Shown piece by piece: positions 1-64,000 of a stretch of 64,000 bases of DNA. Both the position numbers and the translations under genes were made by a program. Source of the DNA: Candidatus Levyibacteriota bacterium (lineage in GTDB: Bacteria > Patescibacteriota > Microgenomatia > Levybacterales > UBA12049); contig JACQHJ010000002.1 of NCBI GenBank assembly GCA_016199085.1, forward strand, positions 31,000-94,999, given 5' to 3'. How positions within the stretch are numbered: position 1 is the stretch's first letter; the number at the start of each line of letters is the position of its first letter. A model generated the notes under the pieces. It saw only the letters and a program-made list of their open reading frames with translations. It ran no database searches and was not told the origin of the DNA.

Positions 1-8
1 AAAATAAT

Positions 9-461
9 ATGACAGTAGATGTAAAGCTAATCAAACAATTAAGAGACGAAACAGCAGCGTCAATTGCTGATTGCAGAAAGGCTTTGGAAGAAACTAAAGG
101 GGACTACGAAAAAGCTTTAGACTGGCTTAAAAAACACGGAATTGAGAAAGCCTCAGAAAAACAAGACAGAGAGACAAGTCAGGGAATAATTGAAAGCTAT
201 ATCCACCAAAACGGAAAAGTAGGAGTATTGATTGAGATTCTTTGTGAAACAGACTTTGTAGCAAGGACCGATGATTTCAAAAAGCTTGCCCATGAGGTTG
301 CAATGCAGGTTGCCGCCATGAATCCAAAAGACGTTGACAGCCTACTTAAACAGGAATATATTAGAGACAGCAAGGTAACAATAGGAGAGCTTGTAAAACA
401 AACAATAGGGAAATTAGGGGAAAACATTGTCATAAAGAAACTGGTCAGATTCGAAATATAA
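9..461 (+). CDS. tsf: Elongation factor Ts (short form, 150 aa)
   Basis: N-terminal UBA-like motif VKLIKQLRDETAASIADCRKALEE and core EILCETDFVARTDDF typical of EF-Ts; directly followed by frr as in the conserved tsf-frr synteny. Confidence 0.85.
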   Translation: MTVDVKLIKQLRDETAASIADCRKALEETKGDYEKALDWLKKHGIEKASEKQDRETSQGIIESYIHQNGKVGVLIEILCETDFVARTDDFKKLAHEVAMQVAAMNPKDVDSLLKQEYIRDSKVTIGELVKQTIGKLGENIVIKKLVRFEI

Positions 462-1021
462 TGGATCCAATAACGACATCTACAAAGGCCCAGATGGACA
501 AAGTGATAGAGATGTTAAAAGCTGATTTATCAACTGTGAGGGCAGGAAAAGCATCCCCGGCATTAGTTGAAAATCTCGTAGTCGGAGCATACGGAGGCAC
601 CCAAAAGTTAAAAGTAATAGAGCTTGCCCAAATTCAGGCAACAGATCCCCAGACAATCGTAATTACCCCTTATGACGCTTCAATAATCGGAGAAATACAC
701 AAAGCAATTTTGGAGTCAAATACTGGGCTAACTCCTGTAATTGACGGACAACTCATCAGAATCTCAATCCCGCCGCTTTCCGAGGAAAGAAGGCAGGAAT
801 TGGTTCATCTGGTAAATCAAAAACTGGAAGGAGGAAAAATCCAGATAAGACAAGTTAGGCATGAAGGAATGGCAGAAGTCAAAAAGCAATTAAATGATAA
901 AGTAATTACCCAGGATGATAATCAAAGACTTGAAAAAGAAATACAAAAATTAACAGATGACACTATTTCCCAAATTGAAACAATGGGAAAACAAAAAGAA
1001 CAAGAATTAATGGTAATCTAA
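461..1021 (+). CDS. frr: Ribosome recycling factor
   Basis: 186 aa; motifs LSTVRAGKASPALVENL, IRISIPPLSEERRQELVHLV, characteristic RRF; start ATG overlaps the tsf stop (ATAATGG). Confidence 0.85.
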   Translation: MDPITTSTKAQMDKVIEMLKADLSTVRAGKASPALVENLVVGAYGGTQKLKVIELAQIQATDPQTIVITPYDASIIGEIHKAILESNTGLTPVIDGQLIRISIPPLSEERRQELVHLVNQKLEGGKIQIRQVRHEGMAEVKKQLNDKVITQDDNQRLEKEIQKLTDDTISQIETMGKQKEQELMVI

Positions 1022-1028
1022 ACCCCCG

Positions 1029-1592
1029 ATGAAAAACGAAAATAGGGAAATCGAAGTCCGCTTTTTAAATATAAATCCTAAAGTTTTAATTAAAAAACTT
1101 CAGAAACTTAACGCAAAAGACGAAGGGGAATATAAAATAACAGAGACAATCTTTTACGATAAAGAAAAGACCTGGTTAAATATTGGTAAATTTGTCCGTA
1201 TCAGAAAAGCAAAGGATAAAATCTTAGTTTCCTATAAACATCATCAAAAACATACTGCAACAGATACGGTCGAAATTGAATTTGAGGTCAATGATTTTAA
1301 TAAAGCAAGAGATTTTATTGAAAGCTTAGGACTGGTTGCTTTTAGAATACAAGAGAAAAAGAGACACACTTTTAAGCTGGATAACGTCACTTTAGATATT
1401 GATACTTGGCCAACTATTCCAACATACGTAGAAATTGAAGGGGAGTCTGAGGAGGATTTAAAAGATATTGCTCAAAAATTAGATCTGGACTGGAAAAAGG
1501 CAGTATTTGAGAATGCCAAAATTGTTATAGAGAAATATTATAGAGTGCCGGTTTCTATATATAAATATTTTACTTTCAAGAAAATTGCATAA
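1029..1592 (+). CDS. CYTH-domain protein (CyaB/ThTPase-like triphosphate tunnel metalloenzyme)
   Basis: N-terminal EIEVRF (ExExK-type CYTH signature) and size about 187 aa. Confidence 0.55.
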   Translation: MKNENREIEVRFLNINPKVLIKKLQKLNAKDEGEYKITETIFYDKEKTWLNIGKFVRIRKAKDKILVSYKHHQKHTATDTVEIEFEVNDFNKARDFIESLGLVAFRIQEKKRHTFKLDNVTLDIDTWPTIPTYVEIEGESEEDLKDIAQKLDLDWKKAVFENAKIVIEKYYRVPVSIYKYFTFKKIA

Positions 1593-1660
1593 AATTGACC
1601 AATAGTAAAGTTGCGATTACAAGCATTTTACACTTACTTGGTGAAGAGTAAATACGAGGC

Positions 1661-2116
1661 CTAGGGTTTTAAATTATCGATCTGGGAAAGTTGTCCTAAG
1701 GTTCCAGTGGGACTCCTTTTACCGATAAGCATATCTTTTTTGTTCATTTCGCCAATTTCTTCAATAGTAAACCATCCATAATCTTGAAGCTCAGCGTCTA
1801 ATTTTATGTGATAATCTTTTACCCTGCCTTTTAGACTGACTAAGAAAATAAGTCCGAGTCGAATCTCACTATTATTATCTTTTTTCCAGGAATAACTTTG
1901 TATAAAAATGGGGGTTTTATCGATTTTTATACCAATCTCTTCTTTCACCTCACGTCTTATGGCATCCTCTACCGTTTCCCCAACCTCTATCTTTCCTCCA
2001 AGATTTTGCCATTTCCCAGGGAAAATATCATCAATTTTACTTCTTTGTACTAATAAAAATTTATCTGCGCAAAAGAGCGCTACTATAACTGACACTATTT
2101 GTAAGGGTTGATTCAT
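1661..2116 (-). CDS. NUDIX hydrolase
   Basis: Nudix box GGKIEVGETVEDAIRREVKEEIGI (GX5EX7REUXEEXGU). Confidence 0.75.
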   Translation of the reverse strand: MNQPLQIVSVIVALFCADKFLLVQRSKIDDIFPGKWQNLGGKIEVGETVEDAIRREVKEEIGIKIDKTPIFIQSYSWKKDNNSEIRLGLIFLVSLKGRVKDYHIKLDAELQDYGWFTIEEIGEMNKKDMLIGKRSPTGTLGQLSQIDNLKP

Positions 2117-2244
2117 GACTCTAATTTTGTATTAAAAAATATATGTTAGGATTTTAACACAATTGTTTTGGTATGAAAAATAAGCAACATTTTTATAATT
2201 AATACATTGAAAAATATCCTTTTATAGTGTAATCTAATAACTCA

Positions 2245-3372
2245 ATGTTAATTACCATTCTCGTTTTTCTCCTAATCCTTTCAATACTTGTTTTAATCCA
2301 TGAAGCAGGCCACTTCTTCGTTGCTAAATTTTTCAATATTAAGGTAGAAGAATTCGGATTCGGACTGCCTCCTCGTGCTTTTGGTATTAAAAGAGGGGAG
2401 ACTGTCTATTCTATCAATTGGCTTCCAATTGGAGGATTTGTAAAATTATTCGGGGAAGATGATGCTGGAGCAGGTAAGGTTTCATTACCAAAAATAACAC
2501 AAAATAAAACTACTAATAAAGACGAGAGTAGGGCATTCTATTCCCGTCCTGTTTGGCAAAGAGCTTCTGTTGTTTTTGCCGGAGTATTTATGAACTTTGT
2601 TTTGGCGGTTGCCATTGTATCAATCCTTTTCTCATTTATCGGAGTTGCGGTTGCCGGAAAAGATGTTGTAGTTGACCAGGTTATAAAAGGAGCTCCGGCA
2701 GAGCAGTCAGGTATAAAACCTAAAGACATAATAGTTAGTATCAATAATGTAAATATAACAACTCCTGACCAATTGGTTTTGTATACGAAAGATCATCTGG
2801 GAGAAAAACTGGTACTTAAGCTAAAAGATACAAAATCTAATATTAGAACCGTTGAGATAACCCCAAGAAGCCAATATCCCAAAGATCAAGGACCGATGGG
2901 GATTGCCATCTCTCAGAGTTTTACAACCAAAAAATACCCAATCTGGGAAGCACCGTTTGTAGGAACAAAAGAAGTTTTAAACCAGTCGGCAATGATAGGG
3001 CAGGGATTGGTAACAGTAGTAGTTCAGCTTATTACCCAGGGTTCGGTTCCCAAAGACGTTGCAGGACCTGTTGGAATTGCACAATTAACAGGAACGGTTG
3101 TTGAAATAGGCCTTCCTGCGGTTTTATCTTTTATTGCACTTTTATCACTAAATCTTGCAATTATTAATATTTTACCCATTCCTGCTTTGGACGGCGGAAG
3201 ACTTTTCTTTATTCTGATAGAGGGATTCACGGGTAGAAAGGTAAGTCCTAGAGTGGAAACTATGGCGCATACTATCGGTATGGCAGTATTACTTGGTCTA
3301 ATTGCCTTAATAACAATTCATGATTTGTTTAGAATAGCTAGCGGACAACCCTTGATTCCTCAGATAAAGTAG
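2245..3372 (+). CDS. rseP: RseP-like site-2 protease (M50 zinc metalloprotease with PDZ domain)
   Basis: HEAGHF (HExxH) in first TM helix, central PDZ-like segment (GSPAEQSGIKPKDIIVSING), C-terminal LDGG motif region. Confidence 0.8.
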   Translation: MLITILVFLLILSILVLIHEAGHFFVAKFFNIKVEEFGFGLPPRAFGIKRGETVYSINWLPIGGFVKLFGEDDAGAGKVSLPKITQNKTTNKDESRAFYSRPVWQRASVVFAGVFMNFVLAVAIVSILFSFIGVAVAGKDVVVDQVIKGAPAEQSGIKPKDIIVSINNVNITTPDQLVLYTKDHLGEKLVLKLKDTKSNIRTVEITPRSQYPKDQGPMGIAISQSFTTKKYPIWEAPFVGTKEVLNQSAMIGQGLVTVVVQLITQGSVPKDVAGPVGIAQLTGTVVEIGLPAVLSFIALLSLNLAIINILPIPALDGGRLFFILIEGFTGRKVSPRVETMAHTIGMAVLLGLIALITIHDLFRIASGQPLIPQIK

Positions 3373-3373
3373 G

Positions 3374-4186
3374 TTATTTTATAAATAAATTACCGTTTAA
3401 TTCAAGAAATCTTTTTGATTTTGTTTGGAGATCTGCGTTTACTATTCCATCGTATCCCAATTCAATTTGAGTAAGAAGTGCTTCTGCAATAGCCCCATCT
3501 TCCCTATGTGCTCTTTGAGCCTTAGTTGTTTGATCAACTATATACTCGACCTGTCTGACCCCTATGTCTTCTATGTCACCCGTGATTGTCTGAACATGTT
3601 CCATATTGTGCCTTATTCCTTCTACTTGTCCTGTGATCTCCAAAGCCATACCCACAAGGCCTAGTTTATATACGGAATCATCCCGTGATACTATGATTGC
3701 AAATCCGAGTCCGTCTTCGGATAATGCACCAGGTGCATACATAGGAGATTTCTCTTTGGGTAGAGAGTCCACTGGAGTTACAATAACTGTATTACTTTCA
3801 CCGTATAGCTGCAAGAAATGCACAGCGCTTTTAAAGACGGGATTTTGGCTTTCTGCCATAAATTGTAAAGTTTTATCAATTCTGTCTTTGGTTTCTCTTA
3901 CCAATTCCCTGTGATTTTGGATTTGTCCTTCTGGTAGGGGATCAAAAGCGTACTTTGCAAGCGTAGCTTGTTCATTTTCAATTTCCAAAGGACTGAAATG
4001 AATGGTTCTTGCCGCCTCTGCTATTAAACCGGGAGTTAATGTAGCCTGTACGGTGTCTCTTCTTGCCTGAGCTTCTGCATCATTATATTTTACCGCAGCA
4101 ACTCCAACGGTTGTTGCAACAATCGCTGTTGCTGCAAGCGCTTCCGCAAATTGTCTTCCTCTGTTTACTCCCTCTCTTCTTGGCAT
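3374..4186 (-). CDS. Hypothetical protein, compositionally atypical (Arg/Gln/Glu/Thr-rich)
   Basis: 270-aa ORF convergent with rseP, stop 2 nt from the rseP stop; no recognisable motif; higher local GC gives antisense shadow ORFs 3425..3664 and 3606..3914. Confidence 0.45.
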   Translation of the reverse strand: MPRREGVNRGRQFAEALAATAIVATTVGVAAVKYNDAEAQARRDTVQATLTPGLIAEAARTIHFSPLEIENEQATLAKYAFDPLPEGQIQNHRELVRETKDRIDKTLQFMAESQNPVFKSAVHFLQLYGESNTVIVTPVDSLPKEKSPMYAPGALSEDGLGFAIIVSRDDSVYKLGLVGMALEITGQVEGIRHNMEHVQTITGDIEDIGVRQVEYIVDQTTKAQRAHREDGAIAEALLTQIELGYDGIVNADLQTKSKRFLELNGNLFIK

Positions 4187-4265
4187 ATTTTGTTAATAGT
4201 TTTTTAAACGAAAATAGATTATATAAGAATACCGCATTTTAGTCAAACACAAGTGTGCTAAAATT

Positions 4266-4940
4266 ATGAAAATGAAGATAATAAAAGTAAAAGATGCTGG
4301 TGAAGGAGTAGATAAGGCGAAAAGTTTTATCTACAAATACTCCAATAGTCAAACCGCTTTATTTCTCTCAGGCGGTTTGACCCCAAAAGCCCTGTATCAA
4401 ACTCTTTCCACTGATAAAAAACTAAAGGCCGGAGCAGTTGCGGTTGTAGATGAAAGATTTGGGTTACCATTCCATGACAACTCAAATGAAAAAATGATCA
4501 AAGACTCACATCTTTTTGAATATCTTAAATCGACAAACACTTTGGTATTTACGGTTTTAAACGGAAAGGATATTGATAATACTACGAAAGATTATGAAAA
4601 AATCATCTCAAGGTTGTTTAAATCTTACAAACAAAAAATTGCTATCCTGGGAATTGGGGAGGACGGACATACGGCGGGTATTCCTAAAGGATACTACAAT
4701 TCAAATGAGTTGGTAATAAAAATAGATGATTTTCCCTCGGAGTTTAGGAAGCGTATTACTTTAACCTTTAAAGCACTAGAACAGATGGATAGGTTAATCG
4801 TTTTGGTTTTTGGTGAAAATAAAAAAAAGGTTTTAAATGAAATGTTTAAGAAGGGTTTACTTGAAGAACTTCCTGCAAGATTTTATTTACAGAAGGAAAT
4901 TTCTCAAAAGACTATTTTAATTACAGACCAGGCAGTTTAA
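4266..4940 (+). CDS. pgl: 6-phosphogluconolactonase
   Basis: Glucosamine-6-P isomerase/6PGL family motif ILGIGEDGHTAG; lies next to zwf and gnd. Confidence 0.7.
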   Translation: MKMKIIKVKDAGEGVDKAKSFIYKYSNSQTALFLSGGLTPKALYQTLSTDKKLKAGAVAVVDERFGLPFHDNSNEKMIKDSHLFEYLKSTNTLVFTVLNGKDIDNTTKDYEKIISRLFKSYKQKIAILGIGEDGHTAGIPKGYYNSNELVIKIDDFPSEFRKRITLTFKALEQMDRLIVLVFGENKKKVLNEMFKKGLLEELPARFYLQKEISQKTILITDQAV

Positions 4941-5413
4941 GTATCTCTTTGAATTTTTCTACTTAACCTTTGAATTCCTTTTTTGGACATTTTCGATCTC
5001 CAGAGCACTATTGCTCCCTCTCCTTCATAGGGGTTTGGAATTGCGGTTTGAATAGCCATTACATTAAATCCTTCTTGTGGACTATAGACTAATTCATACG
5101 ACCTATATAAATCATGTGATTGTCCATTAACCAGACTGACACCTTCTTTTCTATCAACACCTCCTAAAAGATATGTTTTGTCAACTCTATCAAGGTAAAG
5201 CCTGGGGCGTCTGTAGTAGAAAGCATGAAAAAATAATGGATTTGAGTCAGCAGTTCTAACGCTAACGCTTGCGGGGTTTCTAGGATCTTGTTGATAAATT
5301 CTATTTCTTTCAACATAAGAAACCAAATCGACCATGAAAAGAGCTATTGTAGGACTTGGTGGTCTAAAGCTTTCAGGAATTAATATACTCTGTTCTATTT
5401 CTGTTTTTAGCAT
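4937..5413 (-). CDS. Hypothetical protein, compositionally atypical
   Basis: 158-aa ORF overlapping the pgl stop by 4 nt on the opposite strand; Arg/Pro/Tyr-rich; no known motif. Confidence 0.4.
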   Translation of the reverse strand: MLKTEIEQSILIPESFRPPSPTIALFMVDLVSYVERNRIYQQDPRNPASVSVRTADSNPLFFHAFYYRRPRLYLDRVDKTYLLGGVDRKEGVSLVNGQSHDLYRSYELVYSPQEGFNVMAIQTAIPNPYEGEGAIVLWRSKMSKKGIQRLSRKIQRDT

Positions 5414-5467
5414 CTGGATATTATACCGAAAAATTGCCAGAAGTTTATAAATTCAAGGAGAAGTATT

Positions 5468-5983
5468 TTACCGTCTAGCTGGGGGAAGACTTCTGAAAAT
5501 TGTTCTATCAAATAATCCTCTTAATTTTCCCAAAGCGCTTAATCCAGTTGAAACGGGAATGACTGCGTTGGAATCTCGTGGTTCTATAAGAGTAAGCTCA
5601 GCTCTGGCAATTGGTCCAGTGCCATCTCGAAGATATCTTTCCTGTAGCCTGTGACTTGCGGCATGGATTTCTCCTAAAGTGGCAGAAGATACTCCTATCT
5701 CCGTAGGTAGTGTACCATCTGGGTACACCAGGCCTACTTGTCTGATACTTACTCTCTCGATGATGATGGTAGTTCCATTGGTTCGTGTTATGTCGATCTC
5801 AAGTGTTTCGCCGTCTTCTGGTGGCGCAATGCCCTCTGGCCCTATTAACCTAGATGTTAAATCGTCTGCAAAAGCTCTCAATTGTTCATCTTCATGTAAT
5901 TGTTCAGGGGTCAACCTCCATCTACCTGCAATGTCTTGTCTTCTTTCAGTTATGTCTCCTGGCATAGTTGCGAAAATATACAC
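5468..5983 (-). CDS. Hypothetical protein, compositionally atypical
   Basis: 171-aa ORF; Arg/Glu/Thr/Leu-rich; its antisense frame is open (the 5679..6020 extension of the zwf frame), but that extension is Ser/Cys-rich and non-protein-like. Confidence 0.4.
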   Translation of the reverse strand: MYIFATMPGDITERRQDIAGRWRLTPEQLHEDEQLRAFADDLTSRLIGPEGIAPPEDGETLEIDITRTNGTTIIIERVSIRQVGLVYPDGTLPTEIGVSSATLGEIHAASHRLQERYLRDGTGPIARAELTLIEPRDSNAVIPVSTGLSALGKLRGLFDRTIFRSLPPARR

Positions 5984-6020
5984 CTTGATATTTACTTTGT
6001 CAACACCTGACTATATAATC

Positions 6021-7445
6021 ATGTTTATGACTCCTTTTATTTTGGTAATCTTTGGAGCAACGGGAGATCTGGCACAACATAAACTAATCCCAGCCCTTTT
6101 TGCTCTTTTTAAGACAAACCATCTTCCCAAAGATTTTTATATCATCGGTTTCTCAAGAAGAGAATTTAAAGACGAAGAGTTTCATAGTTATTTTAAACCT
6201 CAATTGGAAGATCCTAAGTGGAAAGATTTTACCAGCCATCTTTTTTACCAATCGGCAAGTTTTGAAGAAAAAAACGGATATGAAAATCTCAACAAAAAGC
6301 TTTTAGAAATAGATGAGAAATTGGGAGCCTGCATAGCTAGATTTTTCTATCTTGCAACCCCGCCTGATCACTACGAAACAATTTTGGAAAAGCTTGTTGA
6401 AACAAAATTGTCTGAAGGATGCGGGCATGATAAAGGAAACTGGACAAGGCTTATTATTGAAAAGCCCTTTGGTAAAGACTTGGATACTGCAAAAGCCTTG
6501 GATAAAAAACTTGCCGAGATTTTTGAAGAAAAACAGATCTTTAGGGTAGACCACTATCTCGGCAAAGAAACCGTCCAAAACATGCTGGCATTTAGGTTTG
6601 CCAACGGAATTTTTGAGCCTGTCTGGAAAAAGGAATATATAGATCATGTCCAGATTACTTTTGCCCAGGATGAGGGAGTAGGAACCAGAGGAAAGTTCTT
6701 TGACGGAATTGGAATATTACGAGACATTGCCCAAAACCATTTATTGCAGCTGTTAGCTGCCGTAGCCATGGAAAGCCCCAAGAGTTTTACAAAAGAGGAC
6801 CTAAGAGATGCAAGAGCAGAGGTAATAAAAAATGTAAAAGTAGCTGATAATAATTCAATTATCAGGGGACAATATGAGGGGTACAAAGATGAAAAAGACG
6901 TAGAAAAAGATTCTGATACCGAAACATTTGTGGCGATGAAAATGTTTGTTAATACTAAAAGATTTAACGGCGTTCCTTTCTATGTTAGGGCAGGGAAGAA
7001 ATTAAAAAAAGAGGTAGTTGAGATATCGGTTGTCTTTATCCAAACGTGTCACATTTTGTTTAAGGAATACGGCTGTCCCGAGATCGGTAATGTAATCACA
7101 TTTCGAATCCAGCCGAATGAAGGGATAAGTTTAAGATTTATCGCAAAAACTCCCGGTGCAAAACTAGGTCTTGAGTCGGTTGACATGAAATTTAATTACA
7201 AAGAGGGTTTTGGAACAAGTGGTTTGGAAGCATACGAAAGAGTCTTGCTTGATATATTTGCAGGAGATCAGACTCTTTTTAACAGAAGCGATGAGTTGGA
7301 AAGTTCTTGGAAGTTTATTACTGAAATTTTAACTAAGTGGGAACAAAATAAAAGTGATTTATTAACCTACGAACAAGGAACGCTGGGTCCAGACAGGTCA
7401 AATGAATTAATAGAACAAGATGATAAGAAATGGCTTTTGATATGA
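6021..7445 (+). CDS. zwf: Glucose-6-phosphate 1-dehydrogenase
   Basis: N-terminal Rossmann motif LVIFGATGDLAQHKLIPALF, RVDHYLGKE active-site motif; start placed at ATG 6021 because the 5679 frame extension is non-homologous; ends TGA. Confidence 0.85.
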   Translation: MFMTPFILVIFGATGDLAQHKLIPALFALFKTNHLPKDFYIIGFSRREFKDEEFHSYFKPQLEDPKWKDFTSHLFYQSASFEEKNGYENLNKKLLEIDEKLGACIARFFYLATPPDHYETILEKLVETKLSEGCGHDKGNWTRLIIEKPFGKDLDTAKALDKKLAEIFEEKQIFRVDHYLGKETVQNMLAFRFANGIFEPVWKKEYIDHVQITFAQDEGVGTRGKFFDGIGILRDIAQNHLLQLLAAVAMESPKSFTKEDLRDARAEVIKNVKVADNNSIIRGQYEGYKDEKDVEKDSDTETFVAMKMFVNTKRFNGVPFYVRAGKKLKKEVVEISVVFIQTCHILFKEYGCPEIGNVITFRIQPNEGISLRFIAKTPGAKLGLESVDMKFNYKEGFGTSGLEAYERVLLDIFAGDQTLFNRSDELESSWKFITEILTKWEQNKSDLLTYEQGTLGPDRSNELIEQDDKKWLLI

Positions 7446-8356
7446 AAATAGGTTTTATTGGTCTTGGGAGAATGGGTAACAGAATGGTAGGGAAATTGAC
7501 TTTAGAAGGACACAATGTAGTTGTCTGGAACAGAACTTTGCAGGTTGCAAAAGATCTCCAAAAAGAAATAAATTCGATTCAGGTTTCTTCAAGTATTAAA
7601 GAGCTTATAGATTCACTCCCAAGGCCTAAAGTTATTTGGATTATGGTTTCTCACCAAGGTGTAGACGAAGTTTTAGATGAGGTTAAAAAATATTCAAAAA
7701 GTGGCGATGTGGTCGTAGATGGAGGCAATTCACATTTCCAAGATACTGAAAAAAGATTTAACGAGTTTGAAAAATTAGGAATTCACTTTTTGGGTATTGG
7801 AACAAGCGGTGGAATAGTTGCAACTAAAAACGGTTATCCTTTTATGGTCGGGGGAAGCAAAAAGGGATATGACATTATTAAGCCCATTTTGGATTCTTTA
7901 GCAAAACCACACGGAGGTCATCAGTATTTTGGAAAAGGCGGAGCAGGGCATTTTGTCAAAATGGTTCATAACGGAATTGAATACGGTATTATGCAGTCTC
8001 TTGGTGAAGGGTTCGAGGTCTTAGAAAAATCAAAATATAATTTCAATCTTTTAGATGTTGCAAAGCTTTGGCAAAAAGGCACTTTGGTTTCCGGTTTTAT
8101 GTTAGATAGGGCAAAAGACGCTTTGGAGAAAAATTCAAAGTTAGACGATATTGTCGGTGTTATTGATGCCTCAGGCGAAGCCTTATGGACAATAGAGGCA
8201 GCTAAAAAAGAAAATGTTAAAGTTGAAATAATTGAAAGATCGCTGGATTACAGGAAAAGATCAAAAACCGATAAGAAGATTCAGCAAAGCTTTACTGCCA
8301 GAATGGTTGCCGCTTTAAGAAGAGAATTCGGAGGACACGAAGTAAAGAAGCGTTAA
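7430..8356 (+). CDS. gnd: 6-phosphogluconate dehydrogenase, decarboxylating (short about 300-aa form)
   Basis: IGFIGLGRMGNRM NAD(P)-binding motif, GGNSHFQDT, GTSGG, GAGHFVKMVHNGIEYG; overlaps the zwf stop. Confidence 0.8.
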   Translation: MAFDMKIGFIGLGRMGNRMVGKLTLEGHNVVVWNRTLQVAKDLQKEINSIQVSSSIKELIDSLPRPKVIWIMVSHQGVDEVLDEVKKYSKSGDVVVDGGNSHFQDTEKRFNEFEKLGIHFLGIGTSGGIVATKNGYPFMVGGSKKGYDIIKPILDSLAKPHGGHQYFGKGGAGHFVKMVHNGIEYGIMQSLGEGFEVLEKSKYNFNLLDVAKLWQKGTLVSGFMLDRAKDALEKNSKLDDIVGVIDASGEALWTIEAAKKENVKVEIIERSLDYRKRSKTDKKIQQSFTARMVAALRREFGGHEVKKR

Positions 8357-9153
8357 ATGTTGTAGCCTTCTATATGTTCGGACCCCGGATGGTAAATACC
8401 TGAAGTTGTTCTTCCCGGACTCTCTCTGATTGTTTCCGTTAATTGAATAAGCTTTCCTGCAGGAACCTCGAGTCCAAACATTTGTAATGGTCCAATTGAT
8501 GCCCCTCCCTTAAAATGTCTTTGCCAAAGTTGATATTCCTGTACCCACACAGAGCCTAATTCAAATTTTCGCGCAGCAGCTTCCATTCTCTCTAATCTTT
8601 GGGTAAAAGCTACGGGTACATTGAGCTGGGCGTGAACAACTCTAAATAAAGCATAAGGAAGAAAGTAAGTTGGTTCTTGTTCCCATTGTCTTATACGCGT
8701 TGCTACCTTTTCGCCCTTAGGTGGATCAAAAAGGTCATCTTCTAAGGAATAGGGGGTTTGAATGAGTCCAGCTTTATTCTTTCCTCTCAAAATTATCTTT
8801 GTTCCCTCATGGTTTACTTCAATCCCGCTTCCCGAAAGAGGGAGTCTTAGAACTGGCATACCTTTTATCCCGAGGTCTTCGAGATTTCCCATAGCTGCTA
8901 CAGTATCTAGATATATCTGATCGCGTGTTATTCCCAAAAATGCTGCAAGCTTAAGTATTCGCTCTCCGTAAATATAAAACATTTCCTCTTCTATTTTTGC
9001 AAGTCGATTAGGGGGAAGTCCCAGTTCGGGACCGTTTCTTATCCTTTCTCTCCTTGTCGCATATTGTCGGATATATTTTAAATATTCTTTTCGTTTTCTT
9101 AAGGCAAAAAGCTCGAAAGCTGCCGGAGCTCCTCTTTGATCTTCAAGTGTCAA
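8353..9153 (-). CDS. Hypothetical protein, compositionally atypical
   Basis: 266-aa ORF overlapping the gnd stop by 4 nt, opposite strand; Arg/Glu/Leu/Gln-rich; no known motif. Confidence 0.4.
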   Translation of the reverse strand: MTLEDQRGAPAAFELFALRKRKEYLKYIRQYATRRERIRNGPELGLPPNRLAKIEEEMFYIYGERILKLAAFLGITRDQIYLDTVAAMGNLEDLGIKGMPVLRLPLSGSGIEVNHEGTKIILRGKNKAGLIQTPYSLEDDLFDPPKGEKVATRIRQWEQEPTYFLPYALFRVVHAQLNVPVAFTQRLERMEAAARKFELGSVWVQEYQLWQRHFKGGASIGPLQMFGLEVPAGKLIQLTETIRESPGRTTSGIYHPGSEHIEGYNI

Positions 9154-9251
9154 TTTATCCTCCCTTTATATATAAAACGAATATATACAAAAATGCCTAC
9201 ATTTTAAAAAACAGTTTTATTTATACTAGAATTAAAATATAATAATAAAAC

Positions 9252-9575
9252 ATGAATGTAAACATTGATGATTTTAAAAAGATTGAGATAAGAATTGGTA
9301 AAGTTTTAGCCTGTGAGAAAGTCGAGAATGCAGATAAACTCCTAAGACTGCAAGTTGATTTCGGAGATTTTAAACGTCAGATTATTTCTGGCATTGCGCA
9401 GTGGTACGAAGCAAAAGATCTAGAGGGAAAACTTCTTCCTTTCATTGTTAATTTAGAGCCAAGAAATTTTAGGGGAGAAGAGAGTAAGGGAATGTTAATG
9501 GCAGCTGAAGGCGAAGACGAACCGGTTCTTCTTGAGCCATCTAAAGAAATAAAGGTGGGGAGTCTGGTTGTTTAA
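9252..9575 (+). CDS. tRNA-binding domain protein (CsaA/Trbp111/EMAP-II-like OB fold)
   Basis: 107 aa; FKKIEIRIGKVLACEKVENADKLLRLQVDFGD and GMLMAAEGED closely match the tRNA-binding OB-fold domain. Confidence 0.7.
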   Translation: MNVNIDDFKKIEIRIGKVLACEKVENADKLLRLQVDFGDFKRQIISGIAQWYEAKDLEGKLLPFIVNLEPRNFRGEESKGMLMAAEGEDEPVLLEPSKEIKVGSLVV

Positions 9576-9578
9576 ACA

Positions 9579-10112
9579 TTAAAGTTTTGTGTTATCAGTT
9601 TGTTCTTCTTTAGTAAAAATTCCCAACGAATTGCCACAAAATTTGTGAAAGTGTAATTCTATTAAGGTTTTGCCTATCTTTTCTTTCCACCAGACATGAA
9701 ATCCTTTTCTCTGTTCATCAAGAGGGTCAATATCCAAATCTTGTCCGCACTCATCACAGATAAATGTTTTAAGTTTTGGTTCTTCATAATCTGGCCAGGA
9801 GGAAACAATCTCTTTAAATCTTTGTATTGTCTTTTCGGAAAATTTATATTCGTTGCCAAAAGTATTTCTGTCTACCAATTCTTTCTTTGACTGATCAATT
9901 TTAATAACCCCTTTTTTAAACTGGGTTTCACAGGCATCGTTGCATATGTGGATAGGTAATTTATAATCTCCTGAATTTAACCAGTGGTACCAGGCCTCAT
10001 TTTTATATTCCTGGCAGTTTGCACATCGAAAGCCTCTGTATTCGGGAGATTCACTGGGGCACCAAGTCCCCACTATTTCTAAAAGAAGTTGTTGCTCTTT
10101 ATTTTTATCCAT
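9579..10112 (-). CDS. Cys-rich hypothetical protein (possible zinc-ribbon protein)
   Basis: 177 aa with several CxxC pairs (CANCQ, CNDAC, CDEC); host-like Lys-rich composition. Confidence 0.45.
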   Translation of the reverse strand: MDKNKEQQLLLEIVGTWCPSESPEYRGFRCANCQEYKNEAWYHWLNSGDYKLPIHICNDACETQFKKGVIKIDQSKKELVDRNTFGNEYKFSEKTIQRFKEIVSSWPDYEEPKLKTFICDECGQDLDIDPLDEQRKGFHVWWKEKIGKTLIELHFHKFCGNSLGIFTKEEQTDNTKL

Positions 10113-10148
10113 AAGAGTACATAGATATTCTATCAGATTTTATAAAAC

Positions 10149-10442
10149 TTAATGAATAGCTCTAATTCTTCTTGCTGTTCTTAATGCGCCAGCTAATGTC
10201 CTAATGAGACTTTTTCCTTTTACGGGATCTTCTCGTCTTTTTTGTTTAACTTGATTAAGAAAGTCTCTTGTATAAATAATGCATCTATCGGGAAATTCCA
10301 ATCTATATGACATAGCAGTGTCATAAGTTACTATAAAAGCTGCCATAAACAGGGAATGGCCTCTTTTTTGTTCTTTGGGCAATATTATTTCCTCTTCGTA
10401 ATTGCTCCTTCTTGCAATTTGTTGTTTTTCATGATTTTGCAT
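10149..10442 (-). CDS. Hypothetical small protein (Arg-rich), uncertain
   Basis: 97-aa ORF divergent from proS; no motif; could be a spurious frame in the proS upstream region. Confidence 0.2.
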   Translation of the reverse strand: MQNHEKQQIARRSNYEEEIILPKEQKRGHSLFMAAFIVTYDTAMSYRLEFPDRCIIYTRDFLNQVKQKRREDPVKGKSLIRTLAGALRTARRIRAIH

Positions 10443-10490
10443 AAGAGGAGAGTATACAACAACTTAATAAAAAATGTTATACTCAAACTC

Positions 10491-11720
10491 ATGAGGTACT
10501 CGGGTCTTTTTCCAAAAACTTTAAAGACAGCTCCAAGCGGGGCAGAGTCTCTAAATCACAAATTATTAGTTAGAGCAGGATACATTGATCAGTTAATGGC
10601 AGGCTCTTTTACGTTACTTCCCTTAGGTTTTAGGGTTGTAGAAAAGATTAAAGAAATCATAAGGGAAGAATTAAATAAAACTGGAGCCCAAGAGCTTTTA
10701 ATGCCCCTACTTCATCCAAGAGATATCTGGGATCAAAGCGGAAGATGGTCCAAGCCTGAAGTAAGAAAGATAATGTATCAGTTCAAGGATATTCATGATA
10801 AAGAGTTCGGACTCTCTTTTACCCATGAAGAAATAGTTATGGACCTTCTTTCTAAGTTTATACAAAGCTATAAGGATTTACCCGTAAAGGTTTATCATTT
10901 TTCAACCAAATTCAGAAACGAACCAAGAGCCAAGTCTGGGATTTTAAGAGGCAGGGAATTTATGATGAAAGATTTATACAGCGCCCATACCACAGAAGAG
11001 GATATGTATTTGTATTACAACCAGATAAAAGATATCTATCCAAAGATTTTTAAAAGAATTGGACTTGAGGTAAAAGTCGTTGAGGCTAGTGGGGGCGTAT
11101 TTACGCCTTCCCACAGCCACGAATTCCAGGTTTTATGTAGAGTTGGAGAAGATACGATCTTTTACTGTGATAAATGTGATTTTGCCCAAAATAAAGAAAT
11201 TTTTCAAGGACAAGAGGGGAGTAAATGCCCAAACTGCGATGGAAAAATACTTACCGCAAAATCCATTGAAGTTGGCAATATCTTTCCTTTGGGTACGGAT
11301 TTTTCAATAAATCAGAAAGTTTTCTATACAGATGCCAATGGCAAACAAAACCCAATCTGGTTTGCAAGCTACGGCATCGGTCCAACAAGGGTTTTGGGTA
11401 CACTGGCTGAGGTTTTTAATGATGAAAATGGTCTTATTTTTCCCAAATCGGTCGCCCCGTTTGATGTCCACTTAATTAGTCTATCTAAAACCGAAGAAGC
11501 CAAAAAAATCGAGGAAGAACTTGAAAAAAACGGATTTGAAGTTCTATATGATGATAGGGAAGTAACGGCGGGAGAGAAATTTGCCACGGCAGATTTGATT
11601 GGAATTCCGGTAAGACTGGTTGTTAGCGAGAAAACCGGCGGGAAAATTGAATTTAAACAAAGAAATAAAAAGGAAAGCCAGCTTTTAACTTTAGAAGAAG
11701 TTTTGGAGAAATTAAAATAA
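10491..11720 (+). CDS. proS: Prolyl-tRNA synthetase (short form)
   Basis: N-terminus MRYSGLFPKTLKTAPSGAESLNHKLLVRAGYIDQLMAGSFTLLPLG aligns with the ProRS N-terminus, class II motifs FRNEPR, GILRGREFMMKD; start moved to ATG 10491 from the track's 10356. Confidence 0.8.
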   Translation: MRYSGLFPKTLKTAPSGAESLNHKLLVRAGYIDQLMAGSFTLLPLGFRVVEKIKEIIREELNKTGAQELLMPLLHPRDIWDQSGRWSKPEVRKIMYQFKDIHDKEFGLSFTHEEIVMDLLSKFIQSYKDLPVKVYHFSTKFRNEPRAKSGILRGREFMMKDLYSAHTTEEDMYLYYNQIKDIYPKIFKRIGLEVKVVEASGGVFTPSHSHEFQVLCRVGEDTIFYCDKCDFAQNKEIFQGQEGSKCPNCDGKILTAKSIEVGNIFPLGTDFSINQKVFYTDANGKQNPIWFASYGIGPTRVLGTLAEVFNDENGLIFPKSVAPFDVHLISLSKTEEAKKIEEELEKNGFEVLYDDREVTAGEKFATADLIGIPVRLVVSEKTGGKIEFKQRNKKESQLLTLEEVLEKLK

Positions 11721-12149
11721 CCCAAAGACCTTAGCCCAGATTACGATATAGGCTCCGAAGAATATCAACCCTCCGATTATAAATAAAAGCGGTAACATAT
11801 TTAATTTTTTCTTTTGTGTATTGGTAACCGAGGTAGAAGGAGATTGGGCAAAAAGACCGGAAGGGGGTTCAACGGTTGTAGTAGCAAAGCTTTGACCTAT
11901 TGGCGCAGCTTTATTAAGCGCAGGATCTGGTGCTTGGAGATTTTGACTAGGCACCTGCGATGTTTGCATAAGAGGAGTATTCGGTTGCGGAGTTGGGTTT
12001 TCCTTGGGAGGTTCACCGGCTGGTTGCGGAGCATTAGGTGCAGGTTGAGGTTGCGGGTCAGCACTTTTAGGAGTAAAATTACTTCCCATTACTCTTTCAT
12101 ATGCTTCTCTTAATTTCGGATCCAAATCATTAACGTTTTTAGGATTCAT
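11712..12149 (-). CDS. Pro/Gln-rich tail-anchored membrane protein, compositionally atypical
   Basis: 145 aa; long low-complexity PQPQPAPNAPQPAGEPPKENPTPQP stretch and a single C-terminal TM helix LPLLFIIGGLIFFGAYIVIWA; overlaps the proS 3' end by 9 nt on the opposite strand. Confidence 0.4.
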   Translation of the reverse strand: MNPKNVNDLDPKLREAYERVMGSNFTPKSADPQPQPAPNAPQPAGEPPKENPTPQPNTPLMQTSQVPSQNLQAPDPALNKAAPIGQSFATTTVEPPSGLFAQSPSTSVTNTQKKKLNMLPLLFIIGGLIFFGAYIVIWAKVFGLF

Positions 12150-12208
12150 AGGCAGTATGAGACTATTATACCGTTTTTAACTAAACTCTTGTCAAGGGGA
12201 GTATATGA

Positions 12209-12463
12209 TTAGGCGCCTGCAGGTAGGGGTCTTCCTCTGGCGGTTAATTCCTGTCTTCTTAAAAATTTTTCAACTTGTCCTAATGCTTGAGTTGTATCCT
12301 TTAATTTAGGACATGTTGACGGAGTTTGTTCCCAAACCGTCTGGGGTTGGACACCGGGACATATCCCTAAAGCATAAAAATCACAAGTTGTAAGACCGGT
12401 TGCGGATTCACCTCTTGCAGCAGCGGCTCTTGCCGCTAATTTTAATAATTCACATTCAACCAT
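12209..12463 (-). CDS. Hypothetical small protein, compositionally atypical (Ala/Arg-rich, 4 Cys)
   Basis: 84-aa ORF between the Pro-rich ORF and the VanX-like gene; no motif. Confidence 0.3.
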   Translation of the reverse strand: MVECELLKLAARAAAARGESATGLTTCDFYALGICPGVQPQTVWEQTPSTCPKLKDTTQALGQVEKFLRRQELTARGRPLPAGA

Positions 12464-12539
12464 ATATTCAAACCAAAAAATTATAGTAACTTTAACAGTG
12501 TTATGTCTGTGATAAATGTCTTAAAATTTGTTTTGGTAT

Positions 12540-13691
12540 TTAATTTGCTTGGGGTGAAATTTCTTCCGAATTGGGCAGAGAGGTTTGAGCATAATTACCA
12601 TCTCTTCGTAATGATTTTTCTACAGCTTGTCTGGCTTTCCCCAATGGATCCTTATTTCGTCCCAATGCTCGGTCTAAGAAGCTTCTTCTATGTCGAGGTC
12701 GCCAACCGTCTTGGATTCGCAATACTCCTAGCCTATGTTGTTGTCTAATTTTTTCATGTTCTAGGTTTTCGGCAGATAATGCTATCCTTCCAAAATTTGC
12801 TGTTTCAAGTCCTGCTGTTTTTGCCCCCATCTGGGATTTGGGAGAATTAAAATGCCACCATTCATCTGGATATGCTTGCAGGCCAACGTCTTTCATTATA
12901 TGATACAAAAGTCTTCTATTTCTTAAAGCCTCATTTTCCTCATCCGTAAGTGGTCTTTCTTGCGCTAATTGTTCAAAGTATGTTGAGGAAGCTTTTTCGC
13001 CGCCGTGATCAAATGGGGTCCCAAAATAAAGGTAGGCCCCATGGCTTTTAATAGTTGTCATTTCCATTTCTAGGTCATATCTATGCAAGTCTGTGTCTGG
13101 TAAATCTTTGATTTCCTCCTCAATCTCACTTATTCTTTGTGCTTGCTCATCTGGGACTCTTATGATTGCAAGATCAACCGCTCCGCCCGTATTGTGGGGA
13201 GAAGGTTTTGCTGGGTCGCTAGAGGGTAAAGAAACAAATTTTTGTGCCTCGGTCGTTAATTGTTCTTCTGTCCAATCAGGATGTAATTTTTGTAATTCTG
13301 AATAGTATTTTTCATATAAAGCTCCTTGTATTTGTAATGTTCTATATGCGTCATGGATTATTAGGAAATGGTTTCTTGGGAGGAGTGCTTGAGCTTTTTC
13401 CAGAGCCTCGGCAACACTTGGTCTTACAAACATAGTTGTCAAAGATCCAGGAAGTCTTTGCGGATCTACTAAGTTCTGGTCTTGCCTGTAGGGAGAGTTA
13501 TCTCTTTCTCCAGAGTAAATTGAATCAGTGAAGATTCTAGGATGGTTTGAAAAAGCACCTAATGGGACAAGGTAAGCATCTTCTCCTAGCTGTTCGGGTG
13601 CGATGGGGATTTCTTTCCAGCCAGCGACGCTTGGTATATTAAGAGGTATTGGAATATCTCTTCTATCAATTGAGGTTGATTTTTCAGGCAT
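12540..13691 (-). CDS. VanX/DdpX-type D-Ala-D-Ala dipeptidase homolog (LAS zinc metallopeptidase) with N- and C-terminal extensions
   Basis: SPHNTGGAVDLAII (SxHxxGxAxD zinc-ligand motif) and DEWWHF (ExxH catalytic motif) as in VanX; 383 aa versus about 200 aa for VanX; 7 nt downstream of ddl on the same strand; atypical composition. Confidence 0.5.
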   Translation of the reverse strand: MPEKSTSIDRRDIPIPLNIPSVAGWKEIPIAPEQLGEDAYLVPLGAFSNHPRIFTDSIYSGERDNSPYRQDQNLVDPQRLPGSLTTMFVRPSVAEALEKAQALLPRNHFLIIHDAYRTLQIQGALYEKYYSELQKLHPDWTEEQLTTEAQKFVSLPSSDPAKPSPHNTGGAVDLAIIRVPDEQAQRISEIEEEIKDLPDTDLHRYDLEMEMTTIKSHGAYLYFGTPFDHGGEKASSTYFEQLAQERPLTDEENEALRNRRLLYHIMKDVGLQAYPDEWWHFNSPKSQMGAKTAGLETANFGRIALSAENLEHEKIRQQHRLGVLRIQDGWRPRHRRSFLDRALGRNKDPLGKARQAVEKSLRRDGNYAQTSLPNSEEISPQAN

Positions 13692-13698
13692 AAGAAAA

Positions 13699-14631
13699 TT
13701 ATACTGCTTTTTTAATTAATATTTCTAAGAATTCATTGAAACTTAGGCCTACTGCCTTTGCTTCTTTCGGAAGAAGGCTTCCTTCGGTAAGACCTGGAAT
13801 TGTATTAACATCAATTGCGTAGGGAATATCTTTATAGACCATAAAATCGGTTCGTGAATAAGTTCCTAAATCAAATGCATTGTGAATCCTTAAAGTTAAG
13901 TCCTGTATTTTTTCCTGAAGCCCTTTATCTAAAGATGGGGCAAAGGGAATTTCCTTGGTAGTATTGTCGTATTTGACTTTATAGGAAAACCAGGTGTCTT
14001 TCGTAGGAACTATTTCGATAATCGGGAGTGCTTTCTTATTAAGTATTCCTACAGTTATATCATATCCTTTAAGATATTCTTCAACGAAAGTTGGAGTATT
14101 AAAGGAAAGTATCTTTTTAACATCGGCTCTATTTAAATCATCTTTTGTTTTTATAATAGCGACTTCTCTTGATGAACCTCCGTTTGAAGTTTTTAAAACA
14201 CAGGGAATACCAAACTTTAAAATATCATTTTTGTTTTTAACAATTTTCCATTTTGGAGTTTTAATGCCATTTTTATCGCAATACTTTTTAAAAGGAATTT
14301 TATACCAACCACCTTTAAGACCTTTATAATTTCTTGTTCCGACAATCGGTTTATTAATGCTTGCTAAAAATTTATGTAATTTTCCACCTTCTCCTTCTTC
14401 TCCGTGCAAAACAGGGAAGAGAACATCAAAATCTTTTGAAACCTTTTTAATAGGTAAATAACCGTTTCTTAGGTCGTACAACTTAACTTTATGTCCGTTT
14501 TGGATAAATGTTTTCTTAACATTTCTTGCAGAATTTAAAGAAACAGGTCTTTCCGAGGAATTGCCGCCTGTAATGATCAATATCTTCATAAAAGGTTCTT
14601 TATATGTATCATTTTGATCCTGTTTTGTCAA
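13699..14631 (-). CDS. ddl: D-alanine--D-alanine ligase
   Basis: ATP-grasp Ddl motifs: N-terminal KILIITGGNSSERPVSLNSA, VLFPVLHGEEGEGG, C-terminal EIPFAPSLD...GLSF. Confidence 0.8.
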   Translation of the reverse strand: MTKQDQNDTYKEPFMKILIITGGNSSERPVSLNSARNVKKTFIQNGHKVKLYDLRNGYLPIKKVSKDFDVLFPVLHGEEGEGGKLHKFLASINKPIVGTRNYKGLKGGWYKIPFKKYCDKNGIKTPKWKIVKNKNDILKFGIPCVLKTSNGGSSREVAIIKTKDDLNRADVKKILSFNTPTFVEEYLKGYDITVGILNKKALPIIEIVPTKDTWFSYKVKYDNTTKEIPFAPSLDKGLQEKIQDLTLRIHNAFDLGTYSRTDFMVYKDIPYAIDVNTIPGLTEGSLLPKEAKAVGLSFNEFLEILIKKAV

Positions 14632-14678
14632 AGTAGGGCTTTTAAATTGAAGCTAAAAAGCGTACAATAGTTAAATAA

Positions 14679-15578
14679 ATGAAAAGAATTGTTACCCATA
14701 CATCACCGGACATGGATGCAATCACATCCGTCTGGCTAATATTACGTTACCTCCCAGGCTGGGAGACAGCGGAGGTTAGATTTGTTCCTGCAGGAGACAG
14801 AATCGGAAACTTAACGCCTGATCAGGCAACAAAATTAACAGAGCCTATTGAAATAATCGGGGGAAACGAGGTTTTACAGGTTGATACTGGTCTTGGTCCT
14901 TTAGATCATCACCAGACATCTGACAAAAACACCTGTGGAGCATCGTTAACTTTTGATTATGTCAAAAAAACCATCAAAGATGGCGCAATAAACCCCGAGA
15001 AATTAGAGGCACTTACAAGAATTGTTAAATACGTTGTCGAAGTTGACCATTTCAAGGAAGTTTTCAGACACGACCCTTTGGCAAATTACCAAAACTTTTC
15101 CATAACGGACATCTTAGACGGCCTTAAATACCAGCATCCAAATGACGATAGATACTATGTTGAGTTTATCTCTCTTTGTTTGGACGCACTTGTCCATGAA
15201 TTGGAAAATAACTCTTTTGCTGAAAAAGAAATCAAAGAAAAAGGCATAGAATTTGAAACAAAATGGGGAAAAGGGCTTGGGGTTGAAACTATTAACGATA
15301 CTGTCGTTAAAATGGCACAGCTGATGGGTTACATAATTGTCGTAAGACGAGATCCGAGAAAAGGCTATGTCAGAATCAAGACAAAACCAGATAAAGACGG
15401 GGAAAAAGGAATTGATTTAACCCTGATTAGTGAGAAACTAAAGAAGATGGACCCAAATGCCACCTGGTTTTTACACGTTTCCAAGAAAATGCTTTTAAAC
15501 GGAACACCCAAAAACCCGAAGATGAAACCGACCAAGCTAACACTTAATGATATAATAGAAGTATTAAAAGGAGTGTAA
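14679..15578 (+). CDS. DHH-family phosphoesterase
   Basis: Motif I HTSPDMDAITS and DHHQ motif. Confidence 0.65.
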   Translation: MKRIVTHTSPDMDAITSVWLILRYLPGWETAEVRFVPAGDRIGNLTPDQATKLTEPIEIIGGNEVLQVDTGLGPLDHHQTSDKNTCGASLTFDYVKKTIKDGAINPEKLEALTRIVKYVVEVDHFKEVFRHDPLANYQNFSITDILDGLKYQHPNDDRYYVEFISLCLDALVHELENNSFAEKEIKEKGIEFETKWGKGLGVETINDTVVKMAQLMGYIIVVRRDPRKGYVRIKTKPDKDGEKGIDLTLISEKLKKMDPNATWFLHVSKKMLLNGTPKNPKMKPTKLTLNDIIEVLKGV

Positions 15579-15583
15579 TTTTT

Positions 15584-15994
15584 ATGGAAGAAAACTGTAT
15601 TTTTTGTAAATTAGTCAGAAAAGAAGTTCCTGTTAATGTGGTTTTTGAAAACGATGACGTTTTGTCATTTTTAGAACTTAACCAATCGGTTGAGGGGCAT
15701 GTTATGGTCATTTTGAAAAAACACGGCAAAAGCATTTTCGATTACGATGAAAAAGATTTAGGAAAACTGATGAGTGGGGTAAGTAAGGTAAGTAAAAAAG
15801 TCCAAAAAGCGTTAACGGCGGATTCTTTGACCATCGGAATTAACCACCTTGAGAAGCAAGGAGTGCCGCATTTGCATATTCACATTATTCCAAGACATGA
15901 AAACGATAAAGGTGGTATTATTCAGTCAATTGTTAGAGGAGAAGTTAAAAGATCAAGAGAGGAAATTACGCAAATGATTATTAATGCAAACTAA
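15584..15994 (+). CDS. HIT-family (histidine triad) protein
   Basis: CIFCKL N-terminus and HLHIHIIP histidine triad. Confidence 0.8.
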   Translation: MEENCIFCKLVRKEVPVNVVFENDDVLSFLELNQSVEGHVMVILKKHGKSIFDYDEKDLGKLMSGVSKVSKKVQKALTADSLTIGINHLEKQGVPHLHIHIIPRHENDKGGIIQSIVRGEVKRSREEITQMIINAN

Positions 15995-16014
15995 AAGGAG
16001 GTGTTTTTATTTTT

Positions 16015-16203
16015 ATGGTAGTAGTTAAAAAAATGCCCGGCGATAGCGACGAAGCATTAATCAGAAAATTTTCAAGAAAAGTAATTAACGAGGGAATTTT
16101 GCAGGAAGCAAAAAGACGCGAATTTTATCTAAAGCCCTCCCAGGCTAAAAAACAAAAAGAACAGGATGAAAGAAGGGCAAGAAGGTTGCCTAATGCCGCT
16201 TAA
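16015..16203 (+). CDS. rpsU: 30S ribosomal protein S21
   Basis: 62 aa; ALIRKFSRKV...EAKRREFYLKPS matches S21; strong SD AAGGAGGTG upstream. Confidence 0.8.
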   Translation: MVVVKKMPGDSDEALIRKFSRKVINEGILQEAKRREFYLKPSQAKKQKEQDERRARRLPNAA

Positions 16204-16211
16204 TTTTAAAA

Positions 16212-16601
16212 ATGGATAAAAACGTATCGGTCCCAATTTTTGTTGAATCTAGATACAGAATAAACAGAAAGAAAATTAAACAGGTAGTAGTTAATACTTT
16301 GGCAAAACACCAAATCATAGGACCTGTCGAAGTTTCTGTTGCAATCGTAGGAGATCGAAAAATGAGGACGTTATCCAAGAAATACAAAAATGAAGATAAG
16401 ACCAGAAATATTCTTTCATTTTCCCAAACAGAAGGGGAGTCTATTAAAACACCAAAAGACACACTAAGACTTGGTGACATAGTCCTTTCTTTCCCTGTTG
16501 TTATCCAGGATGCTTCAAGAGATGAAATGTTGGTTGACGACAAAGTAAATGAACTCGTAGAGCACGGACTTTTGCATTTGCTTGGAATAAATCACGACTA
16601 A
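16212..16601 (+). CDS. ybeY: Endoribonuclease YbeY (rRNA maturation factor)
   Basis: C-terminal HGLLHLLGINHD zinc-binding motif; follows rpsU as is common. Confidence 0.8.
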   Translation: MDKNVSVPIFVESRYRINRKKIKQVVVNTLAKHQIIGPVEVSVAIVGDRKMRTLSKKYKNEDKTRNILSFSQTEGESIKTPKDTLRLGDIVLSFPVVIQDASRDEMLVDDKVNELVEHGLLHLLGINHD

Positions 16602-16608
16602 ATAACTT

Positions 16609-17982
16609 ATGGTTTTTTACAGAAAGTACAGACCGCAAAAAATTGGAGAACTTGACAGCGAGGCTGTTAGAAACAGTTTATATTCAATTTTTAGTAAAAA
16701 GGAAACCCCCCATGCGTTTTTGTTTTCAGGACCAAAGGGACTTGGTAAGACTTCAGCGGCAAGAATTATCGCAAAAGTAATAACTTGCGAAAAACATAAA
16801 GATCTAAAAACTTTTAAGGATGAAAAAGAAATTGAACCGTGCAATAAATGCAGTCAATGCGAATCAATTAAAGAAGGCACAAACCTCGATGTTTATGAAA
16901 TAGACGGTGCATCTAACCGTGGAATTGACGAAATAAGAGACTTAAAAGAAAAGATAAATCTTTTGCCCACAAAAGCTTTTAAAAAAATTTATATTATTGA
17001 TGAAGTCCACATGTTAACGACAGAAGCCTTTAATGCTTTGCTTAAAACCTTAGAAGAGCCTCCCAGCCATGCCGTCTTTATCCTCTGTACGACCGAAAAT
17101 TATAAACTTCCAAAGACTGTTGTCTCCAGATGCTTTAGGGTTGATTTCAAAAAGGCAACTGATGGAGAAATAGTAAGATCTTTAAAAAGAATTGTTAAAG
17201 CGGAAAACATCAAAATTCAAGAGGACGTACTGCTAGAGATATCCCATCTGTCCGAGGGGAGTTTTAGGGATTCTGTCAAGATTTTGGAAGAACTTGTTTT
17301 AACTGCCGGAAGAAAAACAATAACCAAGGGCTTATTATCCAGCACCTATAACACTTTAGGCATAGAAAAAGCTTTGGATGATTTTATAAATGCATTAAGT
17401 AAAAAAGATACAAAAAAAAGTTTTGAGATAATTGCGCTACTCGTAGTAGGAGGAATGGATTTTAAGTTTTTTATAGAAAAACTAATCGACAGATTTCATT
17501 TCATGCTTTTGGTTAAAATCGGTATCGAAGAAAATCAAAGTGATGATTTTACATTGGAAGAAATAAAAAAAGCCTTGGAGCTTTTGGCAAAAGTATATAT
17601 GGACACAAAATTCTCAGTTCTCCCAAGTCTTCCTTTAGAGCTTTTGGTCGTTGAGTGGGGGCAGGAGCGTTCGTCAGATTTATCCCAAAGTGTTTCGGAA
17701 AAAACAGAAGTAAGGCAAGGCGCAGTAAATATAAAACCTAAGCAGACAGTAAATAATTTTTCAGACACTTTTATTAATGAAGTTAAAAATCATAATCATT
17801 TGGTGGCAGGAGTTTTAAGAAGTTGTGAGATAGAAAACGGAAAAGAGACTTTGGAAATTTATGCAATCTCGAAATTTCATAAAGATAAGCTTGAAGAACA
17901 AAAATCAATGGACATTTTATTGGAAGTTGCCAATAAACTGTTGCAAAAAGAGACAAAAATACATATAACTTTAAGGGGGTGA
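16609..17982 (+). CDS. dnaX: DNA polymerase III subunit gamma/tau (short)
   Basis: FRPQ-type start YRKYRPQKIGEL, Walker A GPKGLGKTSAARI, zinc module CNKCSQCESI, DEVHML box. Confidence 0.85.
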   Translation: MVFYRKYRPQKIGELDSEAVRNSLYSIFSKKETPHAFLFSGPKGLGKTSAARIIAKVITCEKHKDLKTFKDEKEIEPCNKCSQCESIKEGTNLDVYEIDGASNRGIDEIRDLKEKINLLPTKAFKKIYIIDEVHMLTTEAFNALLKTLEEPPSHAVFILCTTENYKLPKTVVSRCFRVDFKKATDGEIVRSLKRIVKAENIKIQEDVLLEISHLSEGSFRDSVKILEELVLTAGRKTITKGLLSSTYNTLGIEKALDDFINALSKKDTKKSFEIIALLVVGGMDFKFFIEKLIDRFHFMLLVKIGIEENQSDDFTLEEIKKALELLAKVYMDTKFSVLPSLPLELLVVEWGQERSSDLSQSVSEKTEVRQGAVNIKPKQTVNNFSDTFINEVKNHNHLVAGVLRSCEIENGKETLEIYAISKFHKDKLEEQKSMDILLEVANKLLQKETKIHITLRG

Positions 17983-17989
17983 ACTTTTT

Positions 17990-18274
17990 ATGATAAATCC
18001 ATTTGGACAACTTTCGGAACTTAAAAAAATGAGGGACCAGGCAATGAAAATACAAAAAGAACTTCAGGCAGAGATTCTAACTGTAGAAAAAAACGGAGTG
18101 GAAATAACGATAACGGGTGATCAAAGAATCCAGGAAATAAGAACAAACGAAAGATCAGACAACGACATCAAGGAAGCGGTTAACGAAGCAATTAAAAAAT
18201 CGCAAGAAGTTGCTGCAAGAAAACTTGCCAGCATGCAGGGAGGTCTTTCGGGGCTCTTGGGGCAAGGACAGTAA
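17990..18274 (+). CDS. ybaB: Nucleoid-associated protein YbaB/EbfC
   Basis: 94 aa immediately after dnaX (conserved synteny); LQAEILTVEKNGVEITITGDQRIQEI pattern; SD GGGGGTG. Confidence 0.75.
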   Translation: MINPFGQLSELKKMRDQAMKIQKELQAEILTVEKNGVEITITGDQRIQEIRTNERSDNDIKEAVNEAIKKSQEVAARKLASMQGGLSGLLGQGQ

Positions 18275-18278
18275 GTTT

Positions 18279-19169
18279 ATGAAGTTTTTTTCAGGAAGCC
18301 AAAGCGAAAAGTTAACGCAAAAGGTTTGTAAAAATCTTAATGTCAAACTTTCTCCCATGGAGATATTTGTTTTCGGTGACGGAGAAAAAAGAATAAAACT
18401 AAACGACAATGTTGTAGGACAAGACTGCGTCCTAATTAAATCAACCGGGATACCAACAGACGTTAACTACATGGAGCTTTTCTTTATAATAGACGCTCTT
18501 AAAAGGTCTGGTGCAAAATCAGTTACTCTAGTTATCCCATATTTAGGCTACAGCAGACAAGATCATGTTTTTAGGGAAGGAGAAGATGTTTCTTTGCAGG
18601 TTATAATAAAAACCCTGGAAACTCTTGGAACGGATAAAATAATTACGCTTGATCTTCATTCAATTAAGATTGTGGAATTTTTCAAAGTGCCAATAGTTCA
18701 TCTCTCAGCACTTGAATTATTTGCCAAAGCAATTAAGGACTTTGAAAACTATGTTTTGGTATCGCCCGACATGGGTGGAATAAGAAGAGTAAAGATACTA
18801 AGTGAGTTTTTAAACAATGCTCCTTTTGTCACTATTGAAAAAGACAGGGATCTAAAAACAGCTGATGTGACGATGAATAAATTAAACGGAGAGGTAAAAG
18901 GAAAACTTGCAATTATCGTCGATGACATACTTTCCAGCGGAAAAACACTAAAGATGGCGGCAGATCTTTTAATAGAAAACAAAGCCACTGGTGTTTATTC
19001 TTTTACAACCCACGCAGTTTTGGCTGATGGTGCAGCCGATACTTTACAAGCCTCTCAAATTAAAAAAGTTTTCGTAACAGATACTATTGAGATTCCAAGA
19101 GAAAAACATTTCCCAAAACTTGAGATAATCTCAGTAGCCAACCTTATTACTAGAGCTTTAAGGGGGTAA
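18279..19169 (+). CDS. prs: Ribose-phosphate pyrophosphokinase (PRPP synthetase)
   Basis: MKFFSGSQSEKLTQKVCKNLNV N-terminus, PYLGYSRQD, PRPP-binding loop IVDDILSSGKT; start set at ATG 18279. Confidence 0.8.
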   Translation: MKFFSGSQSEKLTQKVCKNLNVKLSPMEIFVFGDGEKRIKLNDNVVGQDCVLIKSTGIPTDVNYMELFFIIDALKRSGAKSVTLVIPYLGYSRQDHVFREGEDVSLQVIIKTLETLGTDKIITLDLHSIKIVEFFKVPIVHLSALELFAKAIKDFENYVLVSPDMGGIRRVKILSEFLNNAPFVTIEKDRDLKTADVTMNKLNGEVKGKLAIIVDDILSSGKTLKMAADLLIENKATGVYSFTTHAVLADGAADTLQASQIKKVFVTDTIEIPREKHFPKLEIISVANLITRALRG

Positions 19170-19185
19170 TTATTAGTTTACATTT

Positions 19186-19788
19186 ATGCAAATTCCAAAA
19201 ACAATACAAAAATTAATTGAATCGTTTGAAAAACTGCCGGGAGTTGGTCCAAAAACCGCCCAGCGATTAACTTTTTATCTTTTACACGTTCCTCAGACAG
19301 AACTAGATGAATTTGCTCTTTCTTTATCAAGCTTAAAGAAAAAAACAGTTATCTGTTCAATCTGTAATATGACCGATGAGGTAAACCCCTGCACTATTTG
19401 CAAAAATAGTCTTAGGGATAAAACAACAATCTGCGTAGTGGAACAACCATTGGATGTCTTGGCTTTGGAGAAAAACCAAAGATTTAAAGGCCTTTATCAT
19501 GTACTCCACGGTAAGATTGATCCTTTAAATAATATCGGGCCAGATGAAATATTTATTTCCTCACTATTACAAAGACTTAAGGGTAAAGGTGTTTCAGAGG
19601 TAATTCTGGCTACAAACCCGACAATGGAGGGAGAGGCAACTGCAATGTACATTGCAAAACAGATAAAAGCAAAAGACCTAAGAGTCAAGATCACAAGAAT
19701 TGGAAGAGGTCTTCCAGTCGGAGCTGATTTGGAGTATGCTGATGATATAACACTGCAGCGGGCAATGGAGGGAAGAAGTCAGTATTAA
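19186..19788 (+). CDS. recR: Recombination protein RecR
   Basis: HhH LPGVGPKTAQRL, C4 zinc finger CSICNMTDEVNPCTIC, Toprim region. Confidence 0.85.
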   Translation: MQIPKTIQKLIESFEKLPGVGPKTAQRLTFYLLHVPQTELDEFALSLSSLKKKTVICSICNMTDEVNPCTICKNSLRDKTTICVVEQPLDVLALEKNQRFKGLYHVLHGKIDPLNNIGPDEIFISSLLQRLKGKGVSEVILATNPTMEGEATAMYIAKQIKAKDLRVKITRIGRGLPVGADLEYADDITLQRAMEGRSQY

Positions 19789-19789
19789 T

Positions 19790-20326
19790 ATGGATAAGGT
19801 AAGTCCAATAGGAGAATTATTAGAAAAAGGACAAAGTAATCTAACACAAACAGTAACTGACGTGACAAATTCGGTAAAATCGCAGGTTATCGGCGATCAG
19901 AAAGATCCTTTATCTCAAGCGCCTCGAATTTCCTTAGGAGATGGTCCAGTTCCGGTTGAAGATCCACAAATTTCGGCTCAAAGGACAAAAGCCGTTGTGA
20001 GTGATTTTTATGCCCCTTCAAGCGAAACTGTACAGGCTCCACCCCAAACAAACGAAGGAACTGATGAACAAAAGTTGACAAAAGTAAGACAGGAACTTTT
20101 GACAGAACAGGAAAAACACCAAGCACTGCATGAAGAGGTTTATTACAACCCTTTATTTGCCTATGAACAAAGAAAAGGTCAACAAGAAGAAAGACCGGCT
20201 GAAACGGCCCAAAGACAGCAAATGGAAGACCTACAAAAGAAACACGAACAAAAAGCCAAGACAGATGCGGATATTGCAACGCAGAGAGCCCAGCATCATG
20301 TCGAAATAAGGGCATCGGCGGGATAA
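19790..20326 (+). CDS. Hypothetical low-complexity protein, compositionally atypical (Gln/Glu/Thr/Pro-rich)
   Basis: 178-aa ORF starting 2 nt after the recR stop and ending 8 nt before cysS; no SD; no motif. Confidence 0.35.
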   Translation: MDKVSPIGELLEKGQSNLTQTVTDVTNSVKSQVIGDQKDPLSQAPRISLGDGPVPVEDPQISAQRTKAVVSDFYAPSSETVQAPPQTNEGTDEQKLTKVRQELLTEQEKHQALHEEVYYNPLFAYEQRKGQQEERPAETAQRQQMEDLQKKHEQKAKTDADIATQRAQHHVEIRASAG

Positions 20327-20333
20327 TTTTCTT

Positions 20334-21671
20334 ATGTTAAAGCTCTATAACACAATGACAAAAGGACTTGAGGAATTCGTTCCTCAGGATCCTTCCAGGA
20401 TTACGATGTATACTTGTGGTCCGACGGTCTATGACCATATGCATATAGGAAATCTTCGTACTTTTGTTTTCTCGGATATTTTATTTAGGGTTTTAAGATA
20501 TAATCATTTCAGAGTATCTGCCGTTCAAAACATTACCGATATTGACGACAAAATCATCAAAAGGGCAATGCAGAGGCAAACCACAATTACTGAAATTGCA
20601 AAGGAATACACGGATTTTTTTCTCCAAGACATAAGAAAATTAAACATTAACCCCAAAAACCTTAAAGAACAGCCAAGAGCAACGGAGTATGTTGGGAAAA
20701 TGATTGATTACATTAAGGTTTTAATTGCAAAGGGCTTTGCTTACACGGAAAAAGACGGATCAGTTTATTTTGATATTTCAAAATTTGAGAAATACGGAAA
20801 GCTTTCAGGAGTTGAAAAAAGAGAATTAAAAACAGGAACAAGAATGTTGTCGGATGAATATACAAAAGAAGACGTACAGGATTTTTCTTTATGGAAATCG
20901 GTTGGAGAAAAGGAGGTTGGTTATGAAAGTCCATGGGGAAGAGGGAGACCGGGCTGGCATATTGAGTGTTCTGTTATGAGTCAGACAATTTTAGGGAACA
21001 AATTAGATATCCATGCAGGAGGAATTGATCTTATTTTTCCTCATCATGAAAATGAAATAGCCCAATCTGAGGCAATGACTGGAGAGAGCCCCTTTGTCAA
21101 ATACTGGGTTCATGGAGCGCATATTTTAGTTGACGGAAAGAAGATGAGTAAAAGCTTACATAACTTTTATACCCTTTCTGATTTAGAAGAAAAAAACTTC
21201 CACGCGCTATCCCTTCGTTACCTCTATCTACAAACCCATTATAGGCAGGAAATGAATTTTACATTTGAATCATTAACGGCGGCCCAAAACGCTTTGGAAA
21301 AACTCTGGAGTCAAGTCGCAGTTTATGAAGCCAGTTCGTCAGCTCCAATTAAGGAATATGAAGAAAAGTTTTTAAAAGCTTTAAATGATGACTTGAATAT
21401 GCCTAAAGCTCTCTCTCTTGTCTGGGAGGTAATTAAATCAAATTATAAGCCTGAGGAAAAATACGCAACTTTACTTAATTTTGACCAAATCCTGGGCCTT
21501 TCTTTAAAAGAAGCGGATCTTTTAGTAAAAGTCTTTGAAAAGGAAATGCCATTGGAAGTTAAGAAACTTCTCGAGGACAGAGAACAACTTCGAAGAGAGA
21601 AAAGATATAAGGAAGCTGATAAATTAAGAGACAAAATTATTGAAATGGGATACAAAGTAGAGGATAACTAG
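20334..21671 (+). CDS. cysS: Cysteinyl-tRNA synthetase
   Basis: HMHIGNLRT (HIGH), KMSKSLHNF (KMSKS), zinc ligands CGPTVYD. Confidence 0.85.
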   Translation: MLKLYNTMTKGLEEFVPQDPSRITMYTCGPTVYDHMHIGNLRTFVFSDILFRVLRYNHFRVSAVQNITDIDDKIIKRAMQRQTTITEIAKEYTDFFLQDIRKLNINPKNLKEQPRATEYVGKMIDYIKVLIAKGFAYTEKDGSVYFDISKFEKYGKLSGVEKRELKTGTRMLSDEYTKEDVQDFSLWKSVGEKEVGYESPWGRGRPGWHIECSVMSQTILGNKLDIHAGGIDLIFPHHENEIAQSEAMTGESPFVKYWVHGAHILVDGKKMSKSLHNFYTLSDLEEKNFHALSLRYLYLQTHYRQEMNFTFESLTAAQNALEKLWSQVAVYEASSSAPIKEYEEKFLKALNDDLNMPKALSLVWEVIKSNYKPEEKYATLLNFDQILGLSLKEADLLVKVFEKEMPLEVKKLLEDREQLRREKRYKEADKLRDKIIEMGYKVEDN

Positions 21672-21997
21672 AAATATTCTCCTGGCTAGTTTTTGTGTAA
21701 AAAATAAATTCGAAGCTTAGTTTGTTTTTGAGTTGTGGGTGATTTGAGCTTTTCTTCTGAGCAGTTCTCTTTGGTGGTTGGGGTCGTTCGTTGAGGCTAA
21801 CTGGGGTGCGGGGAGATTGGAGGAGTTCTTAATCGACTTTTCTCCCATCTTTCCAAAAATGATATTTTTGAGAATACCTACCACATTCCTTAGGGTACAG
21901 GAAAAAGCACAAATGTGTCAAGTATTAAAAATCTTATTTTATATTGACAAAGCTTATTAATATATGAGCATAATGATTGTAGGGAGGTGATTAGAGT

Positions 21998-22141
21998 ATG
22001 GCAAAGAAAAAGGCTAAAAGATCTGTATCAAGAAAAAGCAGGTCTTTTGTCGAGTATAACTCACTGACATTTATATTATTTTTAGTTTTTGTCTTATTGG
22101 TTTCAGTCCTTCTGGTTGCAAAAATGGTTGCAGCTAATTAG
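21998..22141 (+). CDS. Small membrane protein (47 aa), predicted
   Basis: ATG preceded by strong SD AGGGAGGTGA at 8 nt spacing; MAKKKAKRSVSRKSRS basic N-terminus then one hydrophobic helix FILFLVFVLLVSVLLVA; below the ORF-track size cutoff. Confidence 0.45.
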   Translation: MAKKKAKRSVSRKSRSFVEYNSLTFILFLVFVLLVSVLLVAKMVAAN

Positions 22142-22153
22142 TTGTCAAATTTT

Positions 22154-23062
22154 ATGCAAGACTTGGGTTACGATAAGCCTCTTTACATTTTGCCGTTTGA
22201 TCATCGCAGTGCTTTTGCTCCGCTTTTCAATGTTACTTCTGCAAGTGACTTAGATTCACTCCAAAGACATGCAATAAAAGAATTAAAAATGCTTATTTAT
22301 AAAGGATTCAAAAAAGCCCTGGATATGGGTATTCCAGCGGAATTTGGCGCAATACTTTGTGATGAAGAGTTTGGCCAGGAAGTTTTAATTGATGCAAAGC
22401 ACAATGGCTTTATTACAATCCTTACAACTGAAAAAAGCGGAGAAAGTGAGTTTAAATTCCAATATCCGGACAGTTTTGAAGATCATATTCTTTCCATGCG
22501 TCCTACATTTGCAAAGGCTTTGGTAAGATATAATCCAAAAGACCCCCAAAACATTAAAGATTCCCAGAAAAAGAACCTAAAGCTTTTAAGTGATTTTTCC
22601 CATCAAGAGAATTTTAAATTCCTTCTTGAGGTACTTATTGTCCCAAATACTAAACAGCTTTCGGAGTTTGCTGATAGGGAAGAATTTGACAGAAATTTAA
22701 GACCGAACTTAGCGGTTGAAGTAATAGATGAGCTGCAAAGCTTTGGTGTAGAGCCTGATGTCTGGAAGCTTGAGGGATTTGAAGAAATAAAAGATTACAA
22801 ACTTGTTTTAGAAGAAATTAAAAAAGATAATAGGGAAAGAGTAGGTCTTGTCATTTTAGGAAGGGGAGCAGCAGAGGAAAAAGTAGAGGAATGGCTAAAG
22901 ATTGGGTCGGGTATCAAAGGCGTTATCGGTTTTGCAGTTGGAAGAACAGTTTTTTGGCAAGCAATTGAAAAGTTTCATAAAGGAGAAGTTGGCAAAGCAG
23001 AAGTTATAGATACGGTTTCTTCTAATTTTTACAAGTTCTACAAAATCTTTACAGGTAAGTAG
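22154..23062 (+). CDS. Class I aldolase-like protein (LacD/tagatose-bisphosphate aldolase or DUF2090-like)
   Basis: N-terminal PLYILPFDHRSAF resembles the LacD-family ALAFDQRGAL motif; sits beside the transketolase genes; assignment tentative. Confidence 0.35.
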   Translation: MQDLGYDKPLYILPFDHRSAFAPLFNVTSASDLDSLQRHAIKELKMLIYKGFKKALDMGIPAEFGAILCDEEFGQEVLIDAKHNGFITILTTEKSGESEFKFQYPDSFEDHILSMRPTFAKALVRYNPKDPQNIKDSQKKNLKLLSDFSHQENFKFLLEVLIVPNTKQLSEFADREEFDRNLRPNLAVEVIDELQSFGVEPDVWKLEGFEEIKDYKLVLEEIKKDNRERVGLVILGRGAAEEKVEEWLKIGSGIKGVIGFAVGRTVFWQAIEKFHKGEVGKAEVIDTVSSNFYKFYKIFTGK

Positions 23063-23063
23063 C

Positions 23064-24050
23064 TTATCTTGTAATTACTTTTTCCACAGCTTCAATTATT
23101 GCGGTTTCATCCATCTTATATTTCCTAAGTAATTCCACGGGTTTTCCACTTTCTCCAAATGTATCCTGCAGTCCTACAAATTCCATAGGAGTTGGGAGGT
23201 TTTTTGCCAAAACTTCGGCTATCATCGATCCCATACCTCCCATAACCTGGTGATCTTCTACGGTTACTACACGGCCTGATTGTCTTGCTAAATCAACTAT
23301 TGTTTTTTCATCTGCCGGTTTTATTGTTGCTAAGTTTGCCACAATTGTATCTATTCCTTTTTGCTCCAAGGCTTTTGCGGAAAGTAAGGCGTAGTAAAGC
23401 ATATAGCCGGTTGCAAAAATCGTTGCCTTGGGATTTTCACTTATCCAAAAGCTTTCAATAGCCCGTTGATTAAAAGGAGTTTTTTCGGAAGTTATGACAG
23501 GTGTTTTATCCCTTGTAAACCTTAGGTAGACAGGGCCCTTGATATTTACAGATTCCAAAGTTATCTTCTTGGCTTCCCAGAAGTCGCAAGGGACGAAAAC
23601 AGTAACACCGGGTAGACTTCTTGTAATAGCAATATCTTCTGTTGCCTGATGTGTGGCTCCGTCTGCGCCAGTTGCAATGCCGCTATGGTGTCCGGCAATT
23701 TTTACGTTGGCATTGTTATAAGCAATTGTCGTTCTTATGGTTTCAAGGTTTTTCCCTGGAGAAAATACAGCGTAAGAGCAAATAAAGGGAATTTTGCCCG
23801 ATATTGCAAGGCCAGCTGCAATAGCTGCCATGTTTTGCTCTGCAACTCCTACTTCAAAAAACCTTTCCGGGAATTTTTTTGCAAATCCTTCGGCTCTTGT
23901 ACTTTCAGACAAATCTGCAGTTAAAACAACAACGTCTTTGTTTTTTTCTCCTAAAGATATAAGAGCGTCTCCAAAGCCGTCTCTTGTTGCTTTCTCATCG
24001 ATTTTGGTCTCAAATATAGCCTGATTTAAAAATAATTTTGGATTTAGCAT
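23064..24050 (-). CDS. tkt: Transketolase, C-terminal (pyrimidine-binding) subunit
   Basis: GFGDALISLGEKNKDVVVLTADLSEST, EVGVAEQNM, GATHQATEDIA motifs of the Tkt Pyr and C-terminal domains; split-gene arrangement with the upstream N-terminal subunit. Confidence 0.85.
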   Translation of the reverse strand: MLNPKLFLNQAIFETKIDEKATRDGFGDALISLGEKNKDVVVLTADLSESTRAEGFAKKFPERFFEVGVAEQNMAAIAAGLAISGKIPFICSYAVFSPGKNLETIRTTIAYNNANVKIAGHHSGIATGADGATHQATEDIAITRSLPGVTVFVPCDFWEAKKITLESVNIKGPVYLRFTRDKTPVITSEKTPFNQRAIESFWISENPKATIFATGYMLYYALLSAKALEQKGIDTIVANLATIKPADEKTIVDLARQSGRVVTVEDHQVMGGMGSMIAEVLAKNLPTPMEFVGLQDTFGESGKPVELLRKYKMDETAIIEAVEKVITR

Positions 24051-24051
24051 A

Positions 24052-24951
24052 CTATCCTTCGTTTTGTATTCTTCCTTGCAATGTTCTTAGTTCTTCGAGT
24101 GCTTTTTTTGCTTGGCTATCGTTTGGCGGTTTTCCATGCCAAGTAAAATCCTTTTCCATAAAAGAAACTCCAAAGCCGGGAATTGTATGGGCAATGATGA
24201 CGGTTGGTTTTTCAAATATACTCTTGGCTTTTGAAACTGCATCAACAAATTCTCTGATATTGTTTCCGTTGACCTCCAAGACTTCCCAGTTAAAGGCAAT
24301 GTATTTGTCCTTTAAAGGCTCCAGCGGCATGACGTTTTCCGTAAAGCCGTCAATTTGAATATTGTTTCGATCAATTATCAAAGTTAAGTTGTTTAATTTT
24401 GCTTTTCCTGCAAACATTACAGCTTCCCACGTATTTCCTTCTTCTTGTTCTCCGTCTGAGGCTATCACAAAAGTGTGATATTTTTTCTTATCCAGCTTTG
24501 CAGAAAGTGCAATTCCAATTCCTTGAGATAGTCCTTCTCCCAAAGGCCCGGAAGTTGTTTCAAGTCCTGGTAGGGAGTTTCTGTGAGGATGTCCCTGAAG
24601 TCTTGAGTTTATTTTCCTCAATGTTTTTAGTTCTTCCTTTTCGAAATATCCGCTCATTGCCATAACCGCGTATCTGATAGGGCAGATGTGTCCGTTTGAT
24701 AAAATTAACCTGTCTCTATCTCTTAAATCAGGCTTTTTTGGATCGTGGTTTAAGATGTGGAAATATAAAGCTACAAATATATCAGCCATACCCAAAGGTC
24801 CTGCGCTATGTCCAGAGCCTGCCTCCAAAAGCATTTCTATCACAAGCTTTCTTGCTTCAACAGCTTTTAGCTCTAATTCTTTGAGTTTGTCGTCTAGCAA
24901 TAGGGGAGTATCCATATATTTTATATTAGCATTAAAGTTGACTATTAACAA
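24052..24951 (-). CDS. tkt: Transketolase, N-terminal (TPP-binding) subunit
   Basis: GSGHSAGPLGMADIFVALYF, ILSNGHICPIRYAVMA, DGEQEEGNTWEA TPP-binding motifs. Confidence 0.85.
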   Translation of the reverse strand: MLIVNFNANIKYMDTPLLLDDKLKELELKAVEARKLVIEMLLEAGSGHSAGPLGMADIFVALYFHILNHDPKKPDLRDRDRLILSNGHICPIRYAVMAMSGYFEKEELKTLRKINSRLQGHPHRNSLPGLETTSGPLGEGLSQGIGIALSAKLDKKKYHTFVIASDGEQEEGNTWEAVMFAGKAKLNNLTLIIDRNNIQIDGFTENVMPLEPLKDKYIAFNWEVLEVNGNNIREFVDAVSKAKSIFEKPTVIIAHTIPGFGVSFMEKDFTWHGKPPNDSQAKKALEELRTLQGRIQNEG

Positions 24952-24974
24952 AAATAGGCCTATAATATTTAACC

Positions 24975-25343
24975 ATGACAGTTGAAATTCAAAGACAAGG
25001 TTTGGATCAATTCGGGCAAATAGATTTTACTCCTCAGTTAGTGGGACAAATGGAGCCTGGGGGAAGAAACATGGGAATTATTCATCACCGTAAAGACGGT
25101 AAAGAATCAGGATATGTACTGGTTCATGCTGAAAGAGAAGCTAGGATTTATAGACTGACTCCTGGAACATTTAGAACGGTATGGAAAGGTAAGCATATGT
25201 TGCAGCTTCTCGTCGATGAGAGGACAGTTACGGATTTTCCCATGAGACTTTTTGCAACGCTTACGCAAGATCGTCCACAAAGATGTATTTTAGTAAGGGA
25301 AGAGGATGGTCAAAAGGCCTTTTACAGATTTAGGTTTAGGTAA
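24975..25343 (+). CDS. Hypothetical protein, compositionally atypical
   Basis: 122-aa ORF, Arg/Gln/Thr-rich, no motif; first of three adjacent atypical ORFs. Confidence 0.35.
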   Translation: MTVEIQRQGLDQFGQIDFTPQLVGQMEPGGRNMGIIHHRKDGKESGYVLVHAEREARIYRLTPGTFRTVWKGKHMLQLLVDERTVTDFPMRLFATLTQDRPQRCILVREEDGQKAFYRFRFR

Positions 25344-25344
25344 T

Positions 25345-25770
25345 TTATCTCTTTGTTAATTTTGCAAACCCTTCAATTTTATCTCTGATAAGCGTTGTTG
25401 CGGGTGCAAGAGCTTCACTTATAGGATTAGGTGTTTCCATAACAGGGTGTCTTTTTATAAATGCATTCATTGCTTCTGTCCTATCAGCGCCATTAAGTAT
25501 ACTCATACGCGTTGACCAAAAATCATCCACTATCCCCATATGAGGTTTTATGTCTCTTTTAAATCTGGGCATTTTTCTTATCGAGTCATAAGTTTCTCTT
25601 TGAAGCTTATCTTTTGGAGATAAAGGTGTTGGTGGGGCAACATAAATTTCACTACCTAATTTTTTCGCAGCAGCTATCTTTCTTCGTCTTTCTATGGAAG
25701 CACCTTTTGATCTTTTACTTCTTTCTAACTGGGATCCTGCCATATTATCTGTTCCCTTTTCCGAGGCCAT
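25345..25770 (-). CDS. Hypothetical protein, compositionally atypical (basic N-terminus)
   Basis: 141-aa ORF convergent with and 2 nt from 24975..25343; KRSKGASIERRRKIAAAKK basic patch. Confidence 0.35.
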   Translation of the reverse strand: MASEKGTDNMAGSQLERSKRSKGASIERRRKIAAAKKLGSEIYVAPPTPLSPKDKLQRETYDSIRKMPRFKRDIKPHMGIVDDFWSTRMSILNGADRTEAMNAFIKRHPVMETPNPISEALAPATTLIRDKIEGFAKLTKR

Positions 25771-25808
25771 AGTAGCATAATAGATTATTGATTACAAGAA
25801 AGTTTTAT

Positions 25809-26180
25809 CTATCTATTTCTTGTAGCGGCTTTTCTTCTTCTTTCGTGTACAGCCCATCCATGAGACGGTCTTTCAGATTCGTGGGTAACAGCCTCCCTTA
25901 TTATGCGGAAGTGAGCGGAAAATGTTCTATTGCGAGGGTCATCAGAGTTGGGTTTTTCGGGTTTTTCTCCTGCCGCTACGGCTGTGTAAACAGTTTCAAA
26001 ATAACTTCTGAGAAAATCCTGGTTGTTGACAAAAAGACCGTGAAGACGGCGTTTGTTATGCGTTCGTAATTCAAGCATTCCTTTTGCTGTATCCCAAGAC
26101 GTTGTCGTTAATCTTCTTGCTCTTGCAGTAGATGTGTCAACAGTTTGTCTTGGGGAAAATCTTACTCTTTCTACAGTCAT
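25809..26180 (-). CDS. Hypothetical protein, compositionally atypical (Arg/Thr-rich)
   Basis: 123-aa ORF; no motif. Confidence 0.35.
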   Translation of the reverse strand: MTVERVRFSPRQTVDTSTARARRLTTTSWDTAKGMLELRTHNKRRLHGLFVNNQDFLRSYFETVYTAVAAGEKPEKPNSDDPRNRTFSAHFRIIREAVTHESERPSHGWAVHERRRKAATRNR

Positions 26181-26263
26181 ATTTATATTGGGGCAAGTTG
26201 AGAAATATTATCACATAGTAATTGCAAATACAATAAGATCTAAAATTTGCTAAAATAAGATTC

Positions 26264-26926
26264 ATGTCAAAGGACGGAAGAGTTTGGTTATCGCATACGT
26301 CTTTGGAAGTGTTACAAAGATGTCCCAGGTGTTTTTGGCTGCAGGTTAGAAAAGGCATAAGACAGCCCGAGGGGATTGTTTCAAGGCTTGCCAATAGGTT
26401 TGACGTTGTTGTCAAAAACTATTTCGATAATTACAGAATAGATGGCAAATTCCCTCCTATGGTTGACGGAAAACTACCAGGCATTCTCCAAAACCCGTTT
26501 GTAGAAAAGTACTTTGTGAGGATAAATGAAAAGTACGGTTTTTACGGAAAACTCGATGAATGCTTGGTCGATGAGGAGAAAAGACTAACGCCTGTTGATT
26601 TCAAGACTTCAAGCTCAGATCCTAGAGAAAAAGAAACACTTGATGCATATAAAACTCAGATTGACGATTACGTATTCTTGATTTCTCAAAACGGGAAAAA
26701 AGTCACAGGGGAAGGGTATCTTGTATATTTTTATCCGGATGTCAGCGTCGAGCTCCATAACGGTTTTCCGATGATAATCCATATTCAAAAACTTTTGGGA
26801 AACCCCGATAATACTAGAAAAAGAATTGAAAATGCGATTAAGGTGCTAGAGGGAAACGGTGTGCCTGATTCAAATCCGGAGTGTGTTTTTTGCAAGTATA
26901 TAGATCTAAGGAAAGTAGAAGAATAA
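26264..26926 (+). CDS. PD-(D/E)XK nuclease, Cas4/RecB-like with Cys cluster (DUF83-like)
   Basis: N-terminal CPRC and C-terminal CVFCKY cysteines (Cas4-type 4Fe-4S ligand layout), DFKTS D/ExK motif; no cas genes or repeats nearby. Confidence 0.45.
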   Translation: MSKDGRVWLSHTSLEVLQRCPRCFWLQVRKGIRQPEGIVSRLANRFDVVVKNYFDNYRIDGKFPPMVDGKLPGILQNPFVEKYFVRINEKYGFYGKLDECLVDEEKRLTPVDFKTSSSDPREKETLDAYKTQIDDYVFLISQNGKKVTGEGYLVYFYPDVSVELHNGFPMIIHIQKLLGNPDNTRKRIENAIKVLEGNGVPDSNPECVFCKYIDLRKVEE

Positions 26927-26940
26927 TTTGAGGATAAGAG

Positions 26941-26985
26941 CATTAAAAGTATTTAACTTCCTTTAAATCCATTAAATACTTTTAA
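26941..26985. repeat. 15-bp perfect inverted repeat ATTAAAAGTATTTAA / TTAAATACTTTTAAT separated by 15 nt
   Basis: Seen directly in the intergenic region between the Cas4-like gene and the ECF sigma gene; possible weak terminator or operator. Confidence 0.4.
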
Positions 26986-26991
26986 TTTAGG

Positions 26992-27066
26992 CTTAAATCT
27001 TAAGAAATCTACCATAGAAATGGGCCAAAAAATCTTCAATTGAGTCTAAAAATCTTACCAAGTCCA
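26992..27066 (-). CDS. Very small ORF (24 aa, MDLVRFLDSIEDFLAHFYGRFLKI) with strong RBS, speculative
   Basis: AAGGAGGTG 6 nt upstream of the ATG on the minus strand; stop abuts a 15-bp perfect inverted repeat (26941-26955 / 26971-26985); coordinates approximate. Confidence 0.2.
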
Positions 27067-27235
27067 TTTTACACCTCCTTTCCTTGTTTAGGTTAGTTTA
27101 TAACGAAACTTAAGATACTGCGTTACATCTAGTGGAACGGAATTTTAAGAATTTGGTAAGAAGAAAATAAGAGTATGTTAAGAAGAGCTATAAGTTTGGC
27201 AATAATCGATGAAAGTTATGGTAATATTTTTGTAA

Positions 27236-27742
27236 ATGTCATCACAACTTACATTCGAATCTTTATATCTCAAATACTCGGACCGGATCTACAGATATGT
27301 TTATCTCAATCTAAACGATCCGTATCTTTCAGAGGATATTACAAGCGAGGTATTTTTAAGAGTTTGGAAGAGATGGAGTAAGATCAGACAAGACTTTATA
27401 CAGGCTCTGTTATATAAGATTGCAAGAAATATAATAGTAGATCATTACAGAAAAAAGAAAAACAAGAGGCAAATATCATTGGAGGAGTCGGTCGAGAGAG
27501 GGATTGAACCTTTCTACGAACAGGAGTTTATTGAAAAAATTCATAAAGACAATAATATCCAAAGATTAAATGCTCAAATAAAGCTTTTGCCCGCCAATTT
27601 AAGAGACGTTTTAATCTTAAGATTTGTAGATGATCTTTCAGCCAAAGAAGTAGGTGAGATTATGAAAATATCAGAGGTAAACGTTAGGGTTTTACAATAT
27701 CGGGCAATAAAAAAACTTAAAGAGGTAATCAAAAATGAGTAA
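27236..27742 (+). CDS. ECF-type RNA polymerase sigma factor (sigma-70 family, regions 2 and 4)
   Basis: Region 2 ITSEVFLRVWKRW...IARNIIVDHYRK and region 4 HTH LPANLRDVLILRFVDDLSAKEVGEIMKISEVNVRVLQYRAIKKL; TGgTAATAT extended -10 about 10 nt upstream. Confidence 0.8.
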   Translation: MSSQLTFESLYLKYSDRIYRYVYLNLNDPYLSEDITSEVFLRVWKRWSKIRQDFIQALLYKIARNIIVDHYRKKKNKRQISLEESVERGIEPFYEQEFIEKIHKDNNIQRLNAQIKLLPANLRDVLILRFVDDLSAKEVGEIMKISEVNVRVLQYRAIKKLKEVIKNE

Positions 27743-28487
27743 GGACGATCTTATTGGGGAATTTATAGATCAGGGGGCATCTGAAAAAGAGGCAGAAGAG
27801 TTGTATCTTTTCTTAAAGAACTTTAAGAATCTTTTGGATATTAAAAGACCTTTAAAAACAAAGCAAAGCTTTTTAAATAAACTTAACAAAAAAAAGGTTG
27901 ATAACTATCAATTCCCAAAGTTTCCAAGAAAATTTGTCTTTGTTCTTTCTATCATACTTCTGTTTCTTATTGTAAGCGGATCTCTAGTAGGTGCACAGGC
28001 AAGTAAGCCTGGAGAGCTTTTGTATCCTCTAAAACAACTTACGAATTCTGTCTCATCCTTTATAGGACAATCAATACATAGAGAGGCATTAAAATCAGAT
28101 GGGGAGGGTCAACAGAACTCTCCTACTCCAATTGAAACCTGGGGAGATAATTCAACAGACGAGAATAAAAATGATTTAAAAGAGAATGAGAAAAAAGAAT
28201 CTAAAGATTTGGAATCAGGAAGAGATATTTTAAACAAAGATAATAAAGATGATAAAAAGGAGGTTTTGGGAGTAGAGGATAAGAATTCAGGGAAGCCTGA
28301 AGATACAATTCCAACCGTAGTTGAAGAAGTAAAGGACATAAAGGAGGAGAAAAAAGACCAATCATCTAATAATCAAAACAGTAATTCAACAACAACGATT
28401 GGACAAACAGCGGGTCAGGTAGTTGGAAATACAGGGGACACAGTCGGTAATGTTGTTAAAGACACTAGGAATATTTTGGGACTTTAA
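27735..28487 (+). CDS. Putative anti-sigma factor (single-pass membrane protein with low-complexity Lys/Asp/Glu/Asn-rich extracytoplasmic tail)
   Basis: Overlaps the sigma stop by 8 nt (translational coupling); one TM helix FVFVLSIILLFLIVSGSLVGA; position typical of anti-sigma. Confidence 0.5.
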   Translation: MSKDDLIGEFIDQGASEKEAEELYLFLKNFKNLLDIKRPLKTKQSFLNKLNKKKVDNYQFPKFPRKFVFVLSIILLFLIVSGSLVGAQASKPGELLYPLKQLTNSVSSFIGQSIHREALKSDGEGQQNSPTPIETWGDNSTDENKNDLKENEKKESKDLESGRDILNKDNKDDKKEVLGVEDKNSGKPEDTIPTVVEEVKDIKEEKKDQSSNNQNSNSTTTIGQTAGQVVGNTGDTVGNVVKDTRNILGL

Positions 28488-28604
28488 TAACGACTTAGGA
28501 ATGTAACAGATTGCCCTCAAGTTTCGTCTTCATTTTAAGAATTAAAATAAACTCTTCAATTGTTGATTCTGGCTTCAAATAGGAGTATAATTCTAACGCC
28601 CCAA

Positions 28605-29303
28605 ATGTTAAAAAAACTTAAGATTGATATTAAGAAATCTGCCAACCCCAAGAAAGCTTCTTTTTTGCAAAGATTCTTTAAAACCAGTGAGGGCGAATAT
28701 GGATTCGGAGATGTATTTATCGGATTAACTGTTCCTAAATCAAGAGAGATTGCAATTAAATATAAGGATTTGGATTTTAATGATATCTTAACTCTTCTAA
28801 AGTCCCCGGTGCATGAAGAAAGACTTATTGCTCTTTTAATTTTAGTTCATCAGTATGAAAAAGAAGAGATGCTTCAGCGAAGAATTTATGAATTTTATCT
28901 TAAGAATACAAAATATATTAACAATTGGGATTTGGTTGATTTATCTTCCGATAAAATAGTAGGAGCTTATTTAATAGACAAACCAAAAGATATTTTGGTC
29001 AAGCTTTCAAAGTCAAATAACCTCTGGGAAAGAAGAATAGCAATGATTGCTACCTACAACTTTATAAAAAACAAAATGTTTGACGAAACACTTTTAATTG
29101 CCGAAAATTTGATTGCCGACGAAAACGATCTTATCCAAAAAGCCGTCGGCTGGATGCTAAGAGAAGTGGGGAATAGGGATCTAAAAAAAGAAGAACAGTT
29201 TTTAAAAAAATATTATAAAACAATGGGAAGAACTGCGTTAAGGTATGCAATTGAGAAATTCCCGCAAAATCTAAGACAAAAATATCTTGCCGGTAAAATC
29301 TAG
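28605..29303 (+). CDS. DNA alkylation repair protein (AlkD/AlkC-like HEAT-repeat glycosylase family)
   Basis: FLQRFFKT...YGFGDVFIGLTVP, NNWDLVDLS, LWERRIAMIA, QKAVGWMLRE are hallmark motifs of the DNA_alkylation family; ATG 28605 preferred over the TTG at 28560. Confidence 0.7.
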   Translation: MLKKLKIDIKKSANPKKASFLQRFFKTSEGEYGFGDVFIGLTVPKSREIAIKYKDLDFNDILTLLKSPVHEERLIALLILVHQYEKEEMLQRRIYEFYLKNTKYINNWDLVDLSSDKIVGAYLIDKPKDILVKLSKSNNLWERRIAMIATYNFIKNKMFDETLLIAENLIADENDLIQKAVGWMLREVGNRDLKKEEQFLKKYYKTMGRTALRYAIEKFPQNLRQKYLAGKI

Positions 29304-30091
29304 ACTTCAAACTCAAGATATAAAGGGAGATGATCTGAAACCTGATCCTGCAAAACTTTAAAGTCTTTAATAATTGCGTCTCTAGATACAAATATATAAT
29401 CTGCATATTTGTCATCCCTCTCAACTCTCCATTTTGCATCATAGAGATTACTTCTCGTTGTCTTAACTTTATATTCTTTTACAAGATTTCTTAATTTTTC
29501 ATCAAACATTAAAAGAGCCTTTGTTGTAATTCTTAGATTAAGGTCTCCAGCGACAACTTTTGGAATATCATATTTTTCAATAAAGTCTAAAATTATTTGA
29601 GACTGTCTAAATCTATTTGGATTATCAACCTTAGCAGCCGGTTCCCAAAAACCATGCACGTTTAAAACCAAAAATTTTTTGCCATTTTTCTCCAAAACCG
29701 TATAAATAAAATTCCTTGGGAAATTCGGTCTTCCATTCGGATAAAGACTGAATTCATTTAATTTTTTGTGAATAAAAACATTTCCCAAGTCTAAAACTTT
29801 AATGTCATTTTTAATAAAAGTTTCCTGGCCAAAATATAAAGGAAAATCTACGTATCCGCCAAGATCTCCATTATTTGAAGTCGGATAAAAATATCCCCTA
29901 AAGCCCGGGAGCGCTTCCTCGACCTCTTTCTTAATATTGGAGTAAGCGCCTTTTGAAATAATTATTTCTTTGTCTGATTTAAATATTTCCTGGAAGCAAA
30001 AAATATCCGTGTCAAGGGATTTTTGTTTTATAAATTCTAAAACCTCGTCATGTTTTATTCCTCCCCAGATATTTAAACAAATTAACTTCAT
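29300..30091 (-). CDS. Endonuclease/exonuclease/phosphatase (EEP) family protein
   Basis: N-terminal LNIWGG...FCFQEI and C-terminal SDHLPLYLEF motifs. Confidence 0.7.
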   Translation of the reverse strand: MKLICLNIWGGIKHDEVLEFIKQKSLDTDIFCFQEIFKSDKEIIISKGAYSNIKKEVEEALPGFRGYFYPTSNNGDLGGYVDFPLYFGQETFIKNDIKVLDLGNVFIHKKLNEFSLYPNGRPNFPRNFIYTVLEKNGKKFLVLNVHGFWEPAAKVDNPNRFRQSQIILDFIEKYDIPKVVAGDLNLRITTKALLMFDEKLRNLVKEYKVKTTRSNLYDAKWRVERDDKYADYIFVSRDAIIKDFKVLQDQVSDHLPLYLEFEV

Positions 30092-30116
30092 TTACTGATT
30101 ATACCAAATCAAAAAC

Positions 30117-31175
30117 ATGTGTTATAATTTTAAAATGTCAAAAAAAGGTTTTGCCATTATAGCCTTAATTTTAATATTAGTATCTGCTTCTTTTGCATAT
30201 TCAAAAATAAGTATCCCAAAACTTAATATTCCTCTCCAGACTGATTTCAATGACAACATGGGTGGGGAAGTTGCAGAAGAACCCTACAGCCTTTCCATAG
30301 AGGCATTAAGAAAAGGTAATTATCCGGGTAGCGAGTTTGTAATAGAAGAGGCGCTTACGCCTGGGAGCAACTACTCACGCTATCTTGTTTCATACTTTTC
30401 GGAGGGCCTTAAAATCTATGCTCTCTTAACAGTTCCAAATGGGACGCCACCAGAAGGAGGATTTCCTGCAATTGTTTTTAACCACGGATATATTCCGCCA
30501 AGTGAATATAGGACAACCGAAAGATATATTGCTTATACTGATGCATTTTCGTCAAATGGCTATGTTTTACTTAGGCCTGATTATAGGGGTCACGGAAATT
30601 CCGAGGGGAATCCGACTGGCGCCTACGGATCAAATGGTTATACGATTGATGTTTTAAATGCTCTTTCGTCTCTAAGAAAATATCCTAGCGTAAATACTCA
30701 AAAAATTGGTATGTGGGGACACTCAATGGGTGGTTTTATCACTCTTCGGGCAATGGTGGTAGACAAAGATATTAAAGCAGGTGTTATCTGGGCAGGGGTT
30801 GTCGCATCTTATCAGGATCTTTTTGAGAGATGGAGAAAAAGATTTATTCCCTCAACAACTCCGTCAACAAGGGGAGGGAGTTGGAGACAGGCCTTATCCC
30901 AGCAATTTGGAAGCCCATCCCAAAATCCTACCTTTTGGAACAGCCTTTCCGCAAATTCCTATCTTACAGATATTTCTGGTCCGATTCAGCTTCATCACGG
31001 AACAGCAGATACCTCTGTTCCCGTTGAGTTTTCCGAAAAATTGGAAAAGCAAATGCAGGCAGCAGGGAAAGCAGTAGAGCTATATACATATCCTGGTGAT
31101 GATCACAATCTTTCTTCAAATTTTTCTCTGGCAGCGAATCGATCGGTTGAGTTTTTCGATAAATACCTCAAATAA
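30117..31175 (+). CDS. Secreted alpha/beta-hydrolase (S9/dienelactone-hydrolase-like), paralog 1
   Basis: N-terminal signal/TM, nucleophile elbow GHSMGG, HHGTADTSVP catalytic His region. Confidence 0.7.
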   Translation: MCYNFKMSKKGFAIIALILILVSASFAYSKISIPKLNIPLQTDFNDNMGGEVAEEPYSLSIEALRKGNYPGSEFVIEEALTPGSNYSRYLVSYFSEGLKIYALLTVPNGTPPEGGFPAIVFNHGYIPPSEYRTTERYIAYTDAFSSNGYVLLRPDYRGHGNSEGNPTGAYGSNGYTIDVLNALSSLRKYPSVNTQKIGMWGHSMGGFITLRAMVVDKDIKAGVIWAGVVASYQDLFERWRKRFIPSTTPSTRGGSWRQALSQQFGSPSQNPTFWNSLSANSYLTDISGPIQLHHGTADTSVPVEFSEKLEKQMQAAGKAVELYTYPGDDHNLSSNFSLAANRSVEFFDKYLK

Positions 31176-31244
31176 ATACTTGCCTTTTTTCCACAGAAGA
31201 ACTGCAAAACTTTCTCCGATTGAGGCATTAAGATACGAATAAAG

Positions 31245-31466
31245 TTAGCTTAATATTTCAAAAGTTTTATTTTTAGACCTCTCTCCACTTATAAGTAAGA
31301 CGTCAGATATTTTAACATTTAAATACTTTGCTAAAGAGGTTCTTATTGCATTATTTGCTTTTCCCTCAAGCGGAGGTTTATTTACGTAAACATGAATCGT
31401 CCCAAGTAAATCTTTTTCAACCCTTGGTCTTTTTGCGCTTGGATGAGCGATGATTGTAATTTTCAT
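31245..31466 (-). CDS. DUF167/YggU-family protein
   Basis: 73 aa; VKPNAKRPRV...PPLEGKANNAI...ISGERSKNK pattern of UPF0235. Confidence 0.6.
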   Translation of the reverse strand: MKITIIAHPSAKRPRVEKDLLGTIHVYVNKPPLEGKANNAIRTSLAKYLNVKISDVLLISGERSKNKTFEILS

Positions 31467-31467
31467 A

Positions 31468-32622
31468 CTAGATAGAATTTAATAAATCTTTTGCCTCTGT
31501 CAGGTTTTCATTATAAAAAACCGCTTTTTCAAATTCATTCCTTGCTGCCTCAATATTACCCTGGCTTTGGTAAATCTTTCCCCTTAAAACATACAGTTCT
31601 GAAAAAGCTCGGTTATGGTTATTTAAAACTCTATCAGTTATTTCAAAAACTTTTGTATAATTTCCCAATTCATAATATGCAAGGATAGGCTCTATCTGGT
31701 ACCAAAGTGTTCTGAAAGGAAGACCGTTTTCAACCTTCTCAAACTCTTCAGTGCTTTTTTGAAATTCTCCTATATTGTAGTATGCAACTGAAAGATTAAA
31801 CCTTGTATAGATATCGTCTGGATTTTCTCTAAGTTGCATTAGTGAGTTTTCTACCGCTTTTTGCCAGGCGACTTTTTCATTTAGATCTTCACCCAAAATC
31901 TGTTTTGCGATTTCCTGCTTTTTTACCGGAACCAAAACAAGGTATTCATAGTTAAACTTTTTCCAGATTTCATTAAAATCAGAATATGAATATTGCAAAT
32001 TTTTGTTCTGCAGGGAATCATCCTGAATTAAAACCCCTTTATTTTCATCGTATCCCTTAACAATTCTGTAGTGGCCGATATCCTCATTGGGTTTTGTCCA
32101 GGTTCTTGTAATAACGGGAATATCATAGGCAATAAAATATTTAATCAAAGTTTCGTTTCCCATAGGCCTATGATAGGGGATTAAATCATATTCTTTGGAT
32201 TTTTCTGCAAGTTCTTCAAGTGTAACTGATTTGTCATCGTTATCTCCTCCGGGAATTTGGTATGGTCTTAAGGCATTACCTAGTTCTTGTTGGGAGACAT
32301 TAATTCCGTAGTATGAAAGCGCCATGGACAATGCCGCAGGACCGCAGTTATTAAATGTCTGAAAGATATGGTAATCATTTGTAAGTATTTTTCGTTTTGT
32401 AGGAGTTTGTAAAAGAATATTTTGTGCCGGAGTAGGGGAAGCATTTTCAAAATTTGAAATACTTTGGGGAATTAAAATTTTTGTATTTTGCGATTTAATA
32501 AAAACCAAGACTATTGAAAGAATTGTAATTGCAAAAGGGAAAAGTATTCCAAGAAAAATAAAAGTTAATCTATTATTTTTTGGCTTTTCAATTGTTTCTA
32601 AATTTTTGGTAGAATACTCCAT
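31468..32622 (-). CDS. Membrane-anchored peptidase C39-like domain protein with C-terminal TPR repeats
   Basis: N-terminal TM; NNCGPAALSMALSYYG Cys motif and downstream His (IGHYRIV) as in Peptidase_C39_2; TPR-like repeats (AYYNIGEF..., AYYELGNY..., YQSQGNIEAARNEFEKA). Confidence 0.55.
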   Translation of the reverse strand: MEYSTKNLETIEKPKNNRLTFIFLGILFPFAITILSIVLVFIKSQNTKILIPQSISNFENASPTPAQNILLQTPTKRKILTNDYHIFQTFNNCGPAALSMALSYYGINVSQQELGNALRPYQIPGGDNDDKSVTLEELAEKSKEYDLIPYHRPMGNETLIKYFIAYDIPVITRTWTKPNEDIGHYRIVKGYDENKGVLIQDDSLQNKNLQYSYSDFNEIWKKFNYEYLVLVPVKKQEIAKQILGEDLNEKVAWQKAVENSLMQLRENPDDIYTRFNLSVAYYNIGEFQKSTEEFEKVENGLPFRTLWYQIEPILAYYELGNYTKVFEITDRVLNNHNRAFSELYVLRGKIYQSQGNIEAARNEFEKAVFYNENLTEAKDLLNSI

Positions 32623-33210
32623 ATGCGCAAAAAAATTATAATTCTGGTTACTTTATTTATCGCCTTAGCCATCTTTAGTTTTCTTACAACGTTGTTTGTA
32701 CAAAAACCCGTACAAAGTGAAATAAAAGAAATTGCAAAACACCACTGGTTTTTATTACACAGAAAATCAAATATTGAATATTTGTACTATGGAACTTTTG
32801 GTGATGCTAATAATAGCCAACTTTTAAAGACATTTCAAGTAAAAGTAGGACAAATCTTAAGTCCGACGCCATTGCCCCAGCTTTTGGGAAGAGGCTATTG
32901 GCTGCTTATTAAAAAAGAATCTTCAAGTGAGAACCTTGATACAGCTCCATATTTTCTAACACTTGATGTGCCATCAAACGGGGAGTGGCCATACGGTCCA
33001 ACGCCATATCTAGAATGTAACGGACAATGTGACTGGCAAATGCCCGGCTACTTTGGATTACATGGAATTAATGGAAACTTAGATAAGCTTTCAAGTGAAG
33101 ATGTGGGAAGTTTGGGATGCGTAAGACACAAAGATGAGGATATTACGTATTTGTATAACACCTTACATCCGGAGACTGAGGAGATAAGATACTATATTGT
33201 AGATATTTAA
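32623..33210 (+). CDS. L,D-transpeptidase (YkuD domain)
   Basis: Signal/TM then GLHGINGN...SLGCVRHK (His and Cys catalytic motif of LDTs). Confidence 0.7.
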   Translation: MRKKIIILVTLFIALAIFSFLTTLFVQKPVQSEIKEIAKHHWFLLHRKSNIEYLYYGTFGDANNSQLLKTFQVKVGQILSPTPLPQLLGRGYWLLIKKESSSENLDTAPYFLTLDVPSNGEWPYGPTPYLECNGQCDWQMPGYFGLHGINGNLDKLSSEDVGSLGCVRHKDEDITYLYNTLHPETEEIRYYIVDI

Positions 33211-33212
33211 AA

Positions 33213-34328
33213 ATGGAGCAACCTGAAATCCCAAAAGATTTAGAAAAACCACAAATTATCCAAAATCCACAAAGGAGAAAAAACTGGATTATTAAATCTG
33301 CGTTTTTGGTTGTGGTTTTATTTTTGGGAGTATTTATTTATGTAAAACAAAATAGTGCTGTTAGATATGAGGAGATTACACAAAATCTTCCCCAAAATAG
33401 TGGAATACTTCCAACGCCAACACCTTTCTTATTTGAAGAAATGACGGTGCCTTTTCTAAGAAGAAAAACTTATGAAAGTAATCTTTCCGCGTTAGAAAAA
33501 GTTTCAGAAAATTCTAGCTATACGTCTTATCTAACGAGCTACAAATCAGACGGATTAAATATAAATGGACTTATTACAATTCCTAAGGGAAATACTCCTA
33601 TCGGAGGTTTTCCTGCAATTGTCTTTGTTCATGGATATATCCCTCCCAAAAGTTACCAGACACTTGTTAACTATTCTTCGTATGTAGACTATCTTGCAAA
33701 AAATGGATTTGTAGTTTTCAAAATAGATTTAAGAGGACATGCAAAATCCGAGGGAGATCCGGGCGGATCATACTACTCCTCAGACTATATAGTCGATGTT
33801 CTAAGCGCATATTCTGCACTGCAAGCTTCTGATTTTGTAGATCCTAAGGCAATCGGTCTTTGGGGACATAGCATGGCAGGAAATGTTGTTGCAAGAAGTC
33901 TTGCAGCAAAACCAGATATACCAGCAGTTGTCATCTGGGCAGGCGCTGTTTATACATATAAAGATTTCCAAGACTACGGAATCTCCGACAACAGTTATCA
34001 ATCACCACCGCAAGACACCCAAAGACAAAGAAGAAGAAAACTTCTTTTTGATACATACGGGCAGTTTAGTCAAGATTCAGAATTCTGGAAACAAATTCCG
34101 ATGACAAATTATCTAACGGATATTAAAGGAGCAATTTCCTTAAACCATGCAGTTAATGATAATGTTGTCGACATTAGATATAGCAGGGGACTTAGTGAAA
34201 TATTAGATAAGACAAATATAGTTCATGAGTTAAACGAATACCCAAGCGGAGGACATAATTTATTGGGGAATACTTTTGTTTTGGCAATGGATAATACAGT
34301 TGAATTCTTTAGAGAGAATTTAAAATAG
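33213..34328 (+). CDS. Secreted alpha/beta-hydrolase, paralog 2
   Basis: Similar architecture to 30117..31175: GFPAIVFVHGYIPP, GHSMAGN nucleophile elbow. Confidence 0.7.
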   Translation: MEQPEIPKDLEKPQIIQNPQRRKNWIIKSAFLVVVLFLGVFIYVKQNSAVRYEEITQNLPQNSGILPTPTPFLFEEMTVPFLRRKTYESNLSALEKVSENSSYTSYLTSYKSDGLNINGLITIPKGNTPIGGFPAIVFVHGYIPPKSYQTLVNYSSYVDYLAKNGFVVFKIDLRGHAKSEGDPGGSYYSSDYIVDVLSAYSALQASDFVDPKAIGLWGHSMAGNVVARSLAAKPDIPAVVIWAGAVYTYKDFQDYGISDNSYQSPPQDTQRQRRRKLLFDTYGQFSQDSEFWKQIPMTNYLTDIKGAISLNHAVNDNVVDIRYSRGLSEILDKTNIVHELNEYPSGGHNLLGNTFVLAMDNTVEFFRENLK

Positions 34329-34341
34329 GAAGATATATATT

Positions 34342-35151
34342 TTACTTCCTGTTATTAAGAGGCTGATCGCTAATAGGTCCCCAACCATTATGAGAATTTC
34401 TAACAGGAGTTCCTAAGTAGCCATCAGCCATTGGATGTGCATTTGCTTCTCGAAGGTGTCTTAAGAATTCTGGTACATTTGGTGGCGTAGGGTCGGATAT
34501 AACCTGTTTCCAGATTGATCTTTCAATCATGGTAACTGGTTGGACTATTTCGGTAAAATCTAATGTTCTATCTAATATGCCAATAATTTGAGGTATTGTT
34601 AGGTCTTTATAGGATGGATACATATTTCGTATCTCGCCAATCACAGCTAAGGTACGTCTTTTCACGGCTGGTTGTTGTCCATCTAAGCTTTCTAATGTTT
34701 TAATAAAACTATTACGTGTAAGAAATGCATTTCCTCTATTGCTTTCAACTTTTTTATCCAGTGTTTTTCCCTCAGCATCTTTAACCTTATCTTGATAAGC
34801 TTCCATGACAAACCTTTTATCAGTATATCCTCGAAACTCAAATCCCGTTTGGTCTTCATTTAATCTAACTAGCGCGAGAACTACCAGTCTTTGTCTTGAG
34901 CCATATAGCTTATGCTTTCCGTCCCCTGGTTGTTCGCCATCTCTTCTCGATATAGTATCTGAGAGTAGGCCAGAAGAATCTTCCTGAGGTGTAAAAACTG
35001 CTGCTTGCTCTAAAAGCCTATGTTGAGTGCGCCTTCTTTTTCTAAGTGGAGCGGGCGCTTCTCGTCTAAACACGTCTTCGGAAACTGGCAAAAATTTCAT
35101 TCTTCGCCTAATCTCTCTTCTTGATGAAGCTTCCGATGGAGCTCTTGCCAT
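34342..35151 (-). CDS. Hypothetical protein, compositionally atypical (Arg-rich N-terminus)
   Basis: 269-aa ORF convergent with the hydrolase paralog; no motif. Confidence 0.4.
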   Translation of the reverse strand: MARAPSEASSRREIRRRMKFLPVSEDVFRREAPAPLRKRRRTQHRLLEQAAVFTPQEDSSGLLSDTISRRDGEQPGDGKHKLYGSRQRLVVLALVRLNEDQTGFEFRGYTDKRFVMEAYQDKVKDAEGKTLDKKVESNRGNAFLTRNSFIKTLESLDGQQPAVKRRTLAVIGEIRNMYPSYKDLTIPQIIGILDRTLDFTEIVQPVTMIERSIWKQVISDPTPPNVPEFLRHLREANAHPMADGYLGTPVRNSHNGWGPISDQPLNNRK

Positions 35152-35344
35152 TTAATATTCTTATACAATCTATAAGCTTATCTGTCAATATAGATCTTAT
35201 CTTTACTCCATCTGATATAATTTATTGACTAATGGTTATCCGAAAAACCTCAATAACTAAAGAAACCAAAAACCCAGAAAAAATGTCATGATTTATTCGT
35301 CATTTGCGTTATAATTACAAAGAAAACGGAATAACTAAAAACTT

Positions 35345-37666
35345 ATGGCAGTAAGTAAAAAAGTTTCCAAAAACCTTCATTCTTTTAGGGAAATTACAGA
35401 CAGTATTCCCGCCATGGTTGCAATTTATAACATCCATACTGGTAAGTATGTTTACGTAAACCGCTCTATAAAGAGGCTTTTGGGATATAGCCCGGAGGAT
35501 TTTATTAAAAAAGGAATGCCGTTTGTTTCTTCCCTTGTTCATCCAGATGATATACCGAAAGTTGCCCTGGAAAACAAAAAAGCACTAAAAATGGCAAACA
35601 AGAAAGGATATAAAAAAGACAAAGACCCGATTAGCCATTTTGAATACAGAATGATGCATAAAGATGGTAAATACAGATGGCTTCATACCGACGGAAGCGT
35701 ATTTTCAAGAGATAAAAATGGAAAAGTGGAATACGTTTTGAACGCCTCCTTAAATATTACAAAGAGAAAAGAAATGGAGGAAAAATATATTGACCTGACA
35801 AAAAATCTTGAGGAAAAAATAAAAGAAAGAACTCAAAACCTCGAAAAAGAAGAGAAAAAATTTAAAACCTTGGTTGAGAACAGTTGGGAAGCGGTTTTAC
35901 TTGTAGATGCAAAAGCGCGTCTTTTATACGCAACTCCTTCAATAGTTAAGCTTTTTGGAAGAAAATTTGATGAATTTATGGGTGTAAGCGGAATAAAGTT
36001 TGTCCATCCTTTGGATATTACTAAGGTTCTAAAAAAACTTTCTACGCTTTTACTAAAACCAAACTCAAGGGTAACCTTGGAATCCAGAATAAAGCACAAG
36101 CTTGGACATTACAGATGGGTAGAAGCCACAGCCACGAACCTTTTAAAAGACCCCGATGTTAAAGCAATAGTCGTAAATCTTAGGGATATTACCGAAAGAA
36201 AAACTTCTGAGGAAAATTTAAAAACTGCTCTTAAGGATCTGCAGGATATGAAATATGCACTTGACCAGTCATCAATAGTCTCAATTACAAATAACAAGGG
36301 AATTATTGAATATGTCAACGATAGATATACTCAGATATCAAAATATGCAAAAAAAGAACTAATTGGAAAAACCCATCATCTTTTAAGTTCGAATTATCAT
36401 CCTAAGGAGTTTTTCCATAATCTTTGGAAAACAGTGTTATCAGGTAAGGTTTGGCATGGGGAAATCAGAAACAAGGCAAAAGACGGCAGTTTCTATTGGG
36501 AAGATACGACTATTGTTCCTTTTTTGGATCACCTTGGTAGGCCCAAGCAATTTATTGAGATAAAAAAAGACATTACAAAACAGAAGAAATTTTATGAGGA
36601 TCTTCAAACAAGCGAAGAACGTTTGAGGATTGCGATTGCAGCCGGAAAAATTGGAGTATGGGAATGGGATATTATCGAAAATAAAATAATCTGGTCGGAG
36701 AGAATCTATGAAATCCATGGTGTTAAAAAAGAAGATTTTAAGGGAACTATTGAAGAATATACTAAACTAATTTATCCAGATGACAGAAAGACAGTAGAGG
36801 AGGCAATTAAACAAGCTCTTTTGGGAAAAGAAACGTATTCATTAGAGTTTAGAGCTTATGGTCCCAACCAGTCTGTAATTTGGATACACACTAGAGCAAC
36901 GGTAGTGTTTGATGGGAAAAAGCCCATTAAAATGCTTGGTGCCACTTTTGAAATTACACAAAGAAAAGAGTTGGAGCAGAGAAAGGATGATTTTATTGCT
37001 CTTGCAAGCCACGAGCTAAAGACCCCTCTTACGTCGCTTAAGATATTCACACAAGTGTTCGAGCAACGTTTTAAAAGACAGGGGGACATACAAATGACGA
37101 CATACTTTAATGCAATGGACAAACAAATCGACAAACTTACCTCCCTGGTAAACAGTCTCTTGGATTCCTCAAGAGTAAGGCAGGGTAAGCTTTCTTATAA
37201 GAAAAATAAATTCAGACTCAAAGATTTAATCTTAGAAGTAGTGCAGAGCTTGCAGTCTATAACCAAAACACATAAAATCGAAGTTGTCGGAGACGACAAT
37301 AATGAAATAGTTGCCGATAGAGATAGAATTGGACAAGTGTTAATTAATCTGATTAATAACGCTATTAAATATTCGCCAAATGCGAACAGGGTTACTGTTT
37401 CTTTTAAGAAAATGGAAGATAATATGCAAACTAGCGTACAGGATTTCGGAGTAGGAATAAGTCAGGAAGAAAAAGATAGGATTTTTGAAAGATTTTCACA
37501 GGCAAGGAGCAGCCCTTTAAAAAGAACTTTTCCCGGACTAGGTCTTGGATTATATATTTCCAAGGAAATCATAGAAAGACATAATGGAAAAATTTGGCTA
37601 AAGACTAAAGAGAATAAGGGTTCTACCTTCTACTTTACTCTGCCTATTAAAAAAAACACAAACTGA
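35345..37666 (+). CDS. Multi-PAS sensor histidine kinase
   Basis: Four PAS/PAC-like modules, HisKA H-box LASHELKTPLTS, HATPase N-box LINNAIKYSP, G-boxes DFGVGI and GLGLGL. Confidence 0.85.
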   Translation: MAVSKKVSKNLHSFREITDSIPAMVAIYNIHTGKYVYVNRSIKRLLGYSPEDFIKKGMPFVSSLVHPDDIPKVALENKKALKMANKKGYKKDKDPISHFEYRMMHKDGKYRWLHTDGSVFSRDKNGKVEYVLNASLNITKRKEMEEKYIDLTKNLEEKIKERTQNLEKEEKKFKTLVENSWEAVLLVDAKARLLYATPSIVKLFGRKFDEFMGVSGIKFVHPLDITKVLKKLSTLLLKPNSRVTLESRIKHKLGHYRWVEATATNLLKDPDVKAIVVNLRDITERKTSEENLKTALKDLQDMKYALDQSSIVSITNNKGIIEYVNDRYTQISKYAKKELIGKTHHLLSSNYHPKEFFHNLWKTVLSGKVWHGEIRNKAKDGSFYWEDTTIVPFLDHLGRPKQFIEIKKDITKQKKFYEDLQTSEERLRIAIAAGKIGVWEWDIIENKIIWSERIYEIHGVKKEDFKGTIEEYTKLIYPDDRKTVEEAIKQALLGKETYSLEFRAYGPNQSVIWIHTRATVVFDGKKPIKMLGATFEITQRKELEQRKDDFIALASHELKTPLTSLKIFTQVFEQRFKRQGDIQMTTYFNAMDKQIDKLTSLVNSLLDSSRVRQGKLSYKKNKFRLKDLILEVVQSLQSITKTHKIEVVGDDNNEIVADRDRIGQVLINLINNAIKYSPNANRVTVSFKKMEDNMQTSVQDFGVGISQEEKDRIFERFSQARSSPLKRTFPGLGLGLYISKEIIERHNGKIWLKTKENKGSTFYFTLPIKKNTN

Positions 37667-37670
37667 CTTT

Positions 37671-38048
37671 ATGAAAAAAGTAATAATTATTGATGATGAT
37701 GAGAATATTTTGGAAGCCTTAAAAATATTGCTTGAGCATTTTGGCTTTAAGGCAGAGACTTTGATTAGGGACGGAGAAAGGCTTGCAAAAGCTATTAATA
37801 AACAGATTCCTGACTTAATTATTTTAGACGTTTTACTTTCCGGTGAAGATGGCAGAGTTGTTTGTAAAACATTAAAATCAACAAAGAAAACCAAAGACAT
37901 CCCCGTTATAATGATTTCCGCCCATCCAAACGCAAAACAGAAAGCATTGGAAATGGGAGCGGATGAGTTTATCGCAAAACCTTTTGATGTAGAGCACTTA
38001 TTAGACAAAGTAGAGTACTATACCGAAACAAAGTTAATAAATAATTGA
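37671..38048 (+). CDS. Receiver-only response regulator (CheY-like)
   Basis: 125 aa; IIDDDENILEAL...DLIILDVLL phospho-acceptor Asp context, no output domain; 4 nt after the kinase. Confidence 0.8.
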   Translation: MKKVIIIDDDENILEALKILLEHFGFKAETLIRDGERLAKAINKQIPDLIILDVLLSGEDGRVVCKTLKSTKKTKDIPVIMISAHPNAKQKALEMGADEFIAKPFDVEHLLDKVEYYTETKLINN

Positions 38049-38078
38049 CAAATAAATTTAAAACTGTATCATAAAGGT

Positions 38079-38285
38079 ATGATTGAGCCAAGAGCAGAAG
38101 GATCCAATGTAGTGCCTCTCGACTCACACCCAAGATTTAGAAGACAGGAAATCCCTCACCATCAGCCAGAGCCAGAAGCCCCGCAAAGACGCGGAATAAA
38201 AGCCATATTGGGAAGCTTAGGAAGGAGAGTTTTGGCAAATCTGGATCCCAACACATCTAAAAAGCCTGAAAATTCACCCTTCTAA
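38079..38285 (+). CDS. Hypothetical small protein, compositionally atypical
   Basis: 68-aa Arg/Pro/Glu-rich ORF; weak evidence. Confidence 0.25.
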   Translation: MIEPRAEGSNVVPLDSHPRFRRQEIPHHQPEPEAPQRRGIKAILGSLGRRVLANLDPNTSKKPENSPF

Positions 38286-38698
38286 TTTTTTAATTTCAAT
38301 TTTTTTAATTTCCTTCTTTCTTTTGCAAATTCATAAGCGTTCCTAACATAGGCAAAGACCCTTTCTATATCGTTTTCTTGGGTTATTTCAGTCTGTGACC
38401 ATGTTTTTCCGAAATCAAACTTTTCAAAACCATCATCTAAAGAATTGTTAAATCCGGTTGGGGAAAGAATTAAAAATAAAAGCAAAATATTGTTATCAAT
38501 TTCTTTTATCCCTCCAAAAAGGTTGTTTTCTCTATAAATACAAATCCAGCCAAAACTATTTGAAAAACGGATTGATCCCAATTCTTCAATCTGGGAAATT
38601 AACAAATCCTTAAGATCCATATGCTTAAGCTGATTATATACCATTGTTTTTGCTATAATCTGGCCCATGGTACTTGAGATAGGTAGAGAAGTTCCCAA
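38282..38698 (-). CDS. Hypothetical protein
   Basis: 138-aa ORF with host-like composition; true start may be an internal Met (e.g. 38644), which would avoid the 32-nt overlap with 38667..39233. Confidence 0.4.
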   Translation of the reverse strand: MGTSLPISSTMGQIIAKTMVYNQLKHMDLKDLLISQIEELGSIRFSNSFGWICIYRENNLFGGIKEIDNNILLLFLILSPTGFNNSLDDGFEKFDFGKTWSQTEITQENDIERVFAYVRNAYEFAKERRKLKKLKLKN

Positions 38699-39233
38699 GA
38701 CAGCAGCATTGTTTCCCTTGGGGGAAGATGTATCAAATAGAATTTTTTCTGCAATTAGCCTAGGTGAAAAAAGCTGGGAGGATGTTGTTAATGACCAAAC
38801 GGCAATAATGATGAGGGAAAATCCTTTTGCGCTGACTCATCTAGGCATGGTTGCTTCTGGCCGTGGGGGAATTTCCCAAGAAGGCTTTATGATTGGATTT
38901 TGTCTAATGTATGCAATACTAAGGGAAAAATCGGAAGAAGGCACAGTTCCAGAGCTGGTTTTTGATTTCGTAGAGGGATATGCAAAAGATAAGTATGAGC
39001 GCGAAGAGGCGTTTTTTGATGATCCCGATCTGGAATTTAACGAAATTGAATATCAAAATACGGAATCAAATATGTTTAGACTTTTAGAACGAGGTTTATA
39101 TTCCAGCTTAGATAAACATTTAAGCGCTCGGGGAGGCTTGTTTTTTGACTCAAGGTTTATCGGCATTGTTTATTCCTATTTTCTTTTTAGACAAGGACTT
39201 TCAAATCCAGCCAACTATTCAATACCAGCATAA
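38667..39233 (+). CDS. Hypothetical protein, compositionally atypical
   Basis: 188-aa ORF upstream of the HD/MazG pair; no motif. Confidence 0.35.
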   Translation: MVLEIGREVPKTAALFPLGEDVSNRIFSAISLGEKSWEDVVNDQTAIMMRENPFALTHLGMVASGRGGISQEGFMIGFCLMYAILREKSEEGTVPELVFDFVEGYAKDKYEREEAFFDDPDLEFNEIEYQNTESNMFRLLERGLYSSLDKHLSARGGLFFDSRFIGIVYSYFLFRQGLSNPANYSIPA

Positions 39234-39270
39234 TTTAATTATCTTGTATTTTTAAAAGCTCTGGGCTACA

Positions 39271-39903
39271 ATGCGCCTTATGAGGAAAACTAAAACCGAA
39301 AAGGGAAGAAAAGCAATTATTAATTTCTTATTTGAAGTTGGAGCTCTCTCCAAAACTCCAAGATCAGCCTTCTACTTTCTCGGAAGCGGTGGCCAATCGG
39401 TATCAGAACACATTACAAGAACTGCATATATAGGTTATGTCCTTTCTATTTTAGATGGAAAAGTAGACGGCGCTAAAATAATGCAAATGTGTCTTCTGCA
39501 CGATCTTGCTGAAACAAGAACTTCTGATTTAAATTATGTCCACCAAAAATACACAATATCTGATGAGTATAAAGCAATAGAAGATTTGGCAGCTACTCTT
39601 CCTTTTGGAGAAAAAATTTTAAAAACCCTCAAAGAATATGCTGCAAGAAAATCAAGGGAGGCAATTCTTGCAAAGGAAGCAGATCGTCTGGAATGGATAT
39701 TGACCCTAAAAGAACAGGTTGATGTCGGAAATACAAGGGCAAAAACCTGGATTCCCTCTGGTGTTAAACGGCTTGAAACAAAAATAGGCAAAGAGCTTGC
39801 CAAAGTAATTGTAAAAACTAATTCGGATGACTGGTGGTTTTCAAATAAAAAAGATAGTTGGTGGGTAACAAGAAACAAAGATATCCTCAAGAAGAGATTT
39901 TAA
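39271..39903 (+). CDS. HD-domain hydrolase, YfbR-like 5'-deoxynucleotidase
   Basis: SVSEHITRTAYIG (His of HD), LLHDLAETRTSDL (HD), EYKAIE match E. coli YfbR motifs ENVSEHS / YHDASE / EYKAIE. Confidence 0.65.
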   Translation: MRLMRKTKTEKGRKAIINFLFEVGALSKTPRSAFYFLGSGGQSVSEHITRTAYIGYVLSILDGKVDGAKIMQMCLLHDLAETRTSDLNYVHQKYTISDEYKAIEDLAATLPFGEKILKTLKEYAARKSREAILAKEADRLEWILTLKEQVDVGNTRAKTWIPSGVKRLETKIGKELAKVIVKTNSDDWWFSNKKDSWWVTRNKDILKKRF

Positions 39904-39912
39904 ATTAATTTA

Positions 39913-40308
39913 ATGAATAAATATCAAAAAATAGTTAAAAAATTTGAAAAAGATAGGAATTGGGGACAGTTTCATAATCCTAAAGATTTACTCTTGGGAA
40001 TAGTTGAGGAGGTAGGAGAGCTAAGAAACATTGTTAAGTGGGAACAGGATCCTGAAGTCTTAAAGAAAACACTTATTAAAAATAAAGACGAGGTTGCCGA
40101 TGGTATAGGAGATATTTTTTTCCTTTTAGCGCATTTGGCAAACAGTAGCGGTGTCGATATAGATAAGGCTGTTGCAACAACAATTAAAGATTTAAGAAAA
40201 CGATTTCCGGTCAAGGATTTTAAAGATAATCATGGTAATCGGTATATTGAAGGTAAAGATAAGAAAGATGGAGTAAAGAAATCCAGAAACTTCAAAAAAC
40301 GCTCCTAA
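39913..40308 (+). CDS. MazG-like nucleoside triphosphate pyrophosphohydrolase
   Basis: EEVGELRN and EVADGIGDIFF metal-binding EExxE/D motifs of the MazG/NTP-PPase fold; 10 nt after the HD gene. Confidence 0.65.
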   Translation: MNKYQKIVKKFEKDRNWGQFHNPKDLLLGIVEEVGELRNIVKWEQDPEVLKKTLIKNKDEVADGIGDIFFLLAHLANSSGVDIDKAVATTIKDLRKRFPVKDFKDNHGNRYIEGKDKKDGVKKSRNFKKRS

Positions 40309-40525
40309 AATTCCTCAATTGACATTTACATTTTATTAATATCCTAGCATTATCTCTAAAAGTAGAAACCTTTACAGCTTTTTGCAATAAATACTGGGTA
40401 CCAATTATTATCCTTACTTGCAATGGGAGCGGTAATAGGAGTAATCTAAGTTTTCAAAAAAACAGAACTTATTCTTGAAATTTTTCGTGTTTCATTATGA
40501 TAGCTGGGGACATTGATTCAGTAAG

Positions 40526-41059
40526 TTATATGGTAAAACGATAACGGGTCATTTTTAATCCTGGATATTTTTCTGCTTTTCCTTCTCTTTCTAATCTTTC
40601 CCAGATAGCTAGATGTGGGGGAAGTTCCTGATAAGAACTGGATCTTAGTGGCATGCCAAAAAACATATGGGAAAGAGCGTTCATTACCAGTAGTCTTTGT
40701 CTGCCCAGGCCTTTTCTTCTAAGTTTTTTTGCAGTAGAAGAAAAGCCTATAATCGGAAGCCCAATTTCGTCGATGTGGTCGGGTTGTATATTTCCATTAC
40801 CAGTAGGCCTATCGTTTTTATCAAAATCTTCGATGTGAATTTTTCCACCAAATCCTCCTGTTACGCCAAGAGTTTTACTGCCATCCGCATAACTTATCGC
40901 AAAAGCTACACTACCTTTTTTATGCTTTATGGTTTGTATTAATGAGTCGGGTAAAACTTCCGGACTTATTTCTGTAATAGTACCACTTGGGAAATGCGCC
41001 GCAAAAACTTCCGGGTTTAGGCTTAACTCATCTATCGTTGGTCCAGGCGTTTCCAACAT
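40526..41059 (-). CDS. Putative GNAT-like protein, compositionally atypical
   Basis: LRRKGLGRQRLL resembles GNAT motif A (R/Q-x-x-G-x-G/A); otherwise no match. Confidence 0.3.
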   Translation of the reverse strand: MLETPGPTIDELSLNPEVFAAHFPSGTITEISPEVLPDSLIQTIKHKKGSVAFAISYADGSKTLGVTGGFGGKIHIEDFDKNDRPTGNGNIQPDHIDEIGLPIIGFSSTAKKLRRKGLGRQRLLVMNALSHMFFGMPLRSSSYQELPPHLAIWERLEREGKAEKYPGLKMTRYRFTI

Positions 41060-41127
41060 AATAACGGATTATATCATTATGGAATTGATATATTGACAAA
41101 ATGCCCATTTTAATGTACATTTATATT

Positions 41128-41397
41128 ATGACACAGGTAATACCAGTAACAGAAGCTAGAAGAATACTTCTTAGTCTTGTAGACGAAATAAATGAGGCAT
41201 ATACAAGAGTAGATTTAACTAAAAACGGTAAGGTTAAAGCTACTTTAGTTTCTCCTGACTATCTTGATTCTCTAGAGGAGACAATTTATAGTCTTAAAAA
41301 CTCTTACTCAGATATTAAGCTTTCTGAAAAAGAATTAAAACTAGGTAGGTTCTTAACATTAGAAGAAGTTAAAAAGAAATATAGCAATAAACAATAG
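41128..41397 (+). CDS. Phd/YefM-family antitoxin
   Basis: MTQVIPVTEARRILLSLVDEI N-terminus typical of Phd/YefM; followed by a RelE-like gene. Confidence 0.7.
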   Translation: MTQVIPVTEARRILLSLVDEINEAYTRVDLTKNGKVKATLVSPDYLDSLEETIYSLKNSYSDIKLSEKELKLGRFLTLEEVKKKYSNKQ

Positions 41398-41403
41398 CTT
41401 CAA

Positions 41404-41661
41404 ATGTCAGCCAAAAATCTACACATATCTCAAAGCGTTGATAAAAATCTATCAAAACTCCCAAAACATATACAGACAAGAATAATTTCATCCTTTGATA
41501 AAATTATTCAAAATCCAGTTTCTGGTATTAAGTTACATGGAGAGCTTAAGAATTACTATAAATTTAGAGTTGGAGATTACAGAATAATATATAGCTTTAA
41601 TGCAAAAGAAAGTTTAATACAAATAGTTAAAATCGAACATCGTCAAGGTGTATATAAATAA
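41404..41661 (+). CDS. RelE/ParE-family toxin
   Basis: 85 aa; YKFRVGDYRIIYSF...IVKIEHRQ pattern of RelE/ParE. Confidence 0.7.
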   Translation: MSAKNLHISQSVDKNLSKLPKHIQTRIISSFDKIIQNPVSGIKLHGELKNYYKFRVGDYRIIYSFNAKESLIQIVKIEHRQGVYK

Positions 41662-41912
41662 ACCCTAATGTCATCTATACCACGGAGCAAATTTTAGCCT
41701 CATGATTGACTTCTAATATAATTAGCTTTATATGAACCTATCAATCGGGACGGCAAGAGCGCAAATCAACATTTTAGCTTCCCGTTTGTTGTAAAAATTA
41801 AGCTTCCTCCTCCGAGAATTGCAAAGGAAATATCTCCTCTACGGCTATAAACTAGTATTCTTCCAGAAAATATAACCTTGACCTTCAAGAAAGAAAAAGT
41901 TAGAATTCGTGC

Positions 41913-42881
41913 ATGGGTTTTCCTTATCATGAATTAATTCCCGCTGCTGTGCTCTTGGATAATCCGGGACTGACTAAGGAAGAATTTAGTAGAAAACTGC
42001 AAGCTACTCATTATTCATTAGGCGTAGCCAGCAGGAGCGCTTCTTGGGATTCGTATACAGAAAGTGAAAGTTTTACTCCTGAAGAACTGCCAATAATTCT
42101 AGGACTTAGTTATTCAAGTGCTTTCACAGAGTTTCAAAAACCAAGACGGGATGTAAACGGAATATTTCTTCACCCACCAACCATGCGAATTGTTTTCCAA
42201 AATACAGACAAAGGTTTAGCCGCGGAAAGATATGAAGTAACAACTCATGTGGCAAACGCATTAGGAGAAATGGAACAAAAATCTATTTCAAGTCGAAGAA
42301 ATATTCGCGCAGGAGAAGCCATAACTTTCATTAATGCATATTTAGAAGACGTAGATTATCTAGTAAGTTCAGTTGCGAGAAAATCTATTCAAGGGCAAAG
42401 AATTACGCCCCAACTTCACACTGAAAGTTTTGCGACATTTGAGGACTTATACAGAGTATGGCCACAATTTAAGCCAGAGAGCATGTACGATTTCTCTACC
42501 ACTCAAGGAAAATTTAATTTTGTATTTGGCGGAGGTAATTTTATATGGAAACAAGTTGATGGGAAATTTTATTTGGATCAGTCCACATTTGATCGCATAC
42601 CTGCAGGATTTTTGGTAAATGAAGATTTAAATTTAGGATACGCTGATCTAATTTTAACAGCCGAAGCAATAAGGCAAAGTGCTTGGAAATTATTGTCTTA
42701 TAGAGGATTATTTTATTTAAGAGATTTTCTTACTGCATTTCCAGATTCAAGAGCAAGATATGAAAGAGCAGTTTGGGATTCTCATACCTCCCTGTTTGCT
42801 AAAAGAAAAGGGATGACAAACACAGAGTTTCTGAGAATGAGACTTTTCCCCCTCTCTGGTGTTAGCGTAGAAGAAAAATAG
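41913..42881 (+). CDS. Hypothetical protein, compositionally atypical
   Basis: 322-aa ORF; no SD; no motif. Confidence 0.4.
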   Translation: MGFPYHELIPAAVLLDNPGLTKEEFSRKLQATHYSLGVASRSASWDSYTESESFTPEELPIILGLSYSSAFTEFQKPRRDVNGIFLHPPTMRIVFQNTDKGLAAERYEVTTHVANALGEMEQKSISSRRNIRAGEAITFINAYLEDVDYLVSSVARKSIQGQRITPQLHTESFATFEDLYRVWPQFKPESMYDFSTTQGKFNFVFGGGNFIWKQVDGKFYLDQSTFDRIPAGFLVNEDLNLGYADLILTAEAIRQSAWKLLSYRGLFYLRDFLTAFPDSRARYERAVWDSHTSLFAKRKGMTNTEFLRMRLFPLSGVSVEEK

Positions 42882-42930
42882 TCAAACTCATCTTCTTCCA
42901 GAAGACATAGACCTCTGCTATAATTGCCTC

Positions 42931-44028
42931 ATGTTAGGGATTGGAATTGTCGGTCTTCCAAATGTTGGAAAATCAACGCTTTTTAACGCGCTTTTGAAAA
43001 AACAGCAGGCTTTGGCTGCAAACTATCCCTTTGCCACAATTGAGCCAAACATAGGAGTTGTTGCTGTCCCTGATGAAAGACTAACCAAGCTTGCCGAAAT
43101 AACAAGTAAAGAGGAGAAAATGGCAAGTCTTCCCCCCATTAAGCCGGCTACTGTTGAATTTGTCGATATTGCAGGACTTGTTAAGGGAGCCAGTGAGGGA
43201 GCAGGACTTGGCAACAAATTCCTTTCTCACATAAGAGAGGTTTCGGTCATAGCCCACGTTGTAAGAAGTTTTGAAGACGATAATGTCATAAAAGAAGGAG
43301 CAGTTGATCCAAAATCAGACTTTGAAACAATTAGAACCGAACTTCAGATTGCAGACTTACAAACTCTGCAAAATCTCAATGAAAAAGCCTTAAGAACAGA
43401 TCCTGTTAAAAAATCCGTCGTCGAAAAACTAAAGGCAGTTTTAAATGAAGGAAAAAATGCATTTGAAATAAAGCTTTCCGAGGAAGAAAGTATTTCAATT
43501 AAGGAATTAAGTCTTTTAACTGCAAAAAAAGAAATTGTTGTTTTAAATATTTCAGAAGGGGATTATAATCCCGAGTCAATTGCAAACATTGTTAGTAAAT
43601 ACTCGGACCTTCTTAAAATTGATGGTGAAAAACTTGTCGTAATCTGTGCAAAAATAGAATCTGATTTAGCATCGCTTTCCGAGGATGAACAGAAAGAATA
43701 CTTAAAAAGCTTAGGAATTGATAAGTCAGGTCTTGAAAGACTCATTCAAAAAGCATACCTAGAACTTGGTCTTATTTCTTTTTTAACAGCCGGAGTTAAG
43801 GAGGTAAGGGCATGGACAATTAAAAAAGGTTTTACAGCTTCCTTGGCAAGCGGAGAAATTCATACGGATTTTATGAAGAAATTTATAAAAGCAGAGGCCG
43901 TATCCTTTGAAAATTTTGTAGAGTATGGTGGATGGAAAGGCGCAAGGGAGAAGGGAAAAGCAAGGCTTGAGGGAAGGGATTATATTGTTAATGATGGAGA
44001 TATTATTGAGTTTAAGATAGGGACTTGA
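42931..44028 (+). CDS. ychF: Ribosome-binding ATPase YchF
   Basis: [18 protein letters not shown]-loop, TGS-type C-terminal domain, 365 aa. Confidence 0.85.
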
Positions 44029-44066
44029 TTGACTTCTGAAATTCTAAACTGTAAAATTGGCAAATT

Positions 44067-45479
44067 ATGTTAGGTGAATATCGACCAGCTACTATTCCGC
44101 GACCGGAAATTCTAAGAAGAGTTGATTTAGAAGATAGGCTGGCAAAAAGAGTTTTCATTACCGGGGCATATATGCAAACTCCATTTGGGGGATTAAGAAG
44201 CACGCTAGATGCAAGATTAAGGGGAGAATCTGCTGTAGTTTCATTTCCTGATACTGGAATTGATGATGTAAGTGTTGCTGCTCCTTTAAATTTCAATGCT
44301 AGAGAACATCTAGATTTAGGAAGAGAAGATAAATGGTATTCGGAACTTGCAGTTTTGGAACTATATGTAATTACTCAGGCTCTTGGTAGTGCTTCTATGT
44401 TGGATGAGAATGGAAGACTAGACGTAACACGATTAAATGCATATAAAGGTGGTCTTTTTGGTAATTCAGGAATAGGTCAGGCATTAGGCCTTGTAGATAT
44501 ACACGATATGATTAAGCTGAACAATGATCTAAGAAGACAGTTGGCTAGTGGAGAAATTGATAGAGCAACGTTTTTAGAACGACGAGCGGTTATTAAGGGA
44601 TCAGATGCTTTTCGGGCCTTTCCAGACCAAGGTAATTCAAGGACAGCTGAATATCATAAGCTTATGGGGAAAGGAAATTATGCTTCACAGGCTTGTGCAT
44701 CAGGTCAAGCTGCAGTAGTTGATGCATACGAAAGCATAAAAAGCGGAAAAAACCGTTGGGCAATAGCTGGAGGAATTGAAAGATCCCTAACCCATCCTGA
44801 ATTATCTTTTGCCTCATTTGATATCTTGCATTCATTGTCGCATAATCCCGATCCTCAAAGCGCAAGTAGACCGCTTGATAGAAATAGAGATGGTTTTATT
44901 ATTGGTGAAGGAGCAGGATACTTAATCTTAGAAAGTGAGGATCAGGCTTTGGAAAGAGGAGCAACGATACTTGCAGAGATCACTGGGGGAGAAAACGTAA
45001 TGGACGGATTCAAGAAAACAGAGGCAAATCCAGACAGAATTGCTATGGCCATAGGAAAGACATGTGAGGTAGGAGCAGAAGAGGCAACGGAGGAAACTCC
45101 AGAAGGAGATATTGTTTTTCCAGACGTTGCTTATTTACATTTAACGTCAACTGAGCTTGGAGATAGAGTAGAGATAGAAGCAATAAGAAAAGTTTGGGGA
45201 GAATATACCAGATATATTCCTTTAGTAGGCAATAAGTCTGCTTTTGGCCACGCACTTGGAGCAGCAGGGGCAATTAATACTATTGAGGCAGTTTATGGAA
45301 TTATTGACGGAGTTGTTGCTCCGACCATACATCTTAGGGAAAGAGGAGAAGAATTTGAGGACTTAGATGTTGTAGAAACAGCAAGAAGGATTAATCCTCA
45401 GACCGCGCTAGTTACAGCTAATGGATTTGGCGGTTGGACCTCTGCCCTTCTTTTAAAAAAGTTTGATCCAGCAGCTTAG
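44067..45479 (+). CDS. Beta-ketoacyl synthase (FabF/FabB-like KAS), compositionally atypical
   Basis: RVFITGAYMQTPFGG N-terminus, active-site Cys QACASGQAAV, His motifs LHLTSTELGD and NKSAFGHALGAAGA, C-terminal NGFGGWTSALLLKK; insertions relative to about 410-aa FabF. Confidence 0.6.
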   Translation: MLGEYRPATIPRPEILRRVDLEDRLAKRVFITGAYMQTPFGGLRSTLDARLRGESAVVSFPDTGIDDVSVAAPLNFNAREHLDLGREDKWYSELAVLELYVITQALGSASMLDENGRLDVTRLNAYKGGLFGNSGIGQALGLVDIHDMIKLNNDLRRQLASGEIDRATFLERRAVIKGSDAFRAFPDQGNSRTAEYHKLMGKGNYASQACASGQAAVVDAYESIKSGKNRWAIAGGIERSLTHPELSFASFDILHSLSHNPDPQSASRPLDRNRDGFIIGEGAGYLILESEDQALERGATILAEITGGENVMDGFKKTEANPDRIAMAIGKTCEVGAEEATEETPEGDIVFPDVAYLHLTSTELGDRVEIEAIRKVWGEYTRYIPLVGNKSAFGHALGAAGAINTIEAVYGIIDGVVAPTIHLRERGEEFEDLDVVETARRINPQTALVTANGFGGWTSALLLKKFDPAA

Positions 45480-45569
45480 TTTGTATTCGTAATGCCATTA
45501 TTTGTATAATCATTTTATGATAGAAGTGGACTACCCTAGGATGTTCTTGGAAAAGAAGAAAAGGTTGGT

Positions 45570-46307
45570 CTATTTTGTTCTAGCAGCTTCCAGAAGTGTA
45601 TTTTTCCATCCTCCGATAAATTGATCTCCTGGGCAAGTAGTTTTCGGATTAATTTCTCTATGCCCAAAGATTCTCCCTAAAGAAACAAAGGGGTAATTTT
45701 GTTTAATAATATCAACAACTGCATTTATTTGATTGTCTTGCGGACTTTTATGCTTATAATCTCCTGCTAAAACTATGGCAACGCTTCTTGTATTAATATC
45801 CCAGTCGCCGGACTGCCAACCGATATATTTGTCTTCCAAAAGTCTTTTATTCTTTCCGTTTGGAAAAACAATATGGTGATACGCAAAAAATACCATTTTT
45901 CCGTTCCTGAAATGACCCGACCAGACTGGCTGTCCTTTTACATTATTTCCGTTAACCTCTCCTTTTAGATAGTTACTTCCATATTGCCTAATAAATCCTA
46001 TTGCCGAAAGCTTATCTAATTTCATATGCGGATCTTCATCGCTATGATGAATGACAATAGTGTCAATGGGTTTTCTTTCCTTATCAAAATTAGGACCCTC
46101 TTTGGCTAGGGAAATAAGGTTTTCTTCAAGCATTTGGGTTACGAGATCATAAAATATATGCCTTTCTGTTTTAATTTCAGGATTATCTTCTATGGGGAAA
46201 ACTTTTGTGTTCAAAAAATCAGAAAGCCTTATGTACCAATTGGGATATTGAAGCTGTTTTCTAAATAAGTCCAAATCAAAGCTTGATTTATCATTTGCTA
46301 GTCCCAT
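45570..46307 (-). CDS. N-acetylmuramoyl-L-alanine amidase (Amidase_2/PGRP domain)
   Basis: IVIHHS, GWQSGDWDINTRSVAIVLAGDY, GHREI...TCPG zinc-amidase motifs; start set to internal Met at 46307 (track ORF extends to 46499 through a low-complexity frame). Confidence 0.6.
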   Translation of the reverse strand: MGLANDKSSFDLDLFRKQLQYPNWYIRLSDFLNTKVFPIEDNPEIKTERHIFYDLVTQMLEENLISLAKEGPNFDKERKPIDTIVIHHSDEDPHMKLDKLSAIGFIRQYGSNYLKGEVNGNNVKGQPVWSGHFRNGKMVFFAYHHIVFPNGKNKRLLEDKYIGWQSGDWDINTRSVAIVLAGDYKHKSPQDNQINAVVDIIKQNYPFVSLGRIFGHREINPKTTCPGDQFIGGWKNTLLEAARTK

Positions 46308-46341
46308 ATAATTACTATATCGCAAGAGAAAGATTAATGTA

Positions 46342-47340
46342 ATGGCAGAAGTAAAGCAAGTCTCAGACAATATAGAAGCCAAAATAACTGCAAGAAAAGA
46401 AAGAATAACCCAAGAAGTAGATAAGATTGATACGCTTTTTGAAGTAGAACATCTTCCTGGATTTGAGGATAGAGTGGGATATTTTCCAATTCTAGACAAT
46501 TTGGCAGGAAGGCCTGTCTTAGCCAGGTTTTCATATGGTAAAAACGCCCCAAATATGTCTGCAAAATTTTTTGATAATAATAAAGGCGAAAGCGAAGTAA
46601 CAAATGAGAGAAATAGACGTGAATTCTTAGAACAATTGGGTTTTCCAAACTACCCATTTGTTTTACAAACGGTCGGAGCATTTGAAGGAGCAGAGCCACA
46701 GATAGAAGAAGTAAATGTGGATACGTTGAAAGATAAAACAAAAGTCGTTGGAAATATAGTTTTTACAAGAGATCCCGAACTTACTCTGGACATTATTCCC
46801 GCAGATTGTCCAACGGGTGTTTTGTATTGCAAAGATAGTCAAGGTAATCCGATTGCAGCTATCCTTCACGGAGGAGCGGATGCTCTTAATGCAGGAATGA
46901 TAAGGCAAGGTTTATGGGTCTTGCGAGATGAATACGGAGTTGATTTAAGTCAAGCCGTGCTTGGTATAGCTCCAGGAGTTTTAGCAAAAAACTATTTTAT
47001 AACTAATGAGCCTGAACGAAGAGGAAACGGCATTATTGAAAGAAACTGGGGAGATTATATAACCGAGAAGACAACAGATGATCCTTCTGAAAAAAGATAC
47101 GTGGATTTAACAAGCGCTTTTGTGATGCAGGCTCTGGAAGCAGGACTTAATACTGATAATATTCAGACATACGGTGGAGTAGACACTTATCAGGACGCTT
47201 CTGACGAAAAAGCATATTCAAGAAGGTATTATAATGAACATGATAAAAAAAGACCTGGAGGCCAAATTTTAGCAGTTCGCCTAAATCCAGATGCCGTAAA
47301 TAAAAGCTCAGGGCTATATAGTTTGCCCCAAGCAGCTTGA
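46342..47340 (+). CDS. YfiH/PgeF-like (DUF152, laccase-domain purine nucleoside phosphorylase / peptidoglycan editing factor) homolog, compositionally atypical
   Basis: PADCPTGVLYC (YfiH TADCLPV), AAILHGGADAL (AAHAGWRG), C-terminal AYSRRYYNE...GGQILAVRL (FFSYRRD...GRMASFIWL); 332 aa versus about 245 aa. Confidence 0.45.
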   Translation: MAEVKQVSDNIEAKITARKERITQEVDKIDTLFEVEHLPGFEDRVGYFPILDNLAGRPVLARFSYGKNAPNMSAKFFDNNKGESEVTNERNRREFLEQLGFPNYPFVLQTVGAFEGAEPQIEEVNVDTLKDKTKVVGNIVFTRDPELTLDIIPADCPTGVLYCKDSQGNPIAAILHGGADALNAGMIRQGLWVLRDEYGVDLSQAVLGIAPGVLAKNYFITNEPERRGNGIIERNWGDYITEKTTDDPSEKRYVDLTSAFVMQALEAGLNTDNIQTYGGVDTYQDASDEKAYSRRYYNEHDKKRPGGQILAVRLNPDAVNKSSGLYSLPQAA

Positions 47341-47390
47341 GGTTTATTTCTATCTTGCTTATAACTTCATGCTTTGATAAAATTAGAGCC

Positions 47391-47660
47391 ATGAGAAATT
47401 ACCAATTGGTTTTTGTTTTGAAACCGTCACTAACGGATGCAAACAGAAAAAAGACAATAGATTTAGTCAAAGATTTTCTAAAATCTGCAAAAATTACTAA
47501 AACTGATGAAATGGGAGAAAAAGATTTAGCCTATTCCATTAAAAAAGAAGCTAAGGGAGTATATTATAATTTCCTTTTTGAAGCAGAAGATATTACAGGG
47601 CTTGATAAAAGACTTATCGGAAACGAAGACATTTTAAGATCTTTACTTATAAGAGTATAA
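47391..47660 (+). CDS. rpsF: 30S ribosomal protein S6
   Basis: MRNYQLVFVLKP...; rpsF-ssb-rpsR synteny. Confidence 0.8.
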   Translation: MRNYQLVFVLKPSLTDANRKKTIDLVKDFLKSAKITKTDEMGEKDLAYSIKKEAKGVYYNFLFEAEDITGLDKRLIGNEDILRSLLIRV

Positions 47661-47667
47661 TACAAAT

Positions 47668-48162
47668 ATGGCACGAAGTTTAAACAGAGTACAACTTATA
47701 GGAAATCTAACCAGAGATCCGGAGTTAAGATATACGCCGTCAGGGGCTGCTGTCTGCTCGTTTAGTATTGCAACAAATAGATCCTGGACAACCGATAGCG
47801 GAGAGAAAAAGGATGAGAGTGAGTTTCATCGAATCGTTGCCTGGAATAAGCTTGCCGAAATCTGTTCACAGTTTTTAACAAAAGGAAGAAAGGCATATGT
47901 TGAAGGAAGACTCTCGACCAGATCTTGGACAGGCCAAGACGGAGTCCAAAAACAGACAACCGAAATTATCATCTCAGACATGATTTTACTTGATAACAGA
48001 AGACCGGAAGGCGAGGTAACGTCTAAGCCTGCAACAGAGGAAGAAAAACCTAAAGCCAAAGAGAAGGCAAAAGAGGAAAAGAAGAAAGAATCAGCCCAAG
48101 AAACTGCAGAAGATCAAGAGCTACCTGGGGAGGATATAGCCGCAGACGATATCCCATTCTAA
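47668..48162 (+). CDS. ssb: Single-stranded DNA-binding protein
   Basis: OB fold NRVQLIGNLTRDPELRYTPSGAAV, acidic tail ending DDIPF. Confidence 0.85.
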   Translation: MARSLNRVQLIGNLTRDPELRYTPSGAAVCSFSIATNRSWTTDSGEKKDESEFHRIVAWNKLAEICSQFLTKGRKAYVEGRLSTRSWTGQDGVQKQTTEIIISDMILLDNRRPEGEVTSKPATEEEKPKAKEKAKEEKKKESAQETAEDQELPGEDIAADDIPF

Positions 48163-48174
48163 AGAAAGATATAA

Positions 48175-48426
48175 ATGGCAAAAAGAAAGAAGAAATTTTT
48201 AAAACGGTTACAAAAGACTAACGCTCCTAAGGAGTGTTATTTTTGCACTGAAAAAAAAGATCCGGATTTCCTCGATTCCCAAACTCTTAACAGATTTGTA
48301 ACAGAAAGAGGAAAGATTATCGGAAGAGTAAGAAGCGGACTTTGCACAAAACACCAGAAAAAACTTACGGTTTCTGTAAAACACGCAAGACACTTAGCCA
48401 TACTTCCTTTTGTTATAAGAGGTTAA
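48175..48426 (+). CDS. rpsR: 30S ribosomal protein S18
   Basis: CYFCTEKKDPDF...RFVTERGKIIGRVRSGLCTKHQKKL. Confidence 0.85.
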   Translation: MAKRKKKFLKRLQKTNAPKECYFCTEKKDPDFLDSQTLNRFVTERGKIIGRVRSGLCTKHQKKLTVSVKHARHLAILPFVIRG

Positions 48427-48435
48427 AAACATAAA

Positions 48436-49170
48436 ATGACTTTACTGCCAATAAGTCTAACCAAAGATTTTATCCCCATCGTAAAGATAGGTCAAAAAGT
48501 GTCAAACGGACAGACTATTGCTAGAAAAAAAGACCAAGGACAAGAAAATATTATTCACCTTAAGGATTTTTCCATTACCCCAAAAGATCTGGAAAGCTCT
48601 CTAAAAAAACATTTAGGAGACGCTGTCATGAAAGGGGAGACGGTTGCTATAAAGAAAAAACTCTTCGGAGGCAAAAAGATACTAAGTGAGGTTGACGGAA
48701 CGATCTCAAAAATTGACGACCAGACCTGCGACGTCTATATCCAAACAGCAAAAAGTGCAAAAGAGGAAACAATAATTTCTCCAGTTGAAGGAACGGTTGA
48801 TTTTTGCAATAATGGACGAATCGTCTTAAAAACAACCAAGACGGTAGTAGCTGCAAAAGATGCTTTTGGTTGGGATGCAACAGGGGAGTTGGTTTTTATA
48901 AAACCTCCCGTAAAGCTTTCCGAAGATATCGAAGGGAAAATCATTGCAGTAGATAAAGCCGACAAGCTTTTGCTTTATAAGGCAATCGGCCTTTCGGCAA
49001 TCGGAATTATCACAAGCGATTTGGAAGAAGTAGATTTTATTGATTTCGAAGAAAGAAAAATAAACGCAGCGATAATGCTTTTAGAAAGACAAGAATTTGA
49101 AAAGCTTGAGAAAATAAATGGTAAAAAAATCCTTTGTGATGTTGAGGGAAAAGCAATAATAATTTTATGA
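48436..49170 (+). CDS. Hypothetical protein
   Basis: 244-aa ORF, host-like composition, overlaps the ctpA start by 4 nt; no motif. Confidence 0.45.
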   Translation: MTLLPISLTKDFIPIVKIGQKVSNGQTIARKKDQGQENIIHLKDFSITPKDLESSLKKHLGDAVMKGETVAIKKKLFGGKKILSEVDGTISKIDDQTCDVYIQTAKSAKEETIISPVEGTVDFCNNGRIVLKTTKTVVAAKDAFGWDATGELVFIKPPVKLSEDIEGKIIAVDKADKLLLYKAIGLSAIGIITSDLEEVDFIDFEERKINAAIMLLERQEFEKLEKINGKKILCDVEGKAIIIL

Positions 49171-50450
49171 AAAGAACAAAAATACTACAAATACTTTTAG
49201 GCTTATTTATAGCTTTTATTTTTGGTTACTATTTTGGCGTCAATAAAGTAACGGTTGACTGGAAAGCGTATAAGCCAAATATCAATATCGTCAGCAAAGA
49301 GCCGCCAAGTGGGATTACAAACATCAACTTCACTCCTTTTTGGACTGTCTGGGAAAAACTTATGGTCAGCTACTATGATAAATCCAAACTTGACCAGCAG
49401 AAAATGCTAAACGGCGCAATTTCTGGAATGGTATCTAGCATAGGCGATCCTTTCACTTTGTATCTTCCACCTATACAAAATAATGATTTCAAAGAAGGTC
49501 TTGCCGGACAGTTCTCAGGCATTGGAGCAGAGCTTGGGACTAAAGATCAGGATATAATTGTCATTTCCCCCTTAGATGGAAGTCCCGCCGAGAAAGCAGG
49601 CATAAAAGCAGGGGATACTATTGTATCTGTTGACGGCCAGAGCACTTCAGGCTGGAACATCTCCCAGGCTGTTGAAAAAATAAGGGGTCCAAAGGGAACA
49701 CAAGTAGCTCTAGGGATTGTTAGAAAAGACGCGACAAAGAAAATTGACTTAAAAATAACCAGAGACATCATCAACGTTAAAAGTGTTGCTATGGAGGTAA
49801 GAACTGCCAATTGTAATGACAAGGAATGTAAGATTACTCCCAAAGCCGAAACTTGTAAGGGGCAAGGATGTACCAGTTTTGTCTATATCAGGCTTTCCCA
49901 GTTTGGCGATAATACCAATCAGGAATGGCTTGGTCTTGTGGGAAGTATTTCCTCCAAGGTTAAAAATGACAAAAATATCAAGGGAATAGTGTTTGATCTT
50001 CGTAACAACCCAGGAGGATATTTAACAGATGCAGCCTTTATTGCTTCTGAATTTTTGGATAAAGGAAAAGCAGTAGTATCCCAGGATAACGGAATAACGG
50101 ATAGATCAACGATGTATGCAACAAGAGAAGGTTTGTTTACGAAAGACAAAATAATTGTCCTAATCAACAAAGGAAGCGCTTCTGCCTCTGAAATAGTCGC
50201 AGGGGCTCTAAGAGACAATAAGAGAGCAACTCTGGTCGGTGAGACCTCATTTGGTAAAGGAACTATTCAGACGGCTGAAGATCTAGGTGACGGAGCAGGG
50301 CTTCATGTAACCATAGCAAAATGGCTTACTCCTCTTGGAACCTGGGTTAACGGCAAAGGGTTGACCCCAGACGTTGAAGTACAATTAGATGCAAAAGATC
50401 CCTCAAGGGATACCCAACTTGAAAAAGGTATACAAGAACTGCTAGAATAG
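49167..50450 (+). CDS. ctpA: Carboxyl-terminal processing protease (S41 family)
   Basis: N-terminal TM, PDZ segment, GIVFDLRNNPGGYL and catalytic Ser/Lys region (NKGSASASEIVAGAL...K). Confidence 0.8.
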   Translation: MKRTKILQILLGLFIAFIFGYYFGVNKVTVDWKAYKPNINIVSKEPPSGITNINFTPFWTVWEKLMVSYYDKSKLDQQKMLNGAISGMVSSIGDPFTLYLPPIQNNDFKEGLAGQFSGIGAELGTKDQDIIVISPLDGSPAEKAGIKAGDTIVSVDGQSTSGWNISQAVEKIRGPKGTQVALGIVRKDATKKIDLKITRDIINVKSVAMEVRTANCNDKECKITPKAETCKGQGCTSFVYIRLSQFGDNTNQEWLGLVGSISSKVKNDKNIKGIVFDLRNNPGGYLTDAAFIASEFLDKGKAVVSQDNGITDRSTMYATREGLFTKDKIIVLINKGSASASEIVAGALRDNKRATLVGETSFGKGTIQTAEDLGDGAGLHVTIAKWLTPLGTWVNGKGLTPDVEVQLDAKDPSRDTQLEKGIQELLE

Positions 50451-50504
50451 GGCCTCAATAAAAATAAAACGCAATTTAGTTCTATTTTTAGAAAGGAAAG
50501 AGAT

Positions 50505-51986
50505 ATGCCAACACCAGAGGTAAACAGGGGATCAAACTCAAGGGGACGCTCAACTGAACATGGTAGAACTGAGCTGGTAAACCAAATGTCTTTGCAGTAT
50601 AAAGTCAGACTGCTTTCAGGACAATTTGATAGCGGAATTCCCTTGGATCGAGTAGCAGCAAGAGACGGAATAAGGCGAAATAATCCAACAGAGACATACC
50701 AACGAATACATGAGAAATGGGGAGAAACAAGGCAAGCTGAATGGGCGGGAGATAGAAGAAGAGATTTCTCCGAAAGACTTACTGCTTGGGCAGGCAGCAG
50801 GGCAAGAGACTTAAAAGATCTTATAGATTCAACCAGTCCTGATGATAGCAATTTTTTCGATGGCCTGGCAACAATTAAATTTACAGGAGATCCTCAAAGT
50901 ACAACCCAAGAAGATATTGCAAGTTATTTTGCTGGAACCTTTTTCCCTGAGTTTGCGGTAAACTCTGACAGAAACGTAGAAGCTGATAAAAGCGTTGGCC
51001 ATTTAGTAGATACTTTTTATCAAGTTGCAGGACCTGATGCAGATGGAAAAATTACCCAAGCAGGAGCAGATAAGGTAATGGATCAAGTCCAGGCTCTTTA
51101 TCGGGTATTAAGGCCAATTTTTAAAGAAGAAAATTATCTAAAATTTGAGGATGTTTTACAGGCACGTTTACATGCAGGATCCGGAAGGCTTAATGAGGCT
51201 AATATAAAAAACGGAGATCCGTCGCAAAAAATGAAACAAGACCTTGGATATTTTGCACCTCAAACACTGTGGGAGGAAAGACCAAGGCCGACAGTTGCGG
51301 TAGGACGGGCTGTCAGACTTGCTGAAGCAGCCGCCGTCGCAGAGCCAACTGGACCTGCAGAAGTCGCCGCAGCGGCAGAGGTTGAGGAAGGTATTGTAGC
51401 AGTAGAGACAAACCCAGAAAATTTATTTGTAGATATAATTAAGGGTGTTGATCAAGCAAATGATGAAGCTAGTAGCGAGACAACATTAGATCTTCCGGCA
51501 GATTCTTTGCTTTCAGGCCAGGGACGTTTGCTTTCAAGGCCTGAGGGATTTATTCAGATAAAAGTAGTTGATTCAGGTGCGCTTGAGGTCGATGAAGACA
51601 ATAACATTGTAAGAACAAGACAAGCCTTACTGGATATTACCAAAGAAGGAGTGACAAGAGGGGGTATTAGGCTTGACGTTTTATTACAACAAGAAGCAGA
51701 GGGTGCACGGATACGAGGTGAGAATATTGAGGAAGATTCAACCCATCCTGACTGGAACAGGCAATTAGTTGAGGAAGTTTTTGCTACGGTTATGCCCTCA
51801 TTTAGACAAAGACTTAATCAAGACATTGTTCACATTGATCCACACTGGAGAGCAGCCAGAGTTGATCTTAACAGAGGAAGATTCAGGATAGGGTTTATTA
51901 AAGAAGATGTGGCACAAGTTCCTCCCTTGCCTTTAGAGAATGACGTTTTTCCAGGACCGGATGATGTCCCAGCAGGAACCTCTTAA
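50505..51986 (+). CDS. Hypothetical large protein, compositionally atypical, with Ala/Glu-rich linker
   Basis: 493-aa ORF between ctpA and htrA; low-complexity AVGRAVRLAEAAAVAEPTGPAEVAAAAEVEEG; weak SD GGAAAGAG; no motif. Confidence 0.4.
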   Translation: MPTPEVNRGSNSRGRSTEHGRTELVNQMSLQYKVRLLSGQFDSGIPLDRVAARDGIRRNNPTETYQRIHEKWGETRQAEWAGDRRRDFSERLTAWAGSRARDLKDLIDSTSPDDSNFFDGLATIKFTGDPQSTTQEDIASYFAGTFFPEFAVNSDRNVEADKSVGHLVDTFYQVAGPDADGKITQAGADKVMDQVQALYRVLRPIFKEENYLKFEDVLQARLHAGSGRLNEANIKNGDPSQKMKQDLGYFAPQTLWEERPRPTVAVGRAVRLAEAAAVAEPTGPAEVAAAAEVEEGIVAVETNPENLFVDIIKGVDQANDEASSETTLDLPADSLLSGQGRLLSRPEGFIQIKVVDSGALEVDEDNNIVRTRQALLDITKEGVTRGGIRLDVLLQQEAEGARIRGENIEEDSTHPDWNRQLVEEVFATVMPSFRQRLNQDIVHIDPHWRAARVDLNRGRFRIGFIKEDVAQVPPLPLENDVFPGPDDVPAGTS

Positions 51987-52021
51987 ACTCTTTTTCAGCT
52001 GTGGTATAATATTCTGACTTC

Positions 52022-53170
52022 ATGAAAAAACTTGGAATACTTTTAATCCTTCTCATTTTTGTCCTGTTTATCTGGGTTGTATTTACAAGTACTTTCCCCA
52101 AATTTCTTTCCAGTCTAAATATTCCCCAGTCTCCAATATCAAAAGAAAGCGTAAAAGTGGTAAAAGAAGAGTCCGTTGTTATAGACGTTGTCAAAAACGT
52201 CGGTCAGTCCGTTGTTACGGTTGTTAGGATTGCTCCAGCTTCAACTAGAAACACTATCGGGTTTGGTCCATTCGGATTCTTCGAAGTACCCCAAGAAAAT
52301 CAGGAAGATCAGGTATCAAGTATAGGATCAGGTTTTATCTTAACCAGTGATGGACTCGTTGCCACAAACAAACACGTCGTCTCAGATACGGGTGTTAAAT
52401 ATCAGGTTGTGACAAGCGATAATAAGACATACGACGTTGAAAAAGTATCAAAAGATCCGCTTAATGACATAGCACTTCTTAAAATAAATCCTAATCAAAA
52501 CCCAGATAAGAAGCTGGCAAGCGTAACGCTTGGCAATTCACAAAGTCTACAGGTTGGCCAGTTTGTAATAGCCATTGGAACTGCACTTGGTGAGTTTAGA
52601 AATACTGTTACAACCGGAGTAATCTCCGGACTTGGCAGGGGAATAACAGCCGGAAGCGCTTTTGAAGGCTTTGTTGAAAAACTTGATAACGTCATCCAAA
52701 CAGACGCGGCAATTAACCCTGGCAACAGCGGAGGACCTTTGGTAAACTCCCAAGGAGAAGTAATCGGGATCAATACGGCAGTATCCCAGTCTGGTCAAAA
52801 CATCGGTTTTGCTCTGCCCATAAATGTTCTAAAAGAAGCCTTATCTAATTTTAACCAAAACGGACAGTTTAACAGACCGTATCTTGGCGTATCTTACGTT
52901 ATGCTTTCAAAACAAGAGGCTGACCTAAATGATCTAGTCGAGGGAGCATATATCCAAAGCGTAGTGAAAGGCTCTCCGGCTGATCTTTCAGGTTTACAAC
53001 CGGGAGACGTAATAACAAGTTTTGACAAAAAGAAAGTAGTAATAGGAGCAAGTGAGCTATCAAGTTTAATTGCCTCTAAAAAAGTAGGGGAAAAGACAGA
53101 TATAATAGTAGTCAGGGAGCAAAAACAGGTTACGCTTTCGGCAACTATTGGTTCCGCTCCAAGTGAGTAA
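52022..53170 (+). CDS. htrA: HtrA/DegP-family serine protease with PDZ domain
   Basis: N-terminal TM, catalytic triad context (HV, DIALLKI, GNSGGPLVN), C-terminal PDZ. Confidence 0.85.
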   Translation: MKKLGILLILLIFVLFIWVVFTSTFPKFLSSLNIPQSPISKESVKVVKEESVVIDVVKNVGQSVVTVVRIAPASTRNTIGFGPFGFFEVPQENQEDQVSSIGSGFILTSDGLVATNKHVVSDTGVKYQVVTSDNKTYDVEKVSKDPLNDIALLKINPNQNPDKKLASVTLGNSQSLQVGQFVIAIGTALGEFRNTVTTGVISGLGRGITAGSAFEGFVEKLDNVIQTDAAINPGNSGGPLVNSQGEVIGINTAVSQSGQNIGFALPINVLKEALSNFNQNGQFNRPYLGVSYVMLSKQEADLNDLVEGAYIQSVVKGSPADLSGLQPGDVITSFDKKKVVIGASELSSLIASKKVGEKTDIIVVREQKQVTLSATIGSAPSE

Positions 53171-53180
53171 AAGACAATAT

Positions 53181-54131
53181 ATGTTTGTAATACAACAAAA
53201 TATCTCCCTTAAGGACTACAGTAATTTTAAAATCGGCGGAAAAGCAAGATATTTTTTGGAAGTAAAAAGCGTAAACGATATCCTAGAAGGAGTTAGAAAG
53301 TGGAGAGAAACCGATATTGAAAGCAATTTTCAAAGAAAATATTTTGTTTTAGGAGGAGGAACTAATGTTTTATTTAATGACGCAGGCTTTGACGGTTTGG
53401 TTATCAAAAATTCCATAGACGAGATTAGAATGGAAGAGGATCTTTTGGTTGTTGGAGCTGGGGTTTTAATGTCAAAGTTATTGGACTACTGTGTAGAAAA
53501 TAGTCTTTCCGGTCTTGAGTGGGCGGGAGGCCTTCCGGGTACCGTCGGAGGAGCGGTCAGAGGCAATGCGGGAGCATACAGGGGAGAAACAAAGGACAAA
53601 ATCGTAGAAGTTGACAGCGTAAACCTCGATACCTTGGAACAGAAAACAAGAACTTATGATCAGTGCCAATTTGACTACAGAACTAGTATTTTTAAAACTA
53701 CGGCCGCAAACGAAGTCATTACTTATATAAAATTCAAATTAACCAAAGGTAAAAAGGAAGAAATAGAAAGTTTAATAGAAGACAAAAAGACAAAAAGAAA
53801 GTTAAGGCATCCTTTAGAGTATCCCAATGTAGGAAGTATATTCAAAAATGTTCCCATAGGAAAGTTTACCAAAGAACAGATAAAACAATTGTCTCAATAT
53901 GTTAAAGACGATCCTTTTGCGGTTATTCCAACCGCAAAAATTAACTTCTTAGCAGGCCTTTCGGGTAAAAGGGTAGGGGACGCCAAGCTTTCAGAGAAGC
54001 ACACCAATTTTATAGTCAACCTTGGCAATGCCAAAGCAGAAGATGTCAAAAAGTTAATTGAAATAATTATAAAAGTAGTTAGGGAAAAGTTTGGAATAGA
54101 ACTGGAACCCGAAGTAATGTTTGTTGATTAG
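53181..54131 (+). CDS. murB: UDP-N-acetylenolpyruvoylglucosamine reductase
   Basis: FAD-binding [34 protein letters not shown] motif region; start at ATG 53181. Confidence 0.8.
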
Positions 54132-54808
54132 ACCTTTTTATAGCCTGAAAAATAATCCTGTCTGATATTTTCTTCTTTAACTTTCAGTAATTTCAAAATA
54201 TCAGAAATTTCATCCACCATCGGATCAGGACCCGATACATAAAAAATATGTCTTTTGTTTTTTGTAAATCTTCCCAAAGTCCTTTTGTCAATTTTTTTAG
54301 GAGATAAAAACCAATGAATTTTAAATTCTTTATGAATCTTGGCAGTCTCGTCCAAGCCATTTTTAAAAAGGAAGGATTTTGTTTTGTTTGCATATAGAAG
54401 AGTAATATTGATAGGCTTTTTCTCAAAACTAAGCTGTCTTATTATCGAGACAAAAGGTGTAATTCCTATTCCTCCGGCTATAAAGATAAGTCTTTTTTTT
54501 GGATTTTCGATGACAAAATCTCCATCCGGCCCTTTTGCTTCAATTGTGTCTCCGATTTGCAAATTGTCTAAAGATTTCTTAAAAGAACTGGCGGATTTAA
54601 AGATCCTGGTTGTAATCGTAATGTTTTTTTCAAACGGGGAAGAGGAGATGGTGAAAAATCTCATTTTTCCCCTTAAATCATCATTTTTATGCGAAAGCGA
54701 ATAGATAAGGTACTGACCTGCACTCCATTTGATGGGTCTTTGAGGCTTAAAAGTAAACGATTTAATGTTGGAAACGAGTCTTTTTTTGGAAATTAACTTT
54801 AATTTCAT
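54128..54808 (-). CDS. FAD/NAD(P)-binding oxidoreductase (ferredoxin-NADP reductase-like)
   Basis: RFFTISS (RxYS FAD motif), GGIGITP NAD(P) motif. Confidence 0.65.
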   Translation of the reverse strand: MKLKLISKKRLVSNIKSFTFKPQRPIKWSAGQYLIYSLSHKNDDLRGKMRFFTISSSPFEKNITITTRIFKSASSFKKSLDNLQIGDTIEAKGPDGDFVIENPKKRLIFIAGGIGITPFVSIIRQLSFEKKPINITLLYANKTKSFLFKNGLDETAKIHKEFKIHWFLSPKKIDKRTLGRFTKNKRHIFYVSGPDPMVDEISDILKLLKVKEENIRQDYFSGYKKV

Positions 54809-54843
54809 TTTACAAATATATCAAAGCTTGTTATAAATAAATA

Positions 54844-56544
54844 GTGGAGAATATTTTCTTTGATTTAACTGTTATTATCTGCCTTGCTGCCCTTTTTTCA
54901 ATAATTTTTAGGCTTTTAAAACAACCTGCAATACTGGCATATATCCTAACTGGAATAATTATTGCTCCATTCCACTTCTTTGACGCTTCCAATCAGCCTT
55001 TGCTTTTAGCTTTGTCCCAGGTAGGAATTACGCTCCTTTTGTTTATGGTAGGGCTTGAAATACGAATTACAGAGCTTATGTCTATGGGGAAGATGCTTTT
55101 GCTTTCGTCTGCCTGGCAAATATCTCTTTCGTTTATCCTTGGCTTTTTAATTTCAGCTACTTTAGGTTTTGACCGCCTTTCTTCATTTTATATAGCAACT
55201 GCGATAACTTTTTCAAGCACAATCATTGTCGTAAAGCTTTTGTCGGATCAGCACGAGCTCCATAGTCTTCACGGTAAATTCTCCTTAGGAATACTTCTTT
55301 CCCAAGACGTTGTAGCCATTGTCTTTTTAATGTTTCTTACGGCAGCCGCAAGGGAAAGTCCGTTTTTGGGACCGGTTGGAAATTTTGTTTCGGTTTTGAT
55401 TAAAGGAGTATTAATAATTGCCGCAATTGCGTTTTTGTCCAAAAATATCTTTCCAAAGCTTTTTGAAAGAATTGCCAGAAGCTCGGAAACTCTTTTTTTA
55501 GCAAGTCTTGGATGGGTATTTGGACTGGCAGCGTTTGTTTCTTCCAAGTTTATCGGTTTTTCAATTGAAATAGGGGGATTTTTGGCAGGCGTTGCTCTTG
55601 CAAATTCTTTGGTAAATTATCAAATTATTGCCAAAGCAAAGATTTTAAGAGATTTTTTCATAGTTATCTTTTTTGTACTCCTTGGAATTCAGATGTCGTT
55701 TGCAAACATTGCAGAGATCTTTGTCCCCGCAATTATTCTTTCCCTGTTTGTTTTAATTGCAAAACCGTTTATCGTAATGGTAATTTTAGGGCTTTTAGGA
55801 TACAAAAAAAGAACGTCTTTTTTAACAGGAGTTTCACTTTCCCAAATTTCAGAATTCTCCTTAATTTTAGCCTTTTTAGGTTTAAGCTTAGGCCATATTG
55901 ATCAAAAAACAGTTTCACTTATAACTATGGTCGGTCTTATCACTTTTGCAGTTTCTACATATATGATCACACACTGGAAAACTCTTTATAGAAAATTTGA
56001 AAAGACACTTTCCTTTTTAGAAAAGAAAGATTCACAAAATGAAAAAACACTGGATGAGAGTTCGCTTGAGAGCTTGGATGATCACGTTGTCGTAATCGGC
56101 GGAGATCAAATGGGGGCAAGCGTAATAGAGGCGTTAGAAGATCAAAAAGTCGATATAGTTCTGGTTGATTTTGATCCAACCATTGTTAAAAAGTATGAAA
56201 AAAAAGAGGTTGGGCAAAGGGTATTTTGGCTCTTTGGAGATATTTCGGATTTGGATATCCAGCAAAGAGCAAAACTTGATAATGCCCGGATGGTTATTTC
56301 TACAATTCCCGATATTGAAGACAATTTACTTTTACTTAAAGAATTAAGGCATGAAAATAGACGTGCAAAAATTGTCATGATGGCAATTGAGGGAAAGGAA
56401 GCAAGAACGCTTTATAGGGAAGGCGCGGATTATGTAGTCTTGCCTCATCTGGCAGGGGGCAGACAGATTGCAAAACTGATAGAAGAAAATGCGCTATCAA
56501 AGCTTGAAAAATTAAAGGATAAAGACAAAAAGTACTTAAAGTAA
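54844..56544 (+). CDS. Monovalent cation:proton antiporter (CPA2/Kef-type) with C-terminal TrkA-N (RCK) domain
   Basis: About 12 TM helices followed by a Rossmann-type VVVIGGDQMGASV RCK domain. Confidence 0.75.
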   Translation: MENIFFDLTVIICLAALFSIIFRLLKQPAILAYILTGIIIAPFHFFDASNQPLLLALSQVGITLLLFMVGLEIRITELMSMGKMLLLSSAWQISLSFILGFLISATLGFDRLSSFYIATAITFSSTIIVVKLLSDQHELHSLHGKFSLGILLSQDVVAIVFLMFLTAAARESPFLGPVGNFVSVLIKGVLIIAAIAFLSKNIFPKLFERIARSSETLFLASLGWVFGLAAFVSSKFIGFSIEIGGFLAGVALANSLVNYQIIAKAKILRDFFIVIFFVLLGIQMSFANIAEIFVPAIILSLFVLIAKPFIVMVILGLLGYKKRTSFLTGVSLSQISEFSLILAFLGLSLGHIDQKTVSLITMVGLITFAVSTYMITHWKTLYRKFEKTLSFLEKKDSQNEKTLDESSLESLDDHVVVIGGDQMGASVIEALEDQKVDIVLVDFDPTIVKKYEKKEVGQRVFWLFGDISDLDIQQRAKLDNARMVISTIPDIEDNLLLLKELRHENRRAKIVMMAIEGKEARTLYREGADYVVLPHLAGGRQIAKLIEENALSKLEKLKDKDKKYLK

Positions 56545-56554
56545 TCTATTGAGA

Positions 56555-57457
56555 TTATGAGAGATTAACTTCGTTTTCCTCAAGTCCTTTCATAGCAGAA
56601 GTCACCTTATCCAAGTCTCCTTCCATAATAACTTCGAGATTTGAAAAATTTTTGTTAATCCTGTGATCCGTTAGTCTGTCCTGGGGAAAGTTATATGTTC
56701 TAATCTTTTCGCTTCTCATACCTCTTCCAACCTGGGTTGCTTTAAGCCCTGCTATTTCTCCATGTTTCCTTTCAACTTCTTGTTCCCAAAGTTTGGCACG
56801 TAGCATTTCCAAAGCGATTTCTCTGTTTTGAGCCTGGAATCTTTGCGTCTGGCAGGTAACTATAATGCCTGTAGGTTTATGTTTTAGTCTCACTGCTGTT
56901 GATACCTTATTAACATTTTGCCCTCCGTGTCCACCACTTCTGAAAGCCTCAAATTCAACGTCGTCCGGGTTTACATGTAGGTCAATATCTTCAAGCTCGG
57001 GAAGAACTGAAACTGTGGCTGTAGAGGTATGGACTCTGCCTCTTTTTTCGGTTGTTGGAATTCTTTGAACCCTATGGACGCCAGCCTCAAATTTAAAGAG
57101 TTCAAAAGCGCCTTTGCCCGATACTTTAATAATATCGTCGTCTAAAGCCTCCACCTTAAACCCTTTGGTTTGGGAATATCTTGAATACATTCTCAAAAGT
57201 TCCTGACCCCAGTTGGTTGCTTCATCTCCGCCTGCAGCACCACTTGCCTGGATAATAACGTTTCTTTCATTTAAATCTTCACTAGAAGTTTCTTTACTGT
57301 TTGCCTCAAAGGTAGCCAAAATGTCCTGCTTCTGTTTTTCAAGACTTTCTATCTCTTCCTGGGCAAGTATTGACAATGAAGGATCATTTAAAAGAATCTT
57401 TGTTTCTTCAATTTTTCTGTCAATTTGGGCAATTTGTACTTGTCTGTAATCTTCCAT
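56555..57457 (-). CDS. prfA: Peptide chain release factor 1 (short, 300 aa)
   Basis: GGQ motif [14 protein letters not shown] (PxT, RF1-type) tripeptide in [14 protein letters not shown]; no frameshift site. Confidence 0.75.
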
Positions 57458-57472
57458 TGTCAGAAGGTTTAT

Positions 57473-57763
57473 CTATTGAACTTCTAAAAGCATTTCTCGA
57501 AGAGTCTTGGGGGAATTGTCTTTTTTAGCTTCTTTTTTTGCCTTCTTGGTTACATGAAGACTTGCTACTTCCTGTTTTTTCTGGAATTTCTGAATTCTTG
57601 AAGCACTGTCAACAAATCTTTGCTCACCTGTATAGAAGGGGTGGCATTTGCTACAGAGTTCCACATGAATAACTTCAACAGTTGAACCTGTCGTAAACTT
57701 ATTTCCGCATGCACAAATTACCTGCGCGTTCTCAAAATATTGTGGGTGAACTGCAGCTTTCAT
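57473..57763 (-). CDS. rpmE: 50S ribosomal protein L31
   Basis: MKAAVHPQY...CACGN...[10 protein letters not shown] zinc-ribbon L31 signature. Confidence 0.8.
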
Positions 57764-57840
57764 TAAATACAATTATACCTTAATTTGAGGGTATTTACAA
57801 GACAATTATTATAAAACCCACTCGGGTTACTATCCTATAG

Positions 57841-57868
57841 TTGACATATGTGGCAGATTTGATATAAT
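57841..57868 (+). promoter_or_regulatory. Consensus sigma-70-type promoter TTGACA-16 nt-TATAAT
   Basis: TTGACA at 57841-57846, 16-nt spacer, TATAAT at 57863-57868; perfect hexamers in an intergenic region. Confidence 0.55.
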
Positions 57869-57875
57869 CTTTTTT

Positions 57876-58079
57876 ATGAAATTAACAGCTGAGACAAGTG
57901 CAGGCAGAAGCATTCCTCATCCGGCAATAGTTGCCAATGAGACCTATTTAATAAGATTAAATAGTTTATCGCATAGAACACCAGTAAACCCTGCATTAGA
58001 AGTAGAGCAGATGGTTCGTTCTGCTAGGTCAGGAGGACCGGTAGGCCCAACCACGGACGTATTTAAATACACAAGATAA
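57876..58079 (+). CDS. Small ORF (67 aa), compositionally atypical, apparently leaderless; alternatively a small RNA
   Basis: ATG 7 nt after the -10 hexamer, so the predicted TSS coincides with the start codon; no SD; Arg/Pro/Thr-rich. Confidence 0.3.
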   Translation: MKLTAETSAGRSIPHPAIVANETYLIRLNSLSHRTPVNPALEVEQMVRSARSGGPVGPTTDVFKYTR

Positions 58080-58106
58080 ATAATCTACTGTTTCTTCTTT
58101 AATGTC

Positions 58107-59012
58107 CTAATTTAACAGTTTATGCAAGGGGTGATAATGGATTCTTCCTTGGGCAATAAAGATTCCTACAAAGACCAAAAAGGCGCCAATTAAATAGGGG
58201 ACAGTAATGTGTTCATGTAAGAGGTAATAGGCAACGACTATTGTCGCAACAGGATCAATATAACTAAAAATTCCAATTTCCGATGCCTTTATATATTTAA
58301 TTCCGAAAGTGAAAAGAGAATGGGCGATAACGGTCGCAACAACAACGGAAAACAGTAGTCCTAAAATAATCTCGTTGTTTAATTTGCTTATCCACTGCGT
58401 TTGATTTAGGTCTGTCATAAAAAAGGGAATCATAGGTAAAGAACCAATTATGAAAGACCAGAAGGCAATGCTCATCGGGTTATATTTGGGAAGAATCTTC
58501 TTAAGTAAAAGTGCATGGATTACTGAAAAAAATGTTGCAAAAACCAAAAACAAATTGCCTGTAATTGAACCGTCTAAGCCCTCTTTTAAGACAGGTAGTA
58601 AGACAATTGTCATTACACCAAGAAAGCTGACCAATGTTCCCAGGACTACTTTTGTCTTTAGTTTTTCTTTAAGGTAGAAAAAACCTCCGATAATAAGAAA
58701 AATTGGACTTGCAGAAAGAATAATTGGTGCGTTAATACTAGAAGAAAGTTTTAACCCGAAATTTAAAAATGAAATTGTCAAGGTTATTCCAAGTATTGAA
58801 AGTAAAATCAAAGTTACCCCGTCTCTTAACTTAACCTTTAAATCCTTATAGACAAAGGGGAACAAAATTAAAGCGCCCAATAAAAACCGAAGTAGTACAA
58901 AGGTAAAGGGAGGAATAACTTCAAGAGTCAGCTTATAGATAGGAAACGCCGCTCCCCAAATAATATTGGCAAGAATTAAAAAAATAATTGCAAGTTTTGC
59001 TTTAGAGTTCAT
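58107..59012 (-). CDS. EamA-like transporter (DMT superfamily)
   Basis: 10 predicted TM helices in two repeated EamA halves, 301 aa. Confidence 0.65.
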   Translation of the reverse strand: MNSKAKLAIIFLILANIIWGAAFPIYKLTLEVIPPFTFVLLRFLLGALILFPFVYKDLKVKLRDGVTLILLSILGITLTISFLNFGLKLSSSINAPIILSASPIFLIIGGFFYLKEKLKTKVVLGTLVSFLGVMTIVLLPVLKEGLDGSITGNLFLVFATFFSVIHALLLKKILPKYNPMSIAFWSFIIGSLPMIPFFMTDLNQTQWISKLNNEIILGLLFSVVVATVIAHSLFTFGIKYIKASEIGIFSYIDPVATIVVAYYLLHEHITVPYLIGAFLVFVGIFIAQGRIHYHPLHKLLN

Positions 59013-60228
59013 CGGGCAGACTGCCTAAAGTAACCGACTTTTGTTCTCCTGACTGCATGTTTTTTAAAATAAAGTCATCTTCGTTTACGATTAGAACAAA
59101 AGGAATTTGTTTTTTATCAGCATATTTTAACTGTTTTTCTAAAGTTGCATCTTCAAGAAAAATTTGTGTATTTAATCCTTTAGTTCTTAACTGATTTGCC
59201 GCCTCTAATGCTTTTTCTTCCAAATCAGAGGTTGAGAAGGCAATAAGAATGTTTTTGGAATTTAAATCTTTGGGAAATAAATCCAGAGTTTCCATTGCCT
59301 CCATTAGCCTATCAAATCCGAAAGCAAAACCAACGGCCGGAACATCAGATCCTTTAAATATACCTATTAAATTATCATATCTTCCGCCTCCCGCAATGGA
59401 ACCTACGTCATATCCGTCAATTTCCACTTCAAATATTACACCAGTATAGTAATCAAGACCTCTTGCAAGAGTAGGCAAGAATTCTACTAACTTTTCATCA
59501 ATCCCCATTTTGGAAAGAGCTGATAATATCTCTTGAATTTTAGGAGTTGGTTTTTGAGACTCAAGAGCTTCGATTAATGCTAATGCCTTTTGGTTATCTA
59601 CCCCATTATCTACAAGTTCTTCAATGACTTTTTCTTTGCCGATTTTTTTAAGTTTATCTATCGTTCTTACAACAACTGGAATATCTTTATCTGTAATTCC
59701 GCGATCAGACAGATTTTCAAAAACTTTTCTGTCATTAACTAAGACCTTGAAATTTTTAAAACCTAACTTTTCAAGACTTTTGGCAAGTACAGCAATGACT
59801 TCGGCGTCTGAAAGGGGAGAGTATACACCAACGATGTCAATATCAACCTGCAAAAATTCCCTATATCTTCCTTTTTGTGTATTTTCAGCCCTATATACAT
59901 TTTGCATCTGATACCTTTTAAAGGGGAGGGGAAGGGCGTTTTGGTATTGGGCTACCACTCTTGCCAAAGGAACTGTTTGGTCGTATTTTAAGGCTACCTT
60001 TCTTCCTCCGTTATCCGTAAACTTATACATTAATTTATCTCCTTCAGCCCCGTATTTGCCGGTTAATATTTCTTCGTATTCCAAGGCAGGGGTTTCCAAA
60101 GGCTCAAAGCCATAGGAGATAAACACTTTTCTCAAAGTGTCTAAAACAAACTGCCTCTTTAAGGAAGAAGTAGGCAGAAAATCACGAAAACCTTTTAATG
60201 TTTGAACGTTTACCATATTTTTAATCAT
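59002..60228 (-). CDS. hisS: Histidyl-tRNA synthetase
   Basis: QTLKGFRDFLP, LETPALEYEEIL, KLMYKFTDNGGRKVALKYDQTVPLAR, class II motifs; alternative start Met5 (60216). Confidence 0.85.
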   Translation of the reverse strand: MIKNMVNVQTLKGFRDFLPTSSLKRQFVLDTLRKVFISYGFEPLETPALEYEEILTGKYGAEGDKLMYKFTDNGGRKVALKYDQTVPLARVVAQYQNALPLPFKRYQMQNVYRAENTQKGRYREFLQVDIDIVGVYSPLSDAEVIAVLAKSLEKLGFKNFKVLVNDRKVFENLSDRGITDKDIPVVVRTIDKLKKIGKEKVIEELVDNGVDNQKALALIEALESQKPTPKIQEILSALSKMGIDEKLVEFLPTLARGLDYYTGVIFEVEIDGYDVGSIAGGGRYDNLIGIFKGSDVPAVGFAFGFDRLMEAMETLDLFPKDLNSKNILIAFSTSDLEEKALEAANQLRTKGLNTQIFLEDATLEKQLKYADKKQIPFVLIVNEDDFILKNMQSGEQKSVTLGSLPDEL

Positions 60229-61013
60229 AACATTTTAGACAATATTATTGAAGCATCAAGTGCGGTTTGAATGGTCCTATCTACACTTAACTTTGCTTCA
60301 TTGGTATAGATCTTTGATTTTGGAACATCAAAACGGAGCTTATTCAATATCATGTCCTTGAGTGGCTCTGGATTCGCATTTACCGCCAAAACAGCACCTG
60401 TTTTTATTCCTCTAAGTGTGCCGATTAAGAATAATGGCGCACATTCCATCTCAGAGCTTATTAATGGAAAATACCATTCTCTCATTCGTTTATTTAAATA
60501 TATCTCTCCCCATTTTTTAAGATTTTGTGATTTTCCGTAAAAAGCGTCATGTGTTCTATTTATTCCTACGAAATAATTATACTTCAAATTCAAAGCAGCA
60601 ACTTTTAGTGCCTGAACAACATCCACATCAGCAACTGCTGGGAACTCAGCTGGCATATATTCCCTAGTTGTTCCTTCTTCACGAATACTTGCCGTAGGGA
60701 TTATAATCGATCCTACTTTAATCTCTTTTTTTAAAGATCCTCCACAAGTGCCTACTCTTATTATAATATTTGCACCCAAATTTATTGCTTCCTCGACAGC
60801 GATTGACGTAGATGGACTTCCAATTCCTGTAGATGTAACAGCAATTTTGACCCCTTTGTAAAATCCGACATATGTAATAAATTCTCTATAGCTTGATAAT
60901 TTTTTACTATATGATAAAAATTTTTTAGCAATATATTCAGCTCTTGCTGGGTCTCCAGGCATTAAGACAATTCTTGAATACTGACTTTTTGTGCATTTAA
61001 TATGATTTTGCAT
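60225..61013 (-). CDS. Purine/uridine nucleoside phosphorylase (PNP_UDP_1 family)
   Basis: VLMPGDPARAEYIA, VTSTGIGSPS, RVGTCGG, EMECAPL motifs. Confidence 0.7.
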   Translation of the reverse strand: MQNHIKCTKSQYSRIVLMPGDPARAEYIAKKFLSYSKKLSSYREFITYVGFYKGVKIAVTSTGIGSPSTSIAVEEAINLGANIIIRVGTCGGSLKKEIKVGSIIIPTASIREEGTTREYMPAEFPAVADVDVVQALKVAALNLKYNYFVGINRTHDAFYGKSQNLKKWGEIYLNKRMREWYFPLISSEMECAPLFLIGTLRGIKTGAVLAVNANPEPLKDMILNKLRFDVPKSKIYTNEAKLSVDRTIQTALDASIILSKML

Positions 61014-61867
61014 TAAATTTCACCTCTCAATTCTTGCAAGGTTGCATTAAATAAATTTGCATCTTTTATATATTTTTGTAGAAAGTTATTTTTAATGGCT
61101 TCATATTTTCTCGTAGATCTCACGAAGCATGAAAGGCTATTTATGGGGGGTTGCCTAACATAATTTCCTCGTACAACACTAGAGGCGAAAACGAAATCAA
61201 CATCCTCAATTCCAGAAAGAAAACTATTTCTTGGTTCCACCATAATCCAAGTAGCAACCTTGCATTTAATTCCAGGATATCTACGTTTTAATTCCTTAGC
61301 TATTGTAGATGCAGTTTGTCCTGTTGCAACAACATCATCATAAATAATTGCTTCTTCCATTTGTGTAGGAAGAGTAGGGTAGTCAACGCTTAGATAAAAA
61401 GAACCTGGTCCTCGCATGATTCTTTGCGTTTGCAAAAAATACGTATTCTCATTTGATTGCATTCCTGAGATTTTAAACATTGCTCGCGCTCCTTCTCCGG
61501 GGAAAATTCTAGTTGTGTTGATTGTTGGTCGCTGCGAGTTTGTTAATAAATCTCCTAGATTGTTTGCTAGGGTAAATCCATCTACTACTTGAAGAGTAAT
61601 ACCAGAGGATGAGTTTAATAGTTTTGCTTTTTGGGTCAATTTTTCCAAAGGGCTTATGTCTTGAATAATTACGGCTCCATCAGCAATGCATGCTTGAGAA
61701 AAGGTGAGCGCAGGAAATCTAGCTCTAAGTTGTTCTGCCAAACCTGAGCTTGTACCAAGATCAGATAAATCTGGTCTTATTGTGGTAAAAGGAGTTTCTG
61801 ATGAATCAAAAATTACACCCCTTTTTCTATTAATTTGCAAATATTTTGTAGAATATTCTTTTTTCAT
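61013..61867 (-). CDS. Phosphoribosyltransferase-domain protein
   Basis: PRPP-binding loop IIYDDVVATGQTAS; N-terminal region unassigned. Confidence 0.45.
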   Translation of the reverse strand: MKKEYSTKYLQINRKRGVIFDSSETPFTTIRPDLSDLGTSSGLAEQLRARFPALTFSQACIADGAVIIQDISPLEKLTQKAKLLNSSSGITLQVVDGFTLANNLGDLLTNSQRPTINTTRIFPGEGARAMFKISGMQSNENTYFLQTQRIMRGPGSFYLSVDYPTLPTQMEEAIIYDDVVATGQTASTIAKELKRRYPGIKCKVATWIMVEPRNSFLSGIEDVDFVFASSVVRGNYVRQPPINSLSCFVRSTRKYEAIKNNFLQKYIKDANLFNATLQELRGEI

Positions 61868-61878
61868 ATTTTTCCACT

Positions 61879-61898
61879 AAAAAACCGCCTTTAGGCGG
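61879..61898 (-). terminator. Rho-independent terminator/attenuator hairpin (CCGCC-TAAA-GGCGG followed by T6 on the minus strand)
   Basis: GC stem 5 bp, 4-nt loop, U-run; lies downstream of the AI-2E transporter gene and only about 12 nt upstream of the PRTase start. Confidence 0.45.
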
Positions 61899-62027
61899 CT
61901 ATGATTTATTAAAACTAGTTTTTAAGCTCAACAATCACATCCGCCACCAAGACGGAAATGATGATTTAACGATATTAAGCTAATTTCCATAAAAGGAATT
62001 TTCTCATAAACTTATTTAATTGTCAAA

Positions 62028-63053
62028 TTACTTATTTTCAGAAGCTTCTTGGGGATTAATAAAATAGATTCCAAGCTGTTTTATTACAATAACGGCAATT
62101 GCCAAAAGAGGAACTACAAATACAGCTCCTATTGCGCCTGCAATTTTAAATCCAATTATGATTGAAAGAAAAACAATAATAGGATGAAGCTTAAATGCAT
62201 TTCCCATAAGTTTGGGACCTAGTACGTTAAAAGCAACCTGTTGAATACCGACCAGTATGGCAAAGACCAAAACTGCTTCCAAAGGAGCATCGGGTCTTGT
62301 CACAAGTACAACAAAAGCAGGCGGAATTGCTCCTAAGAATTGTCCCAAAACAGGAATAACGGTTAGGATTCCAGCTATTAAAGAAGCTGAGGCAGCAAAG
62401 TTTACTCCCCAGGCTGTCATTACGATCCAGGTAGAAATTGCCGCAATTATTCCAAATATTATCTGAATTCTAAAAAATGAAGAAAAAGTTGTATCAATAA
62501 CGACTTGGATAAACTTGAAATGCTTTCTAAAAGACATCGGCAAAAGACTATAGATCTCGTTATTTATTCTTTCTTTGTCTACTATTAAATAAAAAGAAAG
62601 AATTAACATTAAAATTGTGTCAATTACTATTGTTGCCAAAGAGGGCAGTAAAGTAATTAGAATATCCAAAGACCTTGCGATTGAATTATTCCAAGCTTGG
62701 GCAAAGGCAGGATAGGTAGATAGGAATTTGGGAACAACTTTTGAAAGAGACTGCAATTGTTCTATGACTATTGGGATAAAAAGAAAAATTCCGACTGCAA
62801 ACAAAATCGCAAAGAACAAATAGATAATTAAAGCTGAAAACAATTTGGAAAGTTTGGTAACTTTGGACACAAAATTGACAAGAGGTTCCAAGACAAAACT
62901 TAAAAGCCAGGCTAGGACAAGCATGACTAAAATATCTGAGAAATTCGAAAGCACCTGCCAGAAGATTTGGAATAGATAGATAGAAACCGCTATGATCGAA
63001 AGAATAACGAGGATTCTAAAAGAAGTATATTGGTTTTTGAAATTCTCAATCAC
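62028..63053 (-). CDS. AI-2E family transporter (UPF0118/PerM-like)
   Basis: 341 aa, 7-8 TM helices with the typical long first TM pair and C-terminal GAIGAVFVVPLLA region. Confidence 0.5.
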   Translation of the reverse strand: MIENFKNQYTSFRILVILSIIAVSIYLFQIFWQVLSNFSDILVMLVLAWLLSFVLEPLVNFVSKVTKLSKLFSALIIYLFFAILFAVGIFLFIPIVIEQLQSLSKVVPKFLSTYPAFAQAWNNSIARSLDILITLLPSLATIVIDTILMLILSFYLIVDKERINNEIYSLLPMSFRKHFKFIQVVIDTTFSSFFRIQIIFGIIAAISTWIVMTAWGVNFAASASLIAGILTVIPVLGQFLGAIPPAFVVLVTRPDAPLEAVLVFAILVGIQQVAFNVLGPKLMGNAFKLHPIIVFLSIIIGFKIAGAIGAVFVVPLLAIAVIVIKQLGIYFINPQEASENK

Positions 63054-63068
63054 AAATTTATTATAGAA

Positions 63069-63824
63069 CTATTTTGTAATTGGAACAAGCTTTCTTCCGC
63101 TGCCTGTTGAAGGAACAACTGTAGGCTGATTAGGGTTTAGGTTGATTTTGCTGTTTGCACTAATTTCGGGAAAGATTATTATTCTTGAAGCCAAAATCTT
63201 TGTTTTGTCATTTTTTTGGAAAAAGCCTACTACAATAATCGGCTGAGTCTCTTTAATTTTAGAAAACCCTGATTTAGTCAGTTCTCCGTTGGTAAAAGAG
63301 TAGGTTTTGGTAATACTTTCAACATCAATACTGTTTTTTGCACCGTTTTCTTTGGCAACAGTAATAATAAAGTTTTCGGCATCAATTGAGTAAACTGCTC
63401 CGTAGATAAAGTTGGGGAGCTGGCTTTCTTCTTCGACGACTCTTGCCTGAAGCCTTTGAGACTGTTTATTATAAAGTCCTACCACTCCTAAATACATTCC
63501 TTTTTCAATGTCTGAAATTCCAAACGAATCATTTTCCTCTGAAGAAAACTTTGTTAATTCGTCTACGTCAATAAATCTCGTATTTCCGCTTGTTGTTTTT
63601 AGGGTAATTTGAGTATCTGATGCATCTGCTACTTCTCCATAAACTCCACGTTTTTCAACAAGATTTAATTGCGCAACCTTTGAAGCAATTTTGCTTTTTA
63701 ACTGGTCAATCTGGTCGGATAGATCAATGGGAGTTGGAGTTTTTGTCGGGCTTTGCGCAAAAGAGCCAGCCGCTAAAAACTGTATTAAAAAAATTGATGA
63801 AATGATAAGTAATATTTTTCTCAT
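63069..63824 (-). CDS. Secreted hypothetical protein (signal peptide)
   Basis: MRKILLIISSIFLIQFLAAGSFAQS signal peptide; no other motif. Confidence 0.45.
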   Translation of the reverse strand: MRKILLIISSIFLIQFLAAGSFAQSPTKTPTPIDLSDQIDQLKSKIASKVAQLNLVEKRGVYGEVADASDTQITLKTTSGNTRFIDVDELTKFSSEENDSFGISDIEKGMYLGVVGLYNKQSQRLQARVVEEESQLPNFIYGAVYSIDAENFIITVAKENGAKNSIDVESITKTYSFTNGELTKSGFSKIKETQPIIVVGFFQKNDKTKILASRIIIFPEISANSKINLNPNQPTVVPSTGSGRKLVPITK

Positions 63825-63838
63825 AAATTAAAAATCCT

Positions 63839-64000
63839 CTGTTGTATAAGAAACGACTCTTTCCTCTGTTAGTATTTCTCCGTTTGGCAAAATTGCCTGA
63901 ATTTTAATATAGTTTGGACCGTCGTCAATTGTAATAGTCGTTGTAAAATCTCCCTGCAAAGATGGTTTGACAACCTCCTGTCCCCCTACGGTTAAGATTA
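63839..64000 (-). CDS. Partial CDS (C-terminal 53 codons; N-terminus beyond window end)
   Basis: Open minus-strand frame ...ILTVGGQEVVKPSLQGDFTTTITIDDGPNYIKIQAILPNGEILTEERVVSYTTEDF-stop; coordinates approximate. Confidence 0.3.

Follow-up and report, generated by a model that had tools for sequence, protein, structure and literature searches.

A diverged YfiH/PgeF-fold protein and its exchangeable Amidase_2 neighbour in Candidatus Levybacteria

YfiH/PgeF has recently been established as a proofreading amidase of peptidoglycan precursor synthesis, in a family that is otherwise defined by a His-Cys-His (H-C-H) triad. Other enzymes act on the wall at different points: AmpD is the cytoplasmic anhydro-MurNAc-L-Ala amidase of peptidoglycan recycling, with Asp as its third zinc ligand, while Peptidase_M15_4 enzymes are stem-peptide metallopeptidases that cut peptide bonds and not the MurNAc-L-Ala bond. 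In E. coli PgeF, the lactyl group is held by His71 (PMC8844914, PMC12280929), and His71 and Asp89 are each essential, given that H71A and D89A abolish editing (PMC12280929). Gln69 binds the Ser hydroxyl, Arg235 the carboxylate and Trp127/Arg128 the UDP diphosphate (PMC8844914). In human FAMIN/LACC1 the substrate-pocket residues differ from those of PgeF, and editing activity is absent (PMC8844914, PMC12280929).

The stretch of DNA analysed here (64 kb, hereafter the window) carries a YfiH-like gene and an amidase gene that stand head to head with 34 bp between them (Table 1). Both are intact and look functional, and they belong to a chromosome of Candidatus Levybacteria (CPR/Patescibacteria). 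The original prediction had described the head-to-head arrangement, with a ketosynthase (KS) upstream and rpsF downstream, and in all these respects it was right. In the 2-kb windows that cover the two genes, GC is 0.391 and 0.366, values inside the range found elsewhere in the window. Scans of the 64 kb for tRNAs and Rfam families found none. A reading of the region as a defence island was dropped, since PADLOC matched neither the amidase nor its YfiH-like partner, and likewise neither the KS nor two neighbouring unknown proteins.

Table 1. Coordinates of the features discussed, as positions in the window.
Feature	Position	Strand	Remarks
ychF	42931..44028	+	conserved left border of the slot
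FabF-like ketosynthase	44067..45479	+	470 aa; fills the ychF side of the variable slot, which extends to the YfiH-like gene
Amidase_2 (PGRP/T7-lysozyme-type) zinc N-acetylmuramoyl-L-alanine amidase	45570..46307	-	245 aa
Catalytic and zinc residue codons of the amidase	45633..46049	-	invariant columns, alignment A2
Amidase H87	46047-46049	-	
Amidase H88	46044-46046	-	
Amidase Y143	45879-45881	-	
Amidase H216	45660-45662	-	
Amidase C225	45633-45635	-	
TATAAT	46307-46312	+	overlaps the amidase start codon
Divergent intergenic region	46308..46341		34 bp; consensus matches only, putative promoter function
YfiH/PgeF-fold (PF02578/DUF152) protein	46342..47340	+	332 aa; CPR-specific diverged clade
Block replaced relative to near-identical strain L016	46362..47352		62% nt identity inside
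Active-site positions, YfiH-like gene	46681..47262	+	MAFFT with 124 bridging relatives and hhalign agree
Changed: F114 for His71	46681-46683	+	
Changed: N138 for Asp89	46753-46755	+	
Kept: D155-C156	46804-46809	+	E. coli D106-C107
Kept: H176	46867-46869	+	E. coli His124
Changed: A179-D180 for Trp127-Arg128	46876-46881	+	
Kept: S293	47218-47220	+	E. coli S226
Kept: R295	47224-47226	+	E. coli R228
Changed: G307 for Arg235	47260-47262	+	
rpsF-ssb-rpsR, conserved 244-aa protein, ctpA	47391..50450	+	conserved stretch to the right of the YfiH-like gene
rpsF	47391..47660		downstream of the YfiH-like gene
htrA, murB	52022-54131		after ctpA

The YfiH-like protein and its active site

The plus-strand gene had been assigned to the DUF152/YfiH family, and this assignment holds. 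PF02578 matches residues 82-295 (Pfam HMM; E 5.6e-12, 46 bits, gathering score 22.9), and the AF2 model (pLDDT 90.9), which has the double beta-sheet fold of YfiH, finds only YfiH/YlmD/PgeF structures in Foldseek. The best of these is 1xfj (E 1.5e-14), and the top 18 PDB matches are all of this kind (E 1.5e-14 to 1.4e-9), with target-normalised TM values of 0.68-0.77 against YfiH/YlmD/PgeF structures. With 332 aa against 243 aa in E. coli YfiH, the protein has 89 extra residues, close to the 90 or so originally proposed. All the motifs named at the time are found: ADC with its Cys (C156), HGG with its His (H176), and YSRRY...G..LAV at the C-terminus. By hydropathy, its N-terminus has no hydrophobic segment.

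The divergence from canonical members is nevertheless deep. The NCBIfam models for PgeF (TIGR00726; 17 bits, cut-off 141.15) and YfiH (NF007998; 24.2 bits, cut-off 369) score the protein far below their cut-offs. Among PDB sequences, phmmer with the protein found no YfiH, and hmmsearch with the family profile matched nothing; it takes Pfam, a comparison of folds or profile-profile alignment to see the relationship to YfiH. In the last of these, the family aligns with canonical-type relatives at Prob 100 and E 4.9e-53 (hhalign), whereas family alignment A1 set against the single E. coli YfiH sequence gives a Prob of 0.24, too weak to be of use. The 69 homologues are full-length ORFs with 22 invariant columns; they match PF02578 or no family at all, and those that are named belong to Levy- or Terrybacteria. 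A profile search of the diverged radiation reached ~1,600 representative clusters, 192 of them at E<=1e-10. When E. coli YfiH itself served as the query for homologues, the yield was enterobacterial sequences only, at 81% identity or more, and added no diversity. Our literature search on Patescibacteria and YfiH found no report on this CPR family. A known fold is present here in a variant specific to CPR bacteria.

Residues were mapped onto E. coli PgeF by two independent alignments, one made with MAFFT, using bridging relatives from a search of representative sequences, and the other with hhalign. In both, the Asp-Cys turn (D155-C156) and H176, all invariant in alignment A1, fall on D106-C107 and H124. 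The position of the triad Asp89 is taken by Asn138, which is invariant in the clade. His71 falls on Phe114, with the QIEEV segment on the following strand; H176 is the sole invariant His in alignment A1, and no conserved His lies near Phe114. A mapping made by eye, which placed QVHG on Q120-I-E-E123 and so turned His71 into Glu, was rejected by hhalign and by MAFFT with the bridging sequences. The positions of E. coli Gln69 and Tyr227 are Gly112 and Arg, respectively. Hence, of the His/Cys/His triad expected in the original prediction, Cys156 and His176 stand, but the first His does not. The same holds more widely: across the radiation of YfiH-like proteins, the Cys and the second His are all that remains of the triad, and these two are present in all but one of 140 diverse relatives.

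As judged from these alignments, the ligands that PgeF uses for the UDP diphosphate and the carboxylate are lost. With its low NCBIfam scores, the protein is not to be taken for an equivalog of PgeF or YfiH. Given that His71 and Asp89 are essential for editing in E. coli PgeF, it would be unsafe to presume that the protein cuts MurNAc-linked substrates as an amidase.

The amidase and its gene

The minus-strand gene was predicted to encode a zinc amidase of the Amidase_2/PGRP type, and both profile and fold bear this out. PF01510 is matched over positions 2-131 of its 131 (Pfam HMM; E 1.7e-13, 51.5 bits, gathering score 26), and the AF2 model (pLDDT 93.9) resembles Amidase_2 endolysins, PGRPs, AmpD and T7 lysozyme in Foldseek (E 9e-7 to 1e-3). 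The zinc ligands anticipated as H, H and C correspond to H87 or H88, H216 and C225; these four residues and the catalytic Tyr, Y143, are invariant in 41 homologues (alignment A2), and the HHS and GHR...C.PG motifs align with PGRP sequences. Ahead of the catalytic domain lies a family-specific helical domain of ~75 aa, with invariant W24 and Y25 and no structural match. The 119 homologues are all from CPR bacteria and measure ~232-252 aa. With 245 aa and a closest homologue at 93% identity, the reading frame is intact and full-length, which settles the concern that it might be a pseudogene fragment.

The N-terminus has no hydrophobic segment by hydropathy: the maximum Kyte-Doolittle mean over 19 residues is 0.75, versus 2.05 for the neighbouring CtpA, in keeping with the proposed lack of a signal peptide. 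Two starts, at 46307 and 46499, had been suggested for comparison; homologue lengths and upstream stops identify the ATG at 46307 as the correct one. The TTG at 46499 was rejected, as it lies antisense to the 5' end of the YfiH-like gene, is carried by none of the 119 homologues, and heads an extension that is closed by stop codons in L007, L009 and L016. With that extension the protein would gain a hydrophobic stretch similar to a membrane anchor.

Between the two genes lies a TATAGT-like -10 element (consensus match) on the minus strand, with 7 nt from its end to the ATG of the amidase. The sequence CATATAAT is kept in L016, L020 and L009; L007 has TATAAA.

A variable slot and recurrent wall hydrolases

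The pair lies in a conserved array, ychF...rpsF-ssb-rpsR-244aa-ctpA-(htrA)-murB. Synteny of ychF was detected by tblastn in L002, L003, L005, L007-L009, L011, L014, L019-L023, L027, L029 and L034. Within the slot after ychF, the KS has the motifs ACASG, HLTST and FGHALG, and its Pfam and NCBIfam matches cover residues 185-470 only. Locus scans yielded 7 loci on genome contigs with a narrow pattern and 17 in the metagenome scan. The divergent pair was found at 5 of ~17 distinct YfiH-like loci, and because the sampled loci are phylogenetically related, such adjacency counts are not independent and overstate independence. Whether the same pair recurs in related genomes therefore has a divided answer: four further loci of Levybacteria have it (L016, L020/L023, L007 and L009/L021), but most do not.

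In the near-identical strain L016, the YfiH-like gene has been exchanged as a whole. The stretches adjoining the block (46262-46361 and 47367-47456) are 100% identical in nucleotides, while the wider flanks measured are 88-91% identical. The amidase of L016 is 93% identical to that of the window, and its YfiH-like partner, an allele closest to the P0025/P0032 clade, only 60%. An amidase this similar thus tolerates a partner this different, and no co-adaptation is visible. In L019 the amidase is kept and the YfiH-like gene is missing; the amidase family also occurs without it in L017 and L018, and the L017 relatives adjoin SLT, near glutamate racemase. In L029, which is otherwise close to the window (ychF 88%, KS 84% and ctpA 84% identical), an M15_4-DUF218 gene occupies the exact position of the amidase. 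No hydrolase is adjacent in at least 8 loci (L002, L003, L011, L008, L014, L010, L024, L025, L034). Evidently, the amidase and the YfiH-like gene form a loose, exchangeable pairing and not a fixed module; by itself, their pairing is ordinary gene-order variation.

Peptidase_M15_4, on the other hand, is linked to the YfiH-like family in at least five contexts. It lies directly upstream of the YfiH-like gene in Terrybacteria (L013/L030); as M15_4-DUF218, it is upstream in L005 and L029/L031/L028; it is fused in frame with the YfiH-like protein in P0049; and in L037 it lies 11 bp downstream of a 24%-identical relative, at a site between rpoD and polA. Other neighbours of YfiH-like genes include CofD/YvcK-like, GlmS, a GlmU-like protein and MurB. 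The YfiH-like gene is therefore recurrently found beside one or another cell-wall hydrolase, and the repeated M15_4 linkage supports a cell-wall role with a substrate other than that of PgeF. The suggestion of a small cell-wall module survives in this recurrent adjacency and fusion, but not as a fixed pair, given the swap in L016, the loss in L019 and the replacement in L029.

Could the adjacency be without functional meaning, the interval between ychF and rpsF being a hot spot of insertion and recombination in which the amidase, ketosynthase and M15_4 genes happened to land, with the amidase and the YfiH-like protein acting in unrelated processes? Among close relatives, the slot holds nothing, KS, KASIII-like, CofD-like, Amidase_2 or M15_4-DUF218. 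A leftover 25-aa duplicate of the ychF C-terminus is present in L009; L019/L020 have, in place of the KS, one of another type with just 33% identity, and toxin-antitoxin genes lie just beyond ychF there; and the YfiH-like ORF itself is swapped or absent in places. However, the M15_4 linkage is also seen outside the slot and outside Levybacteria (L013, L037 and the P0049 fusion), and a gene fusion is hard to account for by a hot spot alone. We consider this explanation unlikely.

Proposed function and comparison with known systems

The reading we favour, at about even confidence, is that of a cytoplasmic cysteine amidohydrolase working alongside a neighbouring signal-less hydrolase, the two not forming a fixed module. 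In this proposal, the YfiH-like protein keeps the nucleophile turn Asp155-Cys156 and the putative general base His176, and the change of the triad Asp to an invariant Asn would produce a papain-like Cys-His-Asn arrangement. It would most likely still act in the cytoplasm on a MurNAc-peptide-type substrate, presumably not UDP-MurNAc-L-Ser/Gly, but one probably without UDP and without a free carboxylate at position 1. The adjacent peptidoglycan hydrolase is Amidase_2 in the lineage of the window, predicted to be a cytoplasmic, signal-less zinc enzyme that cleaves the MurNAc-L-Ala bond; other lineages have Peptidase_M15_4 there, either alone or with DUF218. The joint task of the two enzymes would be the trimming or salvage of muropeptides or of aberrant precursors; that they cooperate, and on which class of substrate, is what we infer. 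The YfiH-like gene is usually present in the array, which reads ychF-[slot]-yfiH-like-rpsF-ssb-rpsR-...-ctpA-...-murB and in which the slot and the YfiH-like allele appear to turn over by insertion, replacement and deletion.

A bolder form of this proposal, which we find improbable as it stands, is that the CPR YfiH-like clade constitutes a new Cys-His-Asn amidohydrolase which, with interchangeable M15_4 or Amidase_2 partners, carries out cytoplasmic muropeptide salvage. Such an enzyme would have given up the recognition of UDP and of the free carboxylate by PgeF, and would serve a route of muropeptide dismantling or salvage in bacteria dependent on other cells for building blocks. The wall processed could be the organism's own or that of its host, and the exchange or loss of the YfiH-like cassette between near-identical strains hints at a selection tied to the chemistry of that wall.

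A quite different role, in purine nucleoside metabolism, is to our minds of low probability. The protein would then be a phosphorylase, deaminase or MTA phosphorylase for salvage in purine-auxotrophic CPR bacteria. The family has such activity in vitro, as reported for FAMIN and YfiH (PMC6978800), and CPR organisms depend on salvage (bioRxiv 10.64898/2026.06.21.733656), as is also generally known. The window itself encodes HD-domain and MazG nucleotide hydrolases a few kb upstream, and in L013 the YfiH-like gene stands between a PurD-like gene and adenylosuccinate lyase. Yet this is the only locus with a purine context, while cell-wall hydrolases recur. Moreover, the phosphorylase activity of PgeF is weak and not physiological in bacteria, and it is independent of Cys107, His71, His124, Asp89 and Asp106 (PMC12280929), whereas selection here keeps exactly Cys156, His176 and Asp155 invariant.

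Equally, we doubt strongly that the protein is a true PgeF orthologue that edits the UDP-MurNAc-L-Ser/Gly arising from MurC errors, with Asn138, Phe114 and arginines such as the invariant R143/R252 standing in for Asp89, His71 and Arg235. The fold, the Asp-Cys turn and the His are the same, S293 and R295 match S226 and R228 of the uracil/UDP contact, MurB belongs to the same gene array, and GlmS and a GlmU-like gene adjoin the YfiH-like gene in L005. Nevertheless, the two catalytic positions changed here are those whose mutation, as H71A and D89A, abolishes E. coli editing (PMC12280929). Gln69, Arg235 and Trp127/Arg128 have become Gly, Gly and Ala/Asp, and the 17 bits against the NCBIfam PgeF model compare with a cut-off of 141. 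The deletion in L019 and the swap in L016 are also unlike the behaviour of a core proofreading factor.

Finally, it is far-fetched that the amidase is a remnant phage endolysin of the T7-lysozyme type, signal-less because it is holin-dependent, and not a host enzyme: it does have no evident signal peptide, matches PHROG amidases and endolysins (E 1.3e-11) and has the phage endolysins Ts2631, Ph2119 and LysC as its best structural matches, but it is flanked by housekeeping genes with no phage genes around it, the GC content of the 2-kb windows around it and its partner is within the range of the window, its relatives in L017 adjoin SLT near glutamate racemase, and it belongs to a coherent family of 119 CPR proteins of constant length with a conserved extra N-terminal domain.

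Taken together, a large radiation in uncultivated lineages keeps just the Cys and the second His, and in the clade of the window two editing-essential residues and all UDP and carboxylate ligands are replaced. Caution is therefore due before proteins of this kind are called 'PgeF', 'purine nucleoside phosphorylase YfiH' or 'laccase'. The M15_4 linkage and fusion give a specific clue, one that can be tested, to a second activity of the DUF152 fold in CPR wall metabolism.

Among known systems, E. coli YfiH/PgeF (1z9t, 7f3v, 7w1g) and Geobacillus YlmD (1t8h, 6t0y) share the DUF152 fold with the YfiH-like protein (Foldseek E 1e-11 to 1e-14), at 13-18% identity. PgeF has in common with it the Asp-Cys turn, His124 or its counterpart, Ser-x-Arg in the C-terminal helix, the Gly before Arg235 and the apparent lack of a signal peptide; the YfiH-like protein differs from PgeF by an N-terminal extension of ~40 aa, insertions and a C-terminal tail. 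The C-terminal domain of human FAMIN/LACC1 resembles the clade in being a PF02578 domain with conserved Cys and His and an altered PgeF pocket. However, FAMIN keeps the H-C-H triad, unlike the clade, and is a eukaryotic multidomain protein. CwlK/VanY-like Peptidase_M15_4 is the alternative partner in related genomes, at the position of the amidase in L029; the window, as annotated over ~35-57 kb, differs from these in having none.

The amidase shares its fold, His-His-Cys zinc ligands and conserved Tyr with T7 lysozyme, PGRP-LB and endolysin Ts2631, and T7 lysozyme and phage endolysins are likewise signal-less. It differs from T7 lysozyme, PGRP-LB and Ts2631 in sequence (15-20% identity), in its extra N-terminal domain of ~75 aa and in being chromosomal and CPR-wide. 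With AmpD it has the Amidase_2 fold in common (2y28, E 1.8e-5), although its third zinc ligand is Cys where AmpD, from general knowledge, has Asp, and neither AmpG nor NagZ is among the neighbours examined (~35-57 kb of the window). Given its predicted cytoplasmic location, which is also that of AmpD, a recycling-type role for the amidase is plausible.

Active site of the YfiH-like protein

The original prediction paired a PGRP-type Amidase_2 gene head-to-head with an enlarged YfiH-like gene, and both reading frames and both domain families were confirmed. The YfiH-like protein (332 aa) matches PF02578 (Cu-oxidase_4/DUF152; E 5.6e-12, 46 bits versus a gathering score of 22.9), is 89 aa longer than the 243-aa E. 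coli YfiH, close to the 90 aa predicted, and is 100% identical to the NCBI 'laccase domain-containing protein' of Candidatus Levybacteria bacterium. PDB sequence searches with the single sequence and with a 32-sequence clade profile gave no match; the AlphaFold model (pLDDT 90.9) matches YfiH/YlmD/PgeF structures only (E 1.5e-14 to 1.4e-9, target-normalised TM 0.68-0.77), and this predicted structure places the protein securely in the DUF152 fold. Its NCBIfam equivalog scores lie below the cut-offs (PgeF, 17 bits versus 141; YfiH, 24 versus 369). The names PgeF, YfiH phosphorylase and laccase should not be applied to it.

In the structure of PgeF (E. coli YfiH, peptidoglycan editing factor), the triad is Cys107-His124-Asp89, and His71 and His124 are positioned on lactyl oxygens; further substrate contacts are made by Gln69 (Ser hydroxyl), Arg235 (free carboxylate), Trp127/Arg128 (diphosphate) and Tyr227/Arg228 (MurNAc and uracil) (PMC8844914). 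A 2025 PNAS study found that editing needs each of H71, D89, D106, C107 and H124, and that the nucleoside phosphorylase activity is weak, independent of those five residues and non-physiological in bacteria (PMC12280929).

An exhaustive profile search yielded representative relatives at three cut-offs: 1,583 (E<=1e-3), 192 (E<=1e-10) and 52 (E<=1e-30). They grade step by step between the window's clade and canonical YfiH. Residues were mapped both by aligning 124 representative relatives with E. coli YfiH and by aligning a profile of the clade with one of 34 canonical-type sequences (Prob 100, E 4.9e-53), with the same outcome. PgeF residues D106-C107, H124, S226, R228 and G234 are kept (D155-C156, H176, S293, R295 and G306); Q69, H71, W127-R128, Y227 and R235 are changed (G112, F114, A179-D180, R294 and G307), as is D89, now an invariant N138. 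The expected His/Cys/His set therefore survives at Cys156 and at His176, the sole invariant histidine of the clade, but not at His71. Among 140 aligned relatives the catalytic Cys is universal and the His almost universal; residues differ at the positions of His71, Asp89 and Arg235, with the window's clade showing the most derived combination. Judged from these alignments, the protein is a putative YfiH-fold cysteine hydrolase with a rebuilt substrate pocket, plausibly with a papain-like Cys-His-Asn triad.

The amidase and the intergenic region

The amidase covers the entire PF01510 profile (E 1.7e-13). Its genuine start is ATG 46307; TTG 46499 was rejected, as stops break the extension in three related loci and all 119 homologues measure ~232-252 aa. 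The longer, 309-aa frame is an artefact, and the anchor-like hydrophobic stretch in its 64 extra residues is spurious because that region is the complement of the YfiH-like gene's 5′ end. As predicted, the amidase apparently lacks a signal peptide: from ATG 46307 there is no hydrophobic N-terminus (maximum 19-residue hydropathy 0.75, versus 2.05 for the membrane-anchored CtpA nearby).

The AlphaFold model of the amidase (pLDDT 93.9, alignment of 41 homologues) matches the phage Amidase_2 endolysins Ts2631, Ph2119 and LysC, insect and mammalian PGRPs, AmpD and T7 lysozyme. H87, H88, Y143, H216 and C225 are invariant in the 41 homologues; the expected zinc ligands (H87/H88, H216, C225) are thus kept, forming a His/His/Cys-type site, and the enzyme looks active from its sequence. 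The N-terminal helical domain (residues 1-75), which carries an invariant W24-Y25, gave no structural match. The family is CPR-wide (Levy-, Gottesman-, Parcu-, Nomura- and Saccharibacteria), and in ordinary chromosomal contexts on relatives' contigs its members adjoin an SLT lytic transglycosylase with glutamate racemase near (L017) or lie near a polysaccharide deacetylase (L018). Matches to PHROG endolysin families would fit a prophage remnant, an unlikely origin given that no phage-like genes were found around the window's amidase.

The two start codons lie 34 bp apart. A plus-strand TATAAT shares bases with the amidase start codon and lies 30 nt ahead of the YfiH-like ATG; three comparison loci (L016, L020, L009) conserve CATATAAT, and a minus-strand TATAGT stops 7 nt short of the amidase ATG, so that two opposed -10-like hexamers are packed into the gap. 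The amidase transcript may be leaderless. Promoter-like sites in the region do not exceed shuffled expectation (15 versus 11.1 ± 3.9), and the promoter signals, as consensus matches only, are weak.

Turnover of the locus

About 17 distinct loci with YfiH-like relatives were collected. The Levybacteria order is ychF, a variable slot, the YfiH-like gene, rpsF, ssb, rpsR, the gene for a 244-aa protein, ctpA, in some an unnamed gene and htrA, and murB. The slot is empty (L002, L003, L011, L034) or holds a divergent Amidase_2 alone (L007), a ketosynthase (KS) plus divergent Amidase_2 (window, L016, L020/L023), a KASIII-like gene with Amidase_2 (L009/L021) or alone (L008), a CofD/YvcK-like gene (L014/L032), or Peptidase_M15_4 joined to DUF218 (M15_4-DUF218; L005, and with a KS in L029/L031/L028). 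In L009, the insertion that introduced the KASIII-like gene and amidase left a scar, a 25-aa copy of the ychF C-terminus lying just upstream of the YfiH-like gene, with the amidase on its other side.

L016 (GCA_964507975.1, CAZDRK010000020.1) is a near-identical strain (identities: KS 100%, RpsF 98%, RpsR 98.5%, 244-aa protein 96%, CtpA 95%, amidase 93%), with a YfiH-like protein only 60% identical. The nucleotide divergence has sharp borders (see table), wider flanks measuring 88-91%; this is a whole-gene allelic replacement between near-identical strains, and the L016 allele groups with another Levybacteria clade (77-78% identity to homologues P0025/P0032). In L019 (GCA_964624955.1; amidase 81%, YchF 82%, CtpA 84% identity), ychF-KS-amidase is kept and the YfiH-like gene is absent from the locus, the amidase being followed by 89 bp and then rpsF; the gene is therefore dispensable or moved elsewhere. 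In L029 (YchF 88%, KS 84%, CtpA 84%), a 487-aa M15_4-DUF218 protein sits exactly at the amidase's position and, unlike the amidase, on the strand of the YfiH-like gene. Hence the pair is one of several interchangeable arrangements. The divergent pair does recur in relatives (L016, L020/L023, L007, L009/L021), but it is not a fixed co-adapted module, and its head-to-head arrangement is ordinary gene-order flux.

The window's KS, FabF-like with motifs ACASG, HLTST and FGHALG, stands alone between ychF and the hydrolase slot; its ~190 N-terminal residues have no match to the KS N-domain, and in four loci its place is taken by a KASIII-like enzyme or by a KS of just 33% identity. Neither an ACP gene nor any other fatty-acid gene was seen near it, which is odd for CPR genomes. 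Toxin-antitoxin pairs (PemK/MazE; HigB-like) just past ychF in L019 and L020, not in the window, fit a variable region. Both loci also carry the window's upstream HD-domain gene before ychF. In Levybacteria the 244-aa protein is always encoded between rpsR and ctpA; its only match, to RnfC_N (barrel-sandwich), is marginal (26.3 bits versus 25.6). The 493-aa ORF between ctpA and htrA matched nothing in Pfam or PADLOC; at the same place, L008 has a gene of 572 aa and L019 one of 488 aa, neither with a Pfam match. The window comes from a metagenome-assembled Candidatus Levybacteria (CPR/Patescibacteria) genome. GC is 33-43% across the window, the locus showing no compositional break, and tRNA and Rfam scans of the window gave no match.

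Coordinates of features in the window and in comparison loci
Source	Position	Strand	Feature
Window	39271-40308	+	HD-domain (YfbR-like 5'-deoxynucleotidase) gene beside MazG-like pyrophosphohydrolase gene
Window	42931-44028		ychF
Window	44067-45479	+	KS
Window	45570-46307	-	Amidase
Window	45570-46499	-	Rejected 309-aa ORF
Window	46262-46361		100% nucleotide identity to L016
Window	46307-46312	+	TATAAT
Window	46307-46319		Opposed -10-like hexamers
Window	46342-47340	+	YfiH-like gene
Window	46362-47352		62% nucleotide identity to L016
Window	47367-47456		100% nucleotide identity to L016
Window	48436-49170	+	244-aa protein
Window	50505-51986	+	493-aa ORF
L008	1111-2175		KASIII-like
L009	5905-6963		KASIII-like
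L009	7855-7929		ychF C-terminal copy
L013	3358-4743, 9134-10549		Purine-metabolism context
L019	4911-5001		Amidase-rpsF interval
L019	5723-7063		KS
L019	9364-9929		Toxin-antitoxin
L020	2015-3382		KS
L020	4575-5054		Toxin-antitoxin

Cell-wall neighbours and candidate function

YfiH-like genes are linked in five contexts to M15_4, the CwlK/VanY-like family of stem-peptide hydrolases. In Terrybacteria (L013/L030) the peptidase gene lies immediately upstream, in an unrelated setting; L005 and, as a further context, L029/L031/L028 have M15_4-DUF218; in P0049 M15_4 is fused in frame at the C-terminus; and in L037, between rpoD and polA, it follows a relative of 24% identity after 11 bp. No hydrophobic N-terminal stretch was seen by eye in the M15_4 proteins read. 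Other neighbours are Amidase_2 (5 loci) and CofD/YvcK-like, GlmS, GlmU-like and MurB genes; cytoplasmic peptidoglycan chemistry is their recurring theme, and this cell-wall link is the strongest functional clue. The proposed cell-wall module is thus partly supported, by the recurrent M15_4/Amidase_2 link and not as a fixed pair.

A pure hot-spot effect would explain the amidase's adjacency, but it leaves the M15_4 linkage in unrelated contexts and the fusion unexplained, and we consider it unlikely. A purine-nucleoside role draws on activity reported for the family in vitro (PMC6978800) and on L013, where a PurD-like (GARS) gene and adenylosuccinate lyase flank the M15_4 and YfiH-like pair, the sole purine-metabolism context seen for the family; that activity, however, is independent of the residues that selection keeps invariant in the clade, which makes such a role quite improbable. 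True PgeF function is disfavoured, since two essential residues and all specific ligands are lost and the gene seems dispensable.

We infer that the enzyme would hydrolyse an amide in a MurNAc-peptide-type molecule lacking UDP and a free position-1 carboxylate, probably working with the neighbouring hydrolase to trim or salvage muropeptides or aberrant precursors. YfiH-type enzymes are able to cleave MurNAc-monopeptides (PMC8844914). In an attractive scheme, an M15_4-type L-Ala-D-Glu endopeptidase would leave MurNAc-L-Ala for YfiH-type cleavage, although the loss of Arg235 argues that this scheme differs in details.

The clade would gain importance if it had a true new muropeptide-processing activity. 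No description of it was found in the searchable literature. The amidase is a further member of an already known enzyme type, and the YfiH-like protein belongs to a variant of a known fold that is specific to CPR and remodelled in its active site.

Follow-up and report, generated by a model that had tools for sequence, protein, structure and literature searches.

Between rpmE and a gene for an EamA-family transporter, in a 64,000-nucleotide stretch of a Candidatus Levyibacteriota genome (the window), there is a gap of 334 nt that holds a short open reading frame (ORF) behind a promoter of consensus sequence. The rpmE gene is on the minus strand and the transporter gene converges on the ORF, an arrangement of the flanks that the original prediction described correctly. 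The features of the locus are listed below by window coordinates.

57772 (ORF end; true ATG at 57763), minus strand: rpmE (ribosomal protein L31), with prfA next.
57761–57800, minus strand: divergent rpmE–prfA promoter, back-to-back with the promoter of the 67-aa ORF.
57833–57840, plus strand: octamer TCCTATAG, which abuts the -35 hexamer.
57841–57846, plus strand: -35 hexamer TTGACA, 6/6 (sequence read and promoter scan).
57860–57868, plus strand: extended -10 element TGaTATAAT, with its -10 hexamer (6/6) at 57863–57868.
57876–58079, plus strand: 67-aa ORF plus stop, a putative leaderless protein-coding gene (ORF list, homologs, indels, dN/dS, GC3).
57915–58013, plus strand: conserved protein core, residues 14–46 (family alignments).
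57916–57941, plus strand: hairpin CTCATCCGGCAATAGTTGCCAATGAG, within the codons that encode the conserved residues PHPAIVANE.
58080–58106, plus strand: 27-nt gap from the ORF stop to the EamA stop, with no terminator detected.
58107, convergent to the 67-aa ORF: stop of the EamA-family transporter gene, with hisS beyond.

The promoter is an exact match to the sigma-70 consensus, with TTGACA and TATAAT separated by 16 nt, just as had been predicted from the sequence; it is the sole 12/12 sigma-70 match within the window (57841–57868). The exact string TTGACA-N16-TATAAT occurs once in the 64 kb, against an expectation of 0.01 from dinucleotide shuffles, and so it is not a chance match. The -10 hexamer is preceded by TG at 57860–57861, which makes it an extended -10, and it is followed by 7 nt (CTTTTTT) that lead up to the ATG at 57876; this codon does open the 67-aa ORF, again as proposed.

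These elements are conserved. Six relatives (L002, L003, L004, L023, L024 and L026) carry both hexamers at 12/12 with the 16-nt spacer, and the sequence of the spacer differs between relatives although both hexamers are invariant. The L029 contig is cut inside the spacer, and the TATAAT, which alone is visible, is intact. Every relative whose upstream DNA is available has an identical TATAAT; the sequence there is TAGTATAAT, not TGnTATAAT. The distance from the -10 element to the ATG is also maintained, at 6–8 nt in the window and in L002, L003, L004, L023, L024, L026 and L029. The 12/12 promoter is ~100 nt from the rpmE start in L002, L003 and L004, where the ATG, 7–8 nt after the -10, begins an ORF of 63–71 aa alignable with that of the window; in L023, L024 and L026–L029 the ORF diverges from rpmE at 99–100 nt. 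L032 has lost the -10 box to a 13-nt deletion, which puts the ATG in its place. A comparison of upstream sequences, four of which were aligned, shows the octamer TCCTATAG to be invariant in the window and in the six relatives that cover it; it might act as an UP-like element, as an extended -35 element or as a binding site for some factor.

The divergent rpmE–prfA promoter on the minus strand (-35 TTGTAA at 57800–57795, a 17-nt spacer and -10 TATAAT at 57777–57772) is likewise kept in relatives. The rpmE ATG at 57763 is 8 nt past this -10 element, and rpmE too would be leaderless.

Is such spacing unusual in this genome? For the 68 long, non-overlapping ORFs of the window, we tallied -10-like hexamers by how far upstream of the first ATG they lie. 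Such a hexamer ends 6–8 nt before the first ATG in 19 of the 68, with a peak of 12 at 6 nt, 4 at 7 nt and 3 at 8 nt over a background of ~1 per position; rpmE, ssb and several enzyme genes are among those with this predicted leaderless layout. Given this peak, an ATG 7 nt past the -10 is the normal design of a gene start rather than an oddity, and leaderless starts are probably common in this Levyibacteriota genome. The promoter of the 67-aa ORF is unlike the other leaderless promoters of the window in its perfect -35 hexamer: those others that have a 5/6–6/6 -10 box match the -35 consensus at only 2–5 of 6 positions. Genomes placed in ‘group C’ by GeneMarkS-2, mostly Actinobacteria and Deinococcus-Thermus, have a Pribnow box 6–8 nt before the start (PMC6028130), and the -10 spacing in the window is that of this predicted leaderless pattern. 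Our full-text literature searches found no paper reporting leaderless mRNAs in Patescibacteria.

We hypothesize that the first nucleotide transcribed from this sigma-70-type promoter is the A of ATG 57876 or the one just before it. The position of this start, strong expression and leaderless translation are all read from the sequence. With a start at this ATG, the mRNA would lack both a 5′ UTR and a Shine-Dalgarno site. In leaderless translation, the ribosome and initiator tRNA bind the 5′-terminal AUG directly, and the 67-aa ORF would be translated by this route. In this genome, transcription units may well begin by default with a gene of leaderless layout.

Relatives of the locus were gathered by scanning a genome collection with the adjacent RF1 protein, which yielded 21 loci with RF1 identity of up to 88%, from Candidatus Levyibacteriota or Patescibacteria metagenome-assembled genomes. 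The title ‘uncultured Gammaproteobacteria’, borne by several of these records, is apparently an error. The gene order hisS–EamA–gap–rpmE–prfA is conserved in relatives, and the gap itself is variable: it is 1–1.8 kb in the closest relatives, where it contains additional genes, and 34–145 nt in more distant relatives, where the element would not fit. The gene is found in 7/7 family-bearing loci with a comparable EamA (69.6–83.4% identical to the EamA of the window), and it is missing from loci where EamA identity is 65% or less. A search of outgroup loci for DNA remnants of the gene, which could have served as a test of de novo origin, detected none. The gene is single-copy, with no paralogs in the window or in the other loci. 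The neighbours in the rpmE–EamA island are all orphan ORFs with zero family matches, and function-by-neighbourhood was consequently unproductive.

At the protein level, 5.8 billion proteins were searched with a profile, which returned 8 clusters (at 90% identity), all of 63–71 aa; a Pfam domain is absent from all 8, and one is annotated ‘hypothetical protein’. HMMER, run against 1.84 billion representative proteins, gave 13 matches, the best nine of which are 58–71 aa; the remaining four are a 114-aa protein that has only the N-terminal motif in common and three weak matches to long proteins, repetitive or eukaryote-like. Two of these long proteins, P0017 and P0020, consist of repeats, and all three (the other being P0019) were rejected as members because we regard the matches as due to chance or low complexity. 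An exact look-up of the protein encoded by the window ORF found no record, and that of L31 found a single 923-bp contig. When nhmmer was run with the intergenic DNA of the window alone, homologs were barely detected (E 1.9e-12 to 0.017); these DNA matches are marginal, and homology is clear at the protein level only. With the exception of the near-identical P0003, family members are 24–60% identical to the window protein, as compared with 70–83% for EamA, so the protein changes more quickly than do those encoded next to it. The groundwater projects PRJEB22302 and PRJNA292723 contain close homologs.

Evidence that the ORF is a gene was derived from the manner in which it has changed. All 10 homologous DNAs begin with ATG and have 0 stops in frame 0, as against 0–11 stops per sequence in the other five frames. 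In a frame-blind MAFFT DNA alignment of the 10 homologs, 18 of 18 internal gap runs, representing about 9 distinct indel events, are multiples of 3. Four close pairs, more or less independent of one another, give a dN/dS ratio of 0.56 (Fisher p = 8e-4); for the core (~34 aa) the ratio is 0.44 in close pairs and falls to 0.17 (p = 2e-6) in distant ones. The C-terminal third of the protein evolves near neutral, dN/dS inside the L002/L026/L029 subclade is about 0.8–1.1, and variability by codon position is almost flat (0.255, 0.235, 0.299). Constraint is weak for a real protein gene, as the subclade ratios and the C-terminal third indicate. Another observation comes from L030 and L031, in which the homolog is the second gene, its ATG 1 nt past the stop of a 95-aa ORF; this 95-aa ORF would itself be leaderless, behind another perfect TTGACA-N16-TATAAT. 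Conservation of the amino acids in this other transcript context is hard to reconcile with an RNA element. The conserved ORF, its in-frame indels, a dN/dS below 1, the conserved spacing of promoter and ATG and the leaderless starts predicted across the genome thus give good support to the proposal that this is a tiny leaderless gene.

The composition of the ORF had been singled out as atypical. This description holds for the amino acids of the window protein, which is 67 aa long, hydrophilic, basic and Pro-rich, with a pI of 10.0. It does not hold in the sense of foreign DNA: GC content is 0.42 for the ORF and 0.37 for the window, and a foreign origin was rejected when its GC3 (0.29) was found to equal that of neighbouring genes (0.29–0.33). 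The odd composition therefore reflects a basic, Pro-rich protein. The family as a whole is 58–71 aa in length, hydrophilic and strongly basic (pI 9.7–11.8), with a core consensus of PHPRIVANExYLAxPNI..G.P.VNPxRExEQM, variable tails on either side and a C-terminus that is frequently RRF or RRV. Three positions that are well conserved in the family are altered in the window copy (R17A, P28L and R41L). We picture the protein as a conserved core of ~34 residues between two tails, the N-terminal one variable and the C-terminal one basic and evolving almost neutrally. The predicted tryptic peptides of the 67-aa product are SIPHPAIVANETYLIR, TPVNPALEVEQMVR and SGGPVGPTTDVFK, and its N-terminal peptide would be (M)KLTAETSAGR.

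AlphaFold2 models, built from 9-row and 16-row alignments, place helices at residues 16–31 and 39–51 with a Pro-rich loop between them, at low confidence (pLDDT 57 and 62; pTM 0.20–0.24). Searches of Pfam, NCBIfam, PHROGs and PADLOC gave zero matches for the protein; the best match in a PDB profile search (E = 0.018, to gp41 constructs) is spurious, and the best match of Foldseek against PDB has E = 9. The family thus appears to be a clade-restricted orphan that has no characterised relatives. From its size, its charge, its low predicted order and its strong promoter, we speculate, tentatively, that it could be a nucleic-acid-binding or ribosome-associated micro-protein.

Our interpretation, to which we assign a probability of about 80%, is that 57833–58079 is a compact, self-contained gene in which a perfect promoter drives leaderless expression of a small, fast-evolving basic protein, and that it is not an sRNA. 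Three elements are solid: a promoter that is conserved, an ORF that has evolved as coding sequences do, and the lack of a conserved RNA structure, for which the data are given below.

An extension that we think unlikely concerns the site rather than the protein: the promoter divergent from rpmE could be a conserved Levyibacteriota ‘launch pad’, and the family that it hosts here a young, functional micro-protein. The lineage would translate any transcript that begins with AUG, and each clade would have come to have a leaderless ORF of its own at this position, either placed or evolved there. In L008 and L020, an 11/12 promoter beside rpmE precedes unrelated, apparently leaderless orphan ORFs of 75 and 140 aa; in L009, a 10/12 promoter beside rpmE precedes an unrelated and likewise putatively leaderless ORF for an MFS transporter. 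The ORFs launched from this site would then comprise the 60–71 aa family, an 88–95 aa family, the 75- and 140-aa orphans and the MFS transporter, and the family described here might be an abundant basic micro-protein, for example an accessory ribosome- or nucleoid-binding protein.

It is improbable, in our estimation, that the transcript is dual-function, that is, an mRNA for the small protein that also lowers the convergent gene (EamA in the window) by antisense read-through. The two stop codons are 27 nt apart, and no intrinsic terminator was found between 57869 and 58150 (the region 3′ of the ORF has a fold z of +0.18), so transcripts may extend antisense into EamA. In general, a gene tends to be disturbed when strong transcription converges on it. 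In L003, L023, L024 and L029 the ORF overlaps the convergent gene by 4 nt. However, the convergent partner varies: it is EamA in the window and in L032, alanine racemase in L002 and L026–L028, and an orphan ORF of 226–229 aa in L003, L023, L024 and L029, and in L004 and L030 the downstream gene is on the same strand. There is, therefore, no conserved antisense target.

The original prediction offered a highly expressed sRNA as the alternative to a gene; we took this to mean an abundant, structured, non-coding RNA of about 200–230 nt in which the ORF is incidental. The very strong promoter, the short intergenic-looking region, the lack of a Pfam match and the nearly equal conservation of the three codon positions would all suit such an RNA, and the region folds slightly better than shuffles; yet its z of -1.95 on the plus strand (-1.86 on the minus strand) leaves no convincing margin over chance. 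The stable hairpins that were proposed fare likewise: CTCATCCGGCAATAGTTGCCAATGAG does exist at 57916–57941, but it is not conserved. Its inner stem (GGCAA/TTGCC) is present in the window sequence alone, and the inner-stem pairs (48–52/56–60) are kept in only 1–2 of 8 sequences, save for one A-U pair. The structure prediction and covariation analysis across homologs that had been suggested as a check found no conserved structure: RNAalifold returned 4 pairs (-1.84 kcal/mol) and 0 compensatory changes, and the structure conservation index (SCI) is 0.04 on the plus strand and 0.14 on the minus strand. When the minimum free energy (MFE) structure of the window is projected onto the homologs, 54% of cells are paired, the hairpins being lineage-specific; 5/8 homologs fold like shuffles (z from -1.44 to +0.55), and 0/8 have a z below -1.9.

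Known RNAs were also sought. Rfam gave 0 matches over 57000–59000 at E <= 1, a scan of all 64 kb at the gathering score likewise gave 0, and ARAGORN found neither a tRNA nor a tmRNA. SRP, 6S, RNase P and tmRNA, which a GGUCAGG-like stretch and the strong promoter had led us to suspect, were rejected on these two results, and a novel conserved sRNA was rejected because RNAalifold, the MFE pair counts, the per-sequence z-scores and the SCI (on both strands) were all negative. An incidental ORF, furthermore, would not be expected to stay open in 10 diverged copies with indels of 3n only, to show the low dN/dS of the core (0.17–0.44) or to sit as a second cistron against an upstream stop codon, as in L030 and L031. 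With no Rfam match, conserved structure, covariation or terminator downstream of the ORF, we consider the sRNA very unlikely.

Hardly any weight falls on a decaying or non-functional ORF, arising from pervasive translation off a strong promoter beside rpmE, in a genome that would translate every transcript with AUG at its start, and drifting in the window copy: such an ORF would suit the dN/dS of close to 1 that both one subclade and the C-terminal third show, the loss of three conserved residues from the window copy and of the -10 box from L032, and the promoters at the same position that precede unrelated leaderless ORFs in L008, L020 (11/12) and L009 (10/12), but the gene is retained in every sampled member of the clade (EamA identity 70–83%), purifying selection on its core is significant, and the perfect promoter is itself conserved.

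The compact leaderless gene that we favour is, taken alone, an ordinary result: a short orphan gene, already called a ‘hypothetical protein’ in relatives. Its value is as a clean and conserved example, in a genome of the candidate phyla radiation, of a predicted leaderless gene start with the -10 element 6–8 nt before the ATG, a layout that matters for the calling of gene starts and of small genes in such metagenome-assembled genomes. The perfect, conserved promoter suggests that the 67-aa product may be among the small proteins that these uncultured cells make in the greatest amounts; it is a reasonable metaproteomic target, and it bears on the subject of lineage-specific micro-proteins in organisms with reduced ribosomes. 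If different clades did indeed station different ORFs behind the rpmE-divergent promoter, the site would be one at which the recent birth, or rapid turnover, of genes through leaderless translation can be traced.

Comparisons with known systems help to place this gene. The dual-function sRNAs SgrS/SgrT, RNAIII/hld and SR1/SR1P have small ORFs together with conserved pairing or structured domains and terminators. The 67-aa locus is similar to them in being a short intergenic unit with predicted strong transcription and a small ORF inside; it differs in that it has no conserved structure and no terminator. The ribosome-associated proteins bS22, bL37, bTHX and Sra are very small (about 25–70 aa) and basic. 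The 67-aa protein is like these in its size, high pI, low predicted order and restriction to a lineage, and its gene adjoins the ribosomal-protein gene rpmE; this likeness to small ribosomal proteins is of general character only, and in contrast to them it has no sequence or profile similarity to ribosomal or other families in Pfam, NCBIfam or PDB.

The closest parallels are in the design of the gene start. The lambda cI mRNA made from PRM is the textbook leaderless mRNA, with transcription starting at the A of the AUG. The 67-aa ORF would share that start at the A of the AUG, and its translation, too, would not be Shine-Dalgarno dependent; unlike cI, it is a chromosomal gene in conserved synteny and not a phage repressor, and there is no sequence similarity between the two. 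As to the leaderless ‘group C’ genes defined by GeneMarkS-2 (Mycobacterium tuberculosis, Deinococcus-Thermus), the hosts differ, in that those are Actinobacteria and others and ours is an AT-rich (37% GC) member of the Patescibacteria (Levyibacteriota). The gene start is nonetheless laid out in the same way: a Pribnow box 6–8 nt upstream, an AUG start, no room for a Shine-Dalgarno site, and use of this layout by a large share of transcription units.

The perfect promoter of the 67-aa ORF (TTGACA-N16-TATAAT, window 57841-57868, + strand) stands back-to-back with a second leaderless promoter, that of rpmE-prfA (TTGTAA-N17-TATAAT, then 8 nt to the ATG; window 57761-57800, - strand): the -35 hexamers of the two are 40 nt apart, and both promoters are kept in relatives. 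Directly adjoining the -35 hexamer of the perfect promoter, on its upstream side, is an octamer, TCCTATAG (window 57833-57840), which is unchanged at the same position in six related loci (L002, L003, L004, L023, L024 and L026), while spacer and flanks differ. We consider this octamer a candidate site that could serve either as an upstream promoter element or in the binding of a regulator.

The perfect promoter lies in the gap between EamA and rpmE, which is a variable island: it measures 34-145 nt in distant relatives and 1-2.6 kb in close relatives. Its positions in the window and in five related loci are as follows.

EamA-rpmE gap in the window and in related loci
57773-58106, window
2147-3694, L002
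2621-3688, L004
1923-3697, L006
3901-5990, L023
64-2690, L030

What fills the gap in close relatives is either alanine racemase or groups of orphan ORFs (226-229, 243, 285, 120, 99 and 85 aa, and a zf-UBP protein); these orphan ORFs gave no match to Pfam, NCBIfam or PADLOC.

In locus L030 (1146-1650), and also in L031, a leaderless 95-aa ORF is under the control of a second perfect promoter, TTGACA-N16-(TG)ATATAAT. On visual inspection the 95-aa ORF looks similar to an 88-aa ORF of L006 (3376-3642, - strand), the two having the motif HIPDE..L..F in common. A homolog of the 67-aa protein begins 1 nt past the stop of the 95-aa ORF, a spacing which suggests that the two are translationally coupled. 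Another locus, L032 (256-300), lacks 13 nt that other homologs contain, a stretch that takes in the -10 box and the short discriminator. The family member there is intact apart from this, but as a result its ATG overlaps a 'TATGAA' that stands where the -10 box would be. Promoter decay, use of a different promoter or an assembly error could each explain the missing stretch.

The neighboring release factor of the window (56555-57457, - strand) is only 300 aa long and aligns to RF1 models only from about position 46-55 on, so its N-terminal part is missing; its score of 324 bits is under the NCBIfam RF1 cut-offs (400 bits). As to the relatives, the records L002, L003, L005, L006 and L012-L018 are titled 'uncultured Gammaproteobacteria bacterium'. 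Their RF1 is 60-88% identical to that of Levyibacteriota or Patescibacteria genomes, with which they share the rpmE-prfA order wherever flanking DNA is present; in most of those cases hisS and/or EamA also lie upstream. The taxonomic labels of these assemblies look wrong.

Elsewhere in the window (38045-38285), a near-consensus promoter (TTGACA-N16-TATCAT, 11/12) precedes by 6 nt a leaderless, Arg/Pro/Glu-rich 68-aa ORF (38079-38285), which looks like a small 'atypical' gene of the same kind as the 67-aa ORF. The whole 64-kb window (1-64000) contains neither tRNA nor tmRNA genes, and nothing in it matches Rfam at gathering score.

Across the window, a TATAAT-like hexamer ends 6-8 nt before the first ATG in 19 of 68 long ORFs, with a peak at 6 nt. 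Examples are:

ATG at 47668, ssb
ATG at 57763, - strand, rpmE
ATG at 6026, 472-aa ORF

A literature search for the leaderless 'group C' pattern in Patescibacteria found no paper. Judged from sequence, leaderless gene starts are the dominant predicted layout in the window, and this layout is, on the same reading, the 'group C' pattern of GeneMarkS-2, here in a Levyibacteriota genome.
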